DNA of 64,000 bases from a virus, in the IMG/VR virus record IMGVR_UViG_3300031963_000016, positions 32,001-96,000 of that record; one strand, written 5' to 3'. The notes under the pieces are model-generated. The model worked only from the letters and a program-made list of their open reading frames with translations. It was not told the origin of the DNA and made no database searches. Below are positions 1-64,000 of the stretch, piece by piece. Both the position numbers and the translations under genes were made by a program. The stretch's first letter is position 1. Every line of letters begins with the position of its first letter.

Positions 1-2
1 GA

Positions 3-893
3 ACTAGATCAGTTTTAAATTTTCATCAGAGCAAACCCAAAACAAATGCATCATATATTATCCATACATTTACTTCTAGTGGAACTTTTAGGGTTGAACG
101 TGGTGGTAGAATAGAATTCATCATCGTCGGTGGAGGTGGTGGTGGAGGTGCTGGATCTGCCTCACATGCTGGAGGTGGTGGTGGAGGCGGACAAGTAATT
201 ATTGGCTCTACTGTAATTACTGCTAATCCATATAATATCGTTGTTGGAGCAGGTGGTGCTGCTGGAAATGATATTGGAGATGCAAGAGTAAACACAAATG
301 GTGGAAACAGTATCGCATTTGGATTTACTGCTTTTGGTGGTGGTGCTGGCGGAACTGCTATCACAGTAATGAACACTGGTGTAGCACTTACTAATGCGAC
401 TGGTGGTGGAGGTAGTTCTCAAACTGGTTCTACTGCAGGAGCAGTAGGTATAAATGGTCGTGGATTTGCAGGTGGCAATGGAATGACTGCATTTCCTGCT
501 GGCGGTGGTGGTGGTGGCGCAGGTGGGGCTGGTGTTGTAGCAACTGGAACTAACGCAGGAAATGGTGGAATTGGTAAATCAAATAGGATTGTAGGAATTT
601 TACCTATACCATATAGTGGTGGTGGGGAAAATGATTTCTTTACAGGAACAGAAATTTTTTATGGTGGTGGAGGTGGTGGTGGTGCTTGTGGACCTGGACC
701 ATCCTCTGCACCAATTTTAGGTGGAGTTGGTGGGAGAGGTGGTGGCGGATCCGCACCAAATTCTAATAATCAAGGTGCAGGAGCAGCTGGGCAAGCCAAC
801 ACTGGTGGTGGTGGCGCAGGTGGTTCTGGTAATTTTGTTGGTGGTGCAGGTGGTTCTGGAATCGTTATAATTCGATATTTGGTAGGTATTTAA
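3..893 (+). CDS. Glycine-rich fibre/adhesin-like protein, 5' partial (frame open from window start)
   Basis: Frame 3 reads TRSVLNF...YIIHTFTSSGTFRV...IEFIIVGGGGGGG...GGAGGSGIVIIRY, the typical phage Gly-rich domain; the ORF track start at 369 is internal. Confidence 0.8.
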   Translation, partial: TRSVLNFHQSKPKTNASYIIHTFTSSGTFRVERGGRIEFIIVGGGGGGGAGSASHAGGGGGGGQVIIGSTVITANPYNIVVGAGGAAGNDIGDARVNTNGGNSIAFGFTAFGGGAGGTAITVMNTGVALTNATGGGGSSQTGSTAGAVGINGRGFAGGNGMTAFPAGGGGGGAGGAGVVATGTNAGNGGIGKSNRIVGILPIPYSGGGENDFFTGTEIFYGGGGGGGACGPGPSSAPILGGVGGRGGGGSAPNSNNQGAGAAGQANTGGGGAGGSGNFVGGAGGSGIVIIRYLVGI

Positions 894-894
894 T

Positions 895-1245
895 ATGATA
901 ATCGATCCATTAAGCGAAAACTTTAAAAAAAGTGGACTGTGGCAAAGACTACTCGAGCACGTAGGTGGTGATGAGCAGAGTGCAATTAGATGGTGGGACA
1001 CACCATTAGGTTGTGATCCTTTTTTTGGTAGAACACCAAGAGATCTTATGACTGCTAACGAATGGGATACTGTTCGTGTATTCCTTGAGTCTAGAAATCC
1101 AGTTAGTGGTGCCATATACAATTATGGTATATCTGATCAATATATTGGCATGAATCCGACTCAAGACATGAATTCATTAAATCAATACTACTATACTAAA
1201 ACCGCTGAAGTAGTTTATCCAAAGACAAAGCGACCAAGAAAATAA
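895..1245 (+). CDS. Hypothetical protein with DUF2384 (Xre/MbcA/ParS antitoxin C-terminal)-like motif
   Basis: LLEHVGGDEQSAIRWWDTP...FFGRTPRDLM...WDTVRVFLE resembles the A..W..P...G.TP..L....V...L pattern. Confidence 0.45.
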   Translation: MIIDPLSENFKKSGLWQRLLEHVGGDEQSAIRWWDTPLGCDPFFGRTPRDLMTANEWDTVRVFLESRNPVSGAIYNYGISDQYIGMNPTQDMNSLNQYYYTKTAEVVYPKTKRPRK

Positions 1246-1261
1246 AACAGGTGAAGATATT

Positions 1262-1540
1262 ATGCATCCTTTGATTAAACAGTTATACAATCAGTCATAT
1301 AAACATGAAGATGGTGCCAAAGTATGGCACGACCAAATTTTTGATATCGAAGCATTTGCACAGCGTATCGTATTTCGCTGTGCAATGACTGCCAAAACAG
1401 CACTTGCAGAAGGTAGAGATCCGTACGAAGAAATACTTACAAAGTATGGAACAGAAACGCAAGTCGCATCAGAATCACGCACATTGCAGATAAAAAATGG
1501 TGAGTGCCCAGAGGTGGGTGAACCAAACGAACTAATTTGA
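1262..1540 (+). CDS. Hypothetical protein
   Basis: 92-aa ORF in a tightly packed + strand operon, GGTGA upstream. Confidence 0.6.
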   Translation: MHPLIKQLYNQSYKHEDGAKVWHDQIFDIEAFAQRIVFRCAMTAKTALAEGRDPYEEILTKYGTETQVASESRTLQIKNGECPEVGEPNELI

Positions 1541-1547
1541 GATTGCA

Positions 1548-1901
1548 ATGGAAGCATACGATCCAATTACTGGTTCGATAGTACCTCTCAATACAGAAGC
1601 AAAACAATATACACCATATACAGTTGGCGAAGATACAAGATTGGTAGAATTAGTTGTCTTTCAACGTGGAAAAAGAGTAGAATGTTATGAGTGGGATGAA
1701 GATCTTTGGATTGAGTCTGCAACGGATATGTTTGCTCTTACTTCGCCGAAAATGCAAGATAAACGTGTAAGGATTATCGATAGCAAAAAGTGGATGAGGG
1801 GTAAAAAGATAGAGTTAGCACCCATTCTAAAATGTTTCGTCTGCGGTAAACCTACATGTCGTGGTGAATGCGACGAGGATAGATTCTTAGGATTAATATG
1901 A
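1548..1901 (+). CDS. Hypothetical protein with C-terminal CxxC...C...C putative Zn finger
   Basis: 117-aa ORF ending KCFVCGKPTCRGEC. Confidence 0.6.
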   Translation: MEAYDPITGSIVPLNTEAKQYTPYTVGEDTRLVELVVFQRGKRVECYEWDEDLWIESATDMFALTSPKMQDKRVRIIDSKKWMRGKKIELAPILKCFVCGKPTCRGECDEDRFLGLI

Positions 1902-1977
1902 ATTGCTGCAATCATAACTGTCGTCAGGGTAGAGACTGTCCGTATCGTATAAATTATTGGGAGGAGAGAATCAGACC

Positions 1978-2187
1978 ATGGATATTAAAGATTATCAAAA
2001 GATGCCAGAGAAGGCACTAACATTTGAAGAGTGGAAGGGAAGCGTAGCACCACCTGTAGATGATGAATTTATGAAATCTGTGCAAAGAATGCATGGAGTT
2101 GACTACAAGAAAGAATTTGACGAGATGTTACGTAAAGAATACGAAGAGTATCTAGACAATCTAAATGGAAGTTGGTTATTAAAATGA
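1978..2187 (+). CDS. Hypothetical protein
   Basis: GGAGAG upstream of ATG 1978; overlaps the next gene by 4 nt. Confidence 0.6.
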   Translation: MDIKDYQKMPEKALTFEEWKGSVAPPVDDEFMKSVQRMHGVDYKKEFDEMLRKEYEEYLDNLNGSWLLK

Positions 2188-2372
2188 TCACTAAAGAAAA
2201 ACTTGAGCATCATATCTCGCATCTTCAAGAACAGCATCGTGCGTTGGATAAAGAAATCACAGAGTTGGATTGTCACTGGGATGAGTCGGTCGAGTGTCAT
2301 AAATTAAAAAAGAAACGACTTAAATTAAAAGACGAAATCGAAAAGTGTCGAAAACAATTAACTTTATTGTAG
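2184..2372 (+). CDS. DUF465/YdcH-like coiled-coil protein
   Basis: HLQEQHRALDKEI...LKKKRLKLKDEI. Confidence 0.7.
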   Translation: MITKEKLEHHISHLQEQHRALDKEITELDCHWDESVECHKLKKKRLKLKDEIEKCRKQLTLL

Positions 2373-2451
2373 GAGTTGCGATTACATTTGGACTGCTAAT
2401 GTTAGTAATTCCAGGGATCGGTATTCTTTTTGGATTGTTGAGGAAACTACT

Positions 2452-2619
2452 ATGAGTAATTTTGCACGCTGGATCATCGGACTATTAACAGTAGTATTTT
2501 TTCCTTTTACAATTGCAATACTAGCTGCCTATGCCATACTCTATAAAATTCCAGTATTCGTCGGATATATCGTAGAGGATATCATAAATGGAGTAAGAGA
2601 GAAGTGGTCGGAGAAATAA
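2452..2619 (+). CDS. Small membrane protein (not in ORF track)
   Basis: Manual translation MSNFARWIIGLLTVVFFPFTIAILAAYAILYKIPVFVG... Confidence 0.45.
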   Translation: MSNFARWIIGLLTVVFFPFTIAILAAYAILYKIPVFVGYIVEDIINGVREKWSEK

Positions 2620-2682
2620 TAATTGCAATTATTGTTGCAGCATTTATAGGATTTTTAATCTACTGTGGAGATCATTTAAACG

Positions 2683-2889
2683 ATGAGTGATGCAAAGATT
2701 ATCATTATCAAAGATTTGCTCGATACCAAAGCGAGAAAAGAACGAGAGTTAGCCTATTATCAAGAAGAATTACGTAAGTTAGAAGAAAAAATGCACTGGC
2801 TACGTATGGAAATTAAACTAACCAGTGATATCATAAACATGATCGAAAAAGAGAAAATGGTCGATATAATGGAAATGATAAAGAAATGA
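2683..2889 (+). CDS. Hypothetical coiled-coil protein
   Basis: 68-aa ORF, ATGA overlap with the next ORF. Confidence 0.6.
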   Translation: MSDAKIIIIKDLLDTKARKERELAYYQEELRKLEEKMHWLRMEIKLTSDIINMIEKEKMVDIMEMIKK

Positions 2890-3044
2890 AACTTATACAG
2901 TATAGAGACGCTGGTCTGCATACCTATACCTACTTCTGGGTAAACGAGGATAATAAAGTAATAAGTCCTTACTTTGATACTGCGGCAGAGGCAGAAAAAT
3001 GGATGCAATCTTGGGAAGAGTGGAAACCGAGTAGAGATCTATGA
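2886..3044 (+). CDS. Small hypothetical protein (not in ORF track)
   Basis: MKLIQYRDAGLHTYTYFWVNEDNKVISPYF...; ATGA overlaps at both ends. Confidence 0.55.
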   Translation: MKLIQYRDAGLHTYTYFWVNEDNKVISPYFDTAAEAEKWMQSWEEWKPSRDL

Positions 3045-3379
3045 AATTCTGGAGTGAATTATCGCATAACGATAAAATTTCTGTCTTACTTGGATTGCTC
3101 GGTGTCTCAGTATTTACAATTATTATACTCTATGCATTCCTAGTATCTCGTGGAAACGATGTTGACTACTTTAAGTCTCGTATTGATATGGTCGATCAAC
3201 GAACTCTCTATATGGACTCAAAGATCGATAAAATGAGTGAGAAACTTGCAGATTATCGATCGCAGTTAAATGAGTTACGTAGAAAAGAGGACGAACTCGA
3301 GAAACGTCTAGATGCATATGGTCACTGGATCGAGTACTGGAAAACTTTACCACAACTACCAAAACCACCAAAAAGATGA
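3041..3379 (+). CDS. Membrane-anchored coiled-coil protein
   Basis: N-terminal hydrophobic helix followed by heptad-rich region. Confidence 0.6.
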   Translation: MKFWSELSHNDKISVLLGLLGVSVFTIIILYAFLVSRGNDVDYFKSRIDMVDQRTLYMDSKIDKMSEKLADYRSQLNELRRKEDELEKRLDAYGHWIEYWKTLPQLPKPPKR

Positions 3380-3540
3380 GCGTCTGGATTCTTGTAGTCA
3401 TTCTAAATGGACAGTCTGCAGACTTTCCTACACATCACAAGACTAATGCATCCTGCGAAGAACATCGTAAACTTGTCGAACGTGCTCTAAAGCAAGCAGA
3501 ATCCACTGCCACAGTACGTTGCGAGTGGCGTACTCTATAG
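3376..3540 (+). CDS. Small protein with hydrophobic N-terminus and two Cys (not in ORF track)
   Basis: MSVWILVVILNG...SCEEH...VRCEW; ATGA overlap. Confidence 0.5.
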   Translation: MSVWILVVILNGQSADFPTHHKTNASCEEHRKLVERALKQAESTATVRCEWRTL

Positions 3541-3568
3541 TCTATTCTTATTTCCTCGGGTCGAAAAA

Positions 3569-3796
3569 ATGAACAACACAATAAAATCAAGAGATAATGA
3601 TTTCGAAGTCTTACCAATGGACGAATACAGTGGTCTACCATCTCCAGAAGCATATGAAGATAAGACAGTCGATCACGATGATCCAGAGAGAATCGAATTC
3701 GAGAGAAAAAGAAATGCATCATTGGAAGAGTATCGTAAACAAGCGATGGAACTCTGGAATGATTCCTGCACGAGTGTAAGAAAAGAAAATGTATGA
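3569..3796 (+). CDS. Hypothetical protein
   Basis: 75-aa ORF, ATGA overlap with next. Confidence 0.5.
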   Translation: MNNTIKSRDNDFEVLPMDEYSGLPSPEAYEDKTVDHDDPERIEFERKRNASLEEYRKQAMELWNDSCTSVRKENV

Positions 3797-3957
3797 AGTA
3801 CTATTGCAATTGTTGGTTATGCACGAGAGCAAAGACTAAGAAAGCACTTGCCAGAGAGAAAGAAAAGCGTTTATTTAGGTGTCGCTCTCGCATGGTGGAC
3901 AGACTCGAGGAAAAATCGGAAATGCAACGAATACAAGCGAACAGGCATGGCGTATAA
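3793..3957 (+). CDS. Small basic protein (not in ORF track)
   Basis: MKYYCNCWLCTRAKTKKALAREKEKRLFRCR... Confidence 0.4.
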   Translation: MKYYCNCWLCTRAKTKKALAREKEKRLFRCRSRMVDRLEEKSEMQRIQANRHGV

Positions 3958-4240
3958 AGAAAAAATCTGCCCAAAGTGCCAAGCCAAGCATAATAAGCGT
4001 GGTGAGTTCTGCTCTCGTAGCTGTGGTAATACACGAAAGCACACGAAGGAAACGAAACAGAAAATCGCTGATGCACAACGAGCATACCTGACTAGTGGCA
4101 CTGAACCTGCTGAAGTCGCCAAGCATAACTTTATCTCTAAGCGTAATAATGGTGATCCTGATCCGATTCCACCGATGAAACCGATTGATCTCGGTAGTGG
4201 GCGATTTGTTCAAGATGGTGATATTTGGGAAGAAGCCTAA
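3947..4240 (+). CDS. Zn-finger + NUMOD3-like DNA-binding protein
   Basis: CPKC...FCSRSC and KHTKETKQKIADA motifs; no nuclease domain. Confidence 0.55.
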   Translation: MAYKEKICPKCQAKHNKRGEFCSRSCGNTRKHTKETKQKIADAQRAYLTSGTEPAEVAKHNFISKRNNGDPDPIPPMKPIDLGSGRFVQDGDIWEEA

Positions 4241-4261
4241 TTGCAATATTGCAAAAAAGAT

Positions 4262-4290
4262 TTGACATTTATTTGACTTTGAGCGAGAAT
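4262..4290 (+). promoter_or_regulatory. Sigma70-type early promoter
   Basis: TTGACA-N17-GAGAAT, preceded by TGCAAAAAA tract and a 14-bp palindrome at 4241-4254. Confidence 0.55.
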
Positions 4291-4319
4291 TCGGTGTTAC
4301 CCTTTGATATGGAATAAAC

Positions 4320-4466
4320 ATGTTTGAACTTAAAATCACTACCGAGCTAAACGAAGTAGTTACTTACTTTGGAGACGCTGAGACTGTCTCTGAGACCGTA
4401 AGAGAGTGGTTACTTACTTCCGATGAGACCCCTATCTATGGGCTAGAAATAACCCCCAAAGACTGA
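4320..4466 (+). CDS. Small hypothetical protein (not in ORF track)
   Basis: MFELKITTELNEVVTYFGDAETV...; directly downstream of the promoter. Confidence 0.45.
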   Translation: MFELKITTELNEVVTYFGDAETVSETVREWLLTSDETPIYGLEITPKD

Positions 4467-4485
4467 GGGTTTTTCCAGAAATCTG

Positions 4486-4514
4486 TTGTCGGAAATTCGC
4501 AATTAGAGAATAAT
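4486..4514 (+). promoter_or_regulatory. Possible sigma70-type promoter for the AAA gene
   Basis: TTGTCG-N17-AATAAT. Confidence 0.4.
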
Positions 4515-4546
4515 CTCTCTTATTGAATGATTATGAAGGAATGTGA

Positions 4547-5443
4547 ATGAAAGTCTCTGCTGTTGAATTTGATGCTAAATCGGGTAACTATTTCGCTATG
4601 GTCGGTTCCAAGAAAATCAAGTCTTACTCGAAAGCATACGTCGAGCGTCGTGTAAAAGCGATGGTTGGCGACATTGAGACTGCAGTCGCTGTTGCCACTG
4701 AAAAGCAGAATCGCTACGGCATTAATGAGCGATTCGGGTTTGTTGAGAAACTGGTCACGATGGTTGCGACTGGTGTTCAACCCTCTGCTGTCATTACTGG
4801 TGAAGGTGGTCTGGGTAAGACCTACACTGTGACCAAGACTTTGGAAGCCCATGGCTACAAAGACATCTCTGATCTGGCTGACTTTCAAGTTGGTTCGATT
4901 ATCAATACTCGGAAATGCTTTACGATGGTAAAGGGTTTCTCGACTGCCAAGGGTCTGTATCGGACTCTCTTCGAAAACAACAAGTCCATTATCGTGTTCG
5001 ATGACTGTGACGCTGTTCTGAAAGATCCCGTCGCACTGAATCTTCTGAAGGGTGCACTCGACTCTTACGGTAAACGCATCATCTCCTGGAATGCCGATAT
5101 GCGTGACGAAGACCTCCCTCGCTCCTTTAACTTCGAAGGTCGTGTGATCTTTATCTCGAACATGGATCAAGATCGTATCGATCAAGCCATTCGTAGTCGT
5201 TCGATGATGATTGATCTGTCGATGACTCTCGACCAGAAGATCGATCGCATGGAGTTTATTGCAAAGAGTGATGAATTCCTGCCTGAGTATGATGACATCT
5301 CTAAGAGTGATGCCCTCTCTCTGATTCGTGAACTGAAGACCGAATGCAAAGAGATATCTCTCCGTACTCTGATCTCTGTTACGAAGATTCGTGCCAGTAA
5401 CAAAGACTGGAAAGACCTTGCTACCTACATGTTGACTGCCTAA
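4547..5443 (+). CDS. AAA+ family P-loop ATPase
   Basis: Walker A GEGGLGKT, Walker B IIVFDDCD, VIFISN sensor, AIRSRS Arg-finger-like. Confidence 0.85.
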   Translation: MKVSAVEFDAKSGNYFAMVGSKKIKSYSKAYVERRVKAMVGDIETAVAVATEKQNRYGINERFGFVEKLVTMVATGVQPSAVITGEGGLGKTYTVTKTLEAHGYKDISDLADFQVGSIINTRKCFTMVKGFSTAKGLYRTLFENNKSIIVFDDCDAVLKDPVALNLLKGALDSYGKRIISWNADMRDEDLPRSFNFEGRVIFISNMDQDRIDQAIRSRSMMIDLSMTLDQKIDRMEFIAKSDEFLPEYDDISKSDALSLIRELKTECKEISLRTLISVTKIRASNKDWKDLATYMLTA

Positions 5444-5454
5444 GGAGATTGATT

Positions 5455-5664
5455 ATGATGCGAGTAATTGTGAATGGTGTGTCCTTCTATACTACAGAGA
5501 GTAGAGTAAAGAGTGGTGTGGGCTCTGATACTACAGTCAATTCAGCGATTCGTGCTGTGTATGGTCTACTGAAGAAGAAGGAACAAGGGATTGCAAGTCG
5601 AGTGGCAGTATATAATCACAAGATGCAACAGCAATATTTCGATGTGCAAATTGATAGACTGTAA
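5455..5664 (+). CDS. Hypothetical protein
   Basis: AAGGAG SD upstream. Confidence 0.6.
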   Translation: MMRVIVNGVSFYTTESRVKSGVGSDTTVNSAIRAVYGLLKKKEQGIASRVAVYNHKMQQQYFDVQIDRL

Positions 5665-5675
5665 GGAGTGTTATA

Positions 5676-5915
5676 ATGGGTTATTTTAGTAATTTGTCTG
5701 TGGATATTATAGAGGCATATGAGGATGGTATGGACATTACATTAATTGCTACAAAAATGGGTGTATCACCAGAAGAAGTACGTGATATAATAGAAGCATA
5801 CGAGGACGGTAATTACGATGCTGATCCTGGTGAGATGGATGGGGATTTTGATTCTGCCATGGCATCTGCTGGTTTCGGTACAGACGAAGATTATGGTTAT
5901 TATGGTGATGAGTAA
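5676..5915 (+). CDS. Acidic protein with HTH-like N-terminus
   Basis: IATKMGVSPEEVRDII; C-terminal DSAMASAGFGTDEDYGYY; AAGGAG SD. Confidence 0.65.
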   Translation: MGYFSNLSVDIIEAYEDGMDITLIATKMGVSPEEVRDIIEAYEDGNYDADPGEMDGDFDSAMASAGFGTDEDYGYYGDE

Positions 5916-6010
5916 TCTGTAGAGGGATAGGGGCATTATCTGTATTTCAAGGGACTCCTACCTCATCTCCTAAGCCGACTTTAACCCCACCACACATTTA
6001 TATCAAAGTC

Positions 6011-6181
6011 ATGATTCAATTTCTAATCTCTGCGGGACTCCTGTTCTTAGGATTTTTCTTTCTTTTTACAGGATCCTATTGGTGGGCACTTCTTGCATTT
6101 GCTTGTTCGATATCCATTACAATTACAATTCTTTGTATTCTTGCAGTAATAATGTTTTCGTTGTCTTTAATTGTATTTTGA
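6011..6181 (+). CDS. Very hydrophobic small membrane protein (not in ORF track)
   Basis: 56 codons, almost all hydrophobic (two TM-length segments). Confidence 0.35.
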   Translation: MIQFLISAGLLFLGFFFLFTGSYWWALLAFACSISITITILCILAVIMFSLSLIVF

Positions 6182-6189
6182 TGTATAAT
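6161..6189 (+). promoter_or_regulatory. Sigma70-type early promoter
   Basis: TTGTCT-N17-TATAAT with TG just before the -10. Confidence 0.7.
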
Positions 6190-6278
6190 CTCTATAGGGT
6201 TGCATGATATGAAATCCATTTTTTGCAAAAAATTCCCGAGAAAAATTTTTGATGTCTAACCTTTGTTATGGAGTTTTT

Positions 6279-6689
6279 ATGAAAAAAGCGATGTTGCATG
6301 GTAGAGTTCTTAAAGACTATTATGTGGATAATGATGGCTATATTTGGAAACTAAAGGATAATTATTATCGTAGTGTTTCTACATGTATCGGTGGCGGAAA
6401 CAGATACCCTAGAGTAAGTCTATATGAAGCATATAGTGATGGTGCGATAAAAACATCTACATATGCACATAAGATTGTGTGTGAGACTTTTCATTCATTT
6501 CCGATTCCCGAAGGAGTCACAAAGAAAGAATGGGATAATACGCCAGAGTCGGTTAAGATTAGACTTAATGAATTATATCAAGTCAATCATATAGATCATG
6601 ATCCAGAGAATTATCATCCATCTAATTTAGAATGGGTAACCGTAAAACAGAATCAAAGAAAATATCAGGAACATAGTCGGAGAAAATAA
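6279..6689 (+). CDS. Free-standing HNH homing endonuclease
   Basis: AHKIVCETF...QVNHIDHDPENYHPSNLEWVTVKQN; GGAG SD. Confidence 0.85.
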   Translation: MKKAMLHGRVLKDYYVDNDGYIWKLKDNYYRSVSTCIGGGNRYPRVSLYEAYSDGAIKTSTYAHKIVCETFHSFPIPEGVTKKEWDNTPESVKIRLNELYQVNHIDHDPENYHPSNLEWVTVKQNQRKYQEHSRRK

Positions 6690-6786
6690 ATGAAGCACAT
6701 CGAAACTTTTTTGGTATTTTGTGTAATTCAACCAGCGTTATTGCTATTTGCTATCTTTGTTTTTATTAGTGGATTTTGGAGTTAAT

Positions 6787-6993
6787 ATGAAAGAACAATA
6801 TTTTAATTTTTTGGATGCCCTAAGAGACAGTGGACAGACTAATATGTTTGGTGCTGGTCCATGGCTACAGCGAGCATTTGGACTGGAACGACACGAAGCA
6901 AAAGACATTGTATTAGAATGGATGAATACCTATGGCGAACGTAAAGCAAGGAAACTCGACAAGACCACCACAGTGGTGGAAACATCTACGTGA
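6787..6993 (+). CDS. Conserved phage hypothetical protein
   Basis: LDALRDSGQTNMFGAGPWL motif; GGAG SD. Confidence 0.65.
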   Translation: MKEQYFNFLDALRDSGQTNMFGAGPWLQRAFGLERHEAKDIVLEWMNTYGERKARKLDKTTTVVETST

Positions 6994-7062
6994 ATGGAAG
7001 CGAGTCTTCTGGAAGAAAGAACGTAAGGCACAGAAGAAAGATATCAAACAACGGAGTGAAGA

Positions 7063-7251
7063 ATGAGGATTGTGCTACTTTGTTTATTGTTGACAGGGTG
7101 TTCACACTACAAACATAGTGTGCAAATGAAAGATTTGTATATCGATAACTCTGTAAATAATTTTTCAGGAAATCCTTGTACTCTCTGGCTTAACGATCGT
7201 TGTATAATTGTAAAGCCAACTCCAAGAGATCCAGAAAGGACATCGAAATGA
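7063..7251 (+). CDS. Small lipoprotein
   Basis: MRIVLLCLLLTGC lipobox. Confidence 0.6.
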   Translation: MRIVLLCLLLTGCSHYKHSVQMKDLYIDNSVNNFSGNPCTLWLNDRCIIVKPTPRDPERTSK

Positions 7252-8216
7252 AAGGTCTTGAACTTGATTGGGAAACGGCAGATCGTATTACTTTACTCTG
7301 CCTAAAAGATCAACTAAATTATCTAACAGAAGAATTACGTACACATCGTGAAGATGGGCATTGGATGCATCCAGAAGATGTAATGAAGTCAGAAGAATAT
7401 ATTCCTGCATTAAAACTCTTAATTGCTTACTACGGAGGATAAATGAGACCGATAGTAGTTCGTTGTCGTAACAAGATTGTAATTCATATTGATCGTTATT
7501 ATAGACCACTTGCGATCTATCGTGATTCGACTTGTTTCTCTGATCCAGATCCACGTTTTGAGTATATTAGTGAGGAACAATGGAAAACATTACAACGAAC
7601 TCTTTGGAGTGAAGAATAGGAGATAATTATGTGGCGTTATGTATTTAATAATCTACAAGTAAAAGTGGCAATGACAGTAGATGCCGAAGATGATGAGATA
7701 GCATGGGCAGAGTTAAAGAAACTTTGGAATAAAGCAGCAGAACTAAAGATTGATTTACCACCAATTGACACGTTTGCAATCGTGCACAAAACAATATTAT
7801 GAAGCCTAAGATTTTAGAGATATTCGAGAAGCATAACATATCTGTTGAATATGAACAGGCAGAATCTATTATAAACGATATTATTGAAGAATGCATATTT
7901 ACATTCTTAATGAACTATCAAGGCAAACTAAATCCGATTGAGTTAAAACAACTATTGGATGAACAATTTGGTATTAATCTATTTTATTATAAAGATGAGT
8001 GATATGAATAATATGCAACTTGAGGAATTATCTTACGAGATCGATGATCTTTTACTTGGATTGTCAAATAAGTATCATTGCTCTGGATTATCTCTCTGTT
8101 CAATCCTAATCGCTCGTATGATGAGACTCTCTATGGAGACTGGTTCTCTTGATGATCTTAAATCAATTATGGCACTTGCCACGCAACACAAAGAAGAAAA
8201 GAAAGTTTTACAATGA
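7248..8216 (+). other. Run of five small co-oriented hypothetical ORFs (7248-7442, 7443-7619, 7629-7802, 7799-8002, 7995-8216)
   Basis: Abutting or overlapping starts and stops; two translated manually. Confidence 0.55.
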
Positions 8217-9124
8217 AAATAGCAGTATGTTCAGATATTCATCTTGAGTTTGGTCCAATCACTCTCGAAAATAATGAGGGTGTGGAAGTGCTCATTCTCT
8301 CAGGCGATATTTGTGTTGCTAGGGATCTACTTGATCACGATGATCCGATGCCATCTGAAAAGTCTAAAAAGGTGCACGAGTTCTTTTATAACTGTGCAAA
8401 TAAGTTTCCTTTTGTAATCTATGTGGCAGGTAATCATGAGCACTATCATGGTGACTTTGCGCACACGCTAAAGGATCTCAAACGTAAACTCAAGTATCTG
8501 CCCAATCTACAGGTTCTTGATAAAGAGTCGTGGATGCTACATGAAGAAGTAGTATTCGTCGGTGGTACACTATGGACTGATATGAATAAAGAAGATGCTT
8601 TAACTCTTTATCAAATTAAAGGTTACATGAATGACTTTCGCTGTATTAAAAACAGCAATCGTATGGTCACTTACAAATCACCAAAATATAAAACCGATGA
8701 GGAAGGTAAGTTGGTTTATGAGAACGATAAACTTATTGAGATTGGTATGAATGTCTCCGAACGTGTCTCTACATTCTGTCCTGAAGACACAGTAGAAGAT
8801 CATAAGAAGATGCTTGATGTAATTGACAAAGTCTACAATGAAACTCCTCCATGGATAAAGATTGTTGTGGTTGGTCATCACGCACCAAGCAAACTTTCTA
8901 CACATCCTCGCTACGCAGATGAGGTAATTACCAATGGTGCGTACTCTTCTGATCTATCTAACTTTATGCTTGATCGTCCAGGAATTAAACTTTGGACACA
9001 TGGGCATACTCATGAAGAGTTTGACTACATGATTGGTGATTGTCGTGTTGTTTGTAATCCTCGTGGTTATGACGGATATGAAGCACGTGCTGATAATTTT
9101 AAACTAAAGGTAGTAGAAGTATGA
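8213..9124 (+). CDS. Calcineurin-like metallophosphoesterase
   Basis: SDIH, GDI, GNHE, GHH, HGHTH, VCNPRGY. Confidence 0.9.
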   Translation: MKIAVCSDIHLEFGPITLENNEGVEVLILSGDICVARDLLDHDDPMPSEKSKKVHEFFYNCANKFPFVIYVAGNHEHYHGDFAHTLKDLKRKLKYLPNLQVLDKESWMLHEEVVFVGGTLWTDMNKEDALTLYQIKGYMNDFRCIKNSNRMVTYKSPKYKTDEEGKLVYENDKLIEIGMNVSERVSTFCPEDTVEDHKKMLDVIDKVYNETPPWIKIVVVGHHAPSKLSTHPRYADEVITNGAYSSDLSNFMLDRPGIKLWTHGHTHEEFDYMIGDCRVVCNPRGYDGYEARADNFKLKVVEV

Positions 9125-9456
9125 GTGATTATTATCCAGATAAGTGGGTTGTTATCAAGATTAGTATGCCAAACTCTACATCAATTCATAAAATTTTTGC
9201 TTGTTGGTATGGTGGTTGGGCTGGTGCAGATTCTTGGAAACTAAACAGTGGGATTACCAAAGCAACTCTCAGGGGGTGTGTTTATTCTTTTGAGGGTAGT
9301 TCTGGTTCTGTTTATGATTGTCATAAAGATTATTATGGGACAAACATGTATGGGCATGGTGTACTAAACAATCTGATTGATAAAATTACAAAAGCAGGTG
9401 GTAAGTGTGATATTCTTCCATCTGATACAAACTGGTTGGAGATAAATTATGAATAA
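9121..9456 (+). CDS. Conserved phage hypothetical protein
   Basis: PDKWVV...WYGGWAGADSWKLNSGI...FEGSSGSVY. Confidence 0.7.
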   Translation: MSDYYPDKWVVIKISMPNSTSIHKIFACWYGGWAGADSWKLNSGITKATLRGCVYSFEGSSGSVYDCHKDYYGTNMYGHGVLNNLIDKITKAGGKCDILPSDTNWLEINYE

Positions 9457-9637
9457 TTGGACAATTAAATTGGAAGAAGATCCAAAAACTGGAGATTTAA
9501 TCATGCCACTACCACCTGATCTTCTAAATCAGGTGGGATGGGATTTTGGTGATACATTAATTTGGGAGGATATGCAAAATGGAAGTTGGTCACTTAGAAA
9601 GAAAGACGATGGAACACCTACAGATTCCTCTGAGTGA
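9449..9637 (+). CDS. AbrB/MazE/SpoVT-like DNA-binding protein
   Basis: GDLIMPLPPDLLNQVGWDFGDTLIW. Confidence 0.65.
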   Translation: MNNWTIKLEEDPKTGDLIMPLPPDLLNQVGWDFGDTLIWEDMQNGSWSLRKKDDGTPTDSSE

Positions 9638-9754
9638 TACTGAAGAAGCTGTTTTACATTTGTTAAAGCGAGTAAAACAATTAGAATCAGAAAATCAATC
9701 ACTAAAAGAAGAAAATAAACAATTAAGATGGTCTTTGACGGAGCATGATTAAAT

Positions 9755-10006
9755 ATGACACTACCAAATGAAAGAAGAGTTGCTGTTTTACGCACAGAGG
9801 ACTTTTTAAAAGATCTATTAAATCCTCAAAAAACGCCAAGAGTGCCAAAAGAAATTCGTCAACGTGCGTCTGCATGTTTGAGACATTATCCATCTTCTTA
9901 TCATATGGATAAGGCTAAAGAAATCGCTCCAACGATTTTTGGTGAGTGGGATTCTGAATATACTCAGCATTCAGATTATTATTTTGATACGGAGAGAAAT
10001 AAATGA
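9755..10006 (+). CDS. BPSL0761-family protein
   Basis: MTLPNER..AV...EDFL.DL...PRVPKEIRQRA..CLRHYP. Confidence 0.7.
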   Translation: MTLPNERRVAVLRTEDFLKDLLNPQKTPRVPKEIRQRASACLRHYPSSYHMDKAKEIAPTIFGEWDSEYTQHSDYYFDTERNK

Positions 10007-10374
10007 GCAAAGTATTTACAGATGTACAAATGTTTATGCGAGCATGTGATCACATCACACCAAATGTTCCTTCTGAACCATCTGCATTGTCTGATTTGTA
10101 TAAATCACTAATTGAGGAAGAGTATGCTGAGTTTCAAGCTGCTTGCGACGCTAATAATGATGTAGAACAACTTGATGCATGTTTTGATATGATCTGGGTC
10201 ATTGTTGCATATGCTAAAACACGTGGTTGGGACATTGATAAAGCATGGGATGAGGGTGCAAAGAGCAATCTTTACAAGATTGATCAACTTTCTGGACGTG
10301 TACTTCGTCGTGAAGACGGAAAAATCTTGAAACCAAGGGGTTGGGAACCACCAAATTTCTCAAAATTTGTTTAA
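10003..10374 (+). CDS. MazG-like / PRA-PH NTP pyrophosphohydrolase
   Basis: LIEEEYAEF...EQLDACFD...SN...REDGKILKP.GWEPP. Confidence 0.85.
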   Translation: MSKVFTDVQMFMRACDHITPNVPSEPSALSDLYKSLIEEEYAEFQAACDANNDVEQLDACFDMIWVIVAYAKTRGWDIDKAWDEGAKSNLYKIDQLSGRVLRREDGKILKPRGWEPPNFSKFV

Positions 10375-10388
10375 AATGCAAAAAAATG

Positions 10389-10417
10389 TTGCTTTGTAAC
10401 ATTTTTTGTGGTATAAT
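10389..10417 (+). promoter_or_regulatory. Sigma70-type promoter overlapping a terminator-like inverted repeat (10381-10407)
   Basis: TTGCTT-N17-TATAAT; AAAAAATGTTGC-TTT-GTAACATTTTTT. Confidence 0.65.
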
Positions 10418-10423
10418 GACATT

Positions 10424-10921
10424 ATGAAAAAACTTTATATTGATATGGATGGTGTTTTGAGTGATTTTGACACGAAATTTGCAGAAATTTCGCCAGATTT
10501 ACCTGATCACGATCGTTTTAAGTCGGCTGTTTTGGATCACCAGATCTTTATTCATCTAAAACCACTTCCAGATGCTCAAGAATTGATGAAATATTGTCAA
10601 TGTTTGAGAAATATTCACATTGAAATTCTTACTTCTGTTGGTACATTCAATGAAGAGCGTGGTTTAGCCGCAAAATTACAAAAAAGAGCATGGTTAGACA
10701 AGTACAATATGTTTTATCCAGTCAATTTTGTTCGTTGCAAACCAGAAAAGGCAAATTTTGCTAATAAAGAGTCAATTTTAATTGACGATTCTCCAGGATG
10801 TATCAATCCATTCAATGAAAAAGGTGGTTGGGGAATTTTGCACAAGTCTGCCAAGAACTCTATTGAAGAATTAGAGAATGTTTTTAAGAAAATGAGAGAG
10901 TATACAGCATACACAACATGA
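10424..10921 (+). CDS. HAD-family 5'(3')-deoxyribonucleotidase
   Basis: LYIDMDGVLSDF...ILIDD. Confidence 0.85.
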   Translation: MKKLYIDMDGVLSDFDTKFAEISPDLPDHDRFKSAVLDHQIFIHLKPLPDAQELMKYCQCLRNIHIEILTSVGTFNEERGLAAKLQKRAWLDKYNMFYPVNFVRCKPEKANFANKESILIDDSPGCINPFNEKGGWGILHKSAKNSIEELENVFKKMREYTAYTT

Positions 10922-11205
10922 TGATAGATTTATTAAAGCCAACATTTGAATGGATCCGTGATGACTTTCATTCTCACCCTTTTCGTTTTATGGTCGAGTT
11001 TATTGCTTGGTGCATTAGTATTGGATGTAGCATCACAATGGCTCTTACAGTTCCAACTCCACCACTGCTTATTCTATATCCTATATGGATTCTTGGGTGT
11101 GCTATGTATGCTTGGGCTGCTTATACTCGCAAGTCCTTTGGTATGCTCGCTAATTATTTGCTCTTAACTACAATTGATATGTTTGGTTTGATAAGGATGC
11201 TATAA
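10918..11205 (+). CDS. Conserved multi-pass membrane protein
   Basis: Three hydrophobic segments; RKSFGMLANY motif. Confidence 0.7.
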   Translation: MMIDLLKPTFEWIRDDFHSHPFRFMVEFIAWCISIGCSITMALTVPTPPLLILYPIWILGCAMYAWAAYTRKSFGMLANYLLLTTIDMFGLIRML

Positions 11206-11870
11206 TGTTTATCAATTTATTGGAATTTTTAAACAATGAAAATACAAATATTGCATCCACGCATTTACCGAATATTGGAATTACATCTGTAAAGTTTACA
11301 GACGAAGAACTTTCACCATTGGTGAATGAAATTAATAAGATAAAATCTAATTTTGATACTGCAGATCCTTATCACTATGGATTAGCTGGACATATAAATC
11401 ATGAGTATCTTTTATCAGATAGTTTAAAACATGTCGAAGAAATTATGTTTCCTTCTATCTCAGAATTTATTATGACATATGAGATACATAAGAAAAATGG
11501 TATGCAAGTAAACAGCACAGTATATGCTTCTTTGAATCAACTGTGGGTGAACTTTCAAAATAAGAATGAATTCAATCCTTTACATAGACATTCTGGTGAT
11601 ATAAGTTTTGTTATCTGGTTAGAAATACCTTTTGAATTTAAAGAAGAACAAAAATATTACACTAAACATAATGAACCACGAGTTGGGTCTTTTAATTTTC
11701 ATTATACTAATACCATAGGTGAACTTATTAATGTATCAATCCCTGCTGATAAATCATATAAAAATTTAGCAGTAATTTTTCCTGCAGAAATGTCACATTC
11801 TGTTCATCCATTCTATTCTGATGGATATAGGATATCTGTTTCTGGTAATTGGAGTGTAAAGACACAATGA
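11205..11870 (+). CDS. Putative 2OG-Fe(II) oxygenase (TIGR02466-like)
   Basis: WVN...NEFNPLHRH...IFP..MSHSVHPF...RISVSGN. Confidence 0.8.
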   Translation: MFINLLEFLNNENTNIASTHLPNIGITSVKFTDEELSPLVNEINKIKSNFDTADPYHYGLAGHINHEYLLSDSLKHVEEIMFPSISEFIMTYEIHKKNGMQVNSTVYASLNQLWVNFQNKNEFNPLHRHSGDISFVIWLEIPFEFKEEQKYYTKHNEPRVGSFNFHYTNTIGELINVSIPADKSYKNLAVIFPAEMSHSVHPFYSDGYRISVSGNWSVKTQ

Positions 11871-12034
11871 AAAATTCTAAATTTAGACTTTGGGTTCAGC
11901 GTATTTGGTTTGAAAACACCCAAGAGCATTTAGACTATCATGAACTTCCATATACAATGGAACAATATTGGAATATGTACAAATATTGGCTTAAACGTGA
12001 ATATAAACATAGAATGAAAACAGGTAAATTGTGA
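11867..12034 (+). CDS. Hypothetical protein
   Basis: ATGA and GTGA overlaps with neighbours. Confidence 0.55.
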   Translation: MKNSKFRLWVQRIWFENTQEHLDYHELPYTMEQYWNMYKYWLKREYKHRMKTGKL

Positions 12035-12651
12035 ACATCTTTTATCTACATAATGATACTAAAGAATGTGCCAAACAACATCTTGATAAACACGTTGTCA
12101 AGATGATTCTAGAATATGCACAACTTCTTTCTACTGCTCATCGTCTTCTTGATGGAACAGAATATGAAGGTCGTACTGTAAAAGGTACTCGTAAAGCAAC
12201 TCGTTGGTTGTTATCAGACGATCGTGAGTCAAATATCTACATGGCATCACATATGAAACATCCATCAGGTATCTGGTGTCGTCAATCACAAGATAATTAC
12301 TGGTGGTTGTATAATCTTTGGCGTGATCTAATGAAAGAATACACATTTCGTTATGGAAAACATCATGTTGCTGAAAAATTGATTCCGTATCTCTCGTTCG
12401 CACCATCAAACATTCCTGTAGCTATTGCAGATCCTATGCCACAGTGCATGCCAGATCATTACAAAGTTCCTGGAGATTCTATTCAGGCATATCATAACTA
12501 TTATATCGGTGCTAAGCAATCATTTGCAGTATGGACTAATCGACCTATTCCAGAATGGTATGTCGAAGCATGGAAAACACAGAATCATAAACCCACAGCC
12601 CAAATAGATAAAAAGAACAATAAAGTTCGATTTAGAATGGTTTCATTATAA
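12031..12651 (+). CDS. denV: Pyrimidine dimer DNA glycosylase / endonuclease V-like protein
   Basis: MNIF.L.......A..H.DKHVVKMILEYAQLLSTAH...HP. Confidence 0.7.
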   Translation: MNIFYLHNDTKECAKQHLDKHVVKMILEYAQLLSTAHRLLDGTEYEGRTVKGTRKATRWLLSDDRESNIYMASHMKHPSGIWCRQSQDNYWWLYNLWRDLMKEYTFRYGKHHVAEKLIPYLSFAPSNIPVAIADPMPQCMPDHYKVPGDSIQAYHNYYIGAKQSFAVWTNRPIPEWYVEAWKTQNHKPTAQIDKKNNKVRFRMVSL

Positions 12652-12654
12652 ATA
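12647..12654 (+). promoter_or_regulatory. T4-type late promoter
   Basis: TATAAATA 5 nt before the ATG at 12660. Confidence 0.65.
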
Positions 12655-12659
12655 CATTT

Positions 12660-12908
12660 ATGCCTACATATTCATTTCGAGATAAACAAACAGGTGTTGT
12701 ATTTGAGAGATTTCTATCTTTTTCAGGTAGAGAAGAATATTTACAACAAAATCCACACTTAGAGCAGATTCACACTGCTGCGCCAGCGTTTACTGGCGAT
12801 CACATAGATGGTGTCAAGAAATACGACACAGGATTTAAGGAGGTGCTACAGAGAATACACGAAAAAACTCCAGGAAGCCAACTAAACAAATCATCATCAC
12901 AACTATAA
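12660..12908 (+). CDS. FmdB-like conserved T4-like phage protein (Cys-less)
   Basis: MPTYSF....TG..FE..LS......Y...NPHL. Confidence 0.65.
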   Translation: MPTYSFRDKQTGVVFERFLSFSGREEYLQQNPHLEQIHTAAPAFTGDHIDGVKKYDTGFKEVLQRIHEKTPGSQLNKSSSQL

Positions 12909-12921
12909 TTAAGGAGTCCTC

Positions 12922-13698
12922 ATGGCTCGTAAAACAAACGCTGCACTAGCAGTTGTTGAAAATAATGAATCTCGTGAGCCTAGAAAAGTTAACAATCAAC
13001 TGAAGTTAAGATTAGATGATTTAAAAACTTTTGAACCACTAACTGATAATCAGAAAAAGTTTTTTGATGCTTATAAAAGAGGAGATTATTTCGTAGCATT
13101 ACATGGAGTAGCAGGAACAGGTAAAACATTTATTGCTTTGTATAAAGCAATAGAAGAAGTCATGGATAAAAGCAATCCATTTAATAAAATAATTGTTGTT
13201 CGTTCTGCAGTACAGTCGAGAGAGATCGGTCATCTTCCAGGAGATGTTGGGGAGAAGATGGAAATTTATCAGCAACCATATCGTCAGATTTGCGAAACAC
13301 TGTTTGGTCGTAAAGATGCATGGGATCGTTTAGAGGAGCAACATCATATTGAATTTATTTCAACGTCGTTTATTAGGGGTATGTCTTTTGACGACGCTAT
13401 TATTATTGTAGATGAAATGCAAAATATGAATTTTGAAGAGATTGACACTGTTATGACACGTGTTGGTTATCGTTCAAAAATCATTTGGTGTGGCGATTAT
13501 CGTCAGACCGATTTAAGGAAAAATAATGACAAGTCTGGTTTGTTGAAATTTTTTGATATTGCTCAGCATATGGGCGCATTTACGAGAATTGAGTTTACCC
13601 CAGACGATATCGTGAGAAGCAGTTTAGTTAAAGATTACATCTTGGCTAAATTAAAATACGAAGATATCATAGAAGGAAAACCAAATGCTAACAGCTGA
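12922..13698 (+). CDS. phoH: PhoH-family ATPase
   Basis: GVAGTGKT, RSAV..REIGHLPG, FIRG.SFDDA.IIVDE.QN, GD..Q.D. Confidence 0.95.
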   Translation: MARKTNAALAVVENNESREPRKVNNQLKLRLDDLKTFEPLTDNQKKFFDAYKRGDYFVALHGVAGTGKTFIALYKAIEEVMDKSNPFNKIIVVRSAVQSREIGHLPGDVGEKMEIYQQPYRQICETLFGRKDAWDRLEEQHHIEFISTSFIRGMSFDDAIIIVDEMQNMNFEEIDTVMTRVGYRSKIIWCGDYRQTDLRKNNDKSGLLKFFDIAQHMGAFTRIEFTPDDIVRSSLVKDYILAKLKYEDIIEGKPNANS

Positions 13699-14308
13699 AC
13701 AATTTGCTCATCTATTTCCAAGAGCACAAGATCCACAAGGGTGGGTCAATTCAATGAATAATGTATTCCCAACATACGAAATTAATACACCCAATCGTAT
13801 TGCTGCATTCCTGGCACAATGCGGACATGAATCTGGTGGTTGGACAGTATTTGAAGAAAATTTAAACTATTCAGCAAAGGGATTGATGGGTATTTTTAGA
13901 AAGTATTTCCCAACAGAAGATCTAGCGAATGCTTATGCACGACAGCCTATGAAAATTGCCAATCGTGTTTATGCAAATCGTATGGGCAATGGTCCAGAGG
14001 AATCTGGCGACGGATGGTTATATCGTGGTCGTGGACCAATCCAGTTGACTGGAAAAGATAACTATCGTGCATTTGCAAAAGAAATGTTTGAAGATTGGGA
14101 AAATCTTTTTAATAATCCTGATTGGGTAAATGCAGATCGTGAGTTTGCTCTTATGTCTGCTATCTGGTTCTGGAATAAAAATAAATTAAATCGTGAAGCA
14201 GATGCTGGCGATATAAAAACGATGACTCGTAAAATCAATGGTGGTTTTATTGGTCTTGAAGATAGAATTAAACACTACAATGAGGCAATACATTTGCTAC
14301 ACGGATAA
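13685..14308 (+). CDS. Glycoside hydrolase family 19 (chitinase-like) endolysin
   Basis: AAFLAQCGHESG..ENLNYS..YRGRGPIQLTGKDNY..SAIWFW..INGG..GLEDR. Confidence 0.9.
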   Translation: MLTAEQFAHLFPRAQDPQGWVNSMNNVFPTYEINTPNRIAAFLAQCGHESGGWTVFEENLNYSAKGLMGIFRKYFPTEDLANAYARQPMKIANRVYANRMGNGPEESGDGWLYRGRGPIQLTGKDNYRAFAKEMFEDWENLFNNPDWVNADREFALMSAIWFWNKNKLNREADAGDIKTMTRKINGGFIGLEDRIKHYNEAIHLLHG

Positions 14309-14961
14309 TGAAAACATTTATACATCATGATTTACCCAAACTTGAACGTGATACAAAACCCGATGGAACTCGTTTATACAAAACGCCATCGGGTTTGTCC
14401 TATCCAAGCGTCACAACGATTACAGGATTGCTTAACAAGAAAGCAATTTTTGAGTGGCGAAAAAGAGTCGGAGAAGAAGAAGCAAACCGAGTATCATCAA
14501 GAGCATCAAGCAGAGGAACGAAAGTTCACCAACTCTGTGAAGACTATCTCCGTGGAAAACTTAATGAACCAGATATCTTTCATAAAGAAATGTTCGATTC
14601 AATTCGACCACTACTCGACCAAATCGACAACATTCACTGCTTGGAAGATCCACTCTATTCTGACCATCTACAAGTCGCTGGAACAGTTGACTGTATTGCA
14701 GAGTTCCAAGGTAAACTTAGTGTTATAGATTTTAAGACTTCTTCTCGTCCTAAAAGTAGAGATGACATTCACAATTATTTTATGCAAACATCAGCATATG
14801 CAGTCGCCTTTGAGGAACGAACAGGAATTCCTGTAGGACGTATGGTAATTATCATGGCTGTTGAAAATGATGATCCACGTTGGTTTATCGAGAAACGAGA
14901 TAACTGGGTTGCAGGATTTAAAAAACTTAGACTTGACTACAAGCATAAGTATAATGTATAA
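14308..14961 (+). CDS. PD-(D/E)XK exonuclease
   Basis: YPSVTT..RGTKVH..CE..E..L..AGTVD..IDFKTS..Q..AYA. Confidence 0.9.
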   Translation: MKTFIHHDLPKLERDTKPDGTRLYKTPSGLSYPSVTTITGLLNKKAIFEWRKRVGEEEANRVSSRASSRGTKVHQLCEDYLRGKLNEPDIFHKEMFDSIRPLLDQIDNIHCLEDPLYSDHLQVAGTVDCIAEFQGKLSVIDFKTSSRPKSRDDIHNYFMQTSAYAVAFEERTGIPVGRMVIIMAVENDDPRWFIEKRDNWVAGFKKLRLDYKHKYNV

Positions 14962-14962
14962 T
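14933..14962 (+). promoter_or_regulatory. Sigma70-type promoter for the tmRNA precursor
   Basis: TTGACT-N18-TATAAT immediately upstream of the acceptor piece. Confidence 0.55.
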
Positions 14963-14968
14963 AGAGGA

Positions 14969-15281
14969 ATTGCTGTATGAAGCGATGAGAAAGGTGTTCT
15001 GGACGAGGGTTCGATTCCCTCCACCTCCACCAGAAGCATACTAGGACTGGCGTAAGCCATCGTGGGTATAGTTCCTTCCGAGCCACGGATTTAAGTATGC
15101 TTCTGATGGGGGTGACTAGGTTTCGACAGGGCAAGTAGTAACAAAGTGGACAGCACGACAGGCGATCGTCGTAAATGAAGCAAATAAAGTAAACGCAAAT
15201 GATGAGGTTTACGCACTAGCTGCCTAATTAAAAGGTAAGCAGGAGTTTCGGTGGGTTTCTTGGCAACAGAATAACCCACCA
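14969..15281 (+). ncRNA. ssrA: Circularly permuted (two-piece) tmRNA: acceptor piece ~14969-15032, intervening segment 15033-15107, coding piece 15108-~15281; tag ANDEVYALAA at 15195-15227
   Basis: T-arm GAGGG-TTCGATT-CCCTC and CACCTCC-ACCA lie upstream of GGGGGTG-ACTAGGTTTCGAC; acceptor stem with G3.U70; GCA resume codon then ANDEVYALAA-stop. Confidence 0.93.
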
Positions 15282-15295
15282 CTTATGGAGACACA

Positions 15296-16165
15296 ATGGA
15301 AAAATTTTATGTAGATGATTGTCCAAAAGAATTACCAGTAGCAGATTGGATTAAAAGTAAAATAAAATGGAGAGAAGCAACTAATGATGTCATTGCTTCA
15401 TCACCATCTGCAAAATATATGGACATGGTATTTGAATTCACAGGTGATCTGGATGGATTAAAAAAATCTGTGAGTGATGCATTAAGTACTTATGGTTTTT
15501 TTGGATGGAGAACATCAGTAGGTGATGAAAAGAATTATGGTGGATATTCTATAACTTATAATCCAAATCTACAATATGATGACCAGGATATTCATCAACA
15601 CACACTTGGTACTAAATTAAACGCACCAAGTGATTTCTATGCAGGATCGTCAGTAAATCACACGTATTTAAAAAATAGTTATCTTGATGGCATGTCATTC
15701 ACAGAGTTTACTCCAGCAGCAAAGATTGGCTACATGGGAAAATTATTAGAAGATATAAACAGTAGAATTACAATCACAAGAAGCAGATTAGGAATAGTTA
15801 AAGGATCTGAAGTCTCAGATGAAAATAGATATCATATAGATTCAGAAGTGTTTGAATTATGTAGATTGAATATTCCTATTATTGCAAATGAATGTTTTGC
15901 TTTTCAATTTCAAGGTAGATTACCATATGTTTTAGAAGAAGGAAGAGCATATACTTGGCAAACAGAATTACCCCATAGAGTTTATTGTCATAAGAAAACT
16001 AGTCTTGACAGAGCAAATATGGTGATAGGATTATCTCCTTGGTTAAGTTACGATAAACAAGAGAGATATTGGTACGCTAATGAGTTTTATGGAAAGAAAC
16101 ACCCATTTGATATGATTATAGATGGAGATGTTACTGATAAAATAAAATTTTTAGGTGCCAGATAA
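15296..16165 (+). CDS. Asp/Asn beta-hydroxylase-like 2OG-Fe(II) oxygenase
   Basis: YHIDSE...RLNIPI...PHRV...R..MVIG (HxD...H triad pattern). Confidence 0.65.
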   Translation: MEKFYVDDCPKELPVADWIKSKIKWREATNDVIASSPSAKYMDMVFEFTGDLDGLKKSVSDALSTYGFFGWRTSVGDEKNYGGYSITYNPNLQYDDQDIHQHTLGTKLNAPSDFYAGSSVNHTYLKNSYLDGMSFTEFTPAAKIGYMGKLLEDINSRITITRSRLGIVKGSEVSDENRYHIDSEVFELCRLNIPIIANECFAFQFQGRLPYVLEEGRAYTWQTELPHRVYCHKKTSLDRANMVIGLSPWLSYDKQERYWYANEFYGKKHPFDMIIDGDVTDKIKFLGAR

Positions 16166-16280
16166 TGTTAGTGAGTCTTTGCTACACGACAGCAACCGAT
16201 ACCCAATGGTATCTTGTACTGTAATGATAGTGACGAGCTGATAATAGATGTTTAACAATTTCATTAAAAGGAAAAAATAA

Positions 16281-16448
16281 ATGAAAGCATTAATTACAGC
16301 AGTTATGATGACATTTGCATCAATTTCTTTTGCAGCCGATGCTAAAAAAGAAGCACCTAAAAAAGATGCTCCTAAAGCAGAAGTTAAGAAAGATGCTCCA
16401 AAGGCAGAAGTTAAGAAAGATGACAAGAAGCCAGCAGAGAAAAAGTAA
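16281..16448 (+). CDS. Small exported Lys/Ala/Pro-rich protein (not in ORF track)
   Basis: MKALITAVMMTFASISFA signal peptide then ADAKKEAPKKDAPKAEVKKDAPKAEVKKDDKKPAEKK; AAGGA SD; terminator follows. Confidence 0.8.
   Translation: MKALITAVMMTFASISFAADAKKEAPKKDAPKAEVKKDAPKAEVKKDDKKPAEKK
16362..16415 (+). repeat. 27-nt tandem repeat x2 (KDAPKAEVK)
   Basis: aaagatgctcc(t/a)aa(a/g)gcagaagttaag. Confidence 0.85.
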
Positions 16449-16453
16449 TTGAT

Positions 16454-16483
16454 TATTAGTGGGGTTCGCCCCACTAATATTTT
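16454..16483 (+). terminator. Intrinsic terminator
   Basis: TATTAGTGGGG-TTCG-CCCCACTAATA-TTTT. Confidence 0.85.
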
Positions 16484-16490
16484 CATCTTT

Positions 16491-17036
16491 ATGGATTTAA
16501 TAAAGCAATATAAAGAAATGCATAAAGATGAAAATCTTTATGAAGGATCATCTTTAAATATACACAAAGATAATATTCGTCAGTATTTAATTGGTTGTGA
16601 AAGTATTTTAGATTATGGATGTGGTAAAGCGATACAATATTATAAAGAAAAAACTCACGAAACACATTTCTTTGGTATAATGCCATCTCTTTATGACCCA
16701 GCAGTTGAACAATATTCAGTATTACCCGAAGGAACTTTTGATGCTGTTATATGCACAGATGTTCTAGAACATATTGAAGAACAACATGTTGGTAGTATTA
16801 TAAAAGAAATATATTCTAAGGCAAACAAATTCGTTTATCTTGGTATATGTAATATACCAGCAAATTCGTTTCTGCCAGATGGTAGAAATGCACATGTAAC
16901 ACTAAAAGATTTAAAATGGTGGGTAGAGCAAACATTGCCTTATGCAAATATTAAAACCTTAATGTATGTATATGGTAAAGGCAATGGAAAAGCCATTTTA
17001 GATAACTATGAAATTAATATGTTCAAAGACAGATGA
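16491..17036 (+). CDS. Class I SAM-dependent methyltransferase
   Basis: ILDYGCGK...YDP...FDAVICTDVLEHI. Confidence 0.85.
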   Translation: MDLIKQYKEMHKDENLYEGSSLNIHKDNIRQYLIGCESILDYGCGKAIQYYKEKTHETHFFGIMPSLYDPAVEQYSVLPEGTFDAVICTDVLEHIEEQHVGSIIKEIYSKANKFVYLGICNIPANSFLPDGRNAHVTLKDLKWWVEQTLPYANIKTLMYVYGKGNGKAILDNYEINMFKDR

Positions 17037-17527
17037 GAACAGCATTACTTGGAAATGGAAATAGTAGGATTCTTTATGAACCTAATCCTAACAAATATGA
17101 CTATGTTATCGGGTGTAATATTCCCTGGACTACAGTTGATGCTACTGTTATAATGGATGTGAATGTATTAGAAAAGTTTGATACTTTATGGAAATGCTAT
17201 ATCAGTAGAAAAGCGTGGATTGAATGTCCAAATAAAATAAAAGATAAAATAGTTGGATGTGTAATAGGATTATTTGAAACTGTACCTGACTATGATTCTG
17301 CAGGTCACGCTGCTTGTAGAAAATTATTAGAGCTAGGTTCGACTGAAATAGATATATATGGATGTGATTCTTGGTTTACAAACAATACTGATAGTTACAC
17401 TCATCAGTGGATTGATAGTAGATCAATAGATATGAGTAAGAATGTAAGTGTTTGGCGTGCTAGATGGTATGATCTTATTGCTAAACACTCTAATGTTAAG
17501 TTTAATTTTATAGGAGAAACTAAATGA
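17033..17527 (+). CDS. DUF115/MptE or GT29-like nucleotide-binding fold protein
   Basis: ALLGNGNSR...IGCN...SAGHAA...EIDIYGCD. Confidence 0.55.
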   Translation: MRTALLGNGNSRILYEPNPNKYDYVIGCNIPWTTVDATVIMDVNVLEKFDTLWKCYISRKAWIECPNKIKDKIVGCVIGLFETVPDYDSAGHAACRKLLELGSTEIDIYGCDSWFTNNTDSYTHQWIDSRSIDMSKNVSVWRARWYDLIAKHSNVKFNFIGETK

Positions 17528-17724
17528 AGTTACTACTCGGTTCATTAATTATGGCAGTTGCAATTACTGGATTTGCAGCAGAGCCAGCAAAGAAATCAGA
17601 TGCAAAACCAGTGGAAAACACTAATTGCGTAAAGAAAGATAAAGATGGTAAGTGTCCTCCACTACCAAAAGGTGATAAACCAACACCAAAAGCACCAGCC
17701 AAAAAGGAAGAAGCAAAGAAGTAA
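17524..17724 (+). CDS. Small exported Lys/Pro/Ala-rich protein with C-x8-C
   Basis: Signal peptide ending GFA, then AEPAKK...CVKKDKDGKCPP... Confidence 0.75.
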   Translation: MKLLLGSLIMAVAITGFAAEPAKKSDAKPVENTNCVKKDKDGKCPPLPKGDKPTPKAPAKKEEAKK

Positions 17725-17727
17725 TTC

Positions 17728-17734
17728 CTAAATA
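17728..17734 (+). promoter_or_regulatory. Late promoter variant
   Basis: CTAAATA in the intergenic gap. Confidence 0.5.
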
Positions 17735-17818
17735 ATATATCCAGAGATGGATCGTGGTTGGAGGCAACCACGTTAAAAACCTTCATTACACACAACTCAT
17801 AACACACAAGGAGTAAAC

Positions 17819-18097
17819 ATGAGTAACTTGACCCCGTTCGAGATTCGCCTAGAACTATTAAAAATGGCGAAAGATATGCTTAACGATGACTATTATGGTA
17901 AGCGTGAAGTAATCAGCAACGAGTGGCAGATGAAAATTGAATCTGCTAGACTCAATGGGGGTGCGATGCCTGAACATCCAGGATTCCCACCATATCCATC
18001 AGAAACAGAAATCATTGCTAAAGCACAAGTGCTAAATGGTTTTGTTTCAAATATTCCCACTAATACATTAGAAAAGACTAGCAAAAAGTCCACCTGA
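17819..18097 (+). CDS. Conserved T4-like phage protein (PFEIRLELLKMA motif)
   Basis: AAGGAG SD; recognisable motif. Confidence 0.75.
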   Translation: MSNLTPFEIRLELLKMAKDMLNDDYYGKREVISNEWQMKIESARLNGGAMPEHPGFPPYPSETEIIAKAQVLNGFVSNIPTNTLEKTSKKST

Positions 18098-18157
18098 TAG
18101 GGATCGGGCAGAGGGATATTGCATTCCTCTGCCTCTAACTGAAATAAGGAGATCAAT

Positions 18158-18682
18158 ATGCGAATAAGAATCTATTCAATATTAATATTATTTTCAATAA
18201 GTTTTTCAATTATATTATATTCATATTTGTTTTTTAACGAGACAACAAAAGTTCTTAATATAGAACTGTCACAATTAACCAAAGACGCTAAGCAACAAGT
18301 TATTTGCTTGGCTGATAATATCTATCATGAAGCAGGATATGAACCTGAGAAGGGTAAGATTGCAGTTGCTCTTGTAACATTGAATAGAGTGCAAGATCCA
18401 CGATACCCAAAAGATATTTGCTCTGTAGTGAAACAAAAGGTAAACTATACATGTCAATTCACATGGTGGTGCGAAAATAAAATCACTAACAGAGAAAAAA
18501 TTGCATATGAAAAATCTAAAGAAGTTGCATTATATGTTTATGCAAATTATGAAAAAATAAAAGACTTCACAAATGGAGCATTGTTTTATCATGCTGATTA
18601 TGTTCGTCCGAATTGGAGAGGTTTAGAAAAAACCGCTGTAATAGGTAGACATATTTTTTATAAAGAGAAAGAAAAGTTATAA
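18158..18682 (+). CDS. Cell wall hydrolase, SleB/Hydrolase_2 family, N-terminal TM anchor
   Basis: CLADNIYHEAG..AVALVTLNRV..CQFTW..ALFYHADYV.P.W..IGRHIFY. Confidence 0.9.
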   Translation: MRIRIYSILILFSISFSIILYSYLFFNETTKVLNIELSQLTKDAKQQVICLADNIYHEAGYEPEKGKIAVALVTLNRVQDPRYPKDICSVVKQKVNYTCQFTWWCENKITNREKIAYEKSKEVALYVYANYEKIKDFTNGALFYHADYVRPNWRGLEKTAVIGRHIFYKEKEKL

Positions 18683-19242
18683 TGTTAAACAAATTGAACA
18701 TTCAACTTAAAGAATCGCCAGATGCACAGCATTCCTTCTTTTTGTTGATGGAAGAAATATCATTAACTTCTGCTAAGCAAGTTGTTGAATGGATTTTTGA
18801 AACGAACTTTCAAGAAGAAAGACCAGACTTGCTTAATCTTATAATCACATCTCCAGGTGGTGATCTTAACGCAGCATTTGCTATGATTGATGCGATGAGA
18901 GGTTCTGCTGTTCCAATTAGAACAATTGGATTGGGACAGATTGCTTCTGCAGGTCTTATGGTTTTTATTGCTGGAGAAAAGGGAAGTCGTATTCTAACAC
19001 CAAACACATCAATTCTAAGTCACCAGTATTCTTGGGGTGCTTTTGGTAAAGAACACGAATTATTCGCAACTGTCAAAGAGTTCGATTTAACCACAAAGAA
19101 AATGATTACACACTATAAAAAGTGTACTGGTCTTAATGAGAAAAGAATTAGAGATGTTCTTCTCCCACCTCAAGACATATGGTTAAGTCCTCAAGAGGCA
19201 AAAGATATGGGGCTATGCGATGCAATTAAAGAATTATCTTAA
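18682..19242 (+). CDS. clpP: ClpP-like protease subunit
   Basis: ITSPGGD, IASAG (Ser), SHQ (His), DIWL..EA..MGLCD. Confidence 0.85.
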   Translation: MLNKLNIQLKESPDAQHSFFLLMEEISLTSAKQVVEWIFETNFQEERPDLLNLIITSPGGDLNAAFAMIDAMRGSAVPIRTIGLGQIASAGLMVFIAGEKGSRILTPNTSILSHQYSWGAFGKEHELFATVKEFDLTTKKMITHYKKCTGLNEKRIRDVLLPPQDIWLSPQEAKDMGLCDAIKELS

Positions 19243-19402
19243 ATATTCTGGATTATGGATGGGATTTATTTTAAATCCTTATCATTGGGAATTTAAAGCA
19301 GTTAATATTAAACCTGATGATATGAATCCAAGAAATTATGGTTTTATGATTTCATTTGGACCAGTATGGGTTCGTGGAGTTGTAGATGATGGTGCTTGGT
19401 AA
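19220..19402 (+). CDS. Hypothetical protein
   Basis: 60-aa ORF overlapping the clpP end. Confidence 0.55.
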   Translation: MQLKNYLKYSGLWMGFILNPYHWEFKAVNIKPDDMNPRNYGFMISFGPVWVRGVVDDGAW

Positions 19403-19418
19403 ATTAAAGGAGTTTATA

Positions 19419-19649
19419 ATGAATGATAAAGTTTTTACTATTTCAGTTTTAATCGCAGTAGTGACATTTATTATTTCAGTCACTTTTTATCAATATAGTG
19501 AATTGAAGTCTGTTGAAAAAAATGTAGAGTCAGCAATTGTTAAAGGAATCGATCCTGTAGCTGTTCGTTGTGCTTATGCAAATGAACGAGATGTTGTATG
19601 TATAGCGTATGGCGCATCTCACCCAGCGACTCCAGTAAAAAGTAAGTGA
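19419..19649 (+). CDS. Membrane-anchored protein with two Cys
   Basis: AAGGAG SD; N-terminal TM; GIDPVAVRCAY. Confidence 0.65.
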   Translation: MNDKVFTISVLIAVVTFIISVTFYQYSELKSVEKNVESAIVKGIDPVAVRCAYANERDVVCIAYGASHPATPVKSK

Positions 19650-19692
19650 ATACTAACTTAAATCCCCTCTAGGATACAGGGATTCTAGGGGG

Positions 19693-19721
19693 TTGTCTTT
19701 TATTCAGGATTGATGTATAAT
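19693..19721 (+). promoter_or_regulatory. Sigma70-type early promoter
   Basis: TTGTCT-N17-TATAAT with TG just before the -10. Confidence 0.7.
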
Positions 19722-19754
19722 AACTCTGTTATCGTTGAAATGGAGTCTTAAATT

Positions 19755-20450
19755 ATGAGTCTGCTTACAGTTGGAAACCCAAAGTTGTTGAAGGGTCAGA
19801 AGAAAGGTTATCTGTCTTCAGTACTGCACCTCGCACCTGCAAACTTGTCAGGTAAAGAAGTGTGCCCTAAGAGAACAGTTGGTTGCACTGCTGCTTGTTT
19901 GAACACTGCTGGTCGTGGTGGCATCTTCAAGAAAGGTGAGACAACGAATGTGATTCAGCAAGCACGTATTCGCAAGACTAAAGCATTCTTCGAAAATCGT
20001 CAAGCATTTCTTCTTGAGTTGTTTGTTGAAATTCGTAAGACTATCAAGAAAGCAGAGAAACAAGGATTGATTCCTGTCTTTCGTCTTAATGGCACTTCTG
20101 ATCTCTCATGGGAGAAGTATGAAGTGCAAGACAATAAGAACATCTTTCAGATGTTTCCTAATGTGCAGTTCTATGACTATACCAAAGTGAACAATCGTAA
20201 AGTGAAACATATCCCTAACTACCACCTGACTTTCTCTAAAGCAGATGGCAACGACATGGATGTTCGCATTGCATTGTCAAATGGTATGAATGTTGCAGCT
20301 GTATTTCACAAAGTACCCGAAACATATCTTGGTCGTCCAGTCATCAATGGTGACGAAACTGATCTTCGTTTCTTGGATTCAAAGGGTGTGATTGTTGGTT
20401 TGAAAGCCAAAGGTAAGGCTAAGAAAGACACCACTGGCTTTGTTATTTAA
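19755..20450 (+). CDS. GP88-family protein (C-x7-C-x3-C)
   Basis: LAPA..VCPKRTVGCTAACLNTAGRG..RLNGTSD..QFYDYTK..YHLTFS..GDETDLRFLD..GLKAKG. Confidence 0.7.
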   Translation: MSLLTVGNPKLLKGQKKGYLSSVLHLAPANLSGKEVCPKRTVGCTAACLNTAGRGGIFKKGETTNVIQQARIRKTKAFFENRQAFLLELFVEIRKTIKKAEKQGLIPVFRLNGTSDLSWEKYEVQDNKNIFQMFPNVQFYDYTKVNNRKVKHIPNYHLTFSKADGNDMDVRIALSNGMNVAAVFHKVPETYLGRPVINGDETDLRFLDSKGVIVGLKAKGKAKKDTTGFVI

Positions 20451-20451
20451 C

Positions 20452-20480
20452 TTGTCTTGCAATTTTTACTGGAGTATAAT
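20452..20480 (+). promoter_or_regulatory. Sigma70-type early promoter
   Basis: TTGTCT-N17-TATAAT. Confidence 0.7.
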
Positions 20481-20486
20481 TATATC

Positions 20487-20825
20487 ATGATTGTATACGC
20501 AAGTCTTGGAAAATCTAAGAAAAGAAAACCTAATGCAAAGCAGCGAGAGTTGCAAGCAGACTGGGAAAACCTTCTTCAAAAATATGCTCCGAAGAAACCG
20601 ATCAAACATCAATCGGGTGACTGGGCATATTCTCTTGGGAAACCTGCTCGTCGGGAGACGCCTAACATCCCAAGTTTACCATTTACAGCAGGTGTTTGTG
20701 CAAAGAAAGAATCTCATGTCTATACTGGAACTGCTATGAAAGGTATTGGTACTTTGCATAAGTCTAACGCTATACCTATCTTCACAGATGAGGAAGCAGT
20801 TGATATTGCAAAGATGAGAAGGTGA
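20487..20825 (+). CDS. Conserved T4-like phage basic protein
   Basis: YTGT..KGIGTLHKSNAIPI..DIAKMRR. Confidence 0.7.
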   Translation: MIVYASLGKSKKRKPNAKQRELQADWENLLQKYAPKKPIKHQSGDWAYSLGKPARRETPNIPSLPFTAGVCAKKESHVYTGTAMKGIGTLHKSNAIPIFTDEEAVDIAKMRR

Positions 20826-20887
20826 TAAATAAACAATGCAATATAATGGACTGTTGAATCTAAAACAAAACACAAGGACTTAACGTA

Positions 20888-21130
20888 ATGGGCAAAAGAT
20901 CTTCTATTAACAGATATAACGAACTTATCGCAATCAAAATGCGACTAGATAAGTTTTTCACAATGTTTCTGGATACTTATGGAGACAAGATGGATCCAGA
21001 TAATGCAGAGACTCCTATTTGGAAATTATATAAAGCCAAACTAAATGAATATGAAGAAGTGAGTAAGGAAATCAAGGCACTTGAGTATTGGATGAAAAAG
21101 AAGGATGTCAAACTTGATGAGGAAGACTAA
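20888..21130 (+). CDS. Hypothetical protein
   Basis: AAGGA SD; TAATG overlap with gp33. Confidence 0.6.
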   Translation: MGKRSSINRYNELIAIKMRLDKFFTMFLDTYGDKMDPDNAETPIWKLYKAKLNEYEEVSKEIKALEYWMKKKDVKLDEED

Positions 21131-21345
21131 TGTTTAAAACTGCCAATGAGTTTTCTCTTCATATTGAACAATTAGTTGCCTCAAAAAAGTTTTCATATAT
21201 GGATGCAGTATTAGAGTATTGTCGAGAAAATTATCTCGAACCTGAAGATATTGCATCATTGATTAATAAGTCTTTAAAAGATAAAATTGAAATGAATTTT
21301 CGTGAGTTGAATTATCTCCCAAAACAAGCACAACTTGATATCTAA
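21130..21345 (+). CDS. gp33: Late transcription coactivator
   Basis: FS..IE......SYMDAVL.YC.EN..EPE..A.LI..SLKDKI..LNYL; position next to gp59. Confidence 0.85.
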   Translation: MFKTANEFSLHIEQLVASKKFSYMDAVLEYCRENYLEPEDIASLINKSLKDKIEMNFRELNYLPKQAQLDI

Positions 21346-21377
21346 GTTAGATATAATTTTAGTTATGAGATTTTACC

Positions 21378-21989
21378 GTGGACGGCTTTAAAGCATACAG
21401 ATATTATCTGGCTATTAAACTTCACTTCACCACTGATAAATTTAATGTCTTTGAGAACAGAGGTAATGTTCGTGGTACACGTGAAGCATTTAACGCTAGG
21501 AATGATAGATATATCTTTGAGAAATTGGCTCAAAAGTACCAAGATGATAAAGATATAATTCAATTTTTCGTTTCAAATTTTGCATACAATAGTGATAATG
21601 CAATATATGATGGACAGCTAGCAGAAGACAACTATCTCGAGTGGAATAGAAGAAAACAAAGTATTACAAAAGTTTTTATAGATGACTTGGCTAAGATTAT
21701 CACTCATGTTGAGATAAACAGATTAAAAAACACTGCAATATTTGATTTCACTGATAATGAGTATCCTATTGCATTAAATATGTTTATAGGTGGTAAACTT
21801 GCTATTGAGACTATGAGAATTATTGATGATTTTACAGATATTTTAGAAAAGTGGAAACAAAACATATCTGTGAAGTACATTTGGGAAAACGAGATGCGAC
21901 GAATTACAAAGTTGACTGGTTTTGTTAAATACGATAGAATTAAACTTGAAAAAATCTTTAACCACTTCTCAGAAGAAGTTGTGAATTAA
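21378..21989 (+). CDS. gp59: Helicase loader
   Basis: Y..YLAIKLHFTTDKFNVF..FN.R.D.Y.FEKLA; GTG start. Confidence 0.88.
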   Translation: MDGFKAYRYYLAIKLHFTTDKFNVFENRGNVRGTREAFNARNDRYIFEKLAQKYQDDKDIIQFFVSNFAYNSDNAIYDGQLAEDNYLEWNRRKQSITKVFIDDLAKIITHVEINRLKNTAIFDFTDNEYPIALNMFIGGKLAIETMRIIDDFTDILEKWKQNISVKYIWENEMRRITKLTGFVKYDRIKLEKIFNHFSEEVVN

Positions 21990-21990
21990 A

Positions 21991-22221
21991 ATGGGCAAGA
22001 CTTATAAGAAAAATGCTCGTCTGTTTGACGATGAGCAATCCAGTGGGCGATCTGGTAAACATGCCAAACACTCTAATAACAAAAAGAGTGGAGGTATGAA
22101 AACGCTAAATAGTTATGTTGAAGAAGATTATGATTTTGATAACGATCCATTTGATGATGAGATTGAAATTCAAGATGATGTAACAATTGAACATACTAAA
22201 AATACTAACGATACTCCGTAA
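21991..22221 (+). CDS. Hypothetical protein (basic N-terminus, acidic C-terminus)
   Basis: 76-aa ORF between gp59 and gp32. Confidence 0.6.
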   Translation: MGKTYKKNARLFDDEQSSGRSGKHAKHSNNKKSGGMKTLNSYVEEDYDFDNDPFDDEIEIQDDVTIEHTKNTNDTP

Positions 22222-22238
22222 ATACGAAAGGAAATACA

Positions 22239-23147
22239 ATGGATATTCAAACTCTACGCAAAATGCGTTCCTCTGACTTCGGTCAAATCTCTCAAGCATT
22301 CGATAAGATTGCTAATCCCCAAACCGAAACTAAGTCTTATGCCGATGATCGCTTTTGGCGATTGGAAGGCGACAAGGCAGGTAATGGTACAGCCACAATT
22401 CGATTCCTGCCACGAGTTGAAGGTGATGAACTCCCATGGGTACGTATCTTTTCTCATGGATTCCAAGGTCCAACTGGGAAATGGTATATTGAAAACTCTT
22501 TGACCACTCTTGGTGAAAACGATCCAGTTGGTGAACTAAACACTCAGCTGTGGAATAGTGGTTCTGAAGCAAACAAAGAGATTGCACGTAAGCAAAAGCG
22601 TAAACTCTCTTTTATTGCTAATATTCTTGTTGTCAGCGATCCTAAACATCCTGAGAATGAGGGTAAGGTTTTCTTATTTAAATTTGGTAAGAAAATCTTT
22701 GATAAGATTATGGACAAGGCTCGTCCGACTTTTGAAGACGAAAAGCCAGTCAATGTCTTTGATCTTTGGGAAGGTGCTAACTTTAAACTTCGCATGCGCA
22801 AGAAAGATGGCTATGCGAATTATGACGAATCTGTATTTACAGATCCTGTTGCAGTATCTGATGATGAACAAGAGTTATTGAAGATTGTTTCTGCTCAACA
22901 TAAACTTGCTGAATTTACAGATCGTAAAAACTTCAAGTCTTATGATGAACTAAAACGCAAGTTGAATGAGGTTCTTTCTGGCGACACTTATGTAAGTAAA
23001 TCTGCTGCAGAAATTGCAGATGAAGATGAACGTCCATCTGCGCCAGCACCAAAAATTGCATCTAAACCTGCTCCGTCTCCAAAATCTGTAGATGAAGACG
23101 ATGATGATGTGATGTCTTATTTTGAGAAAATTGCGAAAGAAGATTAA
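22239..23147 (+). CDS. gp32: Single-stranded DNA-binding protein (no Zn-binding Cys)
   Basis: DDRFWR..GNG.A.IRFLP..HGFQGPTGKWYIENSLTT..FGKKIFDKI..GANFKL..NYD.S; acidic tail. Confidence 0.95.
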   Translation: MDIQTLRKMRSSDFGQISQAFDKIANPQTETKSYADDRFWRLEGDKAGNGTATIRFLPRVEGDELPWVRIFSHGFQGPTGKWYIENSLTTLGENDPVGELNTQLWNSGSEANKEIARKQKRKLSFIANILVVSDPKHPENEGKVFLFKFGKKIFDKIMDKARPTFEDEKPVNVFDLWEGANFKLRMRKKDGYANYDESVFTDPVAVSDDEQELLKIVSAQHKLAEFTDRKNFKSYDELKRKLNEVLSGDTYVSKSAAEIADEDERPSAPAPKIASKPAPSPKSVDEDDDDVMSYFEKIAKED

Positions 23148-23167
23148 TCTACACTTCGCTACATAAG

Positions 23168-23199
23168 AAAGGGGATCGAAAGATCCCCTTTTGTTTTTT
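23168..23199. terminator. Bidirectional intrinsic terminator between convergent operons
   Basis: AAAGGGGATC-GAAA-GATCCCCTTT-TGTTTTTT. Confidence 0.85.
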
Positions 23200-24913
23200 A
23201 GAAAGCGAATCTATTTCGATCTCTTTCGTATCTTTCTAATGATGATTCTTGATTTCTTATATTTGCTTTAATATAATTGTTTTGATTGTTATTTACAGGA
23301 GCATTAACTACAGCATTGTTAGAAGATCTAACTTGTGGTGTCATTGCTCTAATCTTTGCTTCTTCTGAAGCAGCTGATGCAGAAGAAACTTGTGTGGCTG
23401 TTCTTGGTGGTTCAACTGGTTTTGCTACTGCTGGAACAGCTACTACTGGCGATGTAGTTGGAGCAGCTGTCGCTGGCGCAGGAGCAGCTTCTACAGCTGG
23501 AGCAGGTTTTTCTTTGAAACCAAAGAAACCTTTTAATTTACTCATTGTAGAACCAGTTTTTGGTGGTTCCTGTACGACAGCAGCAGAAGGCGATTCTTCT
23601 GGAGAAACTACACCACTGTAATCAACAACTCGTGGTTCTTGGCGTTGGGCAGGTTTAACTGGAGCTGTTTCTTCTTTCTTATCATCGCCAAATCCAAAGA
23701 AAGATTTAACTTTATCAAGTTTATCTTTAAACCATTTAGAAATAGCAGAAGAAATTTCTGTGACTTGATTTGAAATACTAGTAATAACATCACTAATAGA
23801 CCAACCATTCCACCATTCAATAATACCATCTTTTAATTTACCAAAACCAGTTACTACACTTCCAATAGATTCTGTAATAAATGTTGTTATCTTTCCCCAC
23901 AGTTCATCCCAATTGAAAGATTCCCATAGTTCTATCGCTTTGTCACGTATCCAAATAAATGGTTTTGCTAGATTATCAATCATGTTACTAAACATTGTCT
24001 CAAAGGAGAATGATTTTAATGCTTCTTCTGCCTTATCAAACCCAAATACTCCAAGCACCCAAGCAATAGCATTTTTTAACATGTCTAATGGTGCAAAAAT
24101 TAATGAATTAAAGAAACCTTTAACTGCACCCATAACACCACCAATAATTCCACCATCTTCAAATCCAGCTATAAATCCTTTTACCGTATCCCATAAAGTC
24201 ATGATAACTGTAAATGGAATTGCTAATTTTGAAAATATTTTAACAGCACCTCCGAATATTTTCATAAACTCATCACCCCATGCAGCAACTGTGGAGAAAA
24301 ATGATTTAACCTTTCCTACCATATCCATAACAAAATCGATACCTCTTCCTACTGCAGCAGAACCATCTTTTATTAGATCTGCTCCCTTTGCAATTGGTGC
24401 GAAGAATTTTGATATACCATCTTTTAAAGAGGTTATCATTTTACCGATTGTAGAACCCTCATCAAAAACAAAAAGACTTTTAATCTTGGCAAATCCTTTA
24501 GCAATAAGATCTCCTATTTTACCAAAGAAATCGACAATAGCATCAAAGCCAGTTTTAATTGCGGCGATCCACTTTTCTGGCAATAATACTTTAGCAAGTT
24601 TACCCAGAAGAGTTACATATCCTTTAATATAACCAACAATTGCACCTAAAGCCACTGCTAACATAGTGCCAAGTGCGCCAATGCCAAAATCACCACCAGC
24701 AGGTTTTGCACTTTTTGCAGCACCACCTATAGCTCCAGCTGTATTCTTTTCAATTTTTACAAGAAGTTCGATCATCTTGTCTTGACGTCTTTGATTCTCT
24801 AAATCATTTTCTTTAGATGAAGTTGGGGGTGTTACATTTGCTGGGGTGAGTCTAGCATCATTCGCTGCTATCATCGACCTTTGTGCTTGTAAAAGTGCTG
24901 CCATTTGCGCCAT
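23198..24913 (-). CDS. Tape-measure / baseplate hub (gp29-like) protein
   Basis: Long amphipathic helical F/W/G-rich core, Pro/Ala-rich C-terminal part; directly downstream of gp26/gp51. Confidence 0.6.
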   Translation of the reverse strand: MAQMAALLQAQRSMIAANDARLTPANVTPPTSSKENDLENQRRQDKMIELLVKIEKNTAGAIGGAAKSAKPAGGDFGIGALGTMLAVALGAIVGYIKGYVTLLGKLAKVLLPEKWIAAIKTGFDAIVDFFGKIGDLIAKGFAKIKSLFVFDEGSTIGKMITSLKDGISKFFAPIAKGADLIKDGSAAVGRGIDFVMDMVGKVKSFFSTVAAWGDEFMKIFGGAVKIFSKLAIPFTVIMTLWDTVKGFIAGFEDGGIIGGVMGAVKGFFNSLIFAPLDMLKNAIAWVLGVFGFDKAEEALKSFSFETMFSNMIDNLAKPFIWIRDKAIELWESFNWDELWGKITTFITESIGSVVTGFGKLKDGIIEWWNGWSISDVITSISNQVTEISSAISKWFKDKLDKVKSFFGFGDDKKEETAPVKPAQRQEPRVVDYSGVVSPEESPSAAVVQEPPKTGSTMSKLKGFFGFKEKPAPAVEAAPAPATAAPTTSPVVAVPAVAKPVEPPRTATQVSSASAASEEAKIRAMTPQVRSSNNAVVNAPVNNNQNNYIKANIRNQESSLERYERDRNRFAF

Positions 24914-24914
24914 A

Positions 24915-25091
24915 TTAGCGTTCCATTCTTTTCTTTTCTTCTTCTAAATGTCTAATTAGTAGGTAGATATAGATCTCTCTCTCAAATGGTATCATATTTT
25001 CAATATCTTCTAGTGTATATTTATGGTATTGCATCAATGAAAAGTTTAATTCATAATAATTAGATAAAGTATCATGAGAGAGAGCTATCAA
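24915..25091 (-). CDS. gp51: Short gp51-type baseplate hub assembly ORF (not in ORF track; TTG start or frameshift extension of gp26)
   Basis: Manual translation LIALSHDTLSNYYELNFSLMQYHKYTLEDIENMIPFEREIYIYLLIRHLEEEKKRMER. Confidence 0.8.
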   Translation of the reverse strand: MIALSHDTLSNYYELNFSLMQYHKYTLEDIENMIPFEREIYIYLLIRHLEEEKKRMER

Positions 25092-25816
25092 AAAAAACTA
25101 TCTAGACCCTCCAGTTTAACCTCGTTATATTTACTACAGACTGGACAATTAAAATGTAGTTTGTGAGATAATTTGGGCATAGTTTCAAAAAACTTCTGCA
25201 GTTTTTCAAATTGTTCTGCGGTTAGATTATCAATAAACTCTTTAACTTCCGCTTTGGTCTGATCTTTAATAGGATATATTTCGTCATTATCATAGATGTA
25301 ATCCATAGATTCTGCAATTATATCAAAGACTAAACTAGCGTCATTATTTTTAACATTTTGAAACTTTGTTAGAGTTTCTAGTGATGGATATTTCATAACA
25401 ACCCCAACATCATTAAATAAAGGAATTTTATTTGTATGTTCTTTGGATTGTTCTACTTTAATGTCATCAATATTAATTTTTACATTTACTGTTGCTTTTT
25501 TATTTGCCTCTTCGGAACCATGTTCTTCTGGACATTTCAAAACTAACTCAATTTCCTCCCCAACAGATTTTGCTCTAAGCTGAAGAAAAATATATTCCAT
25601 ATCAAATAAAGATAAAGATTCGATATCAATTGTAGAAGTTACAGAAGATTTAATAATACTCTTTAGAGTATCCATCATTACCATAACATTCTCACTCTGT
25701 TGAGCGATTAAAAGTGCTTTTTGCTCTTTTACTAGAAATGGTCTAAATTTGATAGTTTCTTTAGTAGAAGGAACAACTAGATTGTACGTTGGTGTACTAT
25801 TTACTGGTAAAGCCAT
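25088..25816 (-). CDS. gp26: Baseplate hub assembly protein
   Basis: MALP...P.Y.L.VPS....IKFRPFLVKE.K.LL.A..FD.EYIFLQLR.KSVGE..CP.C...LEGL.SFF. Confidence 0.9.
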   Translation of the reverse strand: MALPVNSTPTYNLVVPSTKETIKFRPFLVKEQKALLIAQQSENVMVMMDTLKSIIKSSVTSTIDIESLSLFDMEYIFLQLRAKSVGEEIELVLKCPEEHGSEEANKKATVNVKINIDDIKVEQSKEHTNKIPLFNDVGVVMKYPSLETLTKFQNVKNNDASLVFDIIAESMDYIYDNDEIYPIKDQTKAEVKEFIDNLTAEQFEKLQKFFETMPKLSHKLHFNCPVCSKYNEVKLEGLDSFF

Positions 25817-26232
25817 TATGCATCTCCTTTGGTCATATTCTTAATTAACTTATTCAACTCAGTTGTGCTACCTACAAAGATAGCATTATTTGTAACCTGT
25901 TTAGTCTTATCAGACTTAGATGGTTCGTCTAATTTTTGTTTTTGTGAATGTAAATCTAATAGTTGCTGATTAATGTCAGCTAATTGTTTTATTAAATTTC
26001 CAACAACTTCAAATGCACGAGGATGTTCTGATTGTCTAGCTACCTCAAGAGCACTAGTTAATGCTTCTTGTCCTTGTTGAAGCAATACACGCATATTATT
26101 GCGAGAGACTTCATAGTCGTCATCAATTTTATTATCAGATGGTTTTATAAGATCACCATTTTTAGATATCACTTCAGTTTTGCTGATTGGTTGTATACCA
26201 AATTCAGCGGATAATGTTTCATCAACTTTCAT
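25816..26232 (-). CDS. gp16: Terminase small subunit (cyanomyovirus gp16 type)
   Basis: DDYE.SR..EHPRAFEV..LLDL..TNNAIFVGST.EL.K. Confidence 0.75.
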   Translation of the reverse strand: MKVDETLSAEFGIQPISKTEVISKNGDLIKPSDNKIDDDYEVSRNNMRVLLQQGQEALTSALEVARQSEHPRAFEVVGNLIKQLADINQQLLDLHSQKQKLDEPSKSDKTKQVTNNAIFVGSTTELNKLIKNMTKGDA

Positions 26233-26233
26233 A

Positions 26234-26560
26234 CTATTCCTTTTTACTATTTACATATTTGTCAAATATAGCATTTGCTACCCATGCTCCCATATACCCA
26301 ATAAAATACCACTCTGGAAATGTTGTAGGGTTACTAATGATCAGATATATAAACCCCCATGTACTAATCACCCATGCCCCAAATCTAGTAAATTTTTTCT
26401 CATCTAGTTTTCCGTCACTACTTACTAAATCTTTAATGTCAAACGAATCTTTTGGGTTGCGATGCATCGCAACCATAGTCATAATGACCATTAATATTAA
26501 TAACGCTAATAATAGTGATAGCGTAGTTTTAACTGTAAAGAATGCTATAATTTCTGACAT
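26234..26560 (-). CDS. Three-TM membrane protein, holin candidate
   Basis: Three hydrophobic segments; FDIKDLV..DG..WYFIGYMGAW; charged C-terminus. Confidence 0.5.
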   Translation of the reverse strand: MSEIIAFFTVKTTLSLLLALLILMVIMTMVAMHRNPKDSFDIKDLVSSDGKLDEKKFTRFGAWVISTWGFIYLIISNPTTFPEWYFIGYMGAWVANAIFDKYVNSKKE

Positions 26561-27309
26561 TAGAATTTTAATAGTCCAGGGATTTTGGTAACACCATATG
26601 TTAAAGCAGATCCAGTTATAAAATTACCTGCTGTAGTTCCTAGAGTATTGTTTAGTGTCTCTTGAAAACCAGAAAAATTTTTCATCATTTTTTCATATAA
26701 AGTTAAAGGAACTTTTTGACCATTACTCAATGGAGATTTTGGTTCAGCTGTCCAATATTTGTACTGCATAGTTATAGGTAGTTTCATAACTTCTTTTGAT
26801 GAATGATCAAGATTTATTGCACCTATTGATTTTGGATAACACTCCCATAAAGTCATTTCATAACGAGTATTATCATTAATATCTTGAACTTCAATAACCA
26901 TATTTGTTATATAATTATTGTAATAATTCCAGTTTCTTGTTACTGGATTTTGTACTGTGTCAACCCATCTATCGAATAACTCTTTTACTTTTAGATCCAA
27001 ATCTACATAAAAGGTCATATTTACCGCATCATAGAGTTTTTCATATGGAACTTCACGAAATTCGCCATATGTTCTATTTTGAATAGTTGAGAAATTAGTT
27101 CCAGGAAGTTGGATAGTATCGCAAAATAATAAAACTTTTCGCAGTGCTTGTGGATTTACACCAGCAGGAGGAGTGAATAATACAGCAAAACGATTTTGTC
27201 TTGATAATGCTCCACTTTTTACTTGAGCAACGAAATCTCCTATGCTTCCAGGTTTAGCACTTCCACCTCTAGAAGAGTTTTGTGTTAAGAATGGTAAATT
27301 TAATGCCAT
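26560..27309 (-). CDS. Tail tube / baseplate-tube initiator (gp19/gp54 family)
   Basis: NRFAV..CDTIQLPG..FYVD..FD.W..CYP.SIGAI.L..ITMQYKYW. Confidence 0.75.
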   Translation of the reverse strand: MALNLPFLTQNSSRGGSAKPGSIGDFVAQVKSGALSRQNRFAVLFTPPAGVNPQALRKVLLFCDTIQLPGTNFSTIQNRTYGEFREVPYEKLYDAVNMTFYVDLDLKVKELFDRWVDTVQNPVTRNWNYYNNYITNMVIEVQDINDNTRYEMTLWECYPKSIGAINLDHSSKEVMKLPITMQYKYWTAEPKSPLSNGQKVPLTLYEKMMKNFSGFQETLNNTLGTTAGNFITGSALTYGVTKIPGLLKF

Positions 27310-27310
27310 T

Positions 27311-27913
27311 TTAGTTCTTTCTTATAATTTTTTTAGAATCTGCCCAAACCTCTTGTTTTGACGCACCTACAAATCGTTCAACAGGTAATAACATTGCAGT
27401 TGCCCAGTCATTTGAATGTACTTGTCTAAATTGCGTTCTAACATGACTGGTAAGATATTGTTTTACACATGGTTTTGCTGCTTGATATTTTGATATGCCA
27501 TTAATTAGTTGCCATGAATATTTAATTCTAGTAGTTTCATCATATCTTGTGTTGCTAGCAAATGTTAATAAACTATCTAATAACCCAATTCTTAATGGGT
27601 ATGGTAAATAGTGCATATTTAATCCATAAAATCCATCTGAAGATTTACGAAAAGGAAATACTAGAGGAAACCTGTCATAGTATGGAAGATCTTCTTTAGT
27701 TTTAGGATCATAACCAAACATATACAAATGTCCAGGCATAATTCTAGTAACTAACTGTTCTGGATTACCATTTAACACTCTTTGTGGAGTGAGTTGCTGC
27801 CTAGTCATCAAAAGGACTTGTTGTTCAAACCAAGCACGACTTTTTCTAACCGAGGTTAAAAGGTCATACTTGTTTCTCTCGAATACGTCGATCATAGTTG
27901 GTTTTTTAGCCAT
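27311..27913 (-). CDS. gp2: DNA end protector protein
   Basis: G..YMF.YDPKTK..LPYYDRFPLV..F.GLN.HYLP..R. Confidence 0.9.
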   Translation of the reverse strand: MAKKPTMIDVFERNKYDLLTSVRKSRAWFEQQVLLMTRQQLTPQRVLNGNPEQLVTRIMPGHLYMFGYDPKTKEDLPYYDRFPLVFPFRKSSDGFYGLNMHYLPYPLRIGLLDSLLTFASNTRYDETTRIKYSWQLINGISKYQAAKPCVKQYLTSHVRTQFRQVHSNDWATAMLLPVERFVGASKQEVWADSKKIIRKN

Positions 27914-27918
27914 AAATA

Positions 27919-28350
27919 TTATTTAGGTGTTAACCCTAACTCCTGTTCAGTAATAATTTTAAATTCCCAACCTCGATCTTTACAATACATTTTAGCTGCT
28001 TCCCATTTAGCCTGATTTTTAATAAAGATTAAAGATTCAGTTAAGTATCTTTTTGTTCTTTTTCCAGGATATTCTGGAGGAATTGTTTGGGATTTGGGTT
28101 TTACTTCTACAAGATAAGTTTTACCGTTATTAATTATAATTTTAAAATCAACAAAATAGCGATGTATTAAATTATCTGTGGGACAGCGATAAGGAATAAT
28201 CGTTTCTTCAGAACTCCATTTTATAATAGATGGGTTTTTATCACACCAATTGGCGAACATGGTTTCCCATGAACTTCTCATAATAATATTTGTGTGATCT
28301 CCTGTGTATTTTTCAGGAAATAATGGAGTAAACTTTCTTTTATGGAACAT
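27919..28350 (-). CDS. gp4: Head completion nuclease
   Basis: KYTGD..RSSWE..WCD.NP..KWSSEE..IPY..HRYFVDF..EVKP. Confidence 0.9.
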   Translation of the reverse strand: MFHKRKFTPLFPEKYTGDHTNIIMRSSWETMFANWCDKNPSIIKWSSEETIIPYRCPTDNLIHRYFVDFKIIINNGKTYLVEVKPKSQTIPPEYPGKRTKRYLTESLIFIKNQAKWEAAKMYCKDRGWEFKIITEQELGLTPK

Positions 28351-28388
28351 AAATAACTAATTAGAGGTAATATTCACCTTTATTTATT
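28348..28388. promoter_or_regulatory. Back-to-back late-promoter-like boxes between gp4 and gp48
   Basis: CATAAATA (+, 28348-28355) and AATAAATA (-, 28381-28388); also CTAAATA on - strand at 27920-27926. Confidence 0.45.
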
Positions 28389-28401
28389 CTAAAGGCATCA
28401 A

Positions 28402-29508
28402 ATGGCAGAACAAGCAGACCTTCGTAAATTTGAACAAAGACAGGAACAAAAAGCCAATCTCTATACCCCAAGAGGTGGTCCAAGCACATTTAGAAGTGGG
28501 GGATCTGATGGCTATAATGTTGAATCATTTTCTTATCCAGATGATTTATTTTCTGCGAAAGGAACGTATGGTGGAAACTATGTAGTATTTTACATTAACG
28601 TCGGAACCGATTCTAAACTAGCAAAATCCTTACCTGAAAACGAGTTTGTCAATGATTTAACTCCTAGAGATCGTGGAGATCTAATTGCACAGAACCTTTC
28701 TAAAGATAGACTAGTTGCGGCTCAGGGAACTGTTAACACAATAACTGGCATAGTCGGAGGAAGTATTGCTTTTGGTAATGTAGCTGGTGCACTCAAGGGA
28801 ACCGCTATAGCAAATATACCAACAGTAGGTCTTGCGGTGACTGCTACTCTCGCCCCAGATGCGACAAGATCTCAAAAACGCTTAAAAACTGCAATCGCTA
28901 TGCATGTCCCAAATCAATTACAAATTCGTTACGGAATGCAATGGTCAGAAGAAGATACTACATCATTATCGATAGCTGCTGAAGGTATAGATGAAGTTAT
29001 GAAAGCACTTGACAGTAAAGGTAAAGACAGTGATGTTAAGGGTGTTGGTGCAGCTATTATTGCTAATTTAACTTTAGGCAAAACACCTGGTGCTTCTGCT
29101 GCTCTGGGATTGGCAGCAAATCCTAAAAAGGAACAAGTTTTTAAAGGTGTAGATTTTAGAACATTTCAATTCGACTATCAATTTTTTCCAAGAAGTTCTC
29201 AAGAAGCAAAAAATGTATTAAACATTATACAGCAATTTAAATATCATATGCATCCAGAATTTAAGGATGAGTATAATTTTGTATATATGTATCCTTCTGA
29301 ATTCGATATTCTTTATTATAATAATGGTGTGGAAAATTTAAAACTACATAGACACACCTCATGTGTTTTAACAGAGCTAAATGTAAACTATACACCAAAC
29401 GGAACATTTACTACATTTGAAGATGGAATGCCAACTCAAATTAATGTAACAATGAATTTCCGTGAACTTGCTCTTCTAACAAAAGATAAAGTGAAGGATG
29501 GTCTATAA
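28402..29508 (+). CDS. gp48: Baseplate tail-tube cap
   Basis: NP..EQVFKG..FR.F.FDY.F.P.S..EA..I..FK..MHP..YP.EFDI..CVLT...VNYTP. Confidence 0.88.
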   Translation: MAEQADLRKFEQRQEQKANLYTPRGGPSTFRSGGSDGYNVESFSYPDDLFSAKGTYGGNYVVFYINVGTDSKLAKSLPENEFVNDLTPRDRGDLIAQNLSKDRLVAAQGTVNTITGIVGGSIAFGNVAGALKGTAIANIPTVGLAVTATLAPDATRSQKRLKTAIAMHVPNQLQIRYGMQWSEEDTTSLSIAAEGIDEVMKALDSKGKDSDVKGVGAAIIANLTLGKTPGASAALGLAANPKKEQVFKGVDFRTFQFDYQFFPRSSQEAKNVLNIIQQFKYHMHPEFKDEYNFVYMYPSEFDILYYNNGVENLKLHRHTSCVLTELNVNYTPNGTFTTFEDGMPTQINVTMNFRELALLTKDKVKDGL

Positions 29509-29999
29509 TGTATTTTAAAGAATTTCCTGATTTTCTTTACGACTTTAGATATGGAACTAAGTTAAAAACTTCTATTGTTAAAGATATTACAAGAAATGTT
29601 CGTTTTCGTAAAGAAATTTTATCAAATATAACATTGTATGATGAATATGATATAATTGATGGGGAAACACCAGAAATTATAGCAGAAAAGATCTATGGAA
29701 ATGCAGAATATCATTGGATAATTATGCTTTGCAACGACAAATATGATTATCTTACAGATTTTCCATTAGAGGAATATGCTCTTGTTAAACATATTGAAAC
29801 AAAATATGGAACTACTGCAAATAACATTAAACATTATGTAGATGAAAGAGGATTTATAGTTAATTCAAATTATCCAGGTGCAGTGCCTATAACTAATGCA
29901 TCTTATGAACGAGATTTAAATGAAAAGAAAAGAAGAATAAAGATAGTATCTCCACAGATAATTAATGCTATTATTAAGAATTTTGAAGAATTGTTATAA
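29508..29999 (+). CDS. gp53: Baseplate wedge protein
   Basis: MYF..FP..Y.I.DGETPE.IA...YG....HWIIML.N..D.P..E...NE.KR.I. Confidence 0.88.
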   Translation: MYFKEFPDFLYDFRYGTKLKTSIVKDITRNVRFRKEILSNITLYDEYDIIDGETPEIIAEKIYGNAEYHWIIMLCNDKYDYLTDFPLEEYALVKHIETKYGTTANNIKHYVDERGFIVNSNYPGAVPITNASYERDLNEKKRRIKIVSPQIINAIIKNFEELL

Positions 30000-31279
30000 T
30001 GAAGGCTGTTTCTAAATTAAGATTTGCTGGTGATGTCAGCATTGATAAGGTTAAAATAGTAACCTTAAAGGGATTCACACAAGATATCGCTGCTCAGGTT
30101 ATTAATATTCAAATATATGAAGATTTATTCTCACCATTTATGAGTGGAAGTTTAATCATTAAAGATGCTTTAGATTTAGTTAATTTATTTCCATTTATTG
30201 GTGAAGAATTTGTAGAATTAGATATATCTACGCCAACTCTAAAAAAGACTAAAAATATAAAAGGGACATTTTATATTTACAAATTATCTAATCGTGAAAT
30301 AGTTGGAGATCGTTCCGTAGTTTATCAACTACATTTTGTGTCAAAAGAAGCCATTGTAGATTTAAATAAAAAAATTAGTAGAGTTTTTGGTAATAAAGTT
30401 TCTGAATTAGTAGAACCATTTCTAAAAGATAAAACAATAGGATTAGAAAGCGATAAACAGGTTTTTATAGAACCAACAATTAATAATACAAAATATATTT
30501 CAAATTTTTGGTCTCCTGTTAAAAATATTATGCATTTAGTTGCTTCTGCTTCCAATTTAAATAAAACTCCAAATTATGTATTTTTTGAAAATAGAGATGG
30601 ATTTTATTTTATAAGTTTAGACAGTTTATATGGAGCAAATCCTTACCAAGAATTTACATATGACAAATATACTAGAGATAAATTACCACAAGGTGGCGAT
30701 GCTAGAAACATACCAGAAGATTATAAAAGAATTAAAGAAATAAGCATTCCTGTAGGATTTGACTATATGGATAGAATTTCTTCAGGTATGTTATCTTCTA
30801 AAATTATCTCATACGATGTTACAACTAAAAAATATACAACTAGAAACTATAATATGTTTCAAAGATTTAATGAACAAAAACATTTAAATAAATTTCCTGT
30901 AAATTCAGATAGAGCTGTTTTTCGTTCTAATTCTTTTCATATAAGATATCCAAAATATTATGGTAATTTTAATGCATTTGGTGATGTAACAAATCAAAAA
31001 ACTATTCAAGAAAGACTCTCACTAATTAAATTAGCAGAGGCAAATAAATTACAAATAACTGTTCCTGGAAGAACTGATTATACAGTAGGACAAAAGGTAG
31101 CTATAGTTTTAAATAAAATGGAACCAATAACTCCAAGAGATAAAAATACTACAGATAAAATGTTTTCTGGATTTTATTTAATTTCTGCTGTTAATCATTA
31201 CATTGATAGAGAAAAACATGAATGTATTATGGAAGTTATAAAAGAATCTTCGCAGATGGATATGAACAAAGGAAAATAA
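29999..31279 (+). CDS. Baseplate hub / tail protein (gp27-like)
   Basis: IYEDLFSPFMSGSL.I.D..F.F.ENRDGF.F.S..VPG....VG..G.YLI..V.H; position before gp5. Confidence 0.7.
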   Translation: MKAVSKLRFAGDVSIDKVKIVTLKGFTQDIAAQVINIQIYEDLFSPFMSGSLIIKDALDLVNLFPFIGEEFVELDISTPTLKKTKNIKGTFYIYKLSNREIVGDRSVVYQLHFVSKEAIVDLNKKISRVFGNKVSELVEPFLKDKTIGLESDKQVFIEPTINNTKYISNFWSPVKNIMHLVASASNLNKTPNYVFFENRDGFYFISLDSLYGANPYQEFTYDKYTRDKLPQGGDARNIPEDYKRIKEISIPVGFDYMDRISSGMLSSKIISYDVTTKKYTTRNYNMFQRFNEQKHLNKFPVNSDRAVFRSNSFHIRYPKYYGNFNAFGDVTNQKTIQERLSLIKLAEANKLQITVPGRTDYTVGQKVAIVLNKMEPITPRDKNTTDKMFSGFYLISAVNHYIDREKHECIMEVIKESSQMDMNKGK

Positions 31280-34200
31280 TGAATTTTTATTATGGTATCG
31301 TAGAAAATAGACAAGATCCTTTAAAACTTGGTAGATGTCAAGTAAGGATAGTTGGTCTGCACACGCATGATAAATCTCAACTTCCAACAGAAGAATTACC
31401 ATGGTCTGTTCCTATACAACCAGTAGTTTCTGCAGCAATGAACGGGATTGGATTTTCTCCAGTTGGACCAGTTGAAGGAACTTCTGTTATCATTATATTT
31501 GCAGATGAAGATCAACAACAACCAATTATTCTTGGAACTGTTGGTGGTATTTCTACTACACCTGGATCTATAGATGTTGATGATGATGCAGGAATATTAC
31601 CTTCTGTAAAAACTAGTGATATTAAATTAAGAACTATTCCTGGACCAGTTAATGGAACTGTTATCACGTTTTATGATCCAGATGGCGAGGTAACAAATTT
31701 TACTGGTAATTTAAGACCTAATATGTACGTTTATGGATTTGGTATTCCAGATGGTGCCACTATTGTTTCCATAAATGGAAGAGATAAAATTACAATTAGT
31801 AAGCCAGTAAATGCCTTTGGCGAAAATATACTCACATTTGGAGATCCACCATCTAATTTAAATGCTGTAACACAAAGCAAGTTACAGGGAGTATTGGTTG
31901 ATGGTTCTGGTAATCCTGTGTTATCTGGTAGTGGTCAGCCAGTAACTACGGGAAGCGCATCGCCAACTCCAGTTCAATCTACAGTTGTAAATGATTCTAT
32001 TCCAACTATACCTCCTCCAAAATCTACGTCAAATCCATCAAAAGCATCTGCTGGTATAAAAGCATTAATTGCTGCTTGTGATAAAGTTGGATTAACAACT
32101 AAAGAACAAAAATGTGCATTATTGGGTATTGCAGGTGGAGAAACTGGATGGATCCCACAGTTAGAATCTTATAACTATTCTCCCCAAAGATTAAAACAAA
32201 TATATTCTTTTGCGACAGAAGCAGATATTCAAAAATATTCAAATGCTGCAAAAAAAGGTATGACAAGAGAAGAGTTTTTCTCTTGGGCATATGGACCAAC
32301 TAAACGTGGTAAAAATTTCTTAGGTAACCAAACAGATGCAGATGGTGGAAAATATTTTGGTCGTGGATTTATTCAATTAACAGGTAAGGCTAACTATCAG
32401 CGTTATCAAAATCTTGCTAATGCTACAGGGTTATCTCTTGATATCGTTAATAATCCAGATTCATTAGATAACGATATTAATGTATCTGCATTAGTAGCTG
32501 CTCTTTATATTAAGGACAGAACTCCAGCTGGTGTTAATCCAAAATCAAATCCAGATTACTTTTATGCTGCAAAAAATGCAGTTGGAGTAAACTCTCCAGA
32601 TATAGCAGCTAGAAAGTTATCATATTATGAATATTTTTATGGTTATAAAGCATCTGGTTCAGTAGAAAAAGATGCTGGTGCTCCATTACCAGAACCACCA
32701 CGAGATCCTGCTGCTGCTGCAAAACCTGGTCCATCTGAAAAGAGTAAAACTACTGGATCCAATACAATTGGATTTAGAGATCCAAATAACAAGTATCCTT
32801 TAAATGAATATTTAAATGAGCCAGATACAAATCGTTTAGCACGTGGTATAATTGAAGGCACTATTATTAAAAAGAAAGATGCTAGTCGAAAATTAACTAT
32901 ACCAAAAGCAATTAGAAATGGAAAGTGGGATCAACCGCTTTCTACATATGGTGCAAAATACCCACTTAATCGTGTTTATGAAACAGAGTCTGGTCATATA
33001 CAAGAATTTGATGACACTCCTGGACAAGAGAGAATTCATACATATCATCGCTCTGGAACATTTACAGAAATAGATCCACAAGGAACTCAAGTTAATTATA
33101 TTGTTGGTGATAATTTTGTTATAATGGAAAGAAATGGTTGCATTAGTGTCAACGGAGAATGTAATATAACAGTTGAGGGTAATACTAATATATTTGCTAG
33201 ATCTGATGCTAATATACAAGTTTCTAATAATGCAAGCATTGAGGTGGGCAACAATGTTGAAATGAGAGTGTTTAATGATATTGATGTTGTAGCTGGAAGA
33301 AATATCAACTACAAAGCAGTTGGTGATTTTAATTTACAAGCACAAAATATTAACATCCAAACGCTACAAAACTTTAATCTTTTAGTTGGAGATGCAACTA
33401 AAATTACATCTTCAAATACTATGGATTTGAAGAGTGGCGGAGTTTTACAGGTTGATTATTCTGCTGGTTATTTTGGTAGTGGCGCAACATCTGCCTCTGT
33501 AGAAGACATACAACTAACTGCTCCTGAAAAGGGGCAACCAATTAACCCTGTAGTTCCATTTTTGATTCCTCCTGAAAGATCTGTTGAAGATAAAGCAGTC
33601 GCTGAAACACCAGAAGACTCTGACACACCAGAAGGAAGACTACATAAAAATGAACAAATTAAAAAAGATGGTGATACTGCAGTTGTTCCAACTCCACCTG
33701 TAGTAGTAGAATCTGCTCCAACTACTGGCGGAAAAGATATTAAAGTTCCTGTAAACTGTCAAGAAATATATGCAACTAAATCATATAGCGATGACTATAG
33801 AATGTCTAAAAACTTTACACTTGGAATGTTAATATCAGGTGGTGTTAACGGAAAACATAGACTTGTTGACCAGATGTTAAGTGTTTCTAAAAACTCAGCA
33901 CCAAGATTGTATACTGTTCAAGAAATATTATGTAATCTAGCAACTACCACGCAGAATATACTTGAACCACTTTTAGAAGTATTCCCAGGTGGCATAGGTG
34001 GATATAAGAGATTATGGACTATTACTTCTGGATATAGATTGAAAGGAATAACCCCTAATGAATCTCCTGTCTCTAGTCACTGTAAAGGTCTAGCATTTGA
34101 TTTAGCAATTATTGGACAAAATAAACCACAAGATCATTATGATTTTATACGTAAAGCAGAACCTGTAATACCGTATGATCAACTTATTTTAGAATATCAA

Positions 34201-34338
34201 TATGCTAATGTGGTGTGGGTACATGTTGGATATGATTTAAAAACTAGAAGAAAACAAGCATTTACTATGGTAAATCACAAGTTTGAGGGTATTAATGGAT
34301 TTAAATTGTTAAATGAGATTCCAAGACCGAGCAAATAA
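31279..34338 (+). CDS. gp5: Baseplate hub spike with GH19-like and peptidase M15 domains
   Basis: G.VE.RQDPL.LGRCQVRI.GLH OB-fold; GRGFIQLTGKANY; ETESGHI.EFDDTPG.ERIH.YH.SG; ITSGYR..SSH.KG.AFD..WVHV. Confidence 0.92.
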   Translation: MNFYYGIVENRQDPLKLGRCQVRIVGLHTHDKSQLPTEELPWSVPIQPVVSAAMNGIGFSPVGPVEGTSVIIIFADEDQQQPIILGTVGGISTTPGSIDVDDDAGILPSVKTSDIKLRTIPGPVNGTVITFYDPDGEVTNFTGNLRPNMYVYGFGIPDGATIVSINGRDKITISKPVNAFGENILTFGDPPSNLNAVTQSKLQGVLVDGSGNPVLSGSGQPVTTGSASPTPVQSTVVNDSIPTIPPPKSTSNPSKASAGIKALIAACDKVGLTTKEQKCALLGIAGGETGWIPQLESYNYSPQRLKQIYSFATEADIQKYSNAAKKGMTREEFFSWAYGPTKRGKNFLGNQTDADGGKYFGRGFIQLTGKANYQRYQNLANATGLSLDIVNNPDSLDNDINVSALVAALYIKDRTPAGVNPKSNPDYFYAAKNAVGVNSPDIAARKLSYYEYFYGYKASGSVEKDAGAPLPEPPRDPAAAAKPGPSEKSKTTGSNTIGFRDPNNKYPLNEYLNEPDTNRLARGIIEGTIIKKKDASRKLTIPKAIRNGKWDQPLSTYGAKYPLNRVYETESGHIQEFDDTPGQERIHTYHRSGTFTEIDPQGTQVNYIVGDNFVIMERNGCISVNGECNITVEGNTNIFARSDANIQVSNNASIEVGNNVEMRVFNDIDVVAGRNINYKAVGDFNLQAQNINIQTLQNFNLLVGDATKITSSNTMDLKSGGVLQVDYSAGYFGSGATSASVEDIQLTAPEKGQPINPVVPFLIPPERSVEDKAVAETPEDSDTPEGRLHKNEQIKKDGDTAVVPTPPVVVESAPTTGGKDIKVPVNCQEIYATKSYSDDYRMSKNFTLGMLISGGVNGKHRLVDQMLSVSKNSAPRLYTVQEILCNLATTTQNILEPLLEVFPGGIGGYKRLWTITSGYRLKGITPNESPVSSHCKGLAFDLAIIGQNKPQDHYDFIRKAEPVIPYDQLILEYQYANVVWVHVGYDLKTRRKQAFTMVNHKFEGINGFKLLNEIPRPSK

Positions 34339-34340
34339 AT

Positions 34341-34778
34341 ATGTGGACTCCAGAATTAGAAGAACTTGGTTCTATACAAGAAAATATAAATTTTTCTCAT
34401 GAGATTACTTACGTAGATGAATTAACACTAAATCCATTATCAGTAACTATTACGCCAAATGATGTTAATTCATCAGTAGTTGTTTCTTCTAATATTATAT
34501 CTGGTAAATATACAGATTCTTTTAGTGGGACAGTTTCATTTAGAACAACAGATAATAATTTTAAAACAGTTTCTAAATTTTCGCAAATTAATAAAGCTGA
34601 ACTTTCTCAGATTATTTCTTTTCGACCAAGTGTTCAAGAATATAAAATATATTCATATACTGCTGTAGCAAAAAATGGAAATATAGTTGTATCTACTAAA
34701 AATTATATAAAAACTGTAGTAAATGATTGGGATACAGGAAGACTAACTTTAATAGAATATGTAGGATATACAAGATAA
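34341..34778 (+). CDS. Hypothetical structural protein
   Basis: Between gp5 and PAAR; TAATG overlap. Confidence 0.65.
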   Translation: MWTPELEELGSIQENINFSHEITYVDELTLNPLSVTITPNDVNSSVVVSSNIISGKYTDSFSGTVSFRTTDNNFKTVSKFSQINKAELSQIISFRPSVQEYKIYSYTAVAKNGNIVVSTKNYIKTVVNDWDTGRLTLIEYVGYTR

Positions 34779-35083
34779 TGCCTGCAGTAATTAGACTTGG
34801 AGATATGTCAACTGGACATGGATGTTTTCCTCCTACAAACTTAGTAGAGACTCATGTTCAAAAGACTTTTGTTAATAAAATAAAACCAGGCTGTATAACT
34901 GGCGGAGGATCAAAATATGTAACACATTGTTGTGGTCCAACCTGCCATCCTACCTCTAATAGATTTCCTAGTAGCGGAGCTGCTAAAACATATATTGAGG
35001 GAATATTAGCTGCCAGAATAGGGGATCCGATCGCTTGTGGGGATGCTTGTGCAGAAGGTTCTTACAATACGTTTATAGAATAA
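34778..35083 (+). CDS. PAAR spike-tip protein (gp5.4-like)
   Basis: MPA..RLGD..TGHGCFPP..H.C..AAR.GD...CG. Confidence 0.88.
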   Translation: MPAVIRLGDMSTGHGCFPPTNLVETHVQKTFVNKIKPGCITGGGSKYVTHCCGPTCHPTSNRFPSSGAAKTYIEGILAARIGDPIACGDACAEGSYNTFIE

Positions 35084-35085
35084 AC

Positions 35086-35092
35086 CTAAATA
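35086..35092 (+). promoter_or_regulatory. Late promoter variant
   Basis: CTAAATA before gp25. Confidence 0.5.
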
Positions 35093-35098
35093 ATCAAT

Positions 35099-35491
35099 AT
35101 GGCCAGAAATACTAGAATTTTTTCAGATTTAGACTTTAATTTCACTGCTCACCCAGTGACTAAAGATGTCTCACGTAAATATGATGAAAATGCGATAAAA
35201 CAGTCTCTTAAAAATTTATTATTAACTCGAAATTTTGAAAGACCTTTCCACAGTGAGATAGGTTCTCCTATTAGAACTCTATTATTTGAATCTGTTGGAC
35301 CAATGTTTTCTGTAATGATGAAACGATCTATTATTGATGTTATTAATAATTTTGAACCTAGAGTAGAAGTTATAGATGTTTTAGTCAATGATTACTCTGA
35401 TGCGAATGCAGTTTATGTGACAATAGAATTTAAAATTATTAATACAGAAAGACCAATATCAGTAGAATTTGCACTAGAGAGAACCAGATAA
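35099..35491 (+). CDS. gp25: Baseplate wedge subunit
   Basis: FSDLD..F..HP..D..AIKQSLKNL.LT...ERPF..G...LFE..FEPRV. Confidence 0.92.
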   Translation: MARNTRIFSDLDFNFTAHPVTKDVSRKYDENAIKQSLKNLLLTRNFERPFHSEIGSPIRTLLFESVGPMFSVMMKRSIIDVINNFEPRVEVIDVLVNDYSDANAVYVTIEFKIINTERPISVEFALERTR

Positions 35492-37324
35492 ATGGCAAAT
35501 AATAAAAGAATATCAGTATCAGAGTTAGATTTTGATGCGATTAAAAGTAATTTAAAAACATTTTTAGCTGGACAATCTGAATTTCAAGATTACGATTTTG
35601 AAGGTTCAGCTATGTCAATACTCTTAGATCTACTTGCATATAATACGCACTATAATAATATCTATACAAACTTAGCAGTTAACGAGATATTTTTAGATTC
35701 AGCAAGTAAAAGAGTTAACGTAGTATCACTAGCTAAGTCTTTGGGATATACCCCTAATTCTGCTGTTTCAGCAAGAGCAATAGTTGATTTAACTATTATT
35801 TCTCCAACTACACAACCTGCAGTTGTTACTCTTCCTGCTAATCAACCATTTACTACTACTGTTGATGGTAAAACATATACATTTTATAATCGTTCTGCTC
35901 AAACTGTTTCATTAAATACACAAGGTAATTATACATTTACAGATATTGAACTCGTTGAAGGTAGTCCATTAACTTACAGATATACGGTATCTGAGGGACA
36001 AAGATTTATTATTCCAAATTCTAATGCAGATTTGAGTACTTTAGTTGTTAAAGTTCAAGAAAATTCAACTGCTGACAAATTTGATATTTACACAAGAATT
36101 GAAGATTTAGTTATTGCAACAGAAACCACTAAAATATTTTTTATTAAAGAGATTGAAGATAATCAATATGAAATTTATTTTGGTAATAATATAATTGGGA
36201 ATAGATTAGATGTTGGAAATGTAGTAACTTTAGAATATTTTGTTTCTAGTTTAAATGCACCAAATGGAGCATTTGCTTTTAATTATGGTGGTGTTTCTTT
36301 ATTAGGTAGTAACTTGTCTGTAACTACTAAAGAAATAGCTGGCGGTGGTACTGAACCAGAAGACATATCATCTATAAAATTTAATGCTCCAAGAATGTAT
36401 GCTGCTCAAAATAGAGCAGTTACTGCAGAAGATTATAGAGTATTAGTTAAAAATATTTTTCCAGACGCAGAAACTATTATGGTTTGGGGTGGCGAAGATA
36501 ATACACCAAAAATTTATGGTAAAATTTTTATTTGTATTAAACCTTCATCTACATTACAATTAACTAATACTCAAAAAGAATTTGTTGTTTCTGCACTACA
36601 AAAGAAAAATGTAGTATCGATAACACCAGAGATTGTAGACCCAGAGTATTTAAATATTAATCTAGAAACTACAGTATATTATAATGATAGATTAACTTCT
36701 AAGTCGCTGTCGCAAATACAAACATTAGTTAAAGATGCAATATTTGACTATGATGAAACAGAATTACAAAGATTTGACGGAATATTAAGATTTTCTAAAC
36801 TATCATCAATTATAGATTCTGCAGATCCTTCTATTAGTAATAATATTAGTAAACTAACTATAACTAAAACAGTTGAACCTAAATTCAATATAAATGCTCA
36901 ATACGATATAAACATTATCAATCCAATTAGTCAAGCAGGTAATAAATTGGGAGATGTGTTTAAGACAACTGGATTTTACCTCCCAACTAGCACAAATATT
37001 CATTACTTAGATGACGACGCTGCAGGAAATATAAGACTTTATTATTTGGACAATAATTTCGAAAAAGTTATAGTTAATCCAACTATTGGAACTATTAATT
37101 ATTCCGCTGGGACTCTTAATATTAAAAATTTAAATATTGCTGCATTAGCAGATTCTTTATTAGAATTTACTTTTACACCAGATTCTTACGACGTAGTTTC
37201 CGCTCTAAACCAAATTGCTCTAATAGCAAGAGAAAATTTAATTGTTAATGTTGTTGCTGATAAAACAGCTAGTGGCGATTTAGAGGCAGGATTTAATTAC
37301 AAGTTTACTTCAATTAGATCATAA
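35492..37324 (+). CDS. gp6: Baseplate wedge subunit
   Basis: ELDFD.IK.NL..F...F.DYDFEGS....LLDLLAYNTHY..AP..YAAQNRAVT.EDY. Confidence 0.95.
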   Translation: MANNKRISVSELDFDAIKSNLKTFLAGQSEFQDYDFEGSAMSILLDLLAYNTHYNNIYTNLAVNEIFLDSASKRVNVVSLAKSLGYTPNSAVSARAIVDLTIISPTTQPAVVTLPANQPFTTTVDGKTYTFYNRSAQTVSLNTQGNYTFTDIELVEGSPLTYRYTVSEGQRFIIPNSNADLSTLVVKVQENSTADKFDIYTRIEDLVIATETTKIFFIKEIEDNQYEIYFGNNIIGNRLDVGNVVTLEYFVSSLNAPNGAFAFNYGGVSLLGSNLSVTTKEIAGGGTEPEDISSIKFNAPRMYAAQNRAVTAEDYRVLVKNIFPDAETIMVWGGEDNTPKIYGKIFICIKPSSTLQLTNTQKEFVVSALQKKNVVSITPEIVDPEYLNINLETTVYYNDRLTSKSLSQIQTLVKDAIFDYDETELQRFDGILRFSKLSSIIDSADPSISNNISKLTITKTVEPKFNINAQYDINIINPISQAGNKLGDVFKTTGFYLPTSTNIHYLDDDAAGNIRLYYLDNNFEKVIVNPTIGTINYSAGTLNIKNLNIAALADSLLEFTFTPDSYDVVSALNQIALIARENLIVNVVADKTASGDLEAGFNYKFTSIRS

Positions 37325-39204
37325 TGTCTAGAACTAAATTATTTTCTGTAGTATCAAGACAAATACCTGAATTTGTAAGAGAAGATCATTCAAAATTTGT
37401 AGCATTTATTGAGGCATATTATGAATTTTTACAAAGTCAAGGTGTTACATATAATGAGATTAAAGATGTTGATCTAACTTTAGATAAATTTATTGATGAA
37501 ATTAAAAAAGAATTAGCATATAATATACCTTATATTGTTGAAGATGAAAGATTTTTTCTATCAAAAATAAAAGATCAATATCTAGCAAAAGGTAGTGAAG
37601 CATCATTTAAACTTTTATTTAAACTTTTATTCAATAAAGAGGTAGAATTAACATATCCAGGTAAACAGATGCTTCGTGCATCTGACGGAAGATGGAATCA
37701 AGAAACTTCAATTTTTGCAAAAGTTATTTTTGGTAATCCAGAAGATGTTGTTGGTAAGATAGTTGAAATTCAATCTTTTAATAAAATACTTCGAGTTCAA
37801 GTAGATAAAAAACAAGAAATAACAGGTGAAGTAGAACGTATAGTTAATGTTGGAAATAATGTATATGAATTTTTTATTGATAGAAAATTTTATGGTAGAA
37901 TATTTCCAGGAAATACATTAAAATTAGGAAATACTTTTCAAGCAACAATATTGCCAATAACATCTGTAGTAAAAGTTTCTAAACCAGGAGCAGGATTTAG
38001 AGTAGGACAAGTATTTGAAATAAGAAACACTACAGGAACTGGAACTTTAATTAAAGTTATTCGTGTAGATGAAAATGGTGGCTTAAAACATATTCAGGTT
38101 ATTAAATTTGGAGTAGGTTACTTAGCAAATTTTACTACCTCGTTGCTACCAACTAGTGCAATAACGGCTATTAGCACTACAGCTAGCACCTCATCTACGT
38201 ATAATGTTTCTGTTACTGATTTGGGTGGTGGGAATGAAAATTATTTCTCAAATATTATAGATCCAAAGGTTGTTTTAGATGAACATGGATTTATTTCTAC
38301 TGCAGATTATGTTGTAGCAGAATGGGTGGATCCTTCTTGGGCTGGCACTATTTTAAGAGAGTTTTCTACACAAGCAAAAGATGCTGCTACATCCACACAA
38401 AGTCCAGCAATTATAGAAATTTCTTTAGATGCTATAGCAAGATATCCAGGTTATTATGAGACAAATGATGGATTTTTATCAGATTCTATTTTTATTCAGG
38501 ACAGCAGATATTATCAAGCATTTTCTTATGTAACTAAAATTAGTGAAAGATTAGATAAATATAAGTCTGCAGTTAAAACAATGTTGCATCCTGCTGGAAT
38601 GGAACTTTTTGGTGAATATGAGATAACAGATTATTTCGATTTAACACTTGAAATTGAATCATTAGTTAAATCATTAGCTCTTTCATTTGAAGAATTACCA
38701 ATAGAATTTTCAGATTATAGTTATTGGCATTTTTTCAAAAATGTTACTTATAACAGTCCAGATACTGTTACAATGACAGAGCCAATCACTAATAATCATA
38801 ATAACATACAAATACCAGTTAGTAGAATAACAAGTGTTATAGGAAAGTCTTTAACAGAACCTGTAAGTATAGCAGATGACCCTGCCAAAAATATATTTAA
38901 AACATTTACTGAGACTGTTGAAATATTAGATGCTTTACTTGCAGCACAAGGGGTTATAGTTAACCCAGATGCAGCTTCTCTAACAGAGGTTGTTTCTAGA
39001 AATATTGGTAAATCATTTACTGATTCACAGTTAGTTTATGACGGATATATTATGCTTGACGCAGGCAATGCTAAATATCCAATGATTACTGATATACCAA
39101 TCTTTCAAAATGAAGAAGGTTATGTTGTACTAAATGGATACGAAGAAGGTGGATACTTTTCAGAAGTATATGCCAATGCAAGAGATGCTACTTTTAGTAG
39201 TTAA
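37324..39204 (+). CDS. Baseplate wedge protein (gp7-like)
   Basis: QIPEFVREDH.KFV.F..AYYEF..KG...SF..LF..LF..DS.YYQ.FSYV..HPAG. Confidence 0.7.
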   Translation: MSRTKLFSVVSRQIPEFVREDHSKFVAFIEAYYEFLQSQGVTYNEIKDVDLTLDKFIDEIKKELAYNIPYIVEDERFFLSKIKDQYLAKGSEASFKLLFKLLFNKEVELTYPGKQMLRASDGRWNQETSIFAKVIFGNPEDVVGKIVEIQSFNKILRVQVDKKQEITGEVERIVNVGNNVYEFFIDRKFYGRIFPGNTLKLGNTFQATILPITSVVKVSKPGAGFRVGQVFEIRNTTGTGTLIKVIRVDENGGLKHIQVIKFGVGYLANFTTSLLPTSAITAISTTASTSSTYNVSVTDLGGGNENYFSNIIDPKVVLDEHGFISTADYVVAEWVDPSWAGTILREFSTQAKDAATSTQSPAIIEISLDAIARYPGYYETNDGFLSDSIFIQDSRYYQAFSYVTKISERLDKYKSAVKTMLHPAGMELFGEYEITDYFDLTLEIESLVKSLALSFEELPIEFSDYSYWHFFKNVTYNSPDTVTMTEPITNNHNNIQIPVSRITSVIGKSLTEPVSIADDPAKNIFKTFTETVEILDALLAAQGVIVNPDAASLTEVVSRNIGKSFTDSQLVYDGYIMLDAGNAKYPMITDIPIFQNEEGYVVLNGYEEGGYFSEVYANARDATFSS

Positions 39205-39222
39205 ATAAAAAAGGAGAATTAT

Positions 39223-39681
39223 ATGGATTTACAATCTATTTCTGAAGGAATCAAAGCCACAGGCATGGTTCATATAGTAAAAACTAATGAACATGGTGTG
39301 ATTACTGATGAGCGTAATGTTAAAAACTTAGTAGTTACCACAGGAAAAAACTATATTGCTTCTAAAATGGTAGCAACAACTAACAGCCCAGTTTCTATGA
39401 CTCACATGGGTATTGGTACTGGAAATGCAACACCAGCTATTGGAGATACTGCTTTAGGTGCTCAAACTACTAGACAGGCTCTAACTGGCTCTGCTGTTGC
39501 TAGTAATTCTATCACATATACCGCTACATTCGCAGCTGGCCAAGGTGATGGTGCTATCCAGGAAGCAGGTATTTTTAATGCATCGACTGCTGGAACTATG
39601 CTTTGCCGCACAACATTTCCAGTTGTAAATAAAGGATCTGGTGATACTATTACTATCACTTGGGTTGTTACAGTAAGTTAA
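39223..39681 (+). CDS. Virion structural protein
   Basis: NLVV..G..G.G...P...D..I.EAG.F..TF.V.NK..ITW; AAGGAG SD. Confidence 0.65.
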   Translation: MDLQSISEGIKATGMVHIVKTNEHGVITDERNVKNLVVTTGKNYIASKMVATTNSPVSMTHMGIGTGNATPAIGDTALGAQTTRQALTGSAVASNSITYTATFAAGQGDGAIQEAGIFNASTAGTMLCRTTFPVVNKGSGDTITITWVVTVS

Positions 39682-39700
39682 TATTTAAAGAGGGCATAGA

Positions 39701-42700
39701 ATGCCTCATACAACAGAGCACTCTTATTTAATTAAATCTAAACTCCATAAAGCATTAGCTGAAGGGGTTTATAAAGATATAGTTAATGGGAACTCATCAT
39801 ATTACTATTTTTTAGGTAAAACTTTAAAATGGAATGTTGATGACAATCCACCATATCCAATAGACAGTTATGCATATGAACGTCTAGTTCGTTCTGACAT
39901 TATTACAATGAAAGAAATTAAATCTTCTGACGTTTCATTAGTTGTTAGAAGAATTGATTGGACTAGCGGACAAGTATATGATATGTATGATGATGAATAT
40001 TCGAATGAAATACTTGGTCTTGATTTAGTCAATGGTGGTAGTGGTTATACTTCTATACCAACTATTACTGTTACTGGTGGTGGTGGATCTGGTGCACAAT
40101 TTACAGCCATTATAGACATTGAACAAGGTAAAATAATTGGAACTGATTTAGTTTCAAAAGGAAGTGGTTATACAAGTGTTCCAACAGTAACTATTACTGG
40201 TGGGGGTGGATCTGGTGGAATATTAACTGCAGTGTTAAATACTGCTCCATCTGGATTTAATAGATTAGAAGATTGTAATTTTTATGTAATGACAGATGAC
40301 TTCAATGTTTACAAATGTCTTGATAATAATAACAATTCTCCTTCCACAAGTAAACCAACAGGAACACAAGTTGAACCATTAAAACTTATAGATGGATATA
40401 TTTGGAAATACATGTATAATGTTCCTATTGGTTTAAGAAATAAATTTTTAACTGGGGATCAAATACCAGTTATTTCTGCTCTAACCAATCAGTTTTATAA
40501 TAGTGGTGCTTTAGAAAATATTACTATTATTAGCAAGGGTTCTGGATATAAATCAGCAAACATTGTAGTTTCTGGTGATGGATTCCGAGAGTCAGATCCT
40601 TCTTTTATTCAAAGCGTTGTAGTTAGTCAGGGTGGTAGCAATTATAATGCTCCAACTGTTACGTTTTCAGATCCATTTTCTACATCGTCTCCATTCTTAT
40701 CTGGTGGACAAGTTTATCTTGGACAAAGAATTAGAAATACAAATAGAGATTTTTATGAAGTAGTCGTTCCTGGAACATTGGGTGGTGTTGAACCAACGCA
40801 TAAATTTGGAGTTGTACAAAACAATAGTATTAATGTTGGAGTCTCTTGGGAAGCAAATTTAGTCGTATCATTAAATCAAAAGATTTATGTCTCTGAAAGA
40901 CTTTATAATGTAACTGTGGCAGGAACATTAGGTGCAAGCCCACCAGTTCATACAACAGGAACAGCTGCAAATGGAACAGCGACTCTTGCATATGTTTCTG
41001 CAGTAACAAGAGGAACAGCATCATTAAAATATATTGGAACCACCGCAACAGGAACTGTTAGTAAAAATCTTTCAAATGAAATAACATCTATTAATCTTAT
41101 AGGTGCAGTTAGAGAAATAACGATCACAAATCCTGGTTCTGGATATATTTCACCACCAAATATTATTATATCTGGTGGTGGTGGCACAGGAGCCGAAGCT
41201 GTTGTTAAAATGAATAACGATTCAGTTCTTTATGCTACCGTAACAAATTCTGGCAGTGGATATACATCTGATCCATCTGTAACATTTGGAACAGCATGGA
41301 CTTCTTCTGGTAATGTTAAATTAAATGATCAAATTTATTCATCTAGTAGACTTTATACTGTAACTAGTGTTTCTCAACCTCTTCGTGTTGAAAGTGCTTA
41401 TTATACAAATAAATCTCTTGATATTAGCGCAAGAGATACTGCACCTAATGGATTATTCTTTTCACCAGATGGAACAAAACTATTTGTAGCTGGAGATACT
41501 GGAAATAATATTATTGCTTATGCATTGTCTATTGCATGGGATATTAGCACTGCTACTTTTGTTAATGAGTCTGGAACTTCTGCAGAAACAAATACTAGAG
41601 GTCTTTTCTTTAGTTCAGATGGAACAAAACTCTATGTTACTGGAACATTAAATGACAGTGTTTATCAATATAATTTAACTACTGCTTGGACTCTGCCAGC
41701 AACATTACCAACACCAACTACATTTTCTTTATCAGGACAAGATAGTGCTCCAAATGGTATTGCTTTTAATGACAATGGTACAAAAATGTATATTGTTGGA
41801 GATACTAATAATAGTGTTTATGAATACAATCTAAGTAGCGCATGGGATATCACTAGTGCTGTTTATGGGACATCGTTTAGCGTAGCTACACAAACTACTG
41901 TACCAACAGATATTAGTTTTAGTAGTGATGGAAAGCATATGTTAATTATTGATTCTGGTAGTGATGCAGTATTTCAATATAATTTAAGTACAGCTTATTC
42001 TATTGCAACAGCTAGCTACTCTAACACATTTGAATTAACTGTAGCAGAATCTCTTCCATCTGGTGTTTATTTACAACCAGGTAATAACTATCTCTATACA
42101 GTTGGTACTGGTCAAGATACTGTTTATCAATATCAAATTCCTCAAAAATCTGTATTAGGAACTACTGCGCCATCGCACCAGAGTGGTTCTGCTACCAATG
42201 GAGATGTAACATTAACATATGCTGGTGCTCCTGCTACTGGTGAAGTTATAAGAAGATATGGTGCTGGATACTCTGCTGCTCCAACAATAACAATTACAGA
42301 TACTACTGGTAGTGGTGCTGAATTCTCAGTATTAACTAACCCATCAGAAGCAATCGTATTACCAATTATAGAAAATGAACAGATCATTGGACTAGCAATA
42401 CCAGACCCAGGCATTGGGTATACTACTGCCTCTACACAAGTTATATCGAGTACTGGAAATGGAGCTCAGTTATTACCTAATTTAACTTTAGGCAATATAC
42501 AATCTCTTCAAGCCAATAATGAAATTTTGACTGTACCAGGAACTATTGATGCAATTAAAATAGTGAGTGGGGGCTATAGTTATGGTTCGGCAACTGTTTC
42601 TATTGTTGGAGATGGAACAGGAGCAACTGCAGAAGCAGTAATTGATTTAGCTACAGGCAAAGTTTCTAAGATAAATATAACAAATAGAGGACAAAATTAT

Positions 42701-43432
42701 ACATTTGCTTATGTTGTCATTTATGGTAATGGAACAGGAGCAACTGCAAGAGCGATTATTTCTCCATATGGTGGACACGGAAAAAATGCTCCAGATGAAT
42801 TATTTGCTAGAACTTTAATGTTTTATACTAATCTTTCTTCAGATTTAAATCAAGGATTATCAGTAAATAATGATTATAGACAGTTTGGTATAATTAAAAA
42901 TCCAAGATCATTTAATAGCACTAGGTTATTTGAAGGAACTATTGGTTCTGGTTGTTATATTGTTGAGGCAGATATAGATTTAAATCAATTTGAAAAAGAT
43001 ATGGATATCTATATCACTAGAGGAATTGTTTGGGCACCAAATACTGCATATACATTAGGGCAACAAATTTACACCTCTTCTAGATTATATTCAGTCACTT
43101 TAGCAGGAACCACTGGATCTACACCACCAAGTCATACACTAGGAAATGCAACAAACGGAACAGCTGTTTTACAATATATCGGATCTTCAATTAGAAGATA
43201 TAGAATTGTTACACTAACATCTACTTCTGCATTAATTCAATCATTAGATAATGACATTCCAACTATTAATGATACTTTCTTAAATTCTGATAATGAAAAT
43301 TTTAAACCTAAAACTATAGGTCTACCAACAGTGGATAAATATTCTGGACAATTAATGTACATTGATAATAAACAAGGGTTTACACCATCAGAAGACGAAA
43401 CTGTTATTCTTAGAACAGTTATTAAATTTTAA
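39701..43432 (+). CDS. gp8: Baseplate wedge subunit with inserted repeat modules and beta-propeller
   Basis: YYYFLGK..W..VRRIDW.SG.VYDMY..FYVMT.DFNVYKCL.N..DGY.WKYMY..DYRQ.GII.NP..G.LMYIDN. Confidence 0.85.
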   Translation: MPHTTEHSYLIKSKLHKALAEGVYKDIVNGNSSYYYFLGKTLKWNVDDNPPYPIDSYAYERLVRSDIITMKEIKSSDVSLVVRRIDWTSGQVYDMYDDEYSNEILGLDLVNGGSGYTSIPTITVTGGGGSGAQFTAIIDIEQGKIIGTDLVSKGSGYTSVPTVTITGGGGSGGILTAVLNTAPSGFNRLEDCNFYVMTDDFNVYKCLDNNNNSPSTSKPTGTQVEPLKLIDGYIWKYMYNVPIGLRNKFLTGDQIPVISALTNQFYNSGALENITIISKGSGYKSANIVVSGDGFRESDPSFIQSVVVSQGGSNYNAPTVTFSDPFSTSSPFLSGGQVYLGQRIRNTNRDFYEVVVPGTLGGVEPTHKFGVVQNNSINVGVSWEANLVVSLNQKIYVSERLYNVTVAGTLGASPPVHTTGTAANGTATLAYVSAVTRGTASLKYIGTTATGTVSKNLSNEITSINLIGAVREITITNPGSGYISPPNIIISGGGGTGAEAVVKMNNDSVLYATVTNSGSGYTSDPSVTFGTAWTSSGNVKLNDQIYSSSRLYTVTSVSQPLRVESAYYTNKSLDISARDTAPNGLFFSPDGTKLFVAGDTGNNIIAYALSIAWDISTATFVNESGTSAETNTRGLFFSSDGTKLYVTGTLNDSVYQYNLTTAWTLPATLPTPTTFSLSGQDSAPNGIAFNDNGTKMYIVGDTNNSVYEYNLSSAWDITSAVYGTSFSVATQTTVPTDISFSSDGKHMLIIDSGSDAVFQYNLSTAYSIATASYSNTFELTVAESLPSGVYLQPGNNYLYTVGTGQDTVYQYQIPQKSVLGTTAPSHQSGSATNGDVTLTYAGAPATGEVIRRYGAGYSAAPTITITDTTGSGAEFSVLTNPSEAIVLPIIENEQIIGLAIPDPGIGYTTASTQVISSTGNGAQLLPNLTLGNIQSLQANNEILTVPGTIDAIKIVSGGYSYGSATVSIVGDGTGATAEAVIDLATGKVSKINITNRGQNYTFAYVVIYGNGTGATARAIISPYGGHGKNAPDELFARTLMFYTNLSSDLNQGLSVNNDYRQFGIIKNPRSFNSTRLFEGTIGSGCYIVEADIDLNQFEKDMDIYITRGIVWAPNTAYTLGQQIYTSSRLYSVTLAGTTGSTPPSHTLGNATNGTAVLQYIGSSIRRYRIVTLTSTSALIQSLDNDIPTINDTFLNSDNENFKPKTIGLPTVDKYSGQLMYIDNKQGFTPSEDETVILRTVIKF

Positions 43433-43446
43433 GGGTAAAATAGAAA

Positions 43447-46400
43447 ATGGCAATTAACTTTAACACTGAACCATATAATGACGATTATTCTGCGGATAAT
43501 GATTTTTATAGAGTTCTTTTCCGTCCAGGATATGCAGTTCAGGCGAGAGAATTAACACAACTTCAAACTATTCTACAACAACAAGTTACTAGATTTGGAG
43601 ATCATGTATTTAAAAATGGTTCAGTAGTTGTTCCAGGAGCGGTAAATTACGATCATCGTGTTCATTTTATCAAATTAGAATCTACATATAATGATTTAAG
43701 CGTTCAATCATATCTAACTCAGTTTAGAAATAAAATTATTACTGGAGTTACCAGCGGAGTTAAATATCGTGTTATTGATACATCGCAGTGCGGATGCGTA
43801 GCAGAACAAATTGAAATACAAACTTTATATTGCAAATTTGAAAAAACTGCTGCAGATGGTTCAACAGCCAGATTTATTCCTGGAGAAAATATTGTAGCGT
43901 ATGAGGCAGATAATCAAACAAGTACAAATCCTCTTCTTTCTGTAAATCAGCAAGGTGATATTTACGCTACAATTAAAAGTTTAGGTGACGCTGGACAATC
44001 TCCGACAAGATATACAGAAAACGCATCATCAGACGTTATGGGATATGCTTTCCAAGTTGATGTTAAGGAAGGTATATATTACATTGATGGCTTTTTTGTT
44101 AGAAATCCAGAGCTGCACCTGTATGTAGGCAGATTTCAGAGTTATCCTTCGGCAAGAGTTGGATTTAAAGTAACTGAAAGTATTGTTACATCAGACGATG
44201 ATGAAACTTTATTAGACAATGCTCAGGGTTCTTTAAACTATGCTGCTCCTGGAGCAGATCGCTATAAAATTTCTTTAGAATTAGTAAAATTACCATTACA
44301 ATCTACAGATTCAATTCGATTTGTTGAACTGTTGCGTGTAATTGATGGTGTTGTTCAATTTAAAATTAATAAATCATCATATGCTGAATTAGAAAAAACA
44401 TTAGCACGTAGAACTCTTGATGAATCTGGTAACTACGAAGTTAACAAGTTTAGACTTTCTGTAAGAGAACATTTAAACAATGGTAGTAACTTTGGTGTAT
44501 ATCCACCAGTTCCAATTACTGGTCCAGTTACTAGCGCAAATACCATTTATGGTGATGAAGATAAATTTGCATTAGTAATCGATCCAGGTAGAGCATATAT
44601 TAGTGGATATGAAGTAGATTCAACAGCTACACAATATCTTGGGATTAACAAAGCCAGAGAAATTATAGTTAACAATGTTACAGATGAGGGTGGACATATT
44701 GTTCGCCTTGAAGACCAACCGATTGGTCTTCAAATGGGAAATTATGCATTAGTAACAAATGTTTATAATGTTCCAGGAGTAACTACATTTGACCAAGTAT
44801 ATCTTGTTAATAGATTAACAGTTACTGCAGGAAATGCTCCTGCATCAAATACTATTGTTGGTACAGCAAGAATAAAATATATTGAGTTGCATTCTTCCGA
44901 TTATAGTGGAGGAACTAGCACTGTGTATAAACTTGGATTATTTGACATTAATATGTCTCCAGGTTATTCTTTCACACATGATGTGAAACAAATAGTAGGC
45001 ACAGGAGCAACTAATAATTTCTCTTGTGATATTAGACCTAGTCTATATCAGTTACAAGGGACTGCTACTTCATCTACTGGTTCTACTACTATTACTGGTG
45101 TTGGTACAAACTTTTCTGAGGTATTAAAAGCAGGTGATGTTATCTATATTAATGGCGTATTTATTGGAAGAGTGAATACAACTCCAACTAATAATCTTTC
45201 ATTAACATTAGCTGCTAATGCTGCAGCAACAGTTGCTGGTGGAAGTATCTCGCAATTTCATGCACAAGTTTATGAACCAGAATTTGATTCACTAGTATTT
45301 CCAGTTGGTGCGCAATTTGTTAAAACTTTAAGAGGATATGACTCTGGAACAGCAACAGATAGTATTAAAAGTAGCCAAGTTACTGTTAAACGTATATTTA
45401 CAGCAGCAGCAGATGGCGCAGGACTTCTTTCTGTACAATTAACTAATCTAAAAGAATTTTTCTTACCAAATGATTTAGATAATTATACTGTATTTGACAA
45501 TGTCACAAAATTGCCAGTAAACATTAGTGCTAGCAATATTACATTTAACATAGTTGGAGATCTAACAGATGATACTCCAAGAAAAACAGTTAATATTAGT
45601 GGTTTAGTTGCAAGTAGATCATATACACTAATTGCTTCTGTTTTACAAATAGAAACTGCAGCATCTGAAAAAACTAAGACTCTCGTTACAAATTATGTTG
45701 GTGATATTATCACTACTAAAAAATCTGTGACAGCAAATATCATTGAGTTAACTAAAGCAGATGCATTGAGAATTAAGAATGTCTATATGACTCCAGGTGA
45801 TTACACTGCATTTAATGCAGGAAATCAAGTTGATATTACAGAGCGTTATACATTAGACGATGGTCAAAGATCAACACATTATACAAATGCTAAGATAATC
45901 TTGAAGCCAGGATTTCAAGTTCCTTCTGGTGCTATTAAAGTTGTTTATGACTATTTTCAAGTTTCTGGATCGGGAAATTATTTCTCCGTTGATTCATATT
46001 CAACTATTCCATATGAAGATATTCCAAGTTATTTTGTAACAGATCCAGTTACAAAAAATAAAACTGAAATATCTCTTACTAATGTATTAGATTTCCGTCC
46101 AATTATTGCTGGAACAAATACTTGGTATCCAGAGATGCCATCACGTGGTAATGATGCAAATGCTCCAATGGCATATTATGTAGGAAGACGAGATAAAATA
46201 GTTTTAGACTCTGTAGGTCGTTTTAATGTAATTGGTGGGGTTCCAGCTAGAGTTCCACAGGAACCAGAAGATCCAAAAGAAGGATTAGTTATTGCTACTC
46301 TCTTTATTCCACCATATACAAAAAATGTTAAAGATATAAAAGTATATCAACGTGACAATCGTAGATATACAATGAAAGATATTGGTAAATTAGATAGAAG

Positions 46401-49400
46401 AATTTCTAACTTAGAATACTACACATCTCTAAACTTACTTGAAAAAGATACAGAAACATTACAAATTAAAGATAGTGTAACTGGGCTTGATAAGTTTAAA
46501 AATGGTTTCGTAGTAGATCAATTTACTGGACATGGTGTTGGCGATGTAAAAAATCCAGATTATAAATGCGCAACTGATAGTGAACAGAGAATTTTACGTC
46601 CAATGCATTTTACAACATCTGTCGATATTGTAGAAGATTTAGCATCTGGCGTAGCACGTTCTTCTGCAAACTATCAAAAAACTGGTGATGTGCTGACATT
46701 ACCATACACAGAAGACATTTTAGTATTTAACCCAAATGCATCTAGAATGATAGATGTAAATCCATATAAAATTGGTGCATTTAGAGGACAAGTTTATCTT
46801 CTTCCAGAAAATGATAGTTGGAAAGATGTTGAGCGTCGTCCAGATTTAAATGTTATTGACGATGACAATTATGATGCTATTGCATTTATGGCGGAAGAAT
46901 TAGGAGTTACTGGAACTAAATGGAACGAATGGCAAACCAACTGGACTGGCTCTTCTTCTACAAGCGTTAATTTTGAGACTACATCTGGATTTGTCACACA
47001 AGGATTCCAAACAACTACTACAGTAACTACTGGAACTTCCTCACAGTCAGGAACTCAAACTACATTACAATCTAGTGTCAATAGTCAAGATTATGGTGAT
47101 AGAGTTGTTGATGTTGCCTATGCTCCATATATGAGAGAGAGAGCAATAACATTTATTGCTAAAAATCTAAAACCAAATACAATTTTTTATCCTTTCTTTG
47201 ACACTACTGATGTTGCTGAATATGTAATGCCAGCACAAGTTTTACAGGTAACTGCCTCTTCACCAAATACATTTTTAGAGTTTGAAACAGGTGATCTACA
47301 AGATAAAGTTCTTTTTGATGATCCATTTAGAACTACATGGAATGGAGTTGCAGAAGCAGCATTTCAAATTGGGGATGTTGTTCAAAATGCTGCACATGCT
47401 GGACCAGTAAATATTACAGCTATTAGTCATTTAACTGCACCAGGATATTCGTTTAACTTAACTGTTGCTAACTCTACTGGAATTGAACCTGGTCACCATG
47501 TTATCATTTACAACTTAGCAAATTTTAGAACACATACTCACTTTGAAGATCGTGTAGATTATCAGATTCCAATGCCACAAGGTAATATTACTCCTGGTGG
47601 AAATACTTCACAAAGTTTAAATATGGAAGTGTTTGAAGTTTCTGCTAAATCTGGCAATGTTTTAACACTAAAACGCAGAGATGATTCTATTATTCCTGCT
47701 TTTGAAGCATATGATACAACTCGTTATATTGCAGAGACACCAACACGTCTTGGACGACTATATCGTTTAAGAGCGTCAGGTGTGGTTGTTTATGCAGGAA
47801 CAGAGTATGGTAATCGTGAAACAACATCAAATAAACCAGTAACGCAAGATATTCATATTGTTAATATGAAACATGCATTTGCTTTAAATGATGTTATTGT
47901 TGGCAGAACACAAATTTCTACAGGCAGTTATAATCGTGCTACTGTAAATGCTATCAATGGCGTTACAACTGCAGCTAATGTGGCAGCTGCAAGAAAGAAA
48001 ATGGGCGGCACTATTAGAACAGATGATACTGGAACTGCTGTTGGAGTATTTTATCTTCCTAATAATGATACTCTTCGCTTTAGAACTGGTGAGCGTGAAT
48101 TTAAGTTAATTGATAATATATCAAATACTGATGCCGCATTTGATTCTATTGGAAAAACAAACTTTAATTCTCAAGGTATTTCTCTAACAATGGAAAAAAC
48201 TATTGTTAGTAGTCGTGAAGCAGAATTTGCTCAGGATCGTTTATTCCAAGAAATTCCTGTTCGTAGAGAGTCTGTTTCTACTCGTCTTCTTTATACTATC
48301 GATAATACTCCAGTTTGGTCTGGAGGAGGTGGTGATGGTGGTGGCGATGGAGGTGGTGGGCATGATCCATTAGCACAAACATTTACAGTTGTATCTAAAG
48401 GTGGATGTTTTGTTACTTCAGTAGATTTATTTTTCTCAGAACAAGGAACTCGTCCAGTTATTGTAGAAGTGAGAAATACTAGCAATGGCGTTCCTTCTTC
48501 GAAGATATTACCATTCTCAACTGTGATTAAAAATCCAGTTGATATTAAAACATCAACAAATGGTTCTATTGCAACAACATTTACATTTGATTCTCCACTT
48601 TATTTACAAGATGGTGAAACATATGCTCTAGTTGTAAAAACAGATGAACCAGGATGTCAGGTATTCTGCTCAGAACTAGGACAAACAGATATATTAACTA
48701 ATAATATTATCGCTACACAACCATTAACAGGTTCTTTATATCTCTCACAGAATAGTCAAGAGTTTCAAATTAATCCTCTTCTTGATATAAAATTTACTTT
48801 AAGAAAAGCTGTATTTGATACTAGTGTAACTTCTCAAGTTAACTTGAGAACTACTCCGCCAGTAAGATTTAAATTACCAAATGATCCAATTGAAATTACA
48901 CCAAATACTACAAAAGTTCGTGTATATGCTCCAAATCATGGCCATGTAGCTGGCGACATAGTAGTATTAGATGGATTTATTATGGGGTATCGTTATGGTG
49001 GAGCTACGCAGTCTTATGGATTTGATGCTATGATGTTAAATGGAGAGCATACTATATTAACAGATGGATTAGATAAAGATTCTTTTGTTATTGATATTGA
49101 TATTACTGATGATTCTAACAATAGTATTCTTTCTGGCACTACTGCTGATTTTGTTAAGGGTGAATATGGAGGTTCTGGAATCACTTGTACTCGTGGAGCA
49201 TTTGCAGATGCTGTATATTTAAAAACTAGTGATTTATCTTTCCAAGATACATCATTAAATTACTATGTTGATTCTCAGGATTTAACAGGTACATTTAGTG
49301 GTTTTATGCCAATGGTTTCAAATGCTAACTATTTCTTTCCAACAAGAAAACAAGTTAAAGCATATGAAAATCAAACAGAAATTAGTGGTGTGAAAAAATC

Positions 49401-50481
49401 TTCATTAAGATTCCAGGCAAGAATGAGAAGTGATAATCCTAATGTATCACCTGCGATCGATCTACAACAACTAGCGTCATATGTGATCGCAAATTTAGTA
49501 GACGATTATACTCAAAATGAAATTAATGTTACAGAAATTGATTCTAGAGAATTACTAGGTGGTGGAGATATCATTTCTGGAGATGTAACTATTTCAGGCA
49601 CAGGACAGATTACATGTTCTACTGCTTCTGCAGTAGTTAATGGAACTAGCACTCTATTCCAAACTCAAGGAAAAGTTAAAGTTGGTAATATATTAAAAAG
49701 ATTATCTGATGGTGCAACTATTGGTACAGTATTAACTATTGATAGTGATACTCAGATTACTCTTACCGCAAATGCTGCAATAACTATTGCATCTAATGCT
49801 AGTTATACCATTTCCGCTGCACCAACACTATCATTCTCTAATTCAGGAGGATTGGGCTTAATAGCAACAAATATTGATACTGCTGATAATGCTCTTACCA
49901 ATGCTACTATCGGTAAATATATTACTATTAGTAATGCTCACTCAAATGTAAATGGAACATATGTTGTTAGAGATGTAAAAGTAATCAGTGATACAGTAAC
50001 CTTTGCAGGTAATGCAGAATCTGACGCTGTTAACATTTATGTTTATCCACAATTTACTGGATCCGCAAGTATTGATATGATTACTGATCCAGATTTCTCT
50101 ATTGTACAACATGATAAATATGTTGAAGATTTTGCTCCTGTAGGAAGCACTAATGCTGCAAACTACATGACAAGAACTTTATCTTTAGTGGATCCAGCAG
50201 ATAATATTAAATTAATATTTGATGCATCTATCGTATCTTTAACTGATGTTAAAGTATATTATAGAGTATGGGAAGGTGAAGTAGATCTTAAGAAATTGCC
50301 TTGGAATGATTCTGAATATGTAAATCCTCTTTACAATAGTGAGGGAGTTTATACAGAAAGAACAATAGATATTAGTAGTTCTTCTCCATTTAAAAATGTT
50401 CAAGTTAAACTTGTTATGAGATCTTCTGATCCATCTAAAGTTCCTTTAATTAAGAATCTTAGACTTATTGCTTATTCATGA
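43447..50481 (+). CDS. Large virion protein, DUF4815 / VrlC-like
   Basis: N..PY.DDY..FYRVLFRPG.AVQARELTQLQ.ILQ.Q..FKNGF.VD.F.GH..DPLAQTF..P.IKNLR.IA. Confidence 0.88.
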   Translation: MAINFNTEPYNDDYSADNDFYRVLFRPGYAVQARELTQLQTILQQQVTRFGDHVFKNGSVVVPGAVNYDHRVHFIKLESTYNDLSVQSYLTQFRNKIITGVTSGVKYRVIDTSQCGCVAEQIEIQTLYCKFEKTAADGSTARFIPGENIVAYEADNQTSTNPLLSVNQQGDIYATIKSLGDAGQSPTRYTENASSDVMGYAFQVDVKEGIYYIDGFFVRNPELHLYVGRFQSYPSARVGFKVTESIVTSDDDETLLDNAQGSLNYAAPGADRYKISLELVKLPLQSTDSIRFVELLRVIDGVVQFKINKSSYAELEKTLARRTLDESGNYEVNKFRLSVREHLNNGSNFGVYPPVPITGPVTSANTIYGDEDKFALVIDPGRAYISGYEVDSTATQYLGINKAREIIVNNVTDEGGHIVRLEDQPIGLQMGNYALVTNVYNVPGVTTFDQVYLVNRLTVTAGNAPASNTIVGTARIKYIELHSSDYSGGTSTVYKLGLFDINMSPGYSFTHDVKQIVGTGATNNFSCDIRPSLYQLQGTATSSTGSTTITGVGTNFSEVLKAGDVIYINGVFIGRVNTTPTNNLSLTLAANAAATVAGGSISQFHAQVYEPEFDSLVFPVGAQFVKTLRGYDSGTATDSIKSSQVTVKRIFTAAADGAGLLSVQLTNLKEFFLPNDLDNYTVFDNVTKLPVNISASNITFNIVGDLTDDTPRKTVNISGLVASRSYTLIASVLQIETAASEKTKTLVTNYVGDIITTKKSVTANIIELTKADALRIKNVYMTPGDYTAFNAGNQVDITERYTLDDGQRSTHYTNAKIILKPGFQVPSGAIKVVYDYFQVSGSGNYFSVDSYSTIPYEDIPSYFVTDPVTKNKTEISLTNVLDFRPIIAGTNTWYPEMPSRGNDANAPMAYYVGRRDKIVLDSVGRFNVIGGVPARVPQEPEDPKEGLVIATLFIPPYTKNVKDIKVYQRDNRRYTMKDIGKLDRRISNLEYYTSLNLLEKDTETLQIKDSVTGLDKFKNGFVVDQFTGHGVGDVKNPDYKCATDSEQRILRPMHFTTSVDIVEDLASGVARSSANYQKTGDVLTLPYTEDILVFNPNASRMIDVNPYKIGAFRGQVYLLPENDSWKDVERRPDLNVIDDDNYDAIAFMAEELGVTGTKWNEWQTNWTGSSSTSVNFETTSGFVTQGFQTTTTVTTGTSSQSGTQTTLQSSVNSQDYGDRVVDVAYAPYMRERAITFIAKNLKPNTIFYPFFDTTDVAEYVMPAQVLQVTASSPNTFLEFETGDLQDKVLFDDPFRTTWNGVAEAAFQIGDVVQNAAHAGPVNITAISHLTAPGYSFNLTVANSTGIEPGHHVIIYNLANFRTHTHFEDRVDYQIPMPQGNITPGGNTSQSLNMEVFEVSAKSGNVLTLKRRDDSIIPAFEAYDTTRYIAETPTRLGRLYRLRASGVVVYAGTEYGNRETTSNKPVTQDIHIVNMKHAFALNDVIVGRTQISTGSYNRATVNAINGVTTAANVAAARKKMGGTIRTDDTGTAVGVFYLPNNDTLRFRTGEREFKLIDNISNTDAAFDSIGKTNFNSQGISLTMEKTIVSSREAEFAQDRLFQEIPVRRESVSTRLLYTIDNTPVWSGGGGDGGGDGGGGHDPLAQTFTVVSKGGCFVTSVDLFFSEQGTRPVIVEVRNTSNGVPSSKILPFSTVIKNPVDIKTSTNGSIATTFTFDSPLYLQDGETYALVVKTDEPGCQVFCSELGQTDILTNNIIATQPLTGSLYLSQNSQEFQINPLLDIKFTLRKAVFDTSVTSQVNLRTTPPVRFKLPNDPIEITPNTTKVRVYAPNHGHVAGDIVVLDGFIMGYRYGGATQSYGFDAMMLNGEHTILTDGLDKDSFVIDIDITDDSNNSILSGTTADFVKGEYGGSGITCTRGAFADAVYLKTSDLSFQDTSLNYYVDSQDLTGTFSGFMPMVSNANYFFPTRKQVKAYENQTEISGVKKSSLRFQARMRSDNPNVSPAIDLQQLASYVIANLVDDYTQNEINVTEIDSRELLGGGDIISGDVTISGTGQITCSTASAVVNGTSTLFQTQGKVKVGNILKRLSDGATIGTVLTIDSDTQITLTANAAITIASNASYTISAAPTLSFSNSGGLGLIATNIDTADNALTNATIGKYITISNAHSNVNGTYVVRDVKVISDTVTFAGNAESDAVNIYVYPQFTGSASIDMITDPDFSIVQHDKYVEDFAPVGSTNAANYMTRTLSLVDPADNIKLIFDASIVSLTDVKVYYRVWEGEVDLKKLPWNDSEYVNPLYNSEGVYTERTIDISSSSPFKNVQVKLVMRSSDPSKVPLIKNLRLIAYS

Positions 50482-50729
50482 ACAATTTAATTAAAATACA
50501 AGGTTATAGCAACCTAAGAAAAGATAAAACAAATAAAGGCATCATTAATGTAGATCATAACGCATATCAAAATTATTTGATGTCAAAAAATCTAGTTAAA
50601 AGAAATATGTTAGAAAAAGAACAAGCGCAGCAGACTATTTCTTCTATGCAAGAAGAAATAAATAATATTAAAGATGACATTGGTGATATAAAAACAATGC
50701 TGCAACATTTAATAAACAAGGATAAATAA
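50478..50729 (+). CDS. Small coiled-coil protein following DUF4815
   Basis: ATGA overlap; IIN.D...Y..Y motif. Confidence 0.7.
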   Translation: MNNLIKIQGYSNLRKDKTNKGIINVDHNAYQNYLMSKNLVKRNMLEKEQAQQTISSMQEEINNIKDDIGDIKTMLQHLINKDK

Positions 50730-51949
50730 TGCCTATCGTATACAGAGTTGTTCAGGGGAGACCTCTAACAATAGCCGAGGCAGACGGTAACTTCCAATAC
50801 GTAGAAGAACAGTTAGCCCTTAAATTAGATAGCAGCGATTATACAGCTGCTGAGATATTAACAAGGTTGTTAACTGTAGATGGTTCTACTTCTGGTTTAG
50901 ATTCACAGTATCTACATGGATTATCACCACATTCTACAGTATTACCTGTAGGAGCAAATAAAAGTTCAGTTGTAACTAGAAATTCTGATGGTAATTTTAT
51001 AGCAAATACTATTACATCAAATCTAGTTGGAAATGTTACTGGAAACTTAACAGGAAATGTTACTGGAAATGTTACTGGAAATGCAACAGGTTTAAGCACT
51101 ATTCTTGGTTTATCAAATGGTGGCACAGGAACTACTACTGTTGAAGGTATACGAACACTCATCGGTTTAAATACGATGGGATTACAACCATCTACAAATG
51201 TTAGTATTACAGGTGGAACAATAACAGGAATTACACCACTCTCTATTTCTAATGGAGGGACTGGAGCGAATTCTGATAATTTAGCAAGAGTTAATCTTGG
51301 TCTAGTTATAGGACAAGACGTACAAGGATTTGCTCCAATATTAACTTCTTTATCTGCTTTATCTACAACTGGTATCGTAGTTAAGAGTGATGGCACTACA
51401 TTAATATCTAGATCTTTAACCGCTGGTTCAAATATTAGTATTTCTAATGGTAATGCTATTTCTGGAAATCCTACTATTTCATTGGTTTCTAGTCCAGCAT
51501 TATCTGGGACTCCTACTGCTCCTACTGCAACTTTTGGAACAAACACCACACAGATTGCAACTACGGCATTTGTTAAAACTGCTACAGATAACTTAGATAC
51601 TTCTCTTCGTTCATATGTTGATACTGAAATAGCTGATGCAGTTAGTGCCTTTACTGATAGTGCAAAAGCGTGGATTGTTTTTGATGGTTCGGACTTAACA
51701 ATTAAAGCGCAGAAAAATATCCAGAGTGTTGTGTTACAGTCAGAAGGTAGATATTCGATTAACATAACTCCAGGAGTTTTTGCGAATGGCAACTTTGTTG
51801 CAGCAGGAATGGCTTCTGATGATGACCATAATGTAGTTTATGTATCATCTACTTCTACTAATTTAGTTATTAATACTGTTGATAACGGAAGCAGCAATAA
51901 TGTATCACAAACTACACAAGGTGACGTAAGAGTCATTATGTTCGCATAA
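50729..51949 (+). CDS. Tail fibre-like protein
   Basis: G.PLT..E.D.NF; GNVTGN repeats; PTAPT..TQIATTAFV; AW..FDG. Confidence 0.75.
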   Translation: MPIVYRVVQGRPLTIAEADGNFQYVEEQLALKLDSSDYTAAEILTRLLTVDGSTSGLDSQYLHGLSPHSTVLPVGANKSSVVTRNSDGNFIANTITSNLVGNVTGNLTGNVTGNVTGNATGLSTILGLSNGGTGTTTVEGIRTLIGLNTMGLQPSTNVSITGGTITGITPLSISNGGTGANSDNLARVNLGLVIGQDVQGFAPILTSLSALSTTGIVVKSDGTTLISRSLTAGSNISISNGNAISGNPTISLVSSPALSGTPTAPTATFGTNTTQIATTAFVKTATDNLDTSLRSYVDTEIADAVSAFTDSAKAWIVFDGSDLTIKAQKNIQSVVLQSEGRYSINITPGVFANGNFVAAGMASDDDHNVVYVSSTSTNLVINTVDNGSSNNVSQTTQGDVRVIMFA

Positions 51950-51957
51950 GGATACGT

Positions 51958-52380
51958 ATGAAAAAAGTTTTGTATTTAAAACATGACGGTAATGTTGCTT
52001 TAATTTCAGCTGTAACAGAAGAAGCTGCAATTTCTGCAGTTCCAGTTGGTTTATCTCATTTAGTTATCAATCCAGAAGATCTTCCTGCAAAAGAAATTTT
52101 AGCAGATTTTTTTGGAGCACTTACTGCAGATTTTGGTAACATTGAAAAACCAAATGTTAGAATTGATATAAACAAAGCAAAAGACCTAACTAAAGAAAGA
52201 TTGAGAAGAGAAAGAATTGCTTTATTTGAAAAAAATGATATAGAATTAAGAGACGCTATGCTTTCTAATGATAAAGTTAAAATTGAAAATGCGGTAAAAG
52301 AAAGAGATAGATTAAGAAATATAACTTCTCTTGTTGATAAAATTAATACTTTAGATAGTTTGAAAAAATTACACCCATAA
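51958..52380 (+). CDS. Tail fibre assembly/chaperone-like protein
   Basis: Position; KAKDLTKERLRRER..R.RLRNIT. Confidence 0.55.
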   Translation: MKKVLYLKHDGNVALISAVTEEAAISAVPVGLSHLVINPEDLPAKEILADFFGALTADFGNIEKPNVRIDINKAKDLTKERLRRERIALFEKNDIELRDAMLSNDKVKIENAVKERDRLRNITSLVDKINTLDSLKKLHP

Positions 52381-52393
52381 GATAGGATAATAA

Positions 52394-53311
52394 ATGGCTG
52401 CTATTACTACGAGAGCTATAGAAGCGATAACAGGCACTGGCACTATAACCGCAACTACATCTAGTGCGACTGTTACTGGCTCTGGCACTCAGTTTACAAC
52501 TCAAACATCTCCTGGGTTTATTTTAAAAACTACTGCAGGAGTAACGATAGGAATTGTTTCTAGCATAACAAGTGCGACATCTTTAACATTAACTGCTAAT
52601 GCTGCAGTTAATGTTACTAGTGAAACATATGGAATTGTTACTCCAGGTGTAACTTTAAAAAATTCTCCACTTTCTAACACTGAAATAGACAACAATTTTT
52701 TACAATTAGATTCTACCAAACTAGAACGAACTGCAAATTTAAGTGATCTTTCCAATGCTTCTACTGCTAGAACAAATCTTGGATTAGCTATAGGAACTAA
52801 CGTACAAGCATACGATGCTGACTTGGGTGCTTTGGCAGGATTAACTACAACAGGATATATTGTTAGAACTGGTGCAGGAACTGCATCTACTAGAACATTT
52901 ACTGGTTCCGTTAATGAAATTCTTATTAGTAATGCTGATGGCGTATCTGGTAATACTAGTATAACCATTGGTTCTAATATCCCAAGATTAAATGCTGCTA
53001 CAAATGTGTTTTCTGGAGACATAACTGCAGCAAACTTTAATTCATCATCTGATCAGAATTTAAAAAGAAATATTAAACCAATTGAAAATGCTACAGATAC
53101 TCTAAAACAATTAGAGGGTGTATACTTTGAATGGATTAAAACTGAAAAACCATCTTATGGTGTTATAGCGCAGAAATTAGAAGAAGTTCTTCCTGAATTA
53201 GTTGTAACACAGGATGGTGTAAAATCTGTAAACTATCTCGGCTTAGTTGCCTTTTTAATTAATGCAGTTAAGGAATTAGACTCCAGAGTGCAAGAATTAG
53301 AATCTAAATAA
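52394..53311 (+). CDS. Tail fibre with C-terminal peptidase S74 intramolecular chaperone
   Basis: SSDQNLKRNI..L..YGVIAQ.LE.V.PELV..VNY.GLV..LI.AVKEL. Confidence 0.85.
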   Translation: MAAITTRAIEAITGTGTITATTSSATVTGSGTQFTTQTSPGFILKTTAGVTIGIVSSITSATSLTLTANAAVNVTSETYGIVTPGVTLKNSPLSNTEIDNNFLQLDSTKLERTANLSDLSNASTARTNLGLAIGTNVQAYDADLGALAGLTTTGYIVRTGAGTASTRTFTGSVNEILISNADGVSGNTSITIGSNIPRLNAATNVFSGDITAANFNSSSDQNLKRNIKPIENATDTLKQLEGVYFEWIKTEKPSYGVIAQKLEEVLPELVVTQDGVKSVNYLGLVAFLINAVKELDSRVQELESK

Positions 53312-53313
53312 AT

Positions 53314-53321
53314 TATAAATA
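53314..53321 (+). promoter_or_regulatory. T4-type late promoter
   Basis: TATAAATA. Confidence 0.65.
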
Positions 53322-53355
53322 AAGAAGTAAACGCCGAGTTCTAAAGGGAGCGAAG

Positions 53356-53616
53356 ATGGCAATCAAAATTCAAAATACAACTGTCATAGACGACAGTAGA
53401 AATGGCACTTTAGTTAGTCTAGAGCTAACTGGCACAGGTGCTTTAAAACTCCCAGTAGGCACAACAGCACAAAGACCATCCCCAGATCAGCAGGGGCATA
53501 TTCGTTTCAATACAGATACAGGAACTATTGAAGGATATGGTCTAGCTGGAAATGGTACTGGTTGGGGCGCAGTTGGTGGCGACGATGCCTTGGCTTTAGC
53601 AATTATAGGTTTATAA
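53356..53616 (+). CDS. Small fibre-associated protein
   Basis: LKLPVGTTAQRP..G.IRFNT..EGY..W. Confidence 0.7.
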   Translation: MAIKIQNTTVIDDSRNGTLVSLELTGTGALKLPVGTTAQRPSPDQQGHIRFNTDTGTIEGYGLAGNGTGWGAVGGDDALALAIIGL

Positions 53617-53632
53617 ACGGAGAACAATAAAA

Positions 53633-54595
53633 ATGACTGTTAATATCTCAGCATTGGAAACAATTATCCAATCAAAAATGAACGCTTTAACAGCGGGGAG
53701 TGATAGTAAAGAAGTTATCTATCTCGCTAAAGCATTAGAAGCACTTGACAGCGGTGTTTTAACTACTTATGCTTTATACTCTAGTTTACCTGCTGCAGCC
53801 GATTCTACAGGACGTGTTGTATATGTCGCAGATACTTCTAAAGTGTATTATTCTAATGGTTCTACATGGGTTGTTTTATCTACTGCTCAAGATCCAAATT
53901 TCCAAATTAATACTCTTGGTGTAGAAGTATTAGAGACTGAAGATTATCTATTAATTACTAATGCTGTTACTAGCTCTGAAGATTGGGATTTAATTACTAC
54001 AACTCCAACTTCCACTGCAGATAATTTTCAACTTTCTTTAGTAAATAAAGGAACACAGGGTGATATTTATATCGATCCAACTTGGTTTACTTTTACAGTT
54101 TATGATGGTGTTACACGTGCTGGTGTTAAACATTTAGCTGCACATAAAAATAACATTGATTTTGATAATATGACTGCAACCCAGCAAGGTGTAGTTCATC
54201 TTATTAAAAATGATAATACAACTATACCGCTAGGTACTCCAACTCCTATACCATTTACTTCTGCAAGAATTCTTGATACTAGATTAGGTTCTTTTAGTGC
54301 AGGTTATTACACTACTAATTATGAAGGTTGGTATAAAGTAGCATTTTCTGCTTGGACCGATGGCGATGTTTACTTTATGCTTGGTGGTTCTTTATCTGCT
54401 CTAGATAATAATACAGTTACTGCTCCAGAAAACTGGGTTTCTGTTACTCGTGTTGTTTATTTGCAAAAATACGAAGCACTAAGATTGTATGCTATGTCAG
54501 ATGGTATCGGTACGTTAAGCACTAGAATTGTTTATGGTAATGATTACAACCATCCAAATATGACTCAAATGACTTTAGAGTATCTTGGAAAATAA
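53633..54595 (+). CDS. Fibre-associated protein with possible C1q-like C-terminal domain
   Basis: PIPF....F..GYY......GWY.V.F...V.L..LRL...M..EYLG. Confidence 0.55.
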   Translation: MTVNISALETIIQSKMNALTAGSDSKEVIYLAKALEALDSGVLTTYALYSSLPAAADSTGRVVYVADTSKVYYSNGSTWVVLSTAQDPNFQINTLGVEVLETEDYLLITNAVTSSEDWDLITTTPTSTADNFQLSLVNKGTQGDIYIDPTWFTFTVYDGVTRAGVKHLAAHKNNIDFDNMTATQQGVVHLIKNDNTTIPLGTPTPIPFTSARILDTRLGSFSAGYYTTNYEGWYKVAFSAWTDGDVYFMLGGSLSALDNNTVTAPENWVSVTRVVYLQKYEALRLYAMSDGIGTLSTRIVYGNDYNHPNMTQMTLEYLGK

Positions 54596-54618
54596 TTATT
54601 TGGAAATAAGGAAATAAT

Positions 54619-55299
54619 ATGTCAAAACAAGTAAGATTTAGAAGAGGTACTACTGCACAGCATTCTACTTTTACTGGTCCAGCTGGAGAAATTACAGTAG
54701 ATACAGATAAAGATGTTTTAGTAGTTCATAATGGTGTAACTGCTGGTGGTATACCAATTGCTCGTGCAGATCGTCCACGTGGATGGACTAGAACTGAAAT
54801 TTTTACAGCCAATGGTACTTGGACACAAACTGGTAAAACAGATATAAAAAGAATAATTGTTACCGCTCACGGAGGTGGTGCTGGTGGTTCTACAAACGGA
54901 TTAACTGGTGGTTCACAAGGTGGAGTTGGCACTGTGGTTTTAGAAACTTCAGCTATCACTACAACTGTAGCTGTAACAATTGGTTCAGGTGGTGCAGCTG
55001 GTGCAGCTGGTGGTACAACTTCTTTTGGAACTTATATTAGTGCAACTGGTGCTGCAGCATCTTCATCTGGCACTCCTGGCGCACCTGGAACACCAAGCGG
55101 TACAGGCGTTATAAATCTTGGGTCTCAGGGTGCTATATCATCTGGTTCATCTAACAATGGTGGTCAAGGTGGTGGACTAGGTGGTGGCGGTGGTAGCACT
55201 GCAATTGCTGGAAAGGGAATTTTTGGTAGTGGTGCTTCTGGAAATGCCGCTGGGTCAACAGGTTCCATTATTGTGCAAGAAATATATGGATTTGTATAA
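54619..55299 (+). CDS. Mtd_N + glycine-rich adhesin-like protein, copy 1
   Basis: QVRFRRGTTAQH..FTG..GEITVDTD....VVH.G.T.GG (major tropism determinant N-terminal pattern) + Gly-rich domain. Confidence 0.8.
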   Translation: MSKQVRFRRGTTAQHSTFTGPAGEITVDTDKDVLVVHNGVTAGGIPIARADRPRGWTRTEIFTANGTWTQTGKTDIKRIIVTAHGGGAGGSTNGLTGGSQGGVGTVVLETSAITTTVAVTIGSGGAAGAAGGTTSFGTYISATGAAASSSGTPGAPGTPSGTGVINLGSQGAISSGSSNNGGQGGGLGGGGGSTAIAGKGIFGSGASGNAAGSTGSIIVQEIYGFV

Positions 55300-56472
55300 T
55301 ATAAAGGATAGCTAATATGTCAAAACAAGTAAGATTTAGACGAGGTACTACAGCGGAACACGCTACTTTTACAGGAATTGCAGGTGAAGTTACTGTAGAT
55401 ACTACTAAAGTTGTTCCTGTAGTGCATAATGGAAGTACAGCAGGTGGCATTCCTTTACAAAGAGAAGATCGTCCACGTGGTTTTACAAGAAGAGAAATTT
55501 TCACGGCTAGCGGTACTTGGACACAAACTGGTAAAACAGACTTAAAACGTGTTAGAGTAACTGCCTATGGAGGTGGTGCTGGTGGTGCTAGTGGTAATAG
55601 CGGTGGTGGTGGAGCAGGTGGTATTGGAATGGTTATGCTTGAAACATCTTCATTAACTACTAACGTATCCGTAACAATTGGTTCAGGTGGTGGAGTAGGT
55701 GTCGCAGGTGGTACAACTTCTTTTGGAACTTATATTAGTGCAACTGGTGGTGCAACAGGTTCTGGTCGATCTGGTGGAGCTGGCGGAACTGCCTCTGGAA
55801 CTAATGTGCTTATTTTAGGTGGTCAAGGTGGTGGTAATGCTATGAATGGATCTGGATGGGCTGGTGGCCATGGAAATAACTATACAGCTGCTGGTGGTGG
55901 TCCAGGTGGTGGAAGATACGGACAAGCAGCCAATGGAATTTTTGGTGGCGGTGGTGGCGGAACTGCAGCAGGAGTTGCTGGGTGTGTTATAGTTGAAGAA
56001 ATTTATGGCATGGTTTAATAGGAGTGATATAAATGTCAAAACAAGTAAGATTTAGACGAGGTACTACTGCTCAACACGCAACTTTTACTGGTGCATTAGG
56101 AGAGGTTACAGTAGATACAGACAAAAATGTAACTGTTGTTCATGATGGTACACTAGCTGGTGGTTATCCTTCTGGCAGAGAAGATCGTCCACGTGGATGG
56201 ACTAGAATGGAAGTTTTTACTACTGTTGGTGCTAATACTTGGACACAAACTGGTAAAACAGATTTAAGACGTGTTAGAGTAACTGCTTACGGTGGAGGTG
56301 GTGGTGGTTCTACTAGCGGATCTGGTGGTGGTGGAGGAGCAGGTGGAGTTGGTAGTGTAGTTTTAGAAGTTTCTTCATTAACTACTAACGTAACAGCAAC
56401 AGTTGGAGCAGGTGGTGCAGCTGGCGCAGCTGGTGGTACAACTTCTTTTGGAACTTATATTAGTGCAACTGG
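55009..56472 (+). repeat. 41-nt identical block in all three paralogues (55009-55049, 55707-55747, 56432-56472); also a 26-nt block (54817-54842, 55515-55540, 56237-56262)
   Basis: GGTGGTACAACTTCTTTTGGAACTTATATTAGTGCAACTGG; ACTTGGACACAAACTGGTAAAACAGA. Confidence 0.9.
55317..56018 (+). CDS. Mtd_N + glycine-rich adhesin-like protein, copy 2
   Basis: Paralogue of 54619-55299. Confidence 0.8.
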   Translation: MSKQVRFRRGTTAEHATFTGIAGEVTVDTTKVVPVVHNGSTAGGIPLQREDRPRGFTRREIFTASGTWTQTGKTDLKRVRVTAYGGGAGGASGNSGGGGAGGIGMVMLETSSLTTNVSVTIGSGGGVGVAGGTTSFGTYISATGGATGSGRSGGAGGTASGTNVLILGGQGGGNAMNGSGWAGGHGNNYTAAGGGPGGGRYGQAANGIFGGGGGGTAAGVAGCVIVEEIYGMV

Positions 56473-56767
56473 CGGTGCAGCAGGTTCTGGAAATGCACCT
56501 GGTCAGGGTGGAACTGCTTCTGGAACTGGTGTAATTATTTTGGGTGGTCAAGGTGGTGCTCCAGGAGATTCAATGTCTCAGGGAACAATTTATTATGGAT
56601 ATGGAGGTGGAGAGGGTTATAGTGATTCCCAATCTAATCGTGGTGGAGGACTAGGTGGTGGTAATACAGGAACCAATGCTAAAGGAATTCTAGGATCAGG
56701 TGGTGGTCGAAATGCTGCAGGATCTGCAGGTTGTGTTATCGTAGAAGAAATCTATGGATTAAGTTAA
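56033..56767 (+). CDS. Mtd_N + glycine-rich adhesin-like protein, copy 3
   Basis: Paralogue of 54619-55299. Confidence 0.8.
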   Translation: MSKQVRFRRGTTAQHATFTGALGEVTVDTDKNVTVVHDGTLAGGYPSGREDRPRGWTRMEVFTTVGANTWTQTGKTDLRRVRVTAYGGGGGGSTSGSGGGGGAGGVGSVVLEVSSLTTNVTATVGAGGAAGAAGGTTSFGTYISATGGAAGSGNAPGQGGTASGTGVIILGGQGGAPGDSMSQGTIYYGYGGGEGYSDSQSNRGGGLGGGNTGTNAKGILGSGGGRNAAGSAGCVIVEEIYGLS

Positions 56768-56783
56768 TAGTAAGGAGAATAAA

Positions 56784-56999
56784 GTGTATAATATTGCTCA
56801 TATTAAAAATGGTGTTGTAGAAAATACTTGTGCTTGGGATACAGTTCCATCTTCTCAAGATTATGTTGGTGGATATGAATTAGTAAATATTACTGATAGT
56901 CCAGTTGGTATTGGTTGGGAATATGCAGAAGGTGTATTTACTGATCCAAATGATCTAACACGAGTGTGGACAGTTCCTGCTGAAACGCCAGCAGAGTAA
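56784..56999 (+). CDS. Small fibre-assembly-like protein
   Basis: A.IKNGVVEN...W...VGIGW.Y..G.F..P; AAGGAG SD, GTG start. Confidence 0.65.
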   Translation: MYNIAHIKNGVVENTCAWDTVPSSQDYVGGYELVNITDSPVGIGWEYAEGVFTDPNDLTRVWTVPAETPAE

Positions 57000-57017
57000 G
57001 TTTTGGTGAAATAAAAG

Positions 57018-57043
57018 AAAATCCCTCTTCGGAGGGATTTTTT
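57018..57043 (+). terminator. Intrinsic terminator with cUUCGg loop
   Basis: AAAATCCCTC-TTCG-GAGGGATTTTTT. Confidence 0.88.
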
Positions 57044-57061
57044 ATTTGCATTCTCGTATAT

Positions 57062-57069
57062 TATAAATA
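57062..57069 (+). promoter_or_regulatory. T4-type late promoter
   Basis: TATAAATA. Confidence 0.65.
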
Positions 57070-57094
57070 AGAAATGTAAATTAGGAATTCCATA

Positions 57095-57430
57095 ATGGCA
57101 ACCATCAGTAATCTTTATGTAGACGCTGGGGCTACTTACAGCAATATAATAACTGTAAGTGCAACTAATGGTCAAGCACTTAACTTGACTGGTTATACTG
57201 TTGCTTCTCAAATAAGAAAATCTTACAGTTCTAGCCAAGCGTTTAATTTTAATGCTTCAGTTTATGATGCTGCACTAGGAAAAATTCGCCTTCAACTTTC
57301 TCCAGGTCAATCAGAATCAATTCCTTCTGGAAGATGGCTTTATGATGTTGAAATTACATCTCCATCTGGCTCAAAAACTAGAGTTGTTGAGGGTATAGTA
57401 ACAGTAAACCCACAAATTACGCAGATATAA
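57095..57430 (+). CDS. Conserved virion protein (Ig/BppU-like beta sandwich)
   Basis: NLYVD.GA..LTGY...SQIRKSY..GR..YDV..RVVEG...V.P. Confidence 0.7.
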   Translation: MATISNLYVDAGATYSNIITVSATNGQALNLTGYTVASQIRKSYSSSQAFNFNASVYDAALGKIRLQLSPGQSESIPSGRWLYDVEITSPSGSKTRVVEGIVTVNPQITQI

Positions 57431-57431
57431 A

Positions 57432-57683
57432 ATGACAGATACAGTAGTAGTCGTTCAGCCAGATGAGTCGTTAAATGTGGCAGTATCAGAAGGTGTCATA
57501 ACATTAGCATCAACAAATCTATCTACACCAGCAGTAGTAGAATCTTTAGATTCTGTTGCAGATGTTGATACAATAACTAATGGAAAAATAAATGGTTCTG
57601 TTCTGGTCTATAGAACAACAACAAATAAATGGACTTCAACGACCATCTTGGATGCGCAAGATGTAACTGGTGGTCAATATTAA
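57432..57683 (+). CDS. Small virion protein
   Basis: L....DVD......NGSVLVY.....KW. Confidence 0.65.
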   Translation: MTDTVVVVQPDESLNVAVSEGVITLASTNLSTPAVVESLDSVADVDTITNGKINGSVLVYRTTTNKWTSTTILDAQDVTGGQY

Positions 57684-57697
57684 TCGGAGAATAAAAG

Positions 57698-60466
57698 ATG
57701 GCATCAATAATTAGAATTAAACGCTCTGGTACAGCTGGTAATCCATCAGTATTAGGTGCTGGTGAATTAGCATATTCTGCACAAACAGGTACACAAGCGA
57801 ATGGTGGTGATCGTTTATATATTGGTTTTGGTACAGAAACCGCAGGTGATGCAGCCAATCACTTTGTAATCGGTGGTAAATATTTCACCGATATGATGGA
57901 CCATGTACATGGTACATTGACAGCATCTTCTGTTCTAATCGCAGATGCTAATAGTAAATTAGATAATCTTAAAGTTGATAATCTTGATTTAAATGGTAAT
58001 ACAATTTCTTCTACTGATACTAATGGTAACATTGTATTAGATCCAAATGGTACTGGTTACGTTTCAATTGTTGGTACAAATGGTGTTGTTATCCCAGTTG
58101 GTACTACTGCACAACGTGGACCAACAGTACAAGGCACAATTCGTTATAATACGGATACTTCTGCATTTGAAGGATATTCTGGAACTCAATGGGGTTCATT
58201 AGGTGGTGTTAAATCTGTTGATGGTTTAACATACATTTCTGCAGAATTAAATCCAGGTGACTCTGATGACACAATTCGTGCATATACCAATGGAACATTA
58301 GCATTACAATTAGATACTGATTCTGCTCAATTTGAATCAAAATTAACAAATGTTAATATTGCTGCAACAACTACATCAACTAGCACTACCACAGGCGCAT
58401 TAACTGTTGCGGGTGGCGTTGGAATTGGTGGTGCTTTATTTGTTGGTGGAAATGTTACTGCAGCAAATATTACTGGTACAGGATTTAATCTTGGTAATAT
58501 TGGAATTACTGGTAATACTATTTCTTCTACAAATACCAATGGTGATATCAATATCACACCAAATGGTACTGGTAAGGTTGTTTTAACAAATCCATATGTT
58601 GGCGCAGATACTCTTGCTGAGTATATCTACGATACAGTCGGTGGCGCAGTTACTGGTGGTACTGGTATTACTGTTACAAATAGTGATGTTGGTAACACAT
58701 CTACAATTGCTATTGATAGCACAGTTGTTACACTAACTGGCACACAAACTCTTACAAATAAGACTTTAACTTCTCCAGTTATTGCTACAATTGTAAATAC
58801 TGGAACTTTAACACTACCAACATCTACAGATACTCTAGTTGGTCGTGCAACTACAGATACTCTTACAAATAAAACATTTGACACAGCTGGTACTGGTAAT
58901 GTCTTTAGAATTAATGCTAATCAGATTACCTCTTATGTTGGTTCTGGCGCAAATGTTGTTTTATCATCTTCTCCAACTATTACAAACCTATACACTACTG
59001 GTACAGGTATGTATTTTGGAGGTTCTACTTCTGGAACTACTCAGGTAATAGCACAGGCAACTGCTTCTGGTGTATTAACTTTACCTTCTGCAACAGATCA
59101 ACTGGTTGGTCGTGCAACTACTGATACTCTTACAAATAAATCTATCAGTGGTTCTACTAATACATTAACAAATATTCCAAATAATGCACTAACTAACAGT
59201 TCTGTAACTTTTGGTTCTACAACTGTTGCTCTTGGTGCTACTTCTACATCAATCGCTGGTGTTACTGAACTTACTGTTGATAATTTAAATTTCAATGGTA
59301 ATACGATTTCCTCTACGAATGCTAATGGTGATATTGTTATTAGTCCAAATGGGACTGGTAAAGTTGATGTTTCTGGTTCTATTATAACAGGATTAAATGA
59401 ACCTGTAAATGCAACTGATGCAGCGACTAAAAACTATGTTGATACTGTTGCTGAAGGATTGCATGTTCACGAGGCTGCAAGAGTAGCAACTACTGATACA
59501 CTTGCTACACTTTCTGGTGGTACAGTAACATATAATAACGGAACATCAGGTGTTGGTGCAACACTTACTCTTTCTGCTGGATTGACTGCGATTGATGGTG
59601 TAACATTAGCAAACGGCGATCGTATTCTTGTTAAGAATGAAAGTAATCAAGCACATAATGGTATGTATGTTCGTACCAGTTCTACTGTTCTTACTCGTGC
59701 TTCTGATTTTGATACTGCTGTTGAGATTGGTGGTGGTGACTTTACTTTCGTTGAACAAGGTACTACATATGCATCAACTGGTTGGGTTCAAACCTTTGAA
59801 GTATTGACTGTTGGTACAGATACTGTTATCTGGCAACAGTTTTCTGGTTCTGGTACATTTACAGCTGGCGATGGTTTAACTCTTTCTGGAACAACATTTA
59901 ATGTTGGTGGTACTGCAAATAGAATTACAGTAAATCCAGATAGCGTTGATATTGCATCAACATATGTTGGTCAAACTTCTATCACAACTCTTGGTACGAT
60001 CGCTACTGGTACTTGGCAGGGTACTGTAATTGGACCAACTTATGGTGGTACTGGTGTTAATAATGGTTCTAAGACTATCACTCTAGGTGGTAATTTTACA
60101 CATAGTGGTGCACATACTTTAACGCTAACTACTACTGCAAATACTAGCGTTACACTACCAACTACTGGAACTCTTGCAACTTTAGCTGGTACTGAAACAT
60201 TTACCAACAAAACTCTAACATCACCAACTATTTCTGGTGGTACAATTGATAATGCTTCAATTGGTGCTACAACTAGATCAAGTGGTGCGTTTACAACTCT
60301 AGCTGCAAATGGTGCTGTAACATTCACTGCAACAACTGCTTCTAGCAGTTCTACTACTGGAGCATTAGTTGTGTCTGGCGGTATTGGAGTTGGTGGTAAC
60401 ATTTATGGTGCTGGCGCAGCAACGTCTACATTAGATGGATTTACTATTGATGGTGGAACGTACTAA
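57698..60466 (+). CDS. Long tail fibre protein
   Basis: IIRIKRS....GELAYS; repeated T(D/Q)TLTNK and NTISSTN.NGDI...PNG.G.V; DAATK.YVD; GDRILVKN; ends IDGGTY. Confidence 0.85.
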   Translation: MASIIRIKRSGTAGNPSVLGAGELAYSAQTGTQANGGDRLYIGFGTETAGDAANHFVIGGKYFTDMMDHVHGTLTASSVLIADANSKLDNLKVDNLDLNGNTISSTDTNGNIVLDPNGTGYVSIVGTNGVVIPVGTTAQRGPTVQGTIRYNTDTSAFEGYSGTQWGSLGGVKSVDGLTYISAELNPGDSDDTIRAYTNGTLALQLDTDSAQFESKLTNVNIAATTTSTSTTTGALTVAGGVGIGGALFVGGNVTAANITGTGFNLGNIGITGNTISSTNTNGDINITPNGTGKVVLTNPYVGADTLAEYIYDTVGGAVTGGTGITVTNSDVGNTSTIAIDSTVVTLTGTQTLTNKTLTSPVIATIVNTGTLTLPTSTDTLVGRATTDTLTNKTFDTAGTGNVFRINANQITSYVGSGANVVLSSSPTITNLYTTGTGMYFGGSTSGTTQVIAQATASGVLTLPSATDQLVGRATTDTLTNKSISGSTNTLTNIPNNALTNSSVTFGSTTVALGATSTSIAGVTELTVDNLNFNGNTISSTNANGDIVISPNGTGKVDVSGSIITGLNEPVNATDAATKNYVDTVAEGLHVHEAARVATTDTLATLSGGTVTYNNGTSGVGATLTLSAGLTAIDGVTLANGDRILVKNESNQAHNGMYVRTSSTVLTRASDFDTAVEIGGGDFTFVEQGTTYASTGWVQTFEVLTVGTDTVIWQQFSGSGTFTAGDGLTLSGTTFNVGGTANRITVNPDSVDIASTYVGQTSITTLGTIATGTWQGTVIGPTYGGTGVNNGSKTITLGGNFTHSGAHTLTLTTTANTSVTLPTTGTLATLAGTETFTNKTLTSPTISGGTIDNASIGATTRSSGAFTTLAANGAVTFTATTASSSSTTGALVVSGGIGVGGNIYGAGAATSTLDGFTIDGGTY

Positions 60467-60473
60467 ATAACTT

Positions 60474-60495
60474 AGAGGAGATTTTTATCTCCTCT
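60474..60495 (+). other. Intergenic hairpin after CTAAATA late box (60463-60469)
   Basis: AGAGGAGAT-TTTT-ATCTCCTCT. Confidence 0.6.
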
Positions 60496-60546
60496 TCTTG
60501 GGGCTGTTTTTACAGCGCATCACCCTTCCTTTATTAAGGTATAGTA

Positions 60547-63500
60547 ATGGCAAATAAAGTTTTATTAAAACGATCAGCGACATCAGGAGCGGGAGGAATT
60601 CCCTCAACATCTGCGCTAGATTATGGTGAACTTGCTTTAAACTATGCCGATGGTAAACTTTATTATAAAACATCATCAAATACCATTAAAAGTTTTACAG
60701 AAGACAGTTCTGTAGTAACTTTAACTGGCACACAAACTCTTTCCAATAAAACCTTAACATCTCCTACTATTAATAGTGCTACAGCGAATAATCTAACGCT
60801 GACTGGTACTTTAACTGCTGGTGGTGGAACAGGCACAAACGGACAAGTTCTTTCTTCTACTGGAACAGGAGTTCAATGGATTTCTGTTTCTGGTACAGGA
60901 ACTGTAACTTCTATTACTGCTGGTACAGGACTTACTGGTGGAACAATTACTAGTTCTGGTACTATTGCTATTGATTCTACAGTTGCTACTTTAACTGGTA
61001 CACAAACATTAACTAATAAAACCATTAATCTAACTAGTAACACTCTGGTAGCAACTTCTGCGCAAATCGCTGCAGCAGTTACAGACGAAACTGGTTCAGG
61101 TTCTTTAGTATTTGCAACTAGTCCAACTCTTGTAACACCAAATATTGGTGCGGCAACTGGTACATCGTTAACAACAATTGGTGCATCTGGTGTCTTAGCA
61201 AGAACAGCAGCAACCCAAGACGGTATTGAAATTCGTGGTCGTGCTGGTGGAACAGGAAATTGGGAAGTTATTTTAACTCCAGGAACTTTAACTGCAGATA
61301 GAACATTCACATTCCCAGATGTTAGCACAACAGTAGTTGGTACAGATTCTACTCAAACCTTAACAAATAAAACTCTTTCCTCACCAACATTATCTGGCGT
61401 AACTACACTAGATGAAATACGTTATTCAAATTCTTTTACGCAAAGAATTAATAGACATTACTCGTTTGCTGCAAATACACAATATTTAAATACAAATGAG
61501 TATCAAAAAATATTCCAAGTAATCCCAGCTAGTAGTTCAAATAATTATTCCATTTATGGAAAAATTTATATTCAAACTGGTGATCTTACGCAGATTATTG
61601 ACATTCAATGTAATTTAAGATCTAATACTTTACCAAGTTTAGCTTGGGAAGTTTATTATGATGAAGATTTAAATGGTATGTCAACCCCATTTGTAAATCC
61701 AGTTTTATGGACTAAACAAACTACTACAGCTGGATTTATATTTGCCATTAAAGGATTAACTACTGGAATCCAAATGGCAACTGTAGATTTAATTGTAGTT
61801 AACAGAGCATCATCTTACTATAATACAGTTACACTATTTGGTTCTGAAGGTGAAGTTACAACTATTGATTCTGGTTATACTGAAAATAGTTTTACTTTAA
61901 GAAATAGAAGAATACAAAATACTTCTACAGATATAGCAGCAGGTTCTTTAACTGTTGGTGGTGTTGCTGTTCCAACTATTAGTAGTACTAGTACTTTAAC
62001 AAACAAAACATTTACTGACAGTACTACACTATTCCAAGACGAAACAGATAACTCTAAAAAATTACAGTTTCAATTATCTGGTATTGCTACTGCCACAACC
62101 AGAACATTAACTATTCCTAATGCATCTGGAACAATTGCATTAACTAGTGATATACCTGCAGACACAAATACTACATATAGTATTTCTGCAGAAACAACTA
62201 CTGGTGGTGCTGATTTAAGACTTACAGGATCAGATTCTACAACAGATAATGTTAAAATTGCTGGTGGAACAAATGTAACAGTTACTAGAACAGACGCTAA
62301 TACTATTACAATTTCTGCCGATGATACTTCTGTTGACTGGTCTGAGATACAAAATAAACCTGATCCAGTTATTACTTTAGCTGGTGATTTGACTGGTTCT
62401 GTAACTCTAACAGATTTAACTAGTGGTACATTAACTGCTACAATTGCTGCAAATTCTGTAGCTCTTGGTACAGATACTACTGGAAATTATGTAGGATCTA
62501 TTGCAGATGGTTCACCAGGAGCACAAACTGGTACATCTGGTCTTACAATAAGTGCTGTAGCAGGAGAGAACACCTCTGCTACGATTGCTCATGCTGACAC
62601 ATCTTCTGTTAGCAATTTAAGTTCAGATAATTCAAATGGTATTGTACTACAAGACATATCATTTACATTTGATGGATTTGGCCACGTAACTGCTGCTTCT
62701 GTAATAACTACAGATCTTGATAGTCGTTATGTAAATACTTCTGGTGATACCATGACAGGGTTCTTAACTCTTCATGCTGATCCAAGCAGTTCACTTCATG
62801 CAGCAACTAAACAGTATGTTGATAATGTTGCACAAGGTTTACATACACATGCTCCTTGTGCTGCTGCAACAACAGCAACTCTAACATCAATTACTGGTGG
62901 CACGATAACTTATTCTAATGGTACTGCTGGTGTCGGAGCGACATTAACAGTTTCAGGTGGAACCTTTGGAACTATTGATGGTGTTAATATTGCAACTGTT
63001 GGAACTCGTATTCTTGTTAAAAACGAAGCAGCCGCAGCAAACAATGGTATCTATACCTATACAAATTCAACAACATTAACACGTGCAACAGATTTTGACA
63101 CACCAACAGAGATGGCTGGTGGTGATTTTACTTTTGTACAGCAAGGTACATTATATAACGATACTGGCTGGGTGATGTCTGATCCTGTTACAACTGTTGG
63201 TACAACAGCTGTAAATTTTGTACAGTTTTCTGGTGCTGGCACTTATACCGCTGGGAGTGGTTTAACATTAAATGGAACAGAGTTTAGTCATACGGATACA
63301 TCTTCTGTTGCATCTTTAACTGCAAGTTCAAGAACTTATGTTTCTGGTTTAACATTTGATACATTTGGTCACGTAACAGGAATCACAACTAATACAGAAA
63401 CAGTAACAGATACTAACACAACTTATACATTAGATGGTTCTGGAACAACAAATTCTGTTAACATTGAATTAGTAGCTGGTGGTTCTGGTTCAGGAACGGA

Positions 63501-63999
63501 CACTATAAACGTAATAGGATCTGGTGCTACTACTGTTTCTTGGGATGAGGGTAATCAAAGAATTACGATCTCATCTACAGATACGAATACAACTTATTCT
63601 GCAGCAACATCAACTACACTAGGTTTAATAGAATTATTCTCTGACACGCAACAATCTGTAGCTGCTAATGCAGTAAGTGCTACTGCTTCAAGAACATATG
63701 GTCTTCAGATTAATGCTAGTGGTCAAGGTGTTATTAACGTACCTTGGACAGATACAACTTATTCTGCTGCAACTAGCACTACATTAGGACTTATCGAATT
63801 ATTCTCTGACACGCAACAATCTGTAGCTGCTAACTCTGTTACATCTACAGCAAGTCGAACTTATGGATTACAAGTAAATGCTGCTGGTCAAGGTGTTATT
63901 AACGTACCTTGGACAGATACAACTTATTCTCTTGCAACTAGCACTGTTCCAGGTTTAGTAGAACTTGGTTCTGATACTGTACAAACTGTGGCAGCAAAT
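60547..63999 (+). CDS. Long tail fibre protein, 3' partial (absent from ORF track because it has no stop in the window)
   Basis: MANKVLLKRS..GELALNYADGKLYYK; TLTGTQTLTNKT repeats; HAATKQYVD. Confidence 0.85.
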   Translation, partial: MANKVLLKRSATSGAGGIPSTSALDYGELALNYADGKLYYKTSSNTIKSFTEDSSVVTLTGTQTLSNKTLTSPTINSATANNLTLTGTLTAGGGTGTNGQVLSSTGTGVQWISVSGTGTVTSITAGTGLTGGTITSSGTIAIDSTVATLTGTQTLTNKTINLTSNTLVATSAQIAAAVTDETGSGSLVFATSPTLVTPNIGAATGTSLTTIGASGVLARTAATQDGIEIRGRAGGTGNWEVILTPGTLTADRTFTFPDVSTTVVGTDSTQTLTNKTLSSPTLSGVTTLDEIRYSNSFTQRINRHYSFAANTQYLNTNEYQKIFQVIPASSSNNYSIYGKIYIQTGDLTQIIDIQCNLRSNTLPSLAWEVYYDEDLNGMSTPFVNPVLWTKQTTTAGFIFAIKGLTTGIQMATVDLIVVNRASSYYNTVTLFGSEGEVTTIDSGYTENSFTLRNRRIQNTSTDIAAGSLTVGGVAVPTISSTSTLTNKTFTDSTTLFQDETDNSKKLQFQLSGIATATTRTLTIPNASGTIALTSDIPADTNTTYSISAETTTGGADLRLTGSDSTTDNVKIAGGTNVTVTRTDANTITISADDTSVDWSEIQNKPDPVITLAGDLTGSVTLTDLTSGTLTATIAANSVALGTDTTGNYVGSIADGSPGAQTGTSGLTISAVAGENTSATIAHADTSSVSNLSSDNSNGIVLQDISFTFDGFGHVTAASVITTDLDSRYVNTSGDTMTGFLTLHADPSSSLHAATKQYVDNVAQGLHTHAPCAAATTATLTSITGGTITYSNGTAGVGATLTVSGGTFGTIDGVNIATVGTRILVKNEAAAANNGIYTYTNSTTLTRATDFDTPTEMAGGDFTFVQQGTLYNDTGWVMSDPVTTVGTTAVNFVQFSGAGTYTAGSGLTLNGTEFSHTDTSSVASLTASSRTYVSGLTFDTFGHVTGITTNTETVTDTNTTYTLDGSGTTNSVNIELVAGGSGSGTDTINVIGSGATTVSWDEGNQRITISSTDTNTTYSAATSTTLGLIELFSDTQQSVAANAVSATASRTYGLQINASGQGVINVPWTDTTYSAATSTTLGLIELFSDTQQSVAANSVTSTASRTYGLQVNAAGQGVINVPWTDTTYSLATSTVPGLVELGSDTVQTVAAN

Positions 64000-64000
64000 G
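63589..64000 (+). repeat. 165-nt (55-aa) tandem repeat, two full copies plus a partial third
   Basis: ACAACTTATTCT at 63589, 63754, 63919; TTYSAATSTTLGLIELFSDTQQSVAAN...GQGVINVPWTD. Confidence 0.9.

Follow-up and report, generated by a model that had tools for sequence, protein, structure and literature searches.

The stretch of DNA analysed here (the window; 64,000 nt) corresponds to bases 32001-96000 of a 161,711-bp viral record, which has direct terminal repeats and is rated complete. Its plus strand carries, at 14969-15283, an ssrA gene in permuted order: the acceptor piece comes first and is followed by an intervening segment and the coding piece, as can be read directly from the sequence (Table 1). 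The gene lies among phage genes for PhoH, a lysin, a PD-(D/E)XK nuclease and a cell-wall hydrolase, and the order PhoH, lysin, nuclease, ssrA is common to the window and its relatives. A ClpP gene is located 3.4 kb downstream.

Table 1. Features of the ssrA locus in window coordinates.
Feature	Position	Strand	Evidence or remark
PD-(D/E)XK nuclease gene	14308..14961	+	PHROG 298 exonuclease, E = 6e-74; Pfam PDDEXK_1
Sigma-70-type (T4 early-type) promoter, predicted	14933..14962	+	TTGACT 14933-14938, 18-nt spacer, TATAAT 14957-14962
Acceptor piece, ~64 nt	14969..15032	+	Direct reading, ARAGORN, Rfam
Outer helix, 5' strand	14971-14976	+	Within acceptor piece
P2a, 5' strand	14995-15001	+	Within acceptor piece
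T-arm GAGGG-TTCGATT-CCCTC	15005-15021	+	Direct reading; covariation
Acceptor 3' strand CACCTCC	15022-15028	+	Followed by encoded ACCA, 15029-15032
Intervening segment, 75 nt	15033..15107	+	Presumably excised; contains no ORF
Spacer closing stem, 10 bp	15033-15042 with 15094-15103	+	Followed by UGAU; covariation, fold
Coding piece, ~176 nt	15108..15283	+	Direct reading, ARAGORN, Rfam, covariation, fold
Acceptor 5' strand GGGGGUG, then D-loop analogue	15108-15114	+	Within coding piece
P2a, 3' strand	15127-15133	+	Within coding piece
Outer helix, 3' strand	15150-15155	+	Within coding piece
Small hairpin at the PK1 position	15156-15171	+	Within coding piece
Tag frame GCA...TAA, ANDEVYALAA	15195..15227	+	ARAGORN; peptide-level conservation
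3' hairpin, 8-bp stem GGUGGGUU/AACCCACC, conserved 15-nt loop UCUUGGCAACAGAAU	15250..15280	+	Covariation
Next gene, 289 aa	15296..16165	+	No Pfam or PHROG family match; RBS GGAG 8 nt past the hairpin
Cell-wall hydrolase gene	18158-18682	+	Directly before the ClpP gene
ClpP-like protease gene	18682..19242	+	Pfam CLP_protease, 102.8 bits

Architecture of the permuted ssrA gene

The original prediction, made from the letters alone, placed the 3' half of a tRNA-like domain before its 5' half, and the sequence agrees: the encoded ACCA ends at 15032 and GGGGGTG starts at 15108. These two parts form a 7-bp acceptor stem (GGGGGTG/CACCTCC) with G3.U70 and the discriminator A, each of which is present as described. 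The two pieces can be joined by the predicted cross-piece helices, P2a (UGUUCUG 14995-15001 with CAGGGCA 15127-15133) and the outer helix (UGCUGU 14971-14976 with ACAGCA 15150-15155). The resume codon GCA opens the tag frame ANDEVYALAA, which is closed by TAA (15195-15227), and ARAGORN reads the same tag; applied to the whole 64-kb window, the program reports a single gene, a permuted tmRNA. The gene matches the Rfam models beta_tmRNA (RF01850; 137.3 bits against a gathering score of 84, E = 9e-42, model positions 1-331) and tmRNA_permuted (RF04321; 149.8 bits against a gathering score of 47, E = 1e-29, model positions 1-213), so that both of the tools proposed as checks call a two-piece tmRNA. 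For the subtype call, lower-scoring overlapping families of the tmRNA clan were dropped, which left RF01850 as the best-scoring family. In control runs, the phages Melnitz and HTVC008M were assigned to the alpha model, and the window to RF01850. A permissive Rfam rescan of the ssrA stretch, spacer included, detected no further RNA family.

The gene matches the RF01850 model from end to end and departs from it at two places only: a 2-bp segment in the inter-piece stem, and the terminator hairpin, which is deleted. The PK1 position is occupied by a plain 4-bp hairpin, which matches the Rfam consensus. The minimum-free-energy fold of the precursor (z = -3.4) recovers the T-arm, the acceptor stem, the 10-bp stem that closes the spacer and the outer helix. 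Judged by these features, the window holds a real, intact and apparently functional circularly permuted ssrA of the betaproteobacterial type. The tag had been judged to look beta- or gammaproteobacterial; the beta type is upheld by the RF01850 match, and the tag itself is an ordinary ANDxxYALAA as in Burkholderiales. Unlike members of the RF01850 subtype, the gene does not lie on a betaproteobacterial (GTDB Burkholderiales) chromosome and has no terminator hairpin of its own; it is a phage copy, which would work as this subtype does and apparently descended from it or alongside it.

The gene had also been described as minimal, with no room for the PK2-PK4 region. The first description does not hold: the gene is not specially minimal because bacterial two-piece tmRNAs of the beta type have the same total size (without the spacer, the ARAGORN span is 304 nt in the window and 302 nt in the bacterial beta-type gene L053), and its length and architecture are those of the Rfam beta_tmRNA family overall. 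The second is half right, since the 3' domain is reduced but not absent, with a covarying 8-bp hairpin at 15250-15280. The reduction of PK2-PK4 is a trait of the beta family and not peculiar to the window gene. The 8-bp hairpin is possibly part of a pseudoknot. A pseudoknot after the tag, in which the 3' loop would pair with AGGA (15241-15244), is not established, because partners slid along the alignment score about as well (82% of cells could pair, compared with 87%).

The predicted TTGACT-N18-TATAAT promoter is present before the gene, with 11 of 12 consensus matches and a predicted start at ~14969, although a scan yields about equal numbers of sites in shuffled sequence and the match by itself proves little. 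The promoter call therefore rests on position and on recurrence in relatives. A strong promoter is found at equal distance in seven loci (L004, L007, L009, L011, L012, L022 and the window), and the -35/-10 consensus of the Rfam beta_tmRNA model itself aligns onto the window promoter. Upstream of ssrA, about one third of the relatives have a strong promoter and five more have weaker versions; about half have no promoter of their own, and ssrA there follows an ORF stop or a tRNA. No terminator was found between the 3' hairpin and the next gene, and the terminator positions of the Rfam model are deleted. Since the gene has no terminator and abuts the RBS of the next gene, its 3' end must come from processing of a longer transcript.

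The carrier phage and its relatives

The carrier is a complete T4-like freshwater phage, in all likelihood lytic, in the neighbourhood of HTVC008M and Melnitz. Its genome contains a T4 gp23 match of 471 bits; among cultured phages, the capsid protein is most similar to those of the Pelagibacter phage HTVC008M (68.3%) and the Methylophilales phage Melnitz (68.7%). Neither SmpB nor an integrase was found in the complete phage genome. Freshwater and aquaculture metagenomes contain near-identical DNA, as do runs that bear the label 'fungus metagenome'; at least 93% of the sampled words are present in 14 runs, which belong to 13 studies and of which six may represent the source sample. Some 20 kb upstream of ssrA lie 17 or more tRNA genes. 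Their array (G000:C1:24963-28034, L002), ~4 kb before the window start, comprises 17 genes, among them three for tRNA-Met and three for tRNA-Leu and none for tRNA-Ala.

In IMG/VR, a pattern scan retrieved 24 viral contigs in which the gene is laid out as in the window and the spacer measures 57-79 nt. Of these, 23 contain a permuted tmRNA according to ARAGORN, and its tag has the ANDxxxALAA form; the tag of L020 is identical to that of the window. The nearest viral relative shares 82% identity over the mature parts. The slot of ssrA stays constant, although divergence has left the adjacent nuclease with identities of 38-81% among the phages concerned. On the other side of the gene, the content between ssrA and the hydrolase (15296-18157, plus strand) varies among the relatives: the 289-aa ORF at 15296-16165 has no homologue in the 24 related loci, and a methyltransferase-like ORF at 16449-17036 was not found in them either.

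The window and its 24 relatives were combined into an alignment of 25 phage sequences (A1), which was scored for the structure as read from the window. Changes on both sides are seen in 33 of the 53 pairs, a number reached in none of 500 shuffles, and 88.9% of cells pair, compared with 40-54% when the partners are slid by 1-3 columns. P2a is paired in 99.4% of cells and has both-side changes in five of its seven pairs; the outer helix is paired in 89.9% and has such changes in three of six. Both-side changes further affect three of five pairs in the T-arm, seven of eight in the 3' hairpin (15250-15280) and all ten in the spacer closing stem. The acceptor stem does not vary among the relatives, solely because the scan pattern fixed it. 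Covariation among homologues, which the original prediction had named as a test, is thus present in the inter-piece helices, the T-arm, the closing stem and the 3' hairpin. The 24 covarying relatives provide a clean alignment for the window's phage family.

The tag is under selection as a peptide. Among 16 distinct phage tag sequences, the amino acid never varies at positions 1-3 and 9-10, while the codons vary synonymously; position 7 is Ala in 15 of the 16, and only Tyr, Phe or Trp occurs at position 6. The codon variation includes GAT and GAC at 10:6, four Leu codons and three to four Ala codons. Together with gene identity and covariation, the selection on the tag supports the central proposal of a phage-encoded, apparently functional permuted ssrA.

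The spacers of the phage genes (57-79 nt) are closed by a stem in all members of A1 and are about twice as long as the bacterial ones (21-44 nt), a modestly new point. Eight relatives (L003, L007, L009, L013, L014, L015, L018 and L022) have a near-identical spacer interior (...CCGAGUnUUCUGGnAGCAAACACGAAAGUGGCAAU..., columns 80-145 of A1), which is kept despite differing tags and flanking helices; the interior of the window spacer is unrelated. Why a segment that is presumably discarded should be so conserved is unexplained.

Several relatives carry variants of the gene. An insertion of 25-70 nt between the small hairpin and the tag (columns 245-305 of A1) occurs in L005, L009, L010, L012, L014, L015, L018, L020 and L024; the inserted sequence (GGAUUGGGG...CUCGG) may restore a PK1-like pseudoknot, which is missing in the window and in the Rfam beta consensus. 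In L019 and L026, the tmRNA comes directly after the 3' end of a tRNA-like sequence (GGTTCGAATCC...), with neither promoter nor ORF there, and ssrA is located within a tRNA cluster, as in the Stenotrophomonas phage Marzo. In L022 (7569-7892), the acceptor piece, the spacer and the 5' half of the tRNA-like domain are kept, with no recognisable tag frame and no tmRNA called by ARAGORN. The L022 gene may be decayed or a derivative that consists of the tRNA-like domain (TLD) only.

Bacterial and phage two-piece tmRNAs

A betaproteobacterial two-piece tmRNA was reportedly described by Sharkady and Williams in 2004. The window gene resembles bacterial RF01850 tmRNAs in its promoter-like 5' flank, in the PK1-position hairpin, in a tag of the form ANDE..A.AA and in the 3' hairpin, loop motif included; the loop UCUUGGCAACAGAAU is common to bacterial beta-type genes, HTVC008M and Melnitz. 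In contrast to the bacterial genes, it is borne by a phage, is at most 64% identical to them over the mature parts, has a spacer of 75 nt as opposed to 21-44 nt, and runs straight into a protein gene with no terminator hairpin. A blastn search of the window gene against 401 Burkholderiales genomes gave best matches of 72-75% identity over ~120 nt and no close bacterial donor, and a donor among these genomes is rejected in view of the ≤64% identity over the mature parts. Two Burkholderiales genomes, G399 (1.9 Mb) and G249 (2.3 Mb), encode the tag ANDESYALAA and the same loop as the window (CUUGGCAACAGAA), in loci with a GC content of about 44-45%. The streamlined Burkholderiales genomes of 1.2-1.5 Mb have one-piece tmRNAs. 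None of the conclusions depends on genome G383, which is flagged as unpublished. When phage and bacterial beta-type tmRNAs are placed in one tree, its basal branches have weak support (63/76), long-branch attraction is present, and three changes of the phage label are required. A mosaic origin, in which the 3' domain would come from a phage lineage and the tRNA-like domain would be of host type, is not supported: segment identities are noisy, and the loop motif is also found in bacterial beta-type genes.

The original prediction implied novelty, and on this point it is overtaken by the literature. Two-piece ssrA is a known kind of phage gene, and ARAGORN and Rfam find the window gene directly. 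The OM43 phage Melnitz carries a two-piece ssrA (Buchholz et al., 2022; PMC9004378), which reportedly lies behind an early promoter and shares a transcript with the gene that follows. Among 133 unique tmRNAs in 18,146 phage genomes, 53 from cultured phages were called two-piece by ARAGORN (50 aquatic), permuted tmRNAs were present in 17 of 47 Melnitz-like contigs, and Table S1 of that study lists the Stenotrophomonas phages Mendera and Moby, which are among the 53, as permuted (PMC9004378). The 2025 tmRNA database of 97,179 sequences, the source of the RF04321 model, counts 79 from phages (PMC11915505). For annotation, the window gene is ordinary; to the aquatic phages already published as having a two-piece tmRNA of their own, it contributes a well-supported freshwater case of the beta type.

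Melnitz and HTVC008M (Kyanoviridae) are the same kind of phage as the carrier, a T4-like myophage of Kyanoviridae type, with major capsid proteins that are 68-69% identical to its own, and their ssrA occupies the same early-region slot after PhoH and the PD-(D/E)XK nuclease. The nuclease gene lies just upstream of ssrA in HTVC008M, as in the window; the order in Melnitz is PhoH, a small ORF, the nuclease, two small ORFs and ssrA. All three genes are permuted and have a stem-closed spacer followed by UGAU and a similar 3' hairpin loop motif. The Melnitz and window genes are further alike in having no terminator of their own, and the early-type promoter proposed for Melnitz (PMC9004378) corresponds to the sigma-70-type site upstream in the window. 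Despite these likenesses, Melnitz and HTVC008M score with alpha_tmRNA (RF01849; 106.7 and 83.8 bits), have an alpha-like T-loop and encode the tags ANDNYVPVDYALAA and ANFNEYALAA, whereas the window gene scores with beta_tmRNA (RF01850), has the canonical UUCGAUU T-loop and encodes ANDEVYALAA. Melnitz also has a glutamine riboswitch after ssrA (L086:1886-1934; RF01739, 52.8 bits, confirmed by Rfam); the Rfam scan found none after the window ssrA. The window clade differs further in being freshwater and in having a ClpP gene nearby.

The same beta type occurs in an unrelated phage lineage with a different host and a higher GC content, the Stenotrophomonas phages of Menderavirus (Marzo, Mendera, Moby, IME-SM1, YB07 and others), whose GenBank entries label the gene tmRNA or ssrA. 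The Marzo gene scores 94.6 bits with RF01850 and 119 bits with RF04321 and is called a permuted tmRNA (tmRNA*) by ARAGORN. It differs from the window gene in its tag (VAANDDSYTVRIAA), in its spacer of 125 nt and in its location inside a tRNA cluster, and the two are alignable over a stretch of only 65 nt, with 80% identity. In the tree, Marzo forms a long branch that groups with Azoarcus-type sequences.

All freshwater relatives tested score as beta_tmRNA. One slot thus holds two types, alpha in Melnitz and HTVC008M and beta in the freshwater clade, which is modestly new. The difference may reflect replacement in place or divergence; the base of the tree is weak and segment identities are noisy. 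A search of 301 sampled genomes for alphaproteobacterial relatives of the HTVC008M gene gave 0 matches at E = 1e-6 or better and is uninformative.

Possible role during infection

We consider it likely that this functional beta-type permuted ssrA serves a lytic T4-like freshwater phage by topping up ribosome rescue. Its biochemical steps (transcription, processing, charging and tagging) are modelled on the established tmRNA pathway, and the benefit to the phage is likewise put forward conditionally. The early sigma-70-type promoter would give rise to one precursor RNA from ~14969. Host tRNA-processing enzymes would remove the stem-closed 75-nt spacer: RNase P would cut at G15108, and the acceptor piece would be trimmed at its 3' end as far as the encoded CCA (15032); the resulting pieces of ~64 and ~176 nt would be held together by the acceptor stem and the two inter-piece helices. 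The 3' end would arise by cleavage of a longer early transcript, as proposed for Melnitz. Host AlaRS, whose compatibility is assumed, would charge the RNA via G3.U70. The phage tmRNA must rely on host SmpB because the phage genome encodes none, and the complete genome supports the original prediction here. Host SmpB, again assumed to be compatible, would deliver the RNA to stalled ribosomes, where resumption at GCA would add ANDEVYALAA. This tag would act as a ClpXP-type degron, the tagged product being degraded by Clp-type proteases, and the phage would in this way add to rescue in the infected cell and help to clear truncated proteins. The plain hairpin at the PK1 position, the absent terminator and the lack of a promoter in about half of the relatives count against this reading. 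The original prediction also suggested that the RNA might resist cleavage of host tmRNA or tRNA, or might retag stalled proteins.

A second reading, which overlaps with this one, makes ribosome rescue secondary and degradation the purpose: the tmRNA would tag proteins on stalled ribosomes, and the phage ClpP, working on host ClpX or ClpA, would degrade them. Many targets would be host proteins, as host mRNA is degraded, and their amino acids would be recycled for virions in a nutrient-poor freshwater host. Aligned with a solved ClpP (3q7h), the phage ClpP has a Ser and a His at the catalytic motifs, and it has an Asp at what we take to be the position of the third catalytic residue. In 12 related loci, a pair of hydrolase and ClpP genes follows ssrA at a distance of 1-4 kb, and the closest subclade retains this ClpP; the tag still ends in ALAA and is aromatic at position 6. 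Amino-acid recycling has been proposed for Melnitz as well (PMC9004378). Gene neighbourhood alone, however, is weak evidence. ClpP was not detected in a second tmRNA-bearing subclade (L010, L012 and L014), in the short loci L013 and L020, or next to ssrA in Melnitz; because the second subclade and the Melnitz locus have no detected ClpP, the pairing of ssrA and ClpP is not obligatory. A tag-and-degrade module run by the phage is conceivable, and we regard it as unlikely.

Within one family of aquatic T4-like myophages, the fixed early-region slot itself could be viewed as the place of an exchangeable rescue cassette, which would be swapped to match the SmpB or the processing enzymes of the host, and which the freshwater clade would pair with ClpP for tagging and degradation. 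On this view the cassette is of the alpha type in the marine phages of SAR11 and OM43 and of the beta type in the freshwater clade; as a full account we think it decidedly improbable. Related phages that use one ssrA slot for different permuted types, with the nearest subclade keeping ClpP nearby, have comparative value; they raise the questions of whether phages tune ribosome rescue to the host and whether they couple rescue to proteolysis.

A TLD-only tmRNA-like RNA of mycobacteriophage DS6A has been proposed to act as a decoy, and a TLD-only molecule strongly inhibits tmRNA (PMC4131195). The window RNA could similarly soak up host SmpB or sit unproductively on stalled ribosomes and so block host trans-translation, and the phage has no SmpB of its own. 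Against this role, the tag frame is complete from resume codon to stop, and throughout the family purifying selection preserves it as a peptide, which would be superfluous for a decoy; we consider the decoy very unlikely. Hardly credible is a passenger from a host or an attachment-site remnant with no role in infection: phages that integrate into ssrA often bear ssrA fragments (PMC9004378), but this gene is complete, sits in a T4-like phage without integrase, is at most 64% identical to the nearest bacterial tmRNA found, keeps one slot beside a nuclease that has diverged to 38-81% identity, and has a structure that is maintained, as the covariation in A1 indicates.

Four metatranscriptome runs were compared with 14900-15400. 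The matching contigs are only 88-95% alike, over the conserved tRNA-like parts; they come from relatives or from host tmRNAs, and RNA libraries can contain DNA. One of them, a 199-nt RNA contig of a relative, starts 3 nt before the predicted mature 5' end, which we note as a curiosity only.
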